IMG/VR virus record: IMGVR_UViG_3300030708_002914
Span: 1 to 30,436 of that record
Source of the DNA: a virus
Lineage: Duplodnaviria; Caudoviricetes
Strand: one strand, 5' to 3'
DNA length: 30,436 nucleotides
Shown here: piece by piece, positions 1 to 30,436 of the stretch
Layout of the letters: the number at the start of each line of letters is the position of its first letter
Position numbering within the stretch: position 1 is the stretch's first letter
Made by a program: the position numbers and the translations under genes
The notes under the pieces: generated by a model
Database searches by the model: none
Seen by the model: the letters and a program-made list of their open reading frames with translations, nothing else
What the model was told of the DNA's origin: nothing

Positions 1-223
1 GCATCGATGCCTTCCAGACCTGATCCCACCAAGCTGTAGGAGCGTCGAACTTACAAGCATATCGCTTGCACTCGATCACAAATGGATCAACAACAATGTC
101 ACCCAGCTCACCCTCGCGGTACTGATCTAGAACACGCTGGCAATCTACCCCGAGGTCGTCTTTCAGTTTGTTGACAATGTCCCGTTCAAACTGGTGACCC
201 TTGCGTCGAGCAGAGGCACTCAA
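1..223 (-). CDS. Holliday junction resolvase, PD-(D/E)xK Hjc-like (3' truncated by window edge)
   Basis: Manual translation from a TTG overlapping the upstream TGA: MSASARRKGHQFERDIVNKLKDDLGVDCQRVLDQYREGELGDIVVDPFVIECKRY... It has the RKG..FER, GD and IECK motifs. Not in the supplied ORF track. Confidence 0.75.
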   Translation of the reverse strand, partial: MSASARRKGHQFERDIVNKLKDDLGVDCQRVLDQYREGELGDIVVDPFVIECKRYACKFDAPTAWWDQVWKASM

Positions 224-522
224 GACTTATCCCGTGGATCGTTCCCGTTTGCGAACCTGATATAAAACTCTGCTTTCGCAAGGTCTTCAGCATCCGAGTT
301 ATGTTTATGCTTGCTACGCCACAAGTACTTGAAGGCTGCAATCTTCGCGTAGATCTGGACCTCTTCGATCCCAAAACAATGGATCATCGCGTCTATACAC
401 TCAATCTCTCCAGAGCTGTAGTGCTTTGGACTATTCACATTCTCGTGAATCTGCTCCTTACTAAGCGCGTCTGCTTCCAATCTCTTTACCTCCATCCGGT
501 TCAAAATTATTTCAGGTGACAT
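220..522 (-). CDS. DUF3310 family phage protein
   Basis: VNSPKHY..GEIECIDAM, FKYLWR..K and EDLAKAEFY motifs. Confidence 0.85.
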   Translation of the reverse strand: MSPEIILNRMEVKRLEADALSKEQIHENVNSPKHYSSGEIECIDAMIHCFGIEEVQIYAKIAAFKYLWRSKHKHNSDAEDLAKAEFYIRFANGNDPRDKS

Positions 523-832
523 CTAAAGGTCTCTGACCAAAAACTTTTTCATAGACATCGTGGTACAAATGATTTTCGTAGCCGTATCTCGCCTCGAATC
601 GACGCTTAAAGGGATGTCTGCTAGTGAATCTCTCGTTGTCCTCTCCGCTTCGGTGATGGTGATAACAAAGCGGGATCGTCAAAAGGTGTGAGTATTTTTT
701 TGTTTTGCCAGAGATGTGATGGATCTCGGGTGGGGTTACAACGTCCCACTGTTGCAAGCAAACTATGCAGCCCATCTGTTGGATCGCTTCCATCCAATCC
801 CTTTCTTCTTTGCTAGGGGCATGGCTTTTCAT
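512..832 (-). CDS. Ref-like (recombination enhancement) HNH-type nuclease
   Basis: GCIVC...PPEIHHISG...HLLTIPLCYHHHR zinc/HNH pattern. Confidence 0.75.
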   Translation of the reverse strand: MKSHAPSKEERDWMEAIQQMGCIVCLQQWDVVTPPEIHHISGKTKKYSHLLTIPLCYHHHRSGEDNERFTSRHPFKRRFEARYGYENHLYHDVYEKVFGQRPLDVT

Positions 833-1062
833 CTGTAAAACTTTCTGATGTGTCGATGAATATGTATGGGAGTGATAGTTCTAGCCGCTTTTTCCTGCTT
901 AACCACATAGCCCTTACGTTTTAGGACCGCAACATGTTCGGCAGCGGCGTTGGGGTTGACCTCTAACCCTTTAGCTATGTCGGAGATCGAGGGGGAATAA
1001 GTATTTTCCTCCCAAAATTCACAAATGAAGTCGAAGCATTTTTCCTGCGCTGAAGTGAGCAT
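829..1062 (-). CDS. LexA-like DNA-binding domain protein without peptidase domain (77 aa)
   Basis: LTSAQEKCFDFI...SPSISDIAKGL..NPNAAAEHVAVLKRKGYV...ARTI aligns by eye to the LexA N-terminal winged helix. A GGAGG Shine-Dalgarno (SD) precedes the ATG at 1062. Confidence 0.8.
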   Translation of the reverse strand: MLTSAQEKCFDFICEFWEENTYSPSISDIAKGLEVNPNAAAEHVAVLKRKGYVVKQEKAARTITPIHIHRHIRKFYR

Positions 1063-1063
1063 G

Positions 1064-1213
1064 TTATTTATCCTCCGAAAAGCACACCTTGATGCCTTCA
1101 AATGAAAATCCATTTGTCCTGGCAAACTGCTGCAACGATCTGTGCATATCTGATTCGTTCAGCTCAGGCAGCGACTCAGGATTCGGTATTCCAAAGGTGA
1201 CTTGCAGCTCCAC
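1064..1213 (-). CDS. Small hypothetical protein (49 aa, GTG start)
   Basis: Fills the gap between tightly packed co-oriented genes. The GTG lies just after the upstream stop. Confidence 0.5.
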   Translation of the reverse strand: MELQVTFGIPNPESLPELNESDMHRSLQQFARTNGFSFEGIKVCFSEDK

Positions 1214-1215
1214 AG

Positions 1216-1557
1216 CTAAGCCCTGTAAGCTCGTTTCTCGAGATTGATCGACGCAATCTTGGTCTGCCAAACGCGCACCTCCGCTTCTGCTGCTGTTAAA
1301 TTGCTTTTAGCACTAGCTAACATGCCCTTGGCTACTCCCCGCTTTACTCGTGCGTGAAACATTTCATCAGTCGCGTCAGCTTTTGTTGTCTGCGCTGCTG
1401 TACTTTTGATTCCTTCATTGGTTTGGAATCCCAACATTAGCGTAGCCATCAGTCGCTTTTCGTTTGCCTCCGCTTTCGCTAAAGCTCGTTCAGCTAACTT
1501 CACCTGATGACCGCATTCGCGAATGTTTTGTGCGAGTTTTTCTTCTTTGAGGTCCAT
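1216..1557 (-). CDS. Helical/coiled-coil phage protein (possibly UvsY-like recombination mediator)
   Basis: 113 aa, Ala-rich helical, with C-terminal WQT..AS...EKRAY. Coupled to the helicase stop. The UvsY likeness is only tentative. Confidence 0.55.
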   Translation of the reverse strand: MDLKEEKLAQNIRECGHQVKLAERALAKAEANEKRLMATLMLGFQTNEGIKSTAAQTTKADATDEMFHARVKRGVAKGMLASAKSNLTAAEAEVRVWQTKIASINLEKRAYRA

Positions 1558-3401
1558 TAAATTGGAGCGTCCTTTGCTCTAGGTTTTTTTACATAAACGT
1601 GCGGTTTGTGATGGTTGGCTTCGAGGTACTGGCAGCTTTGGTTGTGAAAGGTAAACCCTCGAATTCCTTCCCATGATCCATTACGGTTTTTCAGAATGTT
1701 TAGATAAACGTCATGAGTCTTCAGGATCTTTTCGTCAGGAACACTGTTAGTAGATTCGCAGTATTCAAGATGCTCTGCTTTTAGTTTGTTTTTCCATAAC
1801 GAAATGAAGCAATCAGCTAGATCGGTGATTGCTCCTGATCCCTTTACATCAAATTTGTTAGGGGCTTTGCTTTCGTTCTCGCCTTTTCTCGAGTGCGTTG
1901 CCAGGAAAATAGTTACTGGATAGCTCTGTTTGAAGTTTACTAACAGCTCCATGAAGTTTTGTTGTTCACGGCTGTCTTCGTGGTTGACCATATTGGTCAT
2001 CGAGTCAATGACAAATACGTTTATCCCATAACGCTTGTATGCGTAATCGAAACACTCCATCAGCACTTCTGGTTTCGGGGTTATGTTATCGACAAACAAC
2101 CAGAGGTTTGGCTCAAGCCAGCTCATGGCTTTTTCTTGGTGCTGTTCAGTTGGGTGTTTGTCGCCAGTAACCTGCTGGACCATCCTTCCTAAAGTTTGCT
2201 TAGGTCGCATTTCCATTGAAGCAATACAGACTTTGTTGTCTTGAGTCATAGCGTTAATCATGAGCTGGTTCAGCCACATCGATTTTCCATGACCGTTTAT
2301 TCCAGTGAGTCCGATTAACTCATGAGGTCTAAATCTAATGTCGTTCTCATCGATCTTGTCCCAGCCCGATTTCCAACCACTAGACTCATCAGAAGATTCT
2401 GAAAAGTAGCTGGCTACATCTTCATTGAACTCTGAAACACTCCTGAGCTGATCAGGATCTTTCCATTTAGCATCTTCAAATGCTTTCTTCAGAACTTCTC
2501 TTGCTTCCTCGTAGCCATAAGCCAAGACAAGGTCGTTGATATCTTTCGTTGGCAGTTTGACTCTGAAGCAGCGGTCTCCCAATCTCCTCATCAGCTCGGC
2601 AGCACACTTCTCTCCTGCTTCATCCTGATCTGTGCAAATTGCTATGTCCTCGAACCTCCCCAGATTCTCATACTCATGCTCGATCCAGCTCATGTTAGAT
2701 GCCCCAGAGGGTAGGCTAAGTGCAGGAAATCCGAGTTGCCGCGCCGCAATCTGATCAAGCTCTCCTTCGGTGATGAAGATTACTCGCTCATGTTTCGGGA
2801 CGGTGTGCCAGCCATACAAGATAGGCTTTAGATTCTTCTGATTGCATTGCCCAGGTTTCCCGTCGTAATTCATAGCTTTGTGTTTTAGGAAAGTTAGATC
2901 CCCATCGACACTGTAGAACTGGAACACCAGATCTGTGCCGTCAGTATTAAGTGACTCAGTGGCGTATATCTTGTGGAACAAACAAAGCTCTCCCACATCC
3001 TCGAATCCTCGAGATTCTAGGAAGGCATGAAGTACCTCTGTGTTTACTTGCTCTGGGGGTCGAGGCGGGTTGAACTTTTTTTTCTGCGCTTTTTCAATTT
3101 TTTGAGAAACCGTCTTGGACCTGATCCCAGCTTCTTTCGCGCTCCAGCTCATAGCTTCTTGGATGCTGCAACCTTTTCTGGAAATAATCAGGTCAAATAG
3201 ATCTCCATGATCTCCGCTTTCAAAGTCAGTCCACTGACCGGCTTTGTCCCCATTAAGGATCACTGACAAGGAACGACCATTGTTCCCCTCGAGATCTCCT
3301 AGCTTAAAATTTCCGCTCTCTACCTTGCCTTTCGGATATAGGCTTTTGCAGATGTGATACGCATGCGGTTTTAATTCTTCCTTGAGTTGCTTAATTTCCA
3401 T
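1557..3401 (-). CDS. Bifunctional DNA primase-helicase (Toprim + DnaB-like SF4; T7 gp4/Twinkle-like)
   Basis: Toprim motifs ITEGELD and DQDEAG. Walker A GINGHGKS, SMEM, Walker B VFVIDS, then H..K, KGSG.I.D.AD and KNR.G. Confidence 0.93.
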   Translation of the reverse strand: MEIKQLKEELKPHAYHICKSLYPKGKVESGNFKLGDLEGNNGRSLSVILNGDKAGQWTDFESGDHGDLFDLIISRKGCSIQEAMSWSAKEAGIRSKTVSQKIEKAQKKKFNPPRPPEQVNTEVLHAFLESRGFEDVGELCLFHKIYATESLNTDGTDLVFQFYSVDGDLTFLKHKAMNYDGKPGQCNQKNLKPILYGWHTVPKHERVIFITEGELDQIAARQLGFPALSLPSGASNMSWIEHEYENLGRFEDIAICTDQDEAGEKCAAELMRRLGDRCFRVKLPTKDINDLVLAYGYEEAREVLKKAFEDAKWKDPDQLRSVSEFNEDVASYFSESSDESSGWKSGWDKIDENDIRFRPHELIGLTGINGHGKSMWLNQLMINAMTQDNKVCIASMEMRPKQTLGRMVQQVTGDKHPTEQHQEKAMSWLEPNLWLFVDNITPKPEVLMECFDYAYKRYGINVFVIDSMTNMVNHEDSREQQNFMELLVNFKQSYPVTIFLATHSRKGENESKAPNKFDVKGSGAITDLADCFISLWKNKLKAEHLEYCESTNSVPDEKILKTHDVYLNILKNRNGSWEGIRGFTFHNQSCQYLEANHHKPHVYVKKPRAKDAPI

Positions 3402-4124
3402 TTATCTTATTGCCCCTAAATAATCCATGTGATCGTTTTGTTTTTTAAAAGCTTTGACGCTGCCCCAATCAGGGTCTCCTATGGATTGCCATTCCCGATT
3501 GATTGCGTTTTTAACTAATCCCTCGAAGTCTCGATGCCCTGCCGCTACGAGTGCATTGAAATGAGCAGTATGTAAATTGATTTGTTTTTGAGTTGGCTTA
3601 CGGTTTCGGTTTTGCTTGATCTTGTGTTTCCACCAGAGAGTCCACGCTTGTTCCGAAACATGTTCAGGCGGAGAGGAGAAGAGCTCTTCTTCTACAATGT
3701 TATTTCTTACTAATGATTCTTCTTTAAGAATGTTACTTCTTACGTCTTCGTTTTTAAGATCTTCAGAATTAAGATCTTTGTTTTTAAGATCTTCAGAATT
3801 GCGATCTTGGGGTTCAGCTGAAACGAGCCAATCCCAGATCAACTTTCCTTTGATGCGCGTTGGAGGAATCCTGGTGATGTACCCTGCTCTCTCGAGATCT
3901 TGTGTGATCTTCGTAACTCGGTTCGGTGAGATTCCAAAATGCTTGGCGATCTGTGATCCCTGCACTTGCCAATCATCTTTGTGAGAAAGGAGGTAGACTA
4001 GGACTCCAAGAGACTCAGGCTTCAGTTCATCACCACGTCGCTTCGTATCGGTTCCGCCTCTCAACAATAGATTCGGAAGGACTGTAAAGTTATCGAGATA
4101 TTTGTCTTTGGGTCTAAAGATCAA
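3402..4124 (-). CDS. Phage replication initiator (HTH, lambda O/replisome organiser-like)
   Basis: N-terminal FTVLPN...LGVLVYLLS..DDW...IAKHFG...LERAGYI winged helix, internal DNA repeats, directly upstream of the primase-helicase. TTG start with a GGAG SD. Confidence 0.8.
   Translation of the reverse strand: MIFRPKDKYLDNFTVLPNLLLRGGTDTKRRGDELKPESLGVLVYLLSHKDDWQVQGSQIAKHFGISPNRVTKITQDLERAGYITRIPPTRIKGKLIWDWLVSAEPQDRNSEDLKNKDLNSEDLKNEDVRSNILKEESLVRNNIVEEELFSSPPEHVSEQAWTLWWKHKIKQNRNRKPTQKQINLHTAHFNALVAAGHRDFEGLVKNAINREWQSIGDPDWGSVKAFKKQNDHMDYLGAIR
3696..3817. repeat. Iteron array plus AT-rich repeats: probable replication origin
   Basis: 15-bp-period units with a GATCTT core at 3758, 3773, 3788 and 3803 (TTTTTAAGATCTTCAGAATT exact at 3751 and 3781). 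Adjacent AATGTTA(T/C)TTCTTAC pair at 3696 and 3729. Confidence 0.75.
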
Positions 4125-4149
4125 TTAGTCGCTCTCCATGCAGCCATTG

Positions 4150-4179
4150 ATTTTAAATCTACAGATTAAAAATAGTCAA
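4150..4179 (-). promoter_or_regulatory. Putative sigma70 promoter of the replication operon
   Basis: TTGACT-N18-TAAAAT on the minus strand, about 25 nt upstream of the initiator start. Confidence 0.55.
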
Positions 4180-4306
4180 CTGTAGATGTAATTCTAATAC
4201 TTAGATTATTTATACACCCTTACTGTATAAAAAAACAGTTGGCATTATTTTGAATATAAATATATTCTCGCGACTTATAGATATATAGAAATATAGATCT
4301 GTAGAT
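4157..4306. promoter_or_regulatory. Repeated operator-like motif ATCT(AC/GT)AGAT
   Basis: ATCTACAGAT 4157-4166 (promoter spacer), AACTGTAGAT 4178-4187 (overlapping the -35 edge) and ATCTGTAGAT 4297-4306. A related ATCTACAGAG lies at 5474-5483, upstream of the recombination genes. Confidence 0.55.
4221..4240. promoter_or_regulatory. LexA (SOS) box, gamma/betaproteobacterial type
   Basis: TACTGTATAAAAAAACAGTT matches CTGT-N8-ACAG with an AT-rich spacer. It abuts a possible rightward promoter TTGGCA-N16-TATATT (4239-4266). Confidence 0.8.
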
Positions 4307-4401
4307 GCGTAGGGGTGGAGTAGATCCTATAGAAGAATTGCTGGTGACAGTTATTTCCTCTAGCCCAGCAATTTAATACAAACACATGGAGTGTCATTAA
4401 A

Positions 4402-4830
4402 ATGGAAAAAAAAGAGAGAGCCAATTGGCTTAACCGCCAATTAGCAAACAAAGGAATCCCAGAATACGGTCGCGCAGCAACGCTTGCAAAACGAATAGAT
4501 TGTTCGAATGCAGTTTGCCAGGGCTGGCTTCAGGGCTCTTTGCCAAAAGACCTTAAACTTGCGCTGAGTTTTTCTCGAGAATTCGATATAAACCTGAATG
4601 AATGGGTGACCGGTCAACCCATGTCAGCAAAAGATCAAGAAAACATGCAAAACTCAGTCTTGGTTGCTCGTCGTTTTGAAAGAGAAATGGGAGAACTAAC
4701 CGATGACCAGTTCATCATGGTTTCTAAACTCATTTACGAAAACGAGCAAGCTGACAAGGGATCAATCGAACAGACATTGAAAGTTGTAGCATCAATAGTC
4801 CAAAACAAGAACGGAACGAACGGAGACTAG
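4402..4830 (+). CDS. XRE/CI-like HTH transcriptional regulator lacking an S24 autopeptidase domain
   Basis: GRAATLAKRIDCSNAVCQGWLQGSLP...FDINLNEWVTG HTH. Divergent from the replication operon, 142 aa, no Ser/Lys peptidase motifs recognised. Confidence 0.75.
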   Translation: MEKKERANWLNRQLANKGIPEYGRAATLAKRIDCSNAVCQGWLQGSLPKDLKLALSFSREFDINLNEWVTGQPMSAKDQENMQNSVLVARRFEREMGELTDDQFIMVSKLIYENEQADKGSIEQTLKVVASIVQNKNGTNGD

Positions 4831-4842
4831 AAGGAGCGAGAC

Positions 4843-5448
4843 ATGATAGGTGACGACAACGAAGTAAAGGAAGTGTTGTTAAATTGGTTAAAAAGTAAAA
4901 AAGATCTTTACAATAATGGCAAGAAAGCACCTGTCTCTGCAAAACATAAATGGCGAGAGACAGATATTATTCCTTGGAAAAATTTACATAACGAATCAGT
5001 CGAGGCAGAGTTTTTAGTTCAAGCCTACATCGATTCAGTTTTTAAAGAAGGCTATCGTCCTCCGCTTTTTTGCAAAGGCTACGAAGGTGTGATGACGCAA
5101 GACGGAGAAACCGTTAAAACGGAAACCTACTGGCACCCAAATGCGTGGGAGGGGATTGAAGTCGTGAAAGAGGTTTACCGAAGAAAAATTGATCCACAGC
5201 CCTACTACGATATGTTTCCTCACACAGAACGTAACGACAAAAAAGAATGGGTAGTTCTGGAGGCTCAGGATAATTCTTTAACCATAGAAGTGAAAACTAA
5301 GAAAGATTTCTTCTATATAAAAAGGATTCCACAGGGTCTTGCAAGGGCTTTTAGATCTTTTGCGCGGCAACGCAACAAGCTTTTCCCCGGAGTGCATGTG
5401 CTGTTACCAGAATATAACAACAACGTGTATATATTAAAAAAAGATTAA
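4843..5448 (+). CDS. Hypothetical protein (201 aa)
   Basis: AAGGAG SD, AT-rich, co-oriented with the regulator. No motif recognised. Confidence 0.7.
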   Translation: MIGDDNEVKEVLLNWLKSKKDLYNNGKKAPVSAKHKWRETDIIPWKNLHNESVEAEFLVQAYIDSVFKEGYRPPLFCKGYEGVMTQDGETVKTETYWHPNAWEGIEVVKEVYRRKIDPQPYYDMFPHTERNDKKEWVVLEAQDNSLTIEVKTKKDFFYIKRIPQGLARAFRSFARQRNKLFPGVHVLLPEYNNNVYILKKD

Positions 5449-5516
5449 TTTGATATTTACTGTTTAATTTCTCATCTACAGAGGGTAAACTCGGTGTGTA
5501 AACGGAGATTTTGCAC

Positions 5517-6158
5517 ATGGAGAAAGTCACAAGAAAATCGATCTGGGATACCCTCTCCCAGATTTCCCCCGACAAATTTAAGAAAGAAAAGTTTCGCGGC
5601 GTAGACTTCGTCAGCTGGATGGATTGCCATCAGGTGATGATGTCGAAGTTCCCAGAGTATGAATGGGAATTTTTAAAAAACGCCGAGGGATCAGATATCC
5701 ATTATTTCGCGGATGGAACCGCTGAGGTGCAGTGCCGAACAACAGTCGGGGCGCACTCGATAGTCACCTCTCTACCGATACAGTACAAGATGACTGCGAT
5801 CAAAAATCCAGATGCTTTCAGTATTAACAACGCAAAGCAGCGTTGCAGAGCTAAAGGACTAGCAGAGTTCGGTCTGTTCTGGAATTTGTGGTCGAAACTC
5901 GATATTGAAGAGCAGCAAAACGAAGAGCCACCCAAGCAGCAAGAAGACACGGAGGAAGAAGATTTGTTCATGTCCATCGATGAGGTGTGGGAGCAGAACA
6001 AAGACGACATGCTGCAAGCAAAAAATAAACCTGAAAGAGAAAGACAGTTTACTCGCTTCAAAAAGCGGGTTCGCGACCTCACGGGAGACTCAATGTCTGA
6101 CGAAGAGGTTGCTGAGTGGAGAAAGGTTTACGAAGAAGCCATCAAGGAGAACAAGTGA
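5517..6158 (+). CDS. Sak-like/DUF1071 single-strand annealing protein (Rad52-like)
   Basis: IWDTLSQI, FVSW, DGTAEV, PDAFSINNAKQRC..K.LA.FGL motifs. GGAG SD before the ATG at 5517. Confidence 0.75.
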   Translation: MEKVTRKSIWDTLSQISPDKFKKEKFRGVDFVSWMDCHQVMMSKFPEYEWEFLKNAEGSDIHYFADGTAEVQCRTTVGAHSIVTSLPIQYKMTAIKNPDAFSINNAKQRCRAKGLAEFGLFWNLWSKLDIEEQQNEEPPKQQEDTEEEDLFMSIDEVWEQNKDDMLQAKNKPERERQFTRFKKRVRDLTGDSMSDEEVAEWRKVYEEAIKENK

Positions 6159-7165
6159 TGGCAGCAAAAGTAGCAAAACAAGGATCGGCAGAGTGGAATC
6201 GATTACGAGCAGCATCTATTAACTGTTCGGATTCAGCCGCTTGGGAACTTAAACACCCGTACACCAAGCCAAACGACATCATCAGGGCTCAGGTCAGAGC
6301 TCTTGACGGAGCCAACAGCGAATTCGTTTCTAACCCAGCTATTAGGCACGGAATCGAAACGGAAGGTGAGGCGTTAGAATTTCTTGCTCAGCACAAGGGT
6401 TATGAAATCGTTAAAGCAGGATCAATCGCTCACGAGGAGTATCAGTTTCTGCGCGGATCGCCAGACGGATTGGTCGGGCTTATAGGAGGAGTTGAAGCTA
6501 AATGCCCTATGAGCAGGGTTTACAGTGTCTACGATGACGACAAGGTGATGTACCTGTACCAGTGCTATGGGGTCATGGAAGTTTGCGATCTCGATTGGAT
6601 CGACTTCATTTGCTACATAAGCCCTGATGAATTCCACATTGATCGCGTCGAGCGGCAGGAAGGATGGCTCGAGCAAAAGGTGTCAGCCGAGTACATGCCG
6701 CAACCTCGAGCCGGAACAGTTAGAAGAATTGATTTATGGCAAGCGTGGCACAACCAGCTGCACAACGAGTACCAAGATCCAGAGCTCAAACGAAAGCACA
6801 TTCAGCCGAAACAACCGGATGCAGCGATGATCAAGGAAGATTCTGATCTAGCTGAATTGTCAAAGGCGTGGGCTCGAGTCAGCAAGATTAAGGAGCGGAT
6901 CTCTGATGACTTGGAAGCGATTAAAACGCTAGAAGAAGTTATTTCTAAAAACAAAAAAAAGGTCGCGGATAGACACGGCGGATCTGTTACGGACGGAGCT
7001 GTCCTGGTTGAGGTGATTAAGAAAACGCCACCCGTGGATTATGAAAAGATTTTTGAGCATTTCGGTGGAGAAAAAGCACTGATAGAAAGCGGCAAGACTT
7101 TCATGGATTTTCGAAAGACTACGAATACCAGACAGATCTCCATCAAGCAGTACGCAAGTAAATGA
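6158..7165 (+). CDS. YqaJ/lambda-exonuclease family protein
   Basis: QGSAEW..LR, GSPDGL, EAKCP and YQ..G.M motifs. TGATG coupling to the annealase gene places the start at 6158. Confidence 0.88.
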   Translation: MAAKVAKQGSAEWNRLRAASINCSDSAAWELKHPYTKPNDIIRAQVRALDGANSEFVSNPAIRHGIETEGEALEFLAQHKGYEIVKAGSIAHEEYQFLRGSPDGLVGLIGGVEAKCPMSRVYSVYDDDKVMYLYQCYGVMEVCDLDWIDFICYISPDEFHIDRVERQEGWLEQKVSAEYMPQPRAGTVRRIDLWQAWHNQLHNEYQDPELKRKHIQPKQPDAAMIKEDSDLAELSKAWARVSKIKERISDDLEAIKTLEEVISKNKKKVADRHGGSVTDGAVLVEVIKKTPPVDYEKIFEHFGGEKALIESGKTFMDFRKTTNTRQISIKQYASK

Positions 7166-7236
7166 GTATGCGTCATGTAAATGTTCGACAAGGACACAGG
7201 CGCGAGAGAAGAAATTTTTTAACTAATGGTGGGCAA

Positions 7237-7551
7237 ATGGCATACGAAATGAAACCCAATACGGGAAAAGCTTGGGAAACCTCAAAGGAGGACAAGAAAA
7301 AGAACCATGAGCGACTCATGGAGCAAGAGTGGTACGTCAACAAAACCACTGAAGAGAAACGAGAGTTGATCGACAAGTGGACCGGGAACATCAAGGTGCA
7401 AACGGATTCCGGCGTAAAGGATATGAAGATTGCCCTGCAAGAAGGCACGAGCTTGAAGGGCAGACCTCAAATGTCGATTCGATTGTGGGAAGCAAAGCCA
7501 CGACCTGATTCTGATGGATCAGGTGACAGTGACGGAGATATCCCCTTTTGA
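7237..7551 (+). CDS. SSB-like protein with acidic tail
   Basis: C-terminal DSDGDIPF tail, beta-rich core, follows the annealase and exonuclease. Confidence 0.6.
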   Translation: MAYEMKPNTGKAWETSKEDKKKNHERLMEQEWYVNKTTEEKRELIDKWTGNIKVQTDSGVKDMKIALQEGTSLKGRPQMSIRLWEAKPRPDSDGSGDSDGDIPF

Positions 7552-7554
7552 ATT

Positions 7555-7707
7555 TGCAGAGAGCGGGACTCAAGCTTCGGGAGATAGTGGTCTCGAGGGC
7601 TCTCCGCACCCAGCAAGTAGCTTGCTGAGGGGGAAAAGGGGTGATGAAGTGCGGTCCCGCGACAGGAGTATTGGTACTGCTTCTGAATATTAATCGCCAA
7701 TCACCCC
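7555..7707 (+). ncRNA. Candidate structured RNA/leader (three stems)
   Basis: TGCAGAGAGC/GCTCTCCGCA (7555-7608), CAGCAAG-TAG-CTTGCTG (7611-7627) and GGGGTGAT/ATCACCCC (7638-7707), the last enclosing CAGGAG. Confidence 0.4.
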
Positions 7708-7734
7708 CGCCACTATAAGTTTAAAGGACATTAA

Positions 7735-8124
7735 ATGAGTTTGAGATTTACACGAGCGGTGAACGACAAATGGTACGGAGGATTCTCATTGGATAGTGAG
7801 GATCTCGATGGCACCTTTGATCACTGCGTATGGGTCCGCAAAGTAGTGAATAACTATCGTGACAAGAAAGTCATCGTGAACATTGTCACGCAGGAAGGAA
7901 CGGAGGAGCTCAGCATGGATGTTGGGGAAACCCACAAGCTTTCAGACAACATCGGAATGAAGCTCACCGGAATCCAAGAACATTGGGCGGAGCAGCTCCC
8001 CCCGTGCGAAGAGTGCGGCAGAGGAGACACGCAAGCAAAACGAATGGTGCCTCAAGCGCGATTCGGAATCGATGCTCCCAACACTTACACGATTTTACGA
8101 CATGATATACAGAGGAAAAAATGA
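7735..8124 (+). CDS. CsrA/RsmA-like RNA-binding protein, tandem single-chain form with CxxC insertion
   Basis: LRFTRAVND resembles CsrA [32 protein letters not shown] resembles [41 protein letters not shown] resembles QVRIGVNAPKEVSVHREE. Confidence 0.7.
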   Translation: [129 protein letters not shown]

Positions 8125-8459
8125 GCGATCAACAAGACATGCAAATGCCACATAAGATTACGTTTCAGGGGAAAGAATACGAATTGGATTCCTTGTCGGA
8201 TGAACAAAAGAACCAAGTGGCAACCGCCATGAAGACTCAAGAGATCTTGTCTTCAGCGCAACAAATTGCAGAAGTATTCGCGAACATGCCAGGAATTATT
8301 GGTTTGGCGATTAAAGGCGCGGCAGCACAGGCGGATGAGGTTGTTAAGAGCTTTCCTCCTCCAACATCGTCGGCACCAGCTGCTCCTCCAGTTGTAACGC
8401 CGGAGGAATTGCCGGGAGAGAAGCCAGTTGAAGAGATTAAAGAGGAGAAAACACATTGA
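8121..8459 (+). CDS. Hypothetical protein (DUF6447-like N-terminus, Pro/Glu-rich tail)
   Basis: KITFQGKEYELDSLSDEQK motif. ATGA overlap with the upstream gene. Confidence 0.6.
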   Translation: MSDQQDMQMPHKITFQGKEYELDSLSDEQKNQVATAMKTQEILSSAQQIAEVFANMPGIIGLAIKGAAAQADEVVKSFPPPTSSAPAAPPVVTPEELPGEKPVEEIKEEKTH

Positions 8460-8460
8460 A

Positions 8461-8637
8461 GTTGCTCCCCCCCCTTGGAGCAACCAGCTCAGCGGAGACG
8501 CGATCTCTCTTGCCTTCCATACTCCCTCGCGATCCGTTCATGACAAGCCTGACCCTCTTGTGAGTGCAGACGGGTCACTAAAAGGATGAAAGTTTAAATG
8601 GAATTTGATAAACCGGATGTAACTACAAGGAGATGTT
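8461..8637 (+). promoter_or_regulatory. Structured 5' leader of recombinase 1 with a GGA array
   Basis: Hairpins at 8461-8484, 8491-8538 and 8550-8577. GGA motifs at 8584, 8600, 8615 and 8629 (spacing 16/15/14), the last being the SD. Confidence 0.45.
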
Positions 8638-9525
8638 ATGAATACATTCAAAGAGGTAGCTCTCGACTATCTTGATCAGCCAACGAAATTCGGCAAGGAG
8701 AAATCCCACATTGCCGAGCTTCGGTTAACAGAGATGATCGAAAGCTTTGGTGATAAACCGATACAAGATATCGATGAGTTTCAGGTTAAGGCGTTTTTTA
8801 GAACGATCAAGAAAAAGAAATTGGCGAACGCGACCTACAATACATACGTCACCTACTATCACGCAGTCATGAACTATGCGATCGATGAGGTAGGGGTGAT
8901 TAAAGAGTTCTGCAAAATGAAATCTTTGCCTGAGCGGCAGCGCACCGACTTCCTCGAGCCTGAACAATTCAAGTCACTCTACAATAATCTCGATCCATTA
9001 CGACAAGACATTGTCATGTTGCTGGTGAATACAGGCTTACGAAAGAGTAACGGTAGTCAGCTGCGAGTTGACCAGGTATCGCCTTGTCGGAATTTTCTGA
9101 GGTTCTCGGATCGGTTGACCAAGAATGGCAAGCCACTCGAGGTTCCACTCAACGATAAAGCCAAAGAAGTCATCGAGAAAAGATTGGACCTGATCGAGCA
9201 GATGCAAACTAAGTACCCCTACCTAGGGATCATTGAGCATGTCTTCGTTCAGGAGTCAGGCAACGTCAAGCTGAACGGGAAGCCCATTGGGGATCTTTGC
9301 AATAAGACTTGGCGTAAAGCCGTAGCAGCTGCTGGGTTACCGAAAGGAACGTGCGTACATCATCTGCGTCACACCTTCGCCAGCTGGCACAAGAGAGCAG
9401 GAACCAACGATACCTTGATCGCTAAGATCGGAGGATGGGAATCGATGAAGTCGTTAGAAAGATACGGTCATGTATCGGGACCGGACACTCAGAGAGCTGC
9501 TGCAAATCTAGTGGTAGGTTTTTAA
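8638..9525 (+). CDS. Tyrosine recombinase 1 (core-binding + catalytic domains, no arm-binding domain)
   Basis: TGLRKSN (R), TKNGK (K), HHLRHTFASW (H-x-x-R), GGW and ERYGH (Y). 295 aa. Confidence 0.9.
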   Translation: MNTFKEVALDYLDQPTKFGKEKSHIAELRLTEMIESFGDKPIQDIDEFQVKAFFRTIKKKKLANATYNTYVTYYHAVMNYAIDEVGVIKEFCKMKSLPERQRTDFLEPEQFKSLYNNLDPLRQDIVMLLVNTGLRKSNGSQLRVDQVSPCRNFLRFSDRLTKNGKPLEVPLNDKAKEVIEKRLDLIEQMQTKYPYLGIIEHVFVQESGNVKLNGKPIGDLCNKTWRKAVAAAGLPKGTCVHHLRHTFASWHKRAGTNDTLIAKIGGWESMKSLERYGHVSGPDTQRAAANLVVGF

Positions 9526-9540
9526 GGAGGACAAGACAAA

Positions 9541-9843
9541 ATGCCATGGGACAGAAATGGAGGCGTGAAGTGGGTGACCAAGTCAAGGTGTACGGAGTTG
9601 ACGGGATACACCTCAAACCAAATACGATCAAAAATTGATCGAGGATTGTGGGTGAAGGGTGTTCACTTTACGGTGGCTGATAACGAACGATTAATTAACA
9701 TGGAAGAGGTTTATAAATGGGCAGATTCTTACCAAAAAACGTGTACGCCAGAGGCGACGGGAAGGGAGAAAAACTCTACTTCCAGTTCGAGTTTGAAGGA
9801 AGAGTTTACAAGGAAAAAACGGATTTTAAACGCAGCGACCTAG
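9541..9843 (+). CDS. xis: Excisionase (Xis)-like protein
   Basis: KWV...ELTGYT..QIRSKI..G.W..GVHF......LIN.EEV.KW winged-helix pattern, directly upstream of and overlapping the integrase. Strong AAGGAGG SD. Confidence 0.75.
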   Translation: MPWDRNGGVKWVTKSRCTELTGYTSNQIRSKIDRGLWVKGVHFTVADNERLINMEEVYKWADSYQKTCTPEATGREKNSTSSSSLKEEFTRKKRILNAAT

Positions 9844-11129
9844 AGACAGACTCAGGACGAATCAAAATCAAAAATGCGTTGAAGCAATTTAAACAGCGCA
9901 AACAGAACGAAACGTCTGAGGATCGAAGAGCTGAAAGAAAAGAAGAAAGGCAGCGACAGCGAGAAGTGGTCAACGAGCCATTTTACAAAGTTGCTGAACG
10001 CTATCTTAATGCGATCAAAAACGGAGACAGGAAGCTAGGCATCGCAAGAGTCAAAAGCGATAGCACTCGAAAAAGTTACGCGAGCAGCCTAGCGAACTTC
10101 TGGTCCTATTTGCACGACATCAATATTAGAGAAATTGATGAAGATGATTTGACCTACATCTTCGAGTTGAGAGCGGATCTGGAAAATGCAAACTCATGGT
10201 CAAATCATTTCACTCCACTGAAGGGTGTTTTCAAATACGCGATGAAAGCTCGAATGATCATTCAAGATCCCAGTGCGGTTCTGAGCTCAGCGGGTTACGA
10301 GATCACGGAGCCTGATCCCTATTCGCTAGAAGAGAAGAATGCGCTGCTGGATTATCTTTCGAGAACTCAATTCGGAAACTTTTTCCGATTAGCGTTTGGG
10401 ACAGGGATGAGGACAGGCGAGCTGTTGGCAATCAGCTGGGATGATTTTAACGGCAGCTCTTTGTACATTCACAACTCAATGGTGAAAGACAAAGAAACGA
10501 ACGATACCAAAACCCATAAGCCAAGATTCACCCACTTAGGCGAAGATGAAATAGCTATGTTGAAAAACATGGTTAGACCAATTGGCGGAGGACGCATCTT
10601 CAAATATAAGAAGGAGCCGAAACAATTTGTAAACGAGCCTTGGACTCGGACCGACTATCGTCCCTTTGTTGAAGCCCGAGCCTTTGCCACTTCGCTCAAC
10701 CTAAACAGCGAGGCTCAATGGAGGGAGTTTGCTTCGAGCGGCGAGAAGCCCAATGACATTCCATATTCTGTCAGACAGGTGTACCGAAACCATGGATGGA
10801 TTAGCTTCGAGGATTTCCTGGGCTATGGAGATCGAGAACTCACCAACGGTAAAAAGCCCATGGAGTACTGGAAGGCAGCGCATGAAGCCACTGGCGTTCG
10901 CAGGAGGATGGGTCCATATCCTTGGCGACACACCTACATCAGCGAAATGCTGAGCTCTGGAGTGCCTCAGAACCTTGTAGCGGAACAGGTTGGAGACCGT
11001 CCCTCAACTATCCAAGATTACTATTACAAGTACATTCCAAGGGACAATGATGAGGCGGTAATCAAGGCAGCAAGAAGGGCGATTGAGGTTGAAAAGCCTA
11101 CCCAAAGCCTACCAAAACGTGATTTTTAG
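9717..11129 (+). CDS. int: Tyrosine integrase 2 (arm-binding type) with inserted ~55-aa module
   Basis: N-terminal beta arm-binding-like segment, GTGMRTGEL, TKT, PYPWRHTY, QVGD and YYYKYI. Ends inside attP. Confidence 0.92.
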   Translation: MGRFLPKNVYARGDGKGEKLYFQFEFEGRVYKEKTDFKRSDLETDSGRIKIKNALKQFKQRKQNETSEDRRAERKEERQRQREVVNEPFYKVAERYLNAIKNGDRKLGIARVKSDSTRKSYASSLANFWSYLHDINIREIDEDDLTYIFELRADLENANSWSNHFTPLKGVFKYAMKARMIIQDPSAVLSSAGYEITEPDPYSLEEKNALLDYLSRTQFGNFFRLAFGTGMRTGELLAISWDDFNGSSLYIHNSMVKDKETNDTKTHKPRFTHLGEDEIAMLKNMVRPIGGGRIFKYKKEPKQFVNEPWTRTDYRPFVEARAFATSLNLNSEAQWREFASSGEKPNDIPYSVRQVYRNHGWISFEDFLGYGDRELTNGKKPMEYWKAAHEATGVRRRMGPYPWRHTYISEMLSSGVPQNLVAEQVGDRPSTIQDYYYKYIPRDNDEAVIKAARRAIEVEKPTQSLPKRDF

Positions 11130-11328
11130 AATTATTTAAACTAACCGAGACTATAAGTCATTGATTAACATGAGGAAATTAGCATCGAATGGCACAGTGC
11201 CACGGTTTTCAAGACCGACGCATATGTATGCTGATGTACGCTGATGTATGGAAATCAATGATTTATCGCTCTAAGGATACATCAGCATGCATCACCGTAC
11301 ATTTATCCCTACCAAAAGCCTACCAAAA
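11092..11328. other. attP: arm repeats, two IHF sites, tRNA-Ser anticodon-arm core, 10-bp repeat arrays
   Basis: CCTACC(A/C)AAA tandem pairs at 11092-11117 and 11307-11328. WATCAANNNNTTR matches at 11154-11166 (-) and 11253-11265 (+). Core CGGTTTTCAAGACCG at 11203-11217. Inverted 10-bp arrays TGTAYGCTGA at 11225-11250 and 11277-11302. Confidence 0.8.
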
Positions 11329-11334
11329 TCAAGT

Positions 11335-11427
11335 TGGCGGAAGGGGTGGGATTCGAACCCACGGAACGCTATAAACGCTCGCTGGTTTTCAAGACCAGTG
11401 CAATCGACCAAACTCTGCCACCCTTCC
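11335..11427 (-). tRNA. tRNA-Ser (anticodon TGA), CCA encoded
   Basis: GGAAGGG acceptor pairs with CCCTTCC-GCCA. Anticodon arm CTGGT-CTTGAAA-ACCAG, long variable arm, GTGGG-TTCGAAT-CCCAC T-arm. Confidence 0.96.
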
Positions 11428-11438
11428 ATGGAGGGTGC

Positions 11439-11468
11439 ATTCTATGAGTAATTATCCAGCTGGTGCAA
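11439..11468 (-). promoter_or_regulatory. Putative promoter of tRNA-Ser
   Basis: TTGCAC-N18-TAGAAT followed by a GCACCCTC discriminator-like segment, 11 nt before the tRNA 5' end. Confidence 0.55.
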
Positions 11469-11659
11469 GCTCTGATCCTAACGCTCCTTTTAACCAGCTC
11501 GATCAAGTTGTTTGTAGCGAATGCGATACTCAACTTGATGAAGACTTTTGCTGTCCCAATGAGGATTACCATCACAACATTTACAAATGTAAATTCTGGG
11601 TTTTCGAGATCCAAGACTTTGTTAGATGGAGAGAGTTTTGTAACTATGACGGAAGATGA
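11444..11659 (+). CDS. Small Cys-rich phage protein (71 aa)
   Basis: GGAGGG SD, N-terminal SNYPAGA..DPNAPFN pattern, and CSEC...CCP possible zinc ribbon. Confidence 0.55.
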   Translation: MSNYPAGASSDPNAPFNQLDQVVCSECDTQLDEDFCCPNEDYHHNIYKCKFWVFEIQDFVRWREFCNYDGR

Positions 11660-11846
11660 AATCCTTGTGTGCCTGATTAAGGATCGGGCGGGACACAGCC
11701 CTCAAAGCATTGCGTCGAGCACTGAGAATACCGTGGCTGAGGTTATCGAATGTTTATCGAAACACAGATTAGTCTACGAGAGCGGAGGACTTATCGTTGA
11801 GGATCGGATCAAAAAGAGAAAGATCAGCCTTTCATCCAGAGGATAA
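11646..11846 (+). CDS. Small putative HTH protein (66 aa)
   Basis: MTEDEILVCL...GHSPQSIASSTENTVAEVIECL. GGAGAG SD, short overlap with the previous ORF. Confidence 0.45.
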   Translation: MTEDEILVCLIKDRAGHSPQSIASSTENTVAEVIECLSKHRLVYESGGLIVEDRIKKRKISLSSRG

Positions 11847-12294
11847 ATAAAGTCGTCACAATCGCTGCTCCAAAGAGCATGGTGATAATCAAAAGGCTAT
11901 ATGTCACCAGATCTTTGTAGAGTCGCTTCCGCTGCTTCGCTCGTTCAGCGATAGCCTTTAGGGAATTCTCATGATCGCGTTTGTTCTGGGCAATAGTTTC
12001 AAAATACGCATCCACAACTTTTGCCGCTTCAGTGTTCATGTTTCCTAAAAGTCGGAGTTCTTCATTGAACCTTTCTATTTTTCGTTTTTCCATCTGAATG
12101 CGGAGAATCTCTTGCGGATCGGCGGGAACCAAACTATCACGCCGCTCGAGTTCATACTTGTGAATGCCAGTTGTAACGTCCATTGCTTTTTGCAAAAGAC
12201 CACCGACGTTTTGTCCCGTCTGTTTTACCTGGTCATGCATGGCATTCAGAGCACTAAGTGCTGTAGTAATTGCCGCTACGGTCTCGAATATCAT
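11824..12294 (-). CDS. Coiled-coil membrane-anchored protein
   Basis: 156 aa with a C-terminal hydrophobic helix LVTYSLLIITMLFGAAIVTTLFILW. GGAG SD. Confidence 0.7.
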   Translation of the reverse strand: MIFETVAAITTALSALNAMHDQVKQTGQNVGGLLQKAMDVTTGIHKYELERRDSLVPADPQEILRIQMEKRKIERFNEELRLLGNMNTEAAKVVDAYFETIAQNKRDHENSLKAIAERAKQRKRLYKDLVTYSLLIITMLFGAAIVTTLFILWMKG

Positions 12295-12352
12295 TACAAA
12301 CTCCAGCTAGAGTATTAAGTTTTTATCAGTCCTCCTTCCTTGGTGGTGCTAC

Positions 12353-12691
12353 TTATTTTTTATTCATCCATCCCGTCACGCCCATGTGAGCTCCGATCAC
12401 ACCAGCCATACTGATGTAAAAAAGTCCGATTAGATCCGATAGTTGATTGACTCGAGTTTCCGCAACAGCTGGTGAAATAAGGAGTAGCGTGACAACCATG
12501 ACCCCAACAAGGCATGTCCAAGCCATACTGCGCTGGCTATCACTTTTCTCATCAGCCATCTCGAGATCGAGCTGAGCTTTCTCCAAAGATATTTGAGCAA
12601 GTCCTTGGTCAACTTCGCTAGTACTAAGCACGTCGTCGCCGTCCACATCAAACCGTTCATACTTTGATCCCTTTTCTAGTTTCTTGCTCAT
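12353..12691 (-). CDS. Two-TM membrane protein with EF-hand-like N-terminal loop (putative holin-like)
   Basis: DVDGDDVLSTSE loop, two hydrophobic segments and a basic C-terminus. Confidence 0.6.
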   Translation of the reverse strand: MSKKLEKGSKYERFDVDGDDVLSTSEVDQGLAQISLEKAQLDLEMADEKSDSQRSMAWTCLVGVMVVTLLLISPAVAETRVNQLSDLIGLFYISMAGVIGAHMGVTGWMNKK

Positions 12692-15600
12692 TTGCCCAAT
12701 GCTTTCTTGTATCGTTTATTAAATACGTCATAGATCAATTGATTTTCTTCATCGAGCTTTTTCAATGCTTCAGCTCTTCTGGTCCTATCAACATTCTCGA
12801 GACCTTCTAGCCTTTTTATTTCTTGTCTGTTCTTTCTTAATCTTCTATCTGCTGCTTTCAGCTGATTGGGTAAAGTGAGGTAGTACTCTCTACTTTTTCT
12901 ATCAACCAACTTAGTCCTTTGCTCTGCATCACTATTTTCCCAACGATTCATTTCTCTTTTGAATTCAGCTCGATTGTCGTAATACCTGAACTGATCGTTG
13001 TATTCACTAGGGTTGAATGCAAATTTCCTGAGTACTGGCAGATCAGATTCCTTTAACTCTCCTTCAGGTATCACGGTCTTCTGAGCTGTATCTACAGCGT
13101 CTGTACCGAAACGACCTAATCCTCCTAGCATGAAATCAAACATATGCTGGAGCCTGTCAGGAGACATATCTATCAATCCCTTTGTCTCCATCGATCCGCC
13201 AGTAATACTGTTTACTGTTTGAGCAAACCATTTAAAGCTTTCTAAGGTTCCCCTCTTGCCAACACTTGATGCTGGGTCGTCTGTATAGGGTGTGGGTAAT
13301 ACTATTGGCGATCCAAAAAAATTGACGTTCATAGCCTGTTCTGTACCAAACAGCGCGACATCAGGTAATAACCCAGAAAATGCTTGCCAACCCTGCGCGA
13401 TAACATCGTCTTCACTATTTACAGCATGCAGATCTCTTGGGGAGAAGTGATGTGCAGTAGCCTTGTAAAGGTCTACAGCTCCTTCTGCTGGTGTCTTCAC
13501 ATCCATAAACTGTTCAGCAACGATCCTGCCGAAATTATCGAAATACCCCCATCCATACGCCAGAGGAACACCATACGCTTCATCTGCGAAAGTGATCGCC
13601 ATCGTGCTGCTTAGTAGATGCGAATTGTAGTCTGCGTATTTAGGCTCCTCGTCATCGTCTTCTCCAGCAAGCATTACGTTTGCAATGGTTCTCATAAACC
13701 CAAACGCAACCATGCCCATAGCTACTTTCCTAGCAGCTGTTGCCGTAGCTATAGCCATTCCTGCTTTTCCAGCTGATCCACCAGCCATAATCGCATTCTT
13801 TATGTTGACGTTACCCTGAATCGCAGCGTTGAAGAAAAGATAAAGACTATCAATAGCAGACGATGCTTCACCTTTACGGTTGAAATTTACTGTTAAATCC
13901 TTGGCGAGAGTCGCCGCATCAAGTCTAGGCGTTCCGGCTTTTCTTGCTTCTATATAGGTAGAGATTCTAATAGCATTCTCTGAGCCCTGATTAGCATGCT
14001 CAATCCAATCAAGCATGTTGTCTCTTATTGCCGCAGCTTGCCCAGGTGCTCCAATTCTTATGTTGAATTTATCTGTGCCTATTTGTCGTGGCATTGTTCT
14101 CTGGAACGACTGCTGGATCTCTTCCAAAGACTTCGTTGTAGCTAACCCTGTTGGAGCACCGTCCTCTATAAAGTCTTTGATGTACTGGAATATCTCTGCT
14201 TGCTTTTCATTCTTAGGCTGCTTGCCTCTCTTGAAATCAAAGTAAGCTTTCCCAGATGGAGCCCAGCCCTTCATCACTTTGCCGATAAGCTTTTGTCCAG
14301 AGACTCTCCCTTCTGGTGTTGTTTGTTCGCTAAGCAAAAAGGCTAAACCAGTTTCAACGTCTCGGATCGGGTTGACAAAAAACCATGAGGGATTCCAGTT
14401 AATAATTACATTACGCCTGAAATTCTGGAACTGCCTTAACACTCGCAGTCCATACTCGATCCCTTCATTAGCTTGATTAAAGGCAGCAACATTCCCATCT
14501 TGCAGCTGCCTGTTTAATCGCTCATCGAAAATCTCAATGAAGTAGGTTTGCCCTCCCCTTTTTACCTGAATGTATTTTGGCATTGCAGGATCGTCTTCCC
14601 TCATCTCCCTTTTCATCTGGTCTAGGGTTTTGGGATCTGTTGGATCATACTTACTGTCTGGTCTATTTCTGTTAGTAAAGACTCTCCATGCTTCTGGAGC
14701 ATCAAACTTTTGAACTAGCTTTAGTAATTTCTGGGAGGCGTAATTTTTCTCCGCTCTAAGAATTTTTTCTTCAGCATCTTTAAATGCAACAAACAAAGGA
14801 TTATCAGGCAGCGTAACACGACCTTTAGCCTTCATCGATTCACTGCCTTTAATGTTAAAACCTTTTGCTCTTGGGCTTGCTCGATATACCCCTTCTTGGT
14901 CTAAGAACCCTTTCAAAGGAACATAGAACTGATAGGTGCTTTCCCAATCTCTTCTGGTTTCTTCATCTAGCAATCCCTTATCAACCATGTTTTGCCGCAT
15001 CTCATCTAACATAGCGTAGACACGACTAGCGATTGCTTCGTACTGCTCTTTATTCCCAGCCTTCTCAGCGTTCTCGAGGACCAGTGCAGCTTCTGCATCA
15101 GTCATACCGGAACCTGTTTCTTGATGCCTGAACGGCGCGTTTTGCAAGGTCTCTATTTTTTCGGCGATTGATGGAGATCCTTCGGGCTGCGTGTCAGATA
15201 CACTCTCCTCTAGCTGCCTTTCTAATGTAACTATTTTCGCAGCTCGTCGTTCCTGTTCTTTCCTGAGTGTTTCAGCGTTTCTTTCTGCGGCATGCTTGGC
15301 AAGTAAATACATACCTATTTGGTCAGTAGATAGATCAAACTTATTAGCTAGATCAGCTATCGCTGCTATATGTTTTTCTTCAAACCTTTCTAGCTGCTCA
15401 CTGACCCTGCTATGCATAAGGTTTTCAGAATCTCTAAAGGACATGCTGGCTGGCAATCTAGGAACGCCTAGTGCTTTTGCCATAGCCTTTTCTACGGTTT
15501 GCCACCGCTCGTATCGATCTACAACATTTTCAGTGAACTTTTCATTAATACGATCTGCTAAGTGTGCTTCAGATCGGACCTCATCATCGACGTTGAATGC

Positions 15601-18600
15601 TGAACCGGGAGCTGCTCCTGACTCTAATGTAATGGTAGTTCTTCTGCTCTTTCTAGGCTTTGGTGCGTCTTCATCATCGATCTCGATCTGTAACGGTTCT
15701 TCTCGACCTACAACAGATATGCCTAACCTTTGAGCTTTTTCTGCCGTAGTTTCCAGATCAAAAGCAATATTAATCTCTTTGCTCAGCTCCTCGTTTGACA
15801 ATGAAGATAACCTGAACTCTTCAGCCTTCTGGTCTTGGTATTGCAGAAGACCAGGGAATTTTCTATTAGAAATGCCGTATGCTACAAATTCTCTTATCAG
15901 CTGATCTGAGGTTTTTCCTTCTCTGATAACCTTTCCAGCGTCATCGATAACAGGAGGTATTGGCTCAAAGAGCTCATTGCTTCTTGGATCTCCAGACTTA
16001 TCTAATTTTTTGTAGGTATCCGGCAAAGACATGTTCTCTAGCAAAGACTTTAAAGAAACCCCATCGCCGAGCAGGACAGCTGCTTGATCAGTAACATTGC
16101 TATCATGACGTTGCATTTCTTCTCTAGAATCAAACCCTCTTTCTTTAGCTCTTCTTTCTGCCCAAGCATCTATGATCTGTTTTATAGCTTGAGTCTGATC
16201 TCCTCCTTGAGAAAAAGCTCTAGCAAGATCTTTAGCGATATCATCACTAGGCAGGTATTTGATTTCTGCCCCAGAGGTCGTATCACCAAAGTTAGCATTG
16301 ATGTATTTGCCCAGTGCGCTTTTTGTGGACTGAGACACTTCATAGTTATCTAGCCCTTCATCGAAGACAGTGTTTAGAAGATCGTCAACATTATCAAAGC
16401 CTAACCAATCATCCCTTTGCAGGGCTCTCATTAGGTCTCTTGATTCTTTAGTAAATACTAAAAGGTCTTGGGCTGTTAATTCGTTGAGAGGGATGCCGTC
16501 TACGCCATCGATCAAGCCTAAGTCTTCTATCTCTCTGGCAAGCTGATTTCTTGAGTATTCGTTAGCTGTTACTTGCTGGTAAGCAGGAGGCTCATCACCA
16601 AATTCTATTTGCCTCGGTTCTTGAACCTCTGGGCTATCAATTTGATCTTGGTCTCGCTCAGCTGCGCGAGTTGTCCGTTGAACTCTTCCTGTTCTAGGTT
16701 GCTGTGCAGATCCGACTGATCCAGATACTCCCTGTCCTGATTCCTCACCCTCGATGATTTTTCTGAATTCTGTTTCATAATCTGTTGGCTCCGATCTCGC
16801 GTTACCTACGCCGTGTAGCTTGTAAAGCTGCTTTTCTGGATACCAGATTATAGCTTGTAACGCACCCATGTTGATAGGATTGTTAGAATTAAAATCATTT
16901 ACTTTTTCTAAAGCTCTTTCCATGAGTCGGCGGATATACTCTCGTTCAGAGCCATTTTGAGGAGCTTGTTTTTCATCTTGCGATTTAACAAACGTATTCG
17001 AGGCAAGGTTCAATGTATTCTTTAGTTTGAATCCGCCTTTTGCATACTCACGCTGGACTTTTCTCGCGTAATCTTCGAGATATTCATCATCTTTCCTAAG
17101 CTGAACCCTGCCAATTCCATCCTTCTTTAGCTTTTTTCGGTACTCATCCCTAAGAGCTGTCTCTCTAAACTTATTTAACTGATATGGCTTTGTTCGATCA
17201 GCCTCTTTCATAAGCGATCCGGTTAGTCGCCCATACGTTCTCATGAACCATCGATCCATAGTTAAAGGATCATAGTTACCATTTAGGTTTTGATAGAAGC
17301 CCCCGCCTATTTTCGGTCCCAAAATAGCTGAGCCTTTGAGAACCGTCCCTTGCAATTCGCCAGATACTGTTAGGTCAAAGTTGTTTTTTAAGTCACGAAC
17401 AGTGATGTCTTCGTCCATAAACTTTCTGACACTGTCGATACCATCGGCTTCTATTAAGGCATTTAACAGCGCGAATGATTTCCTCATCGATGGACCTTCT
17501 TTCCCAGATCCAAATATAGTGAACTCATTGTTTTGCCTGTACTCTTCATACAGCCTAAAAGCATTGACCGAGTTTTCTGCGACAGTCGCACCGTTACTTG
17601 TAACCGCCATAATCGCTGTGAAAGCAAACTTAGGATTGGGGTCATTAGATCCTGCCGCGAGCTCTGGAAACTTTTGCGCTGCAAGTTCTAGCGCAGCTGC
17701 TACCTTCTGTTGATACCACTCTCCAGCATTGCCGTCTTGATCTAATGCCTGAAGTGCCTCATGAGTAATTAGATCCGATACGATCTCTACATTCTCATCA
17801 GTTCTCTCTGACAGATCTCTATCTGGATAAGCCTCTGCTGCTTTATTGTCGAATTCCCTAGCAACCTTAATGACAGTTGGTTGACCCTCAACGGGTCTGG
17901 GAGGCTCTCCTCCATAGAGAGTGGGAGTTGCGGTTAATTGTTGAGACTCTGAGGGAAGATCCTCAAAGCGTATATCTAGCTGCGTCTGTTCCTGTACAGG
18001 AGGTCTAGCGTCGAGCCTGTCTTGGTCTTGAACCTGTCCCGCCACTCCGGTATCGGAGACCCTTTGTCCAACGCCTCCCTCGCCAGTGAGTCCAGTTCCT
18101 CCTGGGTCAGGTATTTCTCCGCCTCTATCGACGGCTCGTGACCGAATGTCAGCTTGTACTCCTGAAGCGTCGGGCTCAGCTCCTCTATTAATAATTTCGT
18201 CTTCATTTCTTCGTATCTCTAGTCCGGTTAGAAAAGGCTGCTTGAAGATATGTTCCATCAAGCGGTACGCTTTCGGAGCCTTCCTTTCAAGTATAGCGGG
18301 AAAATCTACATGAAGCGCACCTAATTGAGCGAACACTTCCTGCTGCAAAAATGTATGTAAATCACGTTCTGCTGCTAGTGATTCTTCGTAAAAAGTCTGA
18401 TTGCCCCCGGTTTGCGGATTATCAAGACTAACTCTTTGCCTAGCTTCTCTGACTAATCGCCCGTACTGCTTGAACGGATAGGTAAACTGCAACCCAACTT
18501 CATCTCCCGATACATACAGGTCATACAGTTCTTGAATTATAGGTCCAAAGGTAACTTGAGGATCGGCTATATCGGCTTCGTTATTGGGATCAAACTTACC

Positions 18601-21600
18601 GTCAACCTCAAATGATTTTAGGAAAAAGGTGTAGTTCTTTTGATAATCAGCATGATGCATAAACTCATGCGCTAACACATGAATTAACTGCCTCGTAAGC
18701 TTGCCGTTTTGAAAGTCTGCAATCGCGTCATCAAACAACTTTGAGTTGACTACAACGGACTTTTCACTGGGATGGTATTGACCTCCTTTGGTTAAATTAT
18801 CTCTTACATAAATACCGCCGGAACTTTCTAGAAACTCACTAGGCATTCCTCGTTCTGCGAGCTCTAATATAGCGTGTGCAATTTCTGCAACACCATCTTT
18901 CTGGTCCAGATCAGAACCATCGTATCCCATGTATTCTGTTACAGACGGGAGCTTTGTAATTCTGTCATCGTCTCTTGGCTGTCTTCCAATGCCTTGTAGC
19001 ATCTTCATTAGCTTAGAAGCTGATCCAAACCCTCGCTCCATTCTGGTCTTGCCGCCACCAGCTTTGATGGATACCGTAGATCCTGTTCTATCGTTGATCC
19101 TGTTTATTCTTTGAGCAACCGTAAGATTTTCATCTTTACCAAGCGGACCTTGGGTTTCATTGTAGAAAGAAGCTGTTGGGTTTTCAGGGTCTCGAAGAGT
19201 GGTAGGAGCTGGTCGATCATCACCGAGCTCCATAAGAAGCGGTGCTGTATACCCTGCTTCGTTTTTAGTCAGGTTTTTAACGGTCTCTTCGCGAGAATAG
19301 CCAATAAACGAGTCTGTCTCAGCATCAACCCAGAGCTCTTGATCGCCGTCTCTAACTAGTTCTACGGTATAAGTGTTACCGTTGTCGAACGAAATTAAGA
19401 ACTGAGCTTCATTTTCTGGGTTTCTAGATACTTTAGGAGTGCCTACTGCATCAATGGCAAAAGCCTGTTTCTGATCGTCCGCCATCTTGAGCGCAGCAAT
19501 AGCGTCTTCTCTAGTGTCACCGAGGTCTTGATTAATCTCTACGTTGTCTCTGGGAGCGGCATTAAACCATCCGCCCCCTGCATCAGCCATATACTGACCA
19601 ATAAGGTAATCATTACCAGTATCAGGGAAGACAACTTTGGTTCTGTTAAAGCCAGCTCCTGCTTCAGGAGTTACTATCGGATCGCTGGGATCTACTTGTT
19701 TGGTGAATAGATTTTTTACCCGCTGAAAAAAAGAAGGCGCGGGACCATCAATTTGTTCTTTAATTCCAAGAACCCTTTCTCGAAGAATCGCAATGTTTTC
19801 GTCAAGGGTACGAGACTCAGGCTGAACTAGCTCTCCGGGATCTTCCGAGCCCTCTCGTCCATCATCCTCCTGAATAGTGCCTTCGCGTAACGACGCGAGT
19901 TCTCGCTCATCTGTTTCGGTTTGTCCGAGATCAGGAATTGCAGCTGTCGTTTCTGCTTCTCGGTCAGTTCCATCACTTTCTTTTCCATCAGATTTCCCAA
20001 ATATTTCGTCGAGTTCAGCTTCTTTTTCTTCTTCGGTTTTGTTTTTCCATTCTTCAGCTTTAAGTGCATCAGCTTCAGAAACCGCTCTTACAGAATCGCT
20101 GTACTCCTCTTCTGTAAGACTAAACTCTGGATCAGCTCCAGACAACTCGTTCGCAATTGAATCTTGATATCGTTGATCTTCATCAATCATATCTTGAATA
20201 GATCCCAGCATCGATTCAATGTGTCTTGTCTCAGCTGCGGTTAACTTTTCGCCAGAGATTGCTTTTTTAACAGCCTTTCGAGTCGCAACGCCTTCAGTAT
20301 TCTTCTTTAATGGCGCGGATTTTTGAGCATCTCTCCACCATTCTGATCGAGCAACCCAAGGAGTACGCCCCTTAGACTCCCCTTCGGGATCAACGATGCC
20401 TTTCCCGCCCATTGTTTCCCAGCCAGCACCATCCCTAGCCATGTCGCTTAATATTTCTGCGTTGTCTTGAACCTGTTGAGCTAAACTGGGCTCTTCCTCA
20501 ACAGCTGGCTCAGGTTCCGGCTCTTGAACTACTTGCGGATCAATAACCTGTTCTTCGTCAGTAACTGGGGGCAAATCAATGAGCCCTTCATCTGCATCTG
20601 GGGGTGGGAAAAGCTCCATAGCTCCTTCGTCCGTGATGCTGTATATAGAACCTTCTGCATCTAGATCTGCGCTAATAAGCTCCTGCTCTTCTAATGTATC
20701 TAAGAGCTCCTGAGCTTCTACAGGGGCTATGTCCATAGCGTTTGCCACATCATCTACCGATACATCACCTTGATTGACCACATCTAATGCAGCGTTTAGG
20801 CGTTGTTCTAAAACAGATTGAGTTGGCTCTGCTGTTTCTTGAGTTTCAGTGACAGGCGTTCTTGTTTCTTCTTCTCTTGGATCTGTTGTCGGCAGAGCTG
20901 GCTCGGTTTCAACTTGGTTTTCTACGCTGTCGTAGGCATCCATTGCTTCTTTTCTCAGTTGAGCCAACACCTGTTGCCGCAGCTGCTCTCTTTCTGGATC
21001 GAACTTCTGATCTGGTCCTGCTACTGCACCAATAGTTCCGCCTATGGCACTACCACCAATAACACCAGCAACAGCTGCGTGAAGGTAGGAAGACATTGCA
21101 TCTTCATTAGACAAATAATCGATGAATCTAGCTTGCTGTTCTTCAGGCAAGTTTTCCTTTGCCCAAAGTACAGAGGTTCTGGATAACCATTCCTGGGTTG
21201 CTTCTGTTATTCCTTCTCTGGCTGCACCTATTCCAAGTTCTTTTACTGCCGATCCGGTACGAGTTCTGGGGTTAGAAACCGACTCGTACATTTTCCTAAT
21301 ACGACCACGGTCCTTTATTGCTGCTTCAGACAAATAGTCTTTCAAACTATCCATGCTTTCATCAGGAAACATTTTTTTGAATGCTCTAAATGGAGCACCA
21401 ATAGTGTCTAATGCTCCCATAGCAATACCTAGTGCCATAGCAGCACCAGGATCTTCTAGACCAGTTTCTTCGTATATTCTCGCAAAGTTTTCACCAGTAC
21501 CCATGGTTGCGCTAGTTAAACCACCACCAGCTACAGCTCCTCCCTGACCCAAGAGCTTGCTTTTTGCAACGCCTGAAGCTGATTTACCGTAACGCTCCAA

Positions 21601-22176
21601 AACCATATCTCTGTATTCATCTCTCGCGAGACGCTGCGCTTGGGTGTTAGCTAGATCTTGGGCGGCATCTTGGAACTTATCTTCAATTCTTTGCTCAACT
21701 TTGTTAGCAAGCATTTTTTTAGCTGCTAGTTTTGCTGCCGCACCAGTTACACCACCTCCGGCAATTGTCGTAACAATTGAAGGCAAGACGTTTCCAAGGG
21801 TATAAGCAGTGAAATCAGCAAAATCACCAACACCTTCCCAATCATCCTCCCAGCTGACAGCTGGAGCATTCTCAGCTGCTTCATTCATCTGTTCTTGGTA
21901 ATAATCTAGACCCTCAGCAACCCACTCATCATTGCCAAATAAAGAACCTAACGCTGCTTTGGCTCCACCACCAATGAGACCCTGAGTCTGATCGATACCA
22001 GCACCAAATCCCTTAGCGAATTCTTCCGCTATGTATGTCTCATCGTCCTCTGGTGCGGGCTTTTGTCTTCTCTCTAACTCCTTATTCCTTTTATCTATCT
22101 CTCTAATAAAAGGATCGTCAGTTAGATAATCACGCTCATCTAAAAACTTATTGGGTTTTCGAGACTGTATTGGCAT
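12688..22176 (-). CDS. Giant polyvalent internal virion/ejection protein (3162 aa; wHTH, HExxH zincin-like, HhH-glycosylase-like, LPD38-like C-terminus)
   Basis: Uninterrupted ORF at the end of the ejection cluster. HEFMH at 18655-18669. GPKIG..FYQNL..D.WFMR..QAIIW domain at ~16820-17740. AKDLTVNFNRKG...YLFFNAAIQG followed by an LPD38-like region. Confidence 0.85.
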   Translation of the reverse strand: MPIQSRKPNKFLDERDYLTDDPFIREIDKRNKELERRQKPAPEDDETYIAEEFAKGFGAGIDQTQGLIGGGAKAALGSLFGNDEWVAEGLDYYQEQMNEAAENAPAVSWEDDWEGVGDFADFTAYTLGNVLPSIVTTIAGGGVTGAAAKLAAKKMLANKVEQRIEDKFQDAAQDLANTQAQRLARDEYRDMVLERYGKSASGVAKSKLLGQGGAVAGGGLTSATMGTGENFARIYEETGLEDPGAAMALGIAMGALDTIGAPFRAFKKMFPDESMDSLKDYLSEAAIKDRGRIRKMYESVSNPRTRTGSAVKELGIGAAREGITEATQEWLSRTSVLWAKENLPEEQQARFIDYLSNEDAMSSYLHAAVAGVIGGSAIGGTIGAVAGPDQKFDPEREQLRQQVLAQLRKEAMDAYDSVENQVETEPALPTTDPREEETRTPVTETQETAEPTQSVLEQRLNAALDVVNQGDVSVDDVANAMDIAPVEAQELLDTLEEQELISADLDAEGSIYSITDEGAMELFPPPDADEGLIDLPPVTDEEQVIDPQVVQEPEPEPAVEEEPSLAQQVQDNAEILSDMARDGAGWETMGGKGIVDPEGESKGRTPWVARSEWWRDAQKSAPLKKNTEGVATRKAVKKAISGEKLTAAETRHIESMLGSIQDMIDEDQRYQDSIANELSGADPEFSLTEEEYSDSVRAVSEADALKAEEWKNKTEEEKEAELDEIFGKSDGKESDGTDREAETTAAIPDLGQTETDERELASLREGTIQEDDGREGSEDPGELVQPESRTLDENIAILRERVLGIKEQIDGPAPSFFQRVKNLFTKQVDPSDPIVTPEAGAGFNRTKVVFPDTGNDYLIGQYMADAGGGWFNAAPRDNVEINQDLGDTREDAIAALKMADDQKQAFAIDAVGTPKVSRNPENEAQFLISFDNGNTYTVELVRDGDQELWVDAETDSFIGYSREETVKNLTKNEAGYTAPLLMELGDDRPAPTTLRDPENPTASFYNETQGPLGKDENLTVAQRINRINDRTGSTVSIKAGGGKTRMERGFGSASKLMKMLQGIGRQPRDDDRITKLPSVTEYMGYDGSDLDQKDGVAEIAHAILELAERGMPSEFLESSGGIYVRDNLTKGGQYHPSEKSVVVNSKLFDDAIADFQNGKLTRQLIHVLAHEFMHHADYQKNYTFFLKSFEVDGKFDPNNEADIADPQVTFGPIIQELYDLYVSGDEVGLQFTYPFKQYGRLVREARQRVSLDNPQTGGNQTFYEESLAAERDLHTFLQQEVFAQLGALHVDFPAILERKAPKAYRLMEHIFKQPFLTGLEIRRNEDEIINRGAEPDASGVQADIRSRAVDRGGEIPDPGGTGLTGEGGVGQRVSDTGVAGQVQDQDRLDARPPVQEQTQLDIRFEDLPSESQQLTATPTLYGGEPPRPVEGQPTVIKVAREFDNKAAEAYPDRDLSERTDENVEIVSDLITHEALQALDQDGNAGEWYQQKVAAALELAAQKFPELAAGSNDPNPKFAFTAIMAVTSNGATVAENSVNAFRLYEEYRQNNEFTIFGSGKEGPSMRKSFALLNALIEADGIDSVRKFMDEDITVRDLKNNFDLTVSGELQGTVLKGSAILGPKIGGGFYQNLNGNYDPLTMDRWFMRTYGRLTGSLMKEADRTKPYQLNKFRETALRDEYRKKLKKDGIGRVQLRKDDEYLEDYARKVQREYAKGGFKLKNTLNLASNTFVKSQDEKQAPQNGSEREYIRRLMERALEKVNDFNSNNPINMGALQAIIWYPEKQLYKLHGVGNARSEPTDYETEFRKIIEGEESGQGVSGSVGSAQQPRTGRVQRTTRAAERDQDQIDSPEVQEPRQIEFGDEPPAYQQVTANEYSRNQLAREIEDLGLIDGVDGIPLNELTAQDLLVFTKESRDLMRALQRDDWLGFDNVDDLLNTVFDEGLDNYEVSQSTKSALGKYINANFGDTTSGAEIKYLPSDDIAKDLARAFSQGGDQTQAIKQIIDAWAERRAKERGFDSREEMQRHDSNVTDQAAVLLGDGVSLKSLLENMSLPDTYKKLDKSGDPRSNELFEPIPPVIDDAGKVIREGKTSDQLIREFVAYGISNRKFPGLLQYQDQKAEEFRLSSLSNEELSKEINIAFDLETTAEKAQRLGISVVGREEPLQIEIDDEDAPKPRKSRRTTITLESGAAPGSAFNVDDEVRSEAHLADRINEKFTENVVDRYERWQTVEKAMAKALGVPRLPASMSFRDSENLMHSRVSEQLERFEEKHIAAIADLANKFDLSTDQIGMYLLAKHAAERNAETLRKEQERRAAKIVTLERQLEESVSDTQPEGSPSIAEKIETLQNAPFRHQETGSGMTDAEAALVLENAEKAGNKEQYEAIASRVYAMLDEMRQNMVDKGLLDEETRRDWESTYQFYVPLKGFLDQEGVYRASPRAKGFNIKGSESMKAKGRVTLPDNPLFVAFKDAEEKILRAEKNYASQKLLKLVQKFDAPEAWRVFTNRNRPDSKYDPTDPKTLDQMKREMREDDPAMPKYIQVKRGGQTYFIEIFDERLNRQLQDGNVAAFNQANEGIEYGLRVLRQFQNFRRNVIINWNPSWFFVNPIRDVETGLAFLLSEQTTPEGRVSGQKLIGKVMKGWAPSGKAYFDFKRGKQPKNEKQAEIFQYIKDFIEDGAPTGLATTKSLEEIQQSFQRTMPRQIGTDKFNIRIGAPGQAAAIRDNMLDWIEHANQGSENAIRISTYIEARKAGTPRLDAATLAKDLTVNFNRKGEASSAIDSLYLFFNAAIQGNVNIKNAIMAGGSAGKAGMAIATATAARKVAMGMVAFGFMRTIANVMLAGEDDDEEPKYADYNSHLLSSTMAITFADEAYGVPLAYGWGYFDNFGRIVAEQFMDVKTPAEGAVDLYKATAHHFSPRDLHAVNSEDDVIAQGWQAFSGLLPDVALFGTEQAMNVNFFGSPIVLPTPYTDDPASSVGKRGTLESFKWFAQTVNSITGGSMETKGLIDMSPDRLQHMFDFMLGGLGRFGTDAVDTAQKTVIPEGELKESDLPVLRKFAFNPSEYNDQFRYYDNRAEFKREMNRWENSDAEQRTKLVDRKSREYYLTLPNQLKAADRRLRKNRQEIKRLEGLENVDRTRRAEALKKLDEENQLIYDVFNKRYKKALGK
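16605..16778 (-). CDS. Candidate nested gene C (57 aa, +1 frame of giant gene)
   Basis: MKQNSEKSSRVRNQDREYLDQSDLHSNLEQEEFNGQLAQLSETKIKLIAQRFKNRGK. GGAG lies 10 nt before the ATG. Starts at the end of the glycosylase-like domain. Confidence 0.45.
   Translation of the reverse strand: MKQNSEKSSRVRNQDREYLDQSDLHSNLEQEEFNGQLAQLSETKIKLIAQRFKNRGK
17976..18206 (-). CDS. Candidate nested gene B (76 aa, +1 frame of giant gene)
   Basis: MKTKLLIEELSPTLQEYKLTFGHEPSIEAEKYLTQEELDSLAREALDKGSPIPEW... looks globular while the main frame is Gly/Arg/Asp low-complexity. Follows the HExxH domain. Weak SD. Confidence 0.55.
   Translation of the reverse strand: MKTKLLIEELSPTLQEYKLTFGHEPSIEAEKYLTQEELDSLAREALDKGSPIPEWRDRFKTKTGSTLDLLYRNRRS
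19827..19988 (-). CDS. Candidate nested gene A (53 aa, +1 frame of giant gene)
   Basis: MEKKVMELTEKQKRQLQFLISDKPKQMSENSRRYAKALFRRMMDERARKIPES forms amphipathic helices. The main frame here is an acidic linker. Confidence 0.4.
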   Translation of the reverse strand: MEKKVMELTEKQKRQLQFLISDKPKQMSENSRRYAKALFRRMMDERARKIPES

Positions 22177-22186
22177 GCTTTAAGCT

Positions 22187-23893
22187 CTATGGGGTCTGCT
22201 TGAGAAGTGCAGCGTCGTCTAAATACTTAATGAGCAGTGCATACGTTTCTTCTCTTTCTTTCTTGTCTGCTCCTTCAAGAACACCGTTTTCAAAAAACCC
22301 ATCAATTTTTGCCAGCTGATTTAGAGTCGGCTCTTTATTCAAAAGAGATTGAACAGTGCCCCCTCCGCCAGGAGATTGAGGTCCACGCATCCTGTTTGAT
22401 TGTCCTCTGCTGATATTGTTTCCTGTTCCAATCGAGTAACTAGGAACTTGTTCTCTAAGAGTTTCGGTAAGAGTTTGAGCTCTATCTACATAACCAATAC
22501 TAGAAGGTCCGTATAAAAGTTTTTTCCTGACTTCATTTTCTATAAAACGCTGTTCGCCAATTAGCTGACCGACAGTCATTCCTTTAAAGTCAAGATCAAA
22601 ATCTTCCCCTAGAGCTGTTGCATCCGCATCGCTTTCTCGACCATCTTGTAAGATAGTCAAAATCTCATTTACCTCATTCCTGACTGCCGTCTCGTAATTT
22701 TGAGGAGTGCCGAACTGGTCTATTTTCATCTGTGTTTCTGCTTTTTCTTTCAGCACAGGATCGGATTTAACGTACTCGACCATGGTTCGTCTGCCAGCAA
22801 TAGCTTTGATTCCATCTTCAGCCAATATGTCTAACGGTGCTGTTTGTGTCCCGTCCCTTCCAGCTGTTAGTGTCGGGAAATACATGTAGGTTTTGCCGTC
22901 AGGCATGCGTACTTCATTAGCAAGAGTCACGTTGAGAGCTACCGCTCCAGTGCCAGCTTGCCTCACGCCATTTACAATTTCACTGCCAACGATCTTTTGC
23001 TGTATATCGATGACATTGCTGTTGATGATTGTCCCTCCAACGAGGTGTGCAGGAGCGTTGGGGAAATCTTTGGATTTTCTTTCGTGCTTCGACAAATTAG
23101 GTTTGTTTGCCAAAGCAGGATCTAGCTTTATAACGCTTCCTATATACTTAGCCCTGTCAGTTCCAATGGTGTCACCTATTCCAGCGAGAGCCTCTGGGGA
23201 TAGGCGATCCTTAATCTCCTTACCAGAGGCAAGATTTTGAAGTGTTTCGTTGATACCCATTAGGTATCTTTCGCTATCTGGATTTAATATAGATCTAATA
23301 TTTAAATTAGCGTTTGGGTTAAATAGATCATCTTTTTCTCTCTCAATAATTTCTTCTATTTGGGCTGCGCTAACATTAGAGCCGTCTTGACTAAGCCTTA
23401 TTATGTTGCTCATTGTCACCGCATTTGCGCTCTCTAGCCTTTCTCTTTCAAGTCTGGCTGCTTCTTTTTGCCGGACCCTCAGCGTTTCTTTAGTTTCTAG
23501 TAATTGGTTTTCTCTTAGGTCAAGAGTGGCTTTCTCAACGGCAGTCATCTTTAAAGAACCGTCAGGGTTGTATTTGTTTTTTTCGTTCTGAGCTTTTAAT
23601 TGTGCGGTTTTAGCTCGGATTGACTCTGTATCAGCTTGGACTGCCGCTGTATCAGCCTTTGTCTTTAGTAACGCTTCTTGACGTTCCGCAGCTTCTCTTT
23701 CATTTTTACGTTGCTCTGCTCTGTCCGCGATTAACCCTTCTCGGTAAGCGCGATCCATGTCCAGCTCTTCTCTTCTGAGAGCTGCCTCTTCCTGCGACTT
23801 GTAAAAATCACTTACAAGACCAAACCCTTGGGCAAAACCAGAGCCAAAACCGCCCATTCCTGATCCCGCATAACGTCTGCTTCTAGTAGCCAT
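22187..23893 (-). CDS. Internal virion/DNA ejection protein (568 aa)
   Basis: N-terminal GFGSGFAQGFGL motif followed by a coiled coil. Lies in the ejection cluster. Confidence 0.7.
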   Translation of the reverse strand: MATRSRRYAGSGMGGFGSGFAQGFGLVSDFYKSQEEAALRREELDMDRAYREGLIADRAEQRKNEREAAERQEALLKTKADTAAVQADTESIRAKTAQLKAQNEKNKYNPDGSLKMTAVEKATLDLRENQLLETKETLRVRQKEAARLERERLESANAVTMSNIIRLSQDGSNVSAAQIEEIIEREKDDLFNPNANLNIRSILNPDSERYLMGINETLQNLASGKEIKDRLSPEALAGIGDTIGTDRAKYIGSVIKLDPALANKPNLSKHERKSKDFPNAPAHLVGGTIINSNVIDIQQKIVGSEIVNGVRQAGTGAVALNVTLANEVRMPDGKTYMYFPTLTAGRDGTQTAPLDILAEDGIKAIAGRRTMVEYVKSDPVLKEKAETQMKIDQFGTPQNYETAVRNEVNEILTILQDGRESDADATALGEDFDLDFKGMTVGQLIGEQRFIENEVRKKLLYGPSSIGYVDRAQTLTETLREQVPSYSIGTGNNISRGQSNRMRGPQSPGGGGTVQSLLNKEPTLNQLAKIDGFFENGVLEGADKKEREETYALLIKYLDDAALLKQTP

Positions 23894-23903
23894 TTGGTGT
23901 CAC

Positions 23904-24398
23904 CTAATCGAATAATTCGCTAATGAGATATGCAACGCCCAGCCCAATTGCGATTGGGGCAGCAATTGCTCCGAGTGTCCCGAGAAAACCTGAAGATCCA
24001 GCGGCTCCTGCTCCTCCGGCAGCTCCTCCAGCTCCAGCCCCAGCCCCTGCACCTGCTCCTCCAACACTCGCTGTTGTAGTGCCAAGAGTGTTTGGAGCCA
24101 AATTAGCAGCTCCCTCCAAGCCCTTGAGAACACTTATACCGCCTTCAGGAGACGTAGCTGCTAAAGTTTGAAGTGTTGCAGTACCACCGCCGCCAGCTCC
24201 AGCTGCACCAGCTGCGCTTTTGAGCCCGTACATAGCACCGATGCCACCACCAGTGCCTATCGTGTTCATTTTCTGAGCGAACTTTGCACTTTCTAATTGA
24301 GATCTAGCAGTGTTTTCTCGACTCTCAATATCGGCAGCGGCTCCGAAGCCTTGGACACCCTGTCTTCGCAAAACTCCACCAGCTTGAATTAGACTCAT
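23904..24398 (-). CDS. Gly/Ala-rich internal virion (pilot/membrane-spanning) protein
   Basis: Gly/Ala tracts and a C-terminal hydrophobic helix. Confidence 0.65.
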   Translation of the reverse strand: MSLIQAGGVLRRQGVQGFGAAADIESRENTARSQLESAKFAQKMNTIGTGGGIGAMYGLKSAAGAAGAGGGGTATLQTLAATSPEGGISVLKGLEGAANLAPNTLGTTTASVGGAGAGAGAGAGGAAGGAGAAGSSGFLGTLGAIAAPIAIGLGVAYLISELFD

Positions 24399-24919
24399 TA
24401 GTTACTCCTTGCTTTTGTTGCGAGGGTGTTCAATCCGCCGGATAACAGAGCCATTCGTCGGTCTTGGTCTCGCATCCGTGTATCGTTTAACCCACCGACC
24501 ATTGCTCCGATCATGGCGTTTTGAGAATTGAAACCTTCCTCTCGTTCTACGCCATATCGCTCGAGCCCTCTTGCTCTTTGTCCTGCAATGTTTTGACCGG
24601 AGCCGATAAAGGCTTCTCGAGTTCTAGCCAGATCACCCTCGAGAGCTGTCGTCCCCGTAGCAGTCACTGTGCTGGCGAGGTAATCCTCTACAGGCGCGAA
24701 GCGTTGTCTGTAATCTTGGGTCTGAGCTCGGATGATGTCGGCATACAACTTATCACCAGGATTATCTCTTGGATCTAACCCGGCATAAGCGTAGGGGTTT
24801 ATGTTTGCGTATGGATCGTTCCTGTCATACGGGGCTGGCATGTTGTAACCATAAAAGTCAGAAACGGCTCTACCCGCTTCAGGGCTGAGTCCCATCAGGA
24901 AATTATCAAACTCAGACAT
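24398..24919 (-). CDS. Putative internal virion protein (173 aa)
   Basis: Coupled to its neighbours. ADIIRAQTQDYRQRFAPVE helical motif resembles the PLE motif of the next gene. Confidence 0.6.
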   Translation of the reverse strand: MSEFDNFLMGLSPEAGRAVSDFYGYNMPAPYDRNDPYANINPYAYAGLDPRDNPGDKLYADIIRAQTQDYRQRFAPVEDYLASTVTATGTTALEGDLARTREAFIGSGQNIAGQRARGLERYGVEREEGFNSQNAMIGAMVGGLNDTRMRDQDRRMALLSGGLNTLATKARSN

Positions 24920-25496
24920 TGCGCTCTCCTGATCTACGCCTGTTGTTCATTGCGATTCCTGTTCCATACCCCGCTATGCCTCCGATAGTTTGCTGTAGAG
25001 CAGAATCTCTACCGAAATCCGAATAGGCTTGATCCAAAATTCTTTCAGACTCTGAGCCAGCAACATCTGTTAAGCCTCGCATTACTTCATTTGAAAGACC
25101 CTGCCCCATCGCTACTGAACCCATAAGCATCTGAGCTTGTCGATCTGATACTGTCGATCCGGCGTTCGCCATTGCTCCACCACGGCTTCTCGCATAGGCG
25201 TTATAGAGAGCTCCTTGGTTACCTTGGAAGCCTCCGCTAGATGGATCGTAGCCCCGACTTATAAGACCTCGTTGGCTATCAGCAATCCCACGTTCGTATG
25301 CCTCTCCAGCTTGAGAAGCCCCTCTGCCCATGGCTCTAGCGTAGTTAGCATCGCTCCCATAGTTCATCGCGTCATCGATGTACATGTTTTCCAAAGGCAC
25401 AAAAGTTGAGCTATATCGTCTGAGCTGAATTGCAGCTTGTTCTGATAACGCTTGGCGACTTTCCTGTTCGTCTATTCCTCCACCGCCTCCACACAT
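24912..25496 (-). CDS. Putative internal virion protein, MCGGGGG N-terminus (194 aa)
   Basis: Gly-rich N-terminus and Ala/Gly/Gln-rich helical body typical of small podovirus ejection proteins. Confidence 0.65.
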   Translation of the reverse strand: MCGGGGGIDEQESRQALSEQAAIQLRRYSSTFVPLENMYIDDAMNYGSDANYARAMGRGASQAGEAYERGIADSQRGLISRGYDPSSGGFQGNQGALYNAYARSRGGAMANAGSTVSDRQAQMLMGSVAMGQGLSNEVMRGLTDVAGSESERILDQAYSDFGRDSALQQTIGGIAGYGTGIAMNNRRRSGERNV

Positions 25497-25497
25497 A

Positions 25498-25956
25498 TCA
25501 AATTCCTTTTTTTAAAATTGAACCGCTTTTTTTAAAACCACGCCGAATGCAGAGCTTTTCGTAGCCATCCCCGGCAATCCCAGACGTAATTCCGATACAA
25601 ACTTCATGAGCATTTTTCTCCTTTGCCCAATCATAAAATTCGTCAAGCATTTGAACGGTAGGTTTTAGGATTCCTTTCCGCTCTTCTGGCTTGAAGACCA
25701 TGACTAAGTCCTGAGCAATCTTTTTCTCTGAAAAGAAATACTCGGTTACAAAGCCTAGAAAGAATCCAATGATTTGATCGTCTTTCGAGACAACACGCGC
25801 AAAGTGATTGGAATCAGGATGAGTCGATGCGGCTAGAATTGTTAGAGTCTTTTGGTCAGACCACCCACAACCAGCATAAAAACTGTTTTCCTGAAACCAT
25901 CGACCTAGAGCGTTAACTTGTTCGTAATCCTCCAAAGAGAATTGACGGACTCTCAC
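25498..25956 (-). CDS. GNAT-fold acetyltransferase-like protein
   Basis: RVR....ED, IIGFFLG, VFKPEERKG, WAKEKNA and RRGF GNAT motifs. Confidence 0.8.
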   Translation of the reverse strand: MRVRQFSLEDYEQVNALGRWFQENSFYAGCGWSDQKTLTILAASTHPDSNHFARVVSKDDQIIGFFLGFVTEYFFSEKKIAQDLVMVFKPEERKGILKPTVQMLDEFYDWAKEKNAHEVCIGITSGIAGDGYEKLCIRRGFKKSGSILKKGI

Positions 25957-26012
25957 AGTCGTTTTCCTGTTTAGGCTTCCTTGCGGATGTTTGAGTTCGA
26001 GATTTTCCTGTT

Positions 26013-26034
26013 AAAAAGGATGAGGTTTCATCCC
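26013..26034 (-). terminator. Putative intrinsic terminator/attenuator between tail and ejection modules
   Basis: Minus-strand GGATGA-AACC-TCATCC stem followed by TTTTT. Confidence 0.5.
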
Positions 26035-26094
26035 TAAATCTCTTTCGCGGATCTCTGTAATCTTACAAAAAAACGCTTGATTTTTCATACTTTT

Positions 26095-26478
26095 TTACGA
26101 CGGCGGATCTGGAAAAACCACCTCGCTTATATCTTTAATGTTCGGGTTGTTTTGCGGCAAATCTCGTAATGCTTGACGATATATAGCCCATTCATTCTTT
26201 TCTTGATCTGTTAGCGAAGCATCATTTAATTGCGTGAAATCTGTTCCTAAAAGCATGCTCGATCTTTCTTGCCGCAGCTCATTTAAAGCTGTCTTATTTA
26301 GCTCATCATCAGTCGGGGTATAATCAACCAAAACGCCGTCTTTAACTTTTTTATTGGGCTCGAATTTAGCCTCCAACACTGACTGACCGCTAGATGCTTG
26401 TAGACCAAGATCGTTATCACCACATTCGCCATATTTTATTATTTTTCCATCTGAGTCATAGACAACGTAATCTTTCAT
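26095..26478 (-). CDS. Tail fibre assembly chaperone
   Basis: LRQERS.ML..TDFTQL.D...W..YRQALRDLP...FP.PP motif. Confidence 0.85.
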   Translation of the reverse strand: MKDYVVYDSDGKIIKYGECGDNDLGLQASSGQSVLEAKFEPNKKVKDGVLVDYTPTDDELNKTALNELRQERSSMLLGTDFTQLNDASLTDQEKNEWAIYRQALRDLPQNNPNIKDISEVVFPDPPS

Positions 26479-28283
26479 TTCTTTGTCTCAATCGCAAAAA
26501 TCTGAGTCTTGTCGGCATACCAAGTTATGCTGTCATTGCTCGCTGTTTCTTTGGCAAATATTGATACGGTTTGACTCCCAGCTGAAGGAGTAACATTCAA
26601 AAAAAACGCAAAATTTTTGCCTTGGAAATTTGAATTATTCAAGCTTATTGTTCTAAGCACTGTAGAACCAATCCTGCATTCGGCAGTTCCTCCATAATTG
26701 CCAGCATTACCAGTTCCTGTTTGATGGAAATTGAAAAACAAAACCGTTGGTGCTCCTGTAGAAGTCCAAGTAATAGAAAGAATTTCTACATAACTTGTTC
26801 CAAGACCTACTACATTGCTTGCCAACGCTGCATGAGTTGGTATCGTCACCGCATTATTCGCGATCTGTAACGTATCAACTCCTAAGTTTTTTATCTTGAT
26901 GGTCCCGCCGTCAGAGTGGATTGTATTTCCATCTAGATTTATCAGGCTGGTATTTAGTGTTCCTGACGTTAGGACATTTGCATTTAGTTCGTTGACCTGA
27001 AGAGTTGCAACGCCGTTAATCACGGCAGACGTTAACGTAGCTCCATCGATGTTTAGCAAGCTAGTGTTTACTTTTCCAGCATTCAGTTTGTCAGCCGATA
27101 AACTAGCTACTTTGGCATTGTCTATTGCCGCATCAGCGATCTTCGCGTTAACAATAGATCCGTTTTTTACAAACGCATCGACCATATAAACGCCAGCCGG
27201 AACTGAAACTCCATTTAGAGTTGTCGCACTTTGATAAACAAACGGGACCGTGTCTGATGAGGGACTTGTAGTCCCTAGTCCGTTCGCGGTGCTTGAGGGG
27301 TCAATGATTGCGAACCGATCCGCACGAACAATAAACGCACTGGTCGGTCCAGATGTTGTTGTCGTGCTGGCTAAGCCAAATCCGCTAACATGTCCGTTGT
27401 TATCAATCTTTACAGTATATTGAGCTTCTACTCCATCTATTGAAGTTGCGTTAGCTGCAATCGATGTCGTGTGTCCGCCCACCGTTGTATTTAAGGTCGT
27501 AATGTCAGATGCCAAGGCTGAGTCGCCGCTTACTCTTGCGGTGCTCTCAGCTGAAAGTTGCGCTGAGGTCGCTGCTCCGTTTGCAGTGGTCTCGACAGCT
27601 CCAACCCGAGTTAGTAAAGAATCGCCAGAATAGCCACTGGAGTAACCGGTAAAGGTTTCGATGCCAGGAATTTTCGCAATTGGCTCTGAAAGGGACGATG
27701 CCAGCTGGCTCGATGTGATAGCTGTCGTTAATGAAGACAGAAGAAAAGTAACGTCAGGAGAGGTAACACCCTGCACTCCTGTAGAACTGTTGAATGGACC
27801 CAGAACATCGTTTTGGTTTACGGCTCGAACCCAATAGTAAAAGGTCTGACCTGAACCAACTTCGTCAGCGTAAACGCCTGTGAATCCACTGACCTGAGCA
27901 ATCATAGTGGCATTAGCTATCGAATCACTAGTATGCCGAAAAACCTGAACGGCACTATGACCTCCGTAGAGTTTCAGATTCCATGTCAGAATTATGTTTC
28001 GGAACGCACCACTAGCCGTAAGGTTTGTTGGTGCAGGAGGGATATCTAGGTTAGGTATATCGTCCTCTGTAGCGATTGAAGACGCTCTACCATCAAAATT
28101 CGTTATACCCCTAGCTAACTTTACGATCCCAGCGTCTAGCAAATCTCGGAAGGTGACTGCCCGATCCAGCTTGTCCCCTCGATGTCCTACCAGTACATCT
28201 AGATTTTCTTTGACAGACTCAGCAAACCTACGATCTTGATTTGCCCATCCAGTGGGTATGCTTAGGTTAGATCGCTTAGCCAT
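26475..28283 (-). CDS. Tail fibre/host-specificity protein (FN3 + DUF1983-like)
   Basis: FN3-like PPAPTNL...YYWVRAVN, YTVKID.NG.VSGFGL...F.VRADRFAI, and I.NAKIAD repeats. Confidence 0.8.
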   Translation of the reverse strand: MAKRSNLSIPTGWANQDRRFAESVKENLDVLVGHRGDKLDRAVTFRDLLDAGIVKLARGITNFDGRASSIATEDDIPNLDIPPAPTNLTASGAFRNIILTWNLKLYGGHSAVQVFRHTSDSIANATMIAQVSGFTGVYADEVGSGQTFYYWVRAVNQNDVLGPFNSSTGVQGVTSPDVTFLLSSLTTAITSSQLASSLSEPIAKIPGIETFTGYSSGYSGDSLLTRVGAVETTANGAATSAQLSAESTARVSGDSALASDITTLNTTVGGHTTSIAANATSIDGVEAQYTVKIDNNGHVSGFGLASTTTTSGPTSAFIVRADRFAIIDPSSTANGLGTTSPSSDTVPFVYQSATTLNGVSVPAGVYMVDAFVKNGSIVNAKIADAAIDNAKVASLSADKLNAGKVNTSLLNIDGATLTSAVINGVATLQVNELNANVLTSGTLNTSLINLDGNTIHSDGGTIKIKNLGVDTLQIANNAVTIPTHAALASNVVGLGTSYVEILSITWTSTGAPTVLFFNFHQTGTGNAGNYGGTAECRIGSTVLRTISLNNSNFQGKNFAFFLNVTPSAGSQTVSIFAKETASNDSITWYADKTQIFAIETKK

Positions 28284-29928
28284 TCACCTCTTCCGCGCTT
28301 TCATAAACGCACACATCATTTACCGCGACAGATCCAGCAATCTCTATTTCGAATTCATTTGCTTTATACCCAGAGGGAAGCCTGAACAGATTTCCATTCG
28401 CAACCGTTTGGGTGTGTTTTAAACTTCCGTCCGCATAAATTTTTAATGTGGGGTTTGGTGAATAACTATCACAGTTTACTTTTGCAACCCCAGGATTAAT
28501 GGGTCGCTGGGTATAAAACTTCTTGCTGCGCCAAGTGTAGCTAAGAACATTGCTTGCGTGAGACGCGAACTTCACAACCGATCCCCCAACCACGAGATAT
28601 AGCTCGTCATTCTCAAGATCGTTGAAACCAGCTGTCGCATGGAAATCTAGTTTTATATAGGAATCCTTCCCTCCTCGAGGATCAAATATAAAGCCCTTCG
28701 ACTCAGTCCCGTCATTATAAAAACCGAGGTAATGCCCTTCGTACTGGAACCCAACAATTGTCGATGGCACCAATGCTTGCCATTGATCCCTCGTTAAGAT
28801 TGGCTCGGTAACTAGCCTTAATCCGCTATCTGTAGCCATCACCAAGCCATCTGGGCTTGCGTACATAACGAAGTCGCCCATATCCACTACTGATCTCTTC
28901 GAGACACACGAGTGCGTGGAATCAACCTCTGTCATACTCATTGACGCTGGATCGAGTCCTTGGATGATCGCTGGTTTTTCTTTGGTCAAGACCAAAACAC
29001 CTGAAGTCAAAGGGGCTAAAGCGACGATGTCACTCTTCATTGTCAATCGATACGAAACAGGAAATGCATGCGGCTGGAAAGGCTCTGAGAACGCCACAGT
29101 TCGCCCTGAGAAGCCCGCTAAAATTCCGTTAGGGAGAGATACGAGACCTAACAAAGGTCCGTCAGGATGGTCAGCTGAGGTGTTGTCGGGGGGTGCTGAG
29201 AATGTTCCTGTTATGATCTCCTCGCTAAGATTCGCCTCAGCAACACTATCTGTGTAGGTGTCTGTGTTTATCGAAATATCAGCAACAAATCTAAACGCGC
29301 CATCTGAATCGGTTCGATAAAGCCGCTTTTTGAGAAGATTAAAGTTCCCTGTTGGATTGGCGGGGAAATTGACGAGTACTGTTTGATCGGAGTACACATC
29401 GACTATTTGACTAGTCAGCGCAGTGCTTGGTTCACCCTCTTCGCCATATGCCGATACATATGTGAATATATAGGATCTGGACTGAGGCACTTCGGTTCCG
29501 GTGACAGAGCTCGTGCCTTGTACAGTAACGCTGTCAAATGCAGCTGGTTTGGGGATACCGAGTGTGTAGTAAGTTCCATTACCGACTATCGAGGCAAGAG
29601 TCATTCTGGGATAGCCTGTCGATCCTCCGATGCCTGTGACATAGATTCGTTCATGCGTGTCTTCTGCGATTGGCGACCTTACAATGTCAAGTTCTTCGTT
29701 GCTGCCGATCCAAATGCTCGAGCTAAATCTAAACAATGTTTTCGTTGCCGCTGATATCGAGTAGGAAGCAACAGGAGTAATTGACGCAGACGCATTAGCT
29801 TTCCACGGCTCCAGCCGTCCACTATCTAGCCGAGTGTTAGTAGCGACTGTAGCCATGTCCTCTGGCAACAACCTGGCAAAAACTTTAGGAGCTTTTCCTC
29901 CAAATGTTTGAAGCCTAAATCCGGTCAT
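28276..29928 (-). CDS. Virion structural protein (tail nozzle/stabilisation-like, 550 aa)
   Basis: Beta-rich. F.G..P....RLLP start, YIFTYVSAYGEEG, FSEPFQPHAFP and WRSKKF patterns of podovirus tail proteins. Confidence 0.7.
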   Translation of the reverse strand: MTGFRLQTFGGKAPKVFARLLPEDMATVATNTRLDSGRLEPWKANASASITPVASYSISAATKTLFRFSSSIWIGSNEELDIVRSPIAEDTHERIYVTGIGGSTGYPRMTLASIVGNGTYYTLGIPKPAAFDSVTVQGTSSVTGTEVPQSRSYIFTYVSAYGEEGEPSTALTSQIVDVYSDQTVLVNFPANPTGNFNLLKKRLYRTDSDGAFRFVADISINTDTYTDSVAEANLSEEIITGTFSAPPDNTSADHPDGPLLGLVSLPNGILAGFSGRTVAFSEPFQPHAFPVSYRLTMKSDIVALAPLTSGVLVLTKEKPAIIQGLDPASMSMTEVDSTHSCVSKRSVVDMGDFVMYASPDGLVMATDSGLRLVTEPILTRDQWQALVPSTIVGFQYEGHYLGFYNDGTESKGFIFDPRGGKDSYIKLDFHATAGFNDLENDELYLVVGGSVVKFASHASNVLSYTWRSKKFYTQRPINPGVAKVNCDSYSPNPTLKIYADGSLKHTQTVANGNLFRLPSGYKANEFEIEIAGSVAVNDVCVYESAEEVNG

Positions 29929-30308
29929 TTTTCTCTGCTCACTCCTTTCGTTTTTTCATAAGATCGCATCGCACCGAGCCCTAATAATCCTGTCATCACG
30001 GGCATTAACAAACTTGGATCGACCTCTGGAACCTTAAACCAGATCGCCAAAACTTGAGCAATCAGGACGTTATAAAGAAGTCCTACGCCACATATCCAAC
30101 CGATAAATGGTCTCCATCCAGCAACGAATAAAGACTTATGAGCCGCTTCGACCTTGTTGATCTCGAGCTGACCTTTTAAAGCCTCTTGTGCATGACGCTC
30201 AGACATCGTTGCGATCTCATGAGCAAGAGCAGATTTCTGATCTTTGTCTTCTATAAACTTGTCGAGAAGACCTGTGACAGGTCCGATGAGCTGTCCTAAG
30301 AGAGCCAT
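29925..30308 (-). CDS. Holin, 3TM/GTA-type family
   Basis: FVAGWRPFIGWICG and LLGLGAMRSYEK.KGV motifs. Confidence 0.85.
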   Translation of the reverse strand: MALLGQLIGPVTGLLDKFIEDKDQKSALAHEIATMSERHAQEALKGQLEINKVEAAHKSLFVAGWRPFIGWICGVGLLYNVLIAQVLAIWFKVPEVDPSLLMPVMTGLLGLGAMRSYEKTKGVSREK

Positions 30309-30436
30309 TTACGCAGCATCCTCTAATGCTTTGACTTTTGCTTCCAAAGTTTCTATCACTGTTTGTTGTTCCTTCATTCCTTCAATCAAAACCGGAATTA
30401 GCTTTTTGTAATTTACAGTTAGATAATTCTCTCCGG
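30309..30436 (-). CDS. C-terminus of tail fibre with S74-type intramolecular chaperone coil (5' truncated)
   Basis: ...GENYLTVNYKKLIPVLIEGMKEQQTVIETLEAKVKALEDAA* by manual translation. Confidence 0.75.
   Translation of the reverse strand, partial: GENYLTVNYKKLIPVLIEGMKEQQTVIETLEAKVKALEDAA

Follow-up and report, generated by a model that had tools for sequence, protein, structure and literature searches.

Candidate inhibitor genes nested in the +1 frame behind enzyme-like domains of a phage polyvalent protein

Some small genes sit entirely within a larger gene in another reading frame. Examples are lambda Rz1, inside Rz, and Bacillus comS, inside srfAB; the Rz1 protein is a partner of the Rz protein. 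In the MuF toxins of temperate phages, a small ORF is reported to follow 89.4% of 191 toxin genes and a metallopeptidase to be present in 20% of the toxins (Jamet et al. 2017, PMC5576092). For phage polyvalent proteins, it has been proposed that a zincin metallopeptidase processes the polyprotein, and LPD38 is listed as a phage-type domain (Iyer et al. 2017, PMC5512222). A literature search, which covered few subscription papers and no supplements, returned no account of inhibitor genes nested within the genes for polyvalent proteins.

The window, the whole stretch of DNA analysed here, comprises 30,436 nucleotides of a virus of the Caudoviricetes (IMG/VR record IMGVR_UViG_3300030708_002914) and gave no match by blastn against GenBank phages. 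The features considered are as follows.

12688..22176, minus strand: gene for a phage polyvalent protein of 3162 aa (3162 codons), host of nested genes A, B and C
20167..20439, minus strand: domain A (AGW..GG..RTPW), aa 580-670, followed by an acidic helical stretch
19827..19988, minus strand: nested gene A, +1 frame, 53 aa, basic (pI 10.3)
18226..18933, minus strand: domain B, ATLF/PPEP-like zincin metallopeptidase, aa 1082-1317, with H1170-E-x-x-H1174, Y1233 and E1280
17976..18206, minus strand: nested gene B, +1 frame, 76 aa
16741..17874, minus strand: domain C, HhH DNA-glycosylase fold, aa 1435-1812, with an invariant G-x-K hairpin and a TMD-x-W motif
16605..16778, minus strand: nested gene C, +1 frame, 57 aa, with the helical motif (L/M)(S/T)xE(E/Q)xxxLA
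13033..13602, minus strand: LPD38 domain of the host protein (Pfam PF18857)

The 3162-aa protein contains LPD38 at aa 2859-3048 (E 2.4e-22 in the Pfam scan) and matches phrog_14770, phrog_616 and phrog_10691 across its C-terminal 900 aa, and its gene is preceded by internal-virion, tail and acetyltransferase genes, a context from which the protein is likely to be ejected from the virion and injected into the host. The three small ORFs singled out in a preliminary description of this DNA are present in its +1 frame, each placed, as claimed there, after a folded-looking region (the AGW..RTPW domain plus acidic helix for A, the HEFMH zincin for B, the glycosylase-like domain for C).

The locus resembles the polyvalent proteins of PMC5512222 in encoding a very large phage protein of many domains, LPD38 and a zincin metallopeptidase among them; unlike the present case, the main text of that study contains neither 'overlap' nor 'glycosylase' and uses 'nested' only for a hairpin, and the passages of it drawn on here describe no immunity partner. 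It resembles MuF systems as reported in that a small gene lies directly behind the domain (B 32/32 and C 55/56 loci, see below), but nested in the +1 frame, and in that four relatives (L015, L017, L019 and L024) have a small gene behind a C-terminal domain. It differs from them in that no MuF family occurs among the Pfam or PHROG matches of the window, in that its enzyme domains are internal and several in series, being C-terminal only in the four split relatives, and in that its small genes lie wholly within the same open gene. Like Rz1 and comS, genes A, B and C are complete genes in a shifted frame, with own-frame selection shown for B and C; unlike them, they form a series of three, each following an enzyme-like domain and, in the case of B, with a predicted inhibitory contact, and they are no spanins or competence factors. 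The three translations contain no hydrophobic signal stretch and matched no spanin or lipoprotein family, nor any other family, in Pfam and PHROG searches.

Shuffling and stop-depletion tests, which the preliminary description had put forward, came out at chance level in the window alone, with P=0.23 for three ATG-started ORFs of at least 57 aa in the +1 frame (2000 synonymous shuffles, one genome) and 191 +1 stops in the 3162-codon gene against 184+/-6 in shuffles of the same genome. Relatives do conserve the +1 ORFs, and it is this comparison, the window's own genome being insufficient, that identifies them as real genes. The expected frame-specific selection was found: pN/pS indicates that purifying selection switches from the main to the +1 frame over B and C, the flip falling at the domain end for B, for C and for a single A pair, and the small genes are kept in their own +1 frame with their own starts. 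The starts of B and C also carry the anticipated ribosome-binding sites. With a threshold of -4 kcal or better for anti-SD pairing, 22 of 29 B starts passed, against 16% of 605 control ATGs, as did 30 of 55 C starts, against 15% of 588 control ATGs; the GGAG 10 nt upstream of one ORF, that of gene C, was verified. On sequence comparison, it is well supported that B and C are real genes tied to the preceding domain, and moderately supported for A, and the main-frame linker is an unconstrained by-product reading of the small genes. An internal promoter for the nested genes was rejected (9 sites against 16 expected), as was a TATAAT upstream of C, which is kept in only 5 of 56 loci.

The zincin-like character ascribed to the HEFMH region holds for domain B, in which H1170, E, H1174, Y1233 and E1280 are invariant in 34 sequences and Pfam ATLF was matched in 9 of 13 members. 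It shares the catalytic motifs of ATLF, Pro-Pro endopeptidase and M90 zincins, and its AlphaFold model (pLDDT 91) suggests their fold, although domains B and C are distant from known zincins and HhH glycosylases (8-17% identity in structural alignments). The best Foldseek rows were zincins, all weak (E 0.05 or higher); profile matches had E 0.011 or higher, Atlas matches were unnamed clusters at 0.87 or below, and a protein-database search with domain B returned only the window's own protein.

Gene B lies behind domain B in all 32 informative distinct loci, which were picked by the main-frame pattern for domain B, with no +1 stop in 1,590 codons over B and with Y17, H23 and W55 of the nested protein invariant, bearing out the expectation of a conserved +1 ORF after this domain. 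Among 48 loci retrieved via B itself, the zincin is directly upstream in 38 and its tail in 4 more. Ten of the 48 B homologues lie outside intact polyproteins and are not nested behind an intact protease, two of the ten lie beside restriction-type genes, and B homologues are retained where the protease has decayed. Solved-sequence searches gave no solved relative of B, its profile is unrelated to that of C, and its lack of a match in 401 genomes sampled from one order and in three single genomes is uninformative, this search having no positive control.

Co-folding, suggested for every domain in the preliminary description, was done for the B pair with unrelated proteins as controls; the predicted complex of B with domain B scores 0.84 (0.85/0.84/0.83) and the best of three controls 0.01. 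The score mark is reached by 116 of 157 solved pairs and 2 of 215 mismatched pairs, a calibration only rough for own alignments, and both alignments were drawn from the same loci. Contacts agree in at least 93%, with a partner pLDDT of at least 91. The predicted interface on domain B comprises 47-56 (strand GQYH), H93, 152-162 (YPF) and 198 adjoining E199, thereby including the edge strand, the zinc-ligand histidine and the invariant tyrosine, and residues 1-10 of B contact strand 124-129, away from the catalytic residues. In the prediction, protein B spans the cleft and active site of the protease, a contact also compatible with a substrate, adaptor or activator role, and gene B quite probably encodes an inhibitor of domain B.

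Domain C, earlier described as glycosylase-like, is modelled (pLDDT 93) with the fold of the HhH DNA glycosylase superfamily, a fold which leaves base-excision activity unfixed. DNA glycosylases account for 20 of the best 23 VIA rows, led by the 8-oxoguanine glycosylase 3n0u (Z 10.2, rmsd 4.4, 191 aligned), and the list also includes a queuine salvage enzyme and a phage base-modifying transferase. G186, K188 and D207, which we take to be the positions of the HhH hairpin lysine and catalytic aspartate, are invariant in 55 sequences. Domain C was unmatched in the Foldseek search, and solved-sequence searches with C gave nothing credible.

The ATG of gene C overlaps the final codons of domain C, and in many distant relatives the start lies 14-15 codons later; a GTG start was dropped. 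The conserved +1 ORF expected behind this domain is ATG-started in 55 of 56 distinct loci, the one in L079 being without ATG, and the zone +30..39 contains no +1 stop in 560 codons of these 56 loci, nor in 230 codons of 23 further loci. In pairs below 45% divergence, pN/pS is 0.08-0.50 in the +1 frame against 1.5-2.1 in the main frame. The protein is highly divergent, with 24% mean column identity and zero invariant columns. Limnohabitans phage DC33 (PQ492659), a cultured relative, also has domain C, followed by a +1 ORF missing from its annotation. In the four split relatives, domain C is at the C-terminus and its stop is overlapped by C, which stands there as a separate gene, and a profile built from fused copies places at most one of 2,053 decoys above each of these four. 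The four split loci form one clade within the fused loci in a quick tree, so that an origin of the fused form by read-through is unsupported. Nested protein C is likely a partner of domain C, and the layout of the split relatives tips the balance slightly towards gene C encoding its inhibitor.

A different role for such partners, as chaperones, packaging adaptors, activators or substrates instead of inhibitors, is unlikely. Strict coupling to a domain would suit any partner role, and complex prediction gives a contact surface only, of which the part formed by the first ten residues of B is off the catalytic residues; the rest of the predicted B interface, however, takes in the zinc ligand, edge strand and invariant tyrosine. 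The split loci moreover mirror the toxin-immunity layout of MuF toxins, and B homologues outlast decayed protease, where a folding chaperone would be needless. Inhibition is the preferred reading, and the three conserved +1 genes over the linkers likely encode inhibitors of their preceding domains.

Gene A is the most sparsely sampled of the three. Copies of domain A, 60-69% identical, occur in L014, L082 and L084; the domain had no Pfam match in the whole-protein scan, no Atlas or protein-database match and a weak PHROG match (E 0.029), and nothing was confirmed when viral contigs were scanned with the single sequences of domain A, domain B, ORF A and ORF B. The ATG of gene A is at the identical site in the window and these three relatives, a sample of four contigs only, and the longer ORF from an upstream ATG at 20069 was rejected because relatives conserve 19988 instead. 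Between the window and L014, the +1 frame is 62% identical with a pN/pS of 0.43, the main frame 52% identical with a pN/pS of 0.90; variants of A in close strains preserve start and frame, with changes mostly non-synonymous in both frames, and are not decisive. It is possible, if doubtful, that A encodes an inhibitor of domain A. The earlier proposal that each cassette carries its own inhibitor in the linker is thus favoured for B by the predicted complex across the cleft and for C by position, and for A comes down to co-occurrence in four contigs.

Relatives contain three further nested families of small basic proteins (MPFKS-, MIRK- and MPLMKA-type) behind varying upstream regions or domains, and nesting alone is therefore insufficient to establish cognate inhibition. 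Pfam and PHROG searches with 16 peptides from relatives, nested and stand-alone, gave two weak matches only. These families, together with the similarly basic A and the capacity of linkage by itself to hold neighbours together, would fit nested genes that are real but mere passengers, late small genes using linker DNA with no tie to the domain. Such an explanation is improbable for the set, as B and C each track one domain across phages 25-35% identical with differing neighbour domains, the zincin or its tail accompanies most loci retrieved via B, and a complex is predicted for B; among the nested genes it is most plausible for A.

Ribosomal frameshifting, by which the +1 frames would form alternative tails of shortened polyproteins, would accord with several +1 frames being open far upstream of the ATG, and is very improbable given a stop right before the ATG in L003, L014 and L002 (B) and in L024, L049, L055 and L059 (C), the SD signals at the starts and the occurrence of stand-alone copies. 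That the +1 ORFs are shadows, arising because linkers with few Leu/Ile/Val/Met codons yield few +1 stops, deserves practically no credence: their number and length in the single genome equal the shuffle, but +1 identity exceeding that of the main frame and the pN/pS flip refute it for B and C, residues and start sites are invariant, and unbiased clustering of nested ORFs in relatives gave 1,811 edges from 3,461 pairs in the +1 frame against 27 from 721 in the +2 frame. The five +2 clusters listed are short peptides, mostly shadows over B. Within the window, the 66-aa ORF at 17484-17684, rightly suspected in the preliminary description of being a shadow, and another at 16182-16343 are unconserved in relatives.

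The predicted position of B across the protease active site suggests that the nested genes likely act as built-in off-switches. The small proteins would be made from internal starts on a shared late mRNA and would keep both enzymes, protease and glycosylase-fold protein, inactive in the cell that makes the phage. The injected polyprotein would lack them or shed them, and its enzymes would then switch on in the next host. The protease may act on a host protein or, in processing, on its own polyprotein. Through the overlap, an enzyme-plus-inhibitor cassette would fit inside the polyprotein without a stop codon. As a tentative but reasonable extension, ejection polyproteins may be strings of enzyme plus inhibitor, every linker being an inhibitor's off-frame shadow, with inhibitors also pirated as freed or fused copies; with such copies, among them fusions to T5orf172 and to other domains, hosts would be able to sense the protease on injection or to block it.

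Many phages encode polyvalent proteins, and phage PTXU04 is reported to need its polyvalent protein for infection (PMC11879866). If the inhibitor reading is true, the means of keeping polyvalent enzymes off before injection sits unannotated in their linkers, and these 'low-complexity linkers' are currently misread. The +1 frame behind each domain would then hold a candidate inhibitor for that domain, flagging uncharacterised domains that are dangerous to the producer and supplying the partner required to clone and assay them, and the role in self-processing proposed for the metallopeptidase could be tested directly.

The window, a 30-kb virus record that occurs in marine and seawater metagenomes, encodes a primase-helicase and two integrases, and on its minus strand a tail and internal-virion module that ends in a giant polyvalent-protein gene. 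Inspection of this gene confirmed three small ORFs, here genes A, B and C, at the reported positions and all in its +1 frame:

8638-9525, plus strand, tyrosine integrase gene
9717-11129, plus strand, neighbouring tyrosine integrase gene
12688-22176, minus strand, giant host gene (3162 aa), final large gene of the tail/internal-virion module
19827-19988, minus strand, gene A, nested behind main-frame domain A
17976-18206, minus strand, gene B, nested behind domain B (HExxH zincin)
16605-16778, minus strand, gene C, nested behind domain C (HhH-glycosylase fold)

LPD38 and PHROG matches fall in the C-terminal 900 aa of the 3162-aa protein, which, judging from gene context, would be ejected from the virion. 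In 2000 synonymous shuffles of the gene, the chance of an open +1 stretch was 0.18 for A, 0.019 for B, 0.18 for C and 0.05 for a shadow ORF at 17484, and the presence of at least three ATG-started ORFs of at least 57 aa was unremarkable in the window alone (P=0.23). Because a +1 stop requires mostly Leu, Ile, Val or Met main-frame codons, the linkers contain few of them regardless, and stop depletion by itself is no proof of a gene.

Conservation across homologues is more informative. A scan for domain C returned 80 viral loci, 14 of which match ORF B (38-52% identity), all in the +1 frame and behind an HExxH domain. Scanning with the main-frame pattern of domain B, a probable ATLF-like zincin, gave 50 loci, of which 33 are distinct with the window and 32 long enough (7 of these, window included, were already in the seed alignment). 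The nested ORF expected behind this domain is present in 32/32 loci, one truncated by a contig end; across 1,590 codons there is no +1 stop, and the main frame stays open as well. Y17, H23 and W55 of B are invariant in 34 sequences. For domain C, 78 loci including the window could be anchored and 56 are distinct at 85%. In three bins 20-49 codons past the last motif of the domain, +1 stops number 6, 0 and 3 of 560 codons, compared with 0.027-0.123 per codon within it, and the +2 frame of the 56 loci has no stop gap there. The predicted ATG-started +1 ORF follows in 55 of the 56, with L079 the exception. A second set (28 genome-contig loci and phage DC33; 23 anchorable) gave 2, 0 and 2 of 230, with a lower background. 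Cultured Limnohabitans phage DC33 (PQ492659) carries domain C in a 3125-codon gene with an unannotated +1 ORF behind it, and its record is assigned to Inoviridae despite a 39-kb genome with a gene of that length. In this phage and in L139, L142 and L030, the C frame continues into a common C-terminal motif, roughly HPGLTREEAEEM, suggesting that C is joined there to a further nested module.

Purifying selection switches frame over B and C. For pairs below 45% divergence among 16 close loci, pN/pS over C is 0.08-0.50 in +1 against 1.5-2.1 for the main frame, reversing within domain C to 0.08-0.26 in the main frame and 1.5-3.7 in +1. Over B, the +1 values are 0.23-0.71 and the main-frame values 0.80-1.26, the latter falling to 0.08-0.58 in domain B; all these figures are descriptive because the pairs are not independent. 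Anti-SD pairing is -4 kcal/mol or stronger ahead of 22 of the 29 B starts that were scored, compared with 16% of 605 control +1 ATGs; for C the figures are 30 of 55 starts and 15% of 588 controls. The window's own values are -3.9 for A, -2.9 for B and -5.8 for C. Among 40 inspected of 312 close-strain variants from related runs, all three that fall within B or C are synonymous in +1 and alter the main-frame protein, and of the 37 elsewhere 33 are synonymous in the main frame. B and C are almost certainly real genes.

Co-folding of domain B with protein B as 34-row alignments gave a complex score of 0.84 (0.85, 0.84, 0.83), against 0.01 for the best of three controls, with contact agreement of at least 93% and partner pLDDT of at least 91. 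In calibration, 116 of 157 solved pairs and 2 of 215 mismatched ones pass the score mark, which applies only roughly to our own alignments. A search of solved sequences found no relative of B, so recall of a known complex by the predictor is unlikely. The predicted interface on domain B comprises residues 47-56 (including strand GQYH), H93 (the second HExxH histidine), 152-162 (holding an invariant YPF) and 181-198 (adjoining the third ligand, E199), a surface which we take, from general zincin anatomy, to be the substrate cleft. The preliminary description had proposed each product as an inhibitor or chaperone of the preceding domain; for B, the pair that was co-folded, the model supports binding and inhibition is an inference, with B probably the cognate inhibitor.

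Domain C has a confidently predicted fold (pLDDT 93), with DNA glycosylases in 20 of its top 23 structural neighbours (best Z 10.2, rmsd 4.4, 191 aligned) and G-x-K and TMD-x-W invariant across 55 sequences. At L015, L017, L019 and L024 (near copies L020, L021, L025) the main frame stops shortly past domain C, the C-terminal part of a 633-764 aa protein. In +1, the small gene overlaps this stop, and a 960-1072 aa gene lies downstream in three of the four. In a quick tree with midpoint rooting, the four group together as a single clade (SH-aLRT 99) among the fused forms. The fused-copy C profile, scored after all fused and split rows had been aligned together, gives their C genes 20.8, 13.9, 7.2 and 12.8 bits, respectively, compared with 7.9 for the best of 2,053 decoys. 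This layout is the same as that of MuF toxin-immunity pairs (PMC5576092), and the balance tips slightly towards C being the cognate inhibitor of its domain.

Gene A occurs on four distinct contigs (the window, L014, L082 and L084), always behind domain A and with its ATG at the position of 19988. Its one measured pair has pN/pS of 0.43 in +1 against 0.90 in the main frame, and four close strains keep start and frame, although most of their changes alter both frames. A is probably a real gene; that it inhibits its domain is doubtful. PHROG, Atlas and protein-database searches gave domain A no functional assignment. In run X9, 85 bases at window 20023-20109, just upstream of the A start, are replaced by 91 others with the flanks kept.

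The idea of one nested gene per domain cassette holds for B and C, which each track one domain, but not for every nested family. An unbiased comparison of 3,373 +1 peptides within 214 long ORFs yielded clusters corresponding to A, B and C, together with three families of small basic proteins in other giant genes, whose upstream regions differ:

L055:7514-7663, L059:4889-5041, L074, L076, L078, +1 frame, MPFKS-type family
L050:2015-2173, L052, L071, L077, +1 frame, MIRK..GYQV-type family
L048:4925-5116, L062, L070, +1 frame, MPLMKA-type family

As none of the three has a fixed upstream domain, nested genes form domain-coupled and passenger classes, and A could belong to either.

Among 48 metagenome loci found through B itself, 38 have it inside an open frame, nested after an intact zincin, and ten have it outside intact polyproteins (L166, L178, L179, L194, L195, L196, L198, L199, L200, L204). 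In four of the ten the main frame is broken and no more than the tail of the protease is left; these are of two types, one of which carries a stop within the overlap. B in these protease-decayed loci still shares 86-94% identity with the closest intact relatives. One free B directly precedes an HsdM gene, a GmrSD-C-like gene neighbours it in two near-identical loci (domain assigned on L198, which has two B copies), and three free homologues are parts of longer frames. A B profile search returned 79 proteins, many of them fusions, including P0070, which joins a B-like domain to a T5orf172 domain matching the PADLOC PDC-S57 and PD-Lambda-1 models. P0036, P0056, P0010, P0029 and P0041 likewise pair a B-like domain with T5orf172 (confirmed in P0070 only) or hydrophobic, membrane-like tails, and a P0036 relative comes from a Pseudomonadales bin. 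Such fusions could possibly act as a sensor or decoy for injected protease; as the contigs are short, host capture of B for defence is only a lead.

Iyer et al. (PMC5512222) defined the polyvalent protein class and proposed that its metallopeptidase processes the polyprotein; the passages of that paper considered here mention no nested or immunity genes, and our literature search found no paper describing this nested arrangement. Look-ups of gene B and of a predicted inhibitor complex likewise came back empty. The nested arrangement would work like a toxin-immunity cassette, but it is distinct from MuF systems.
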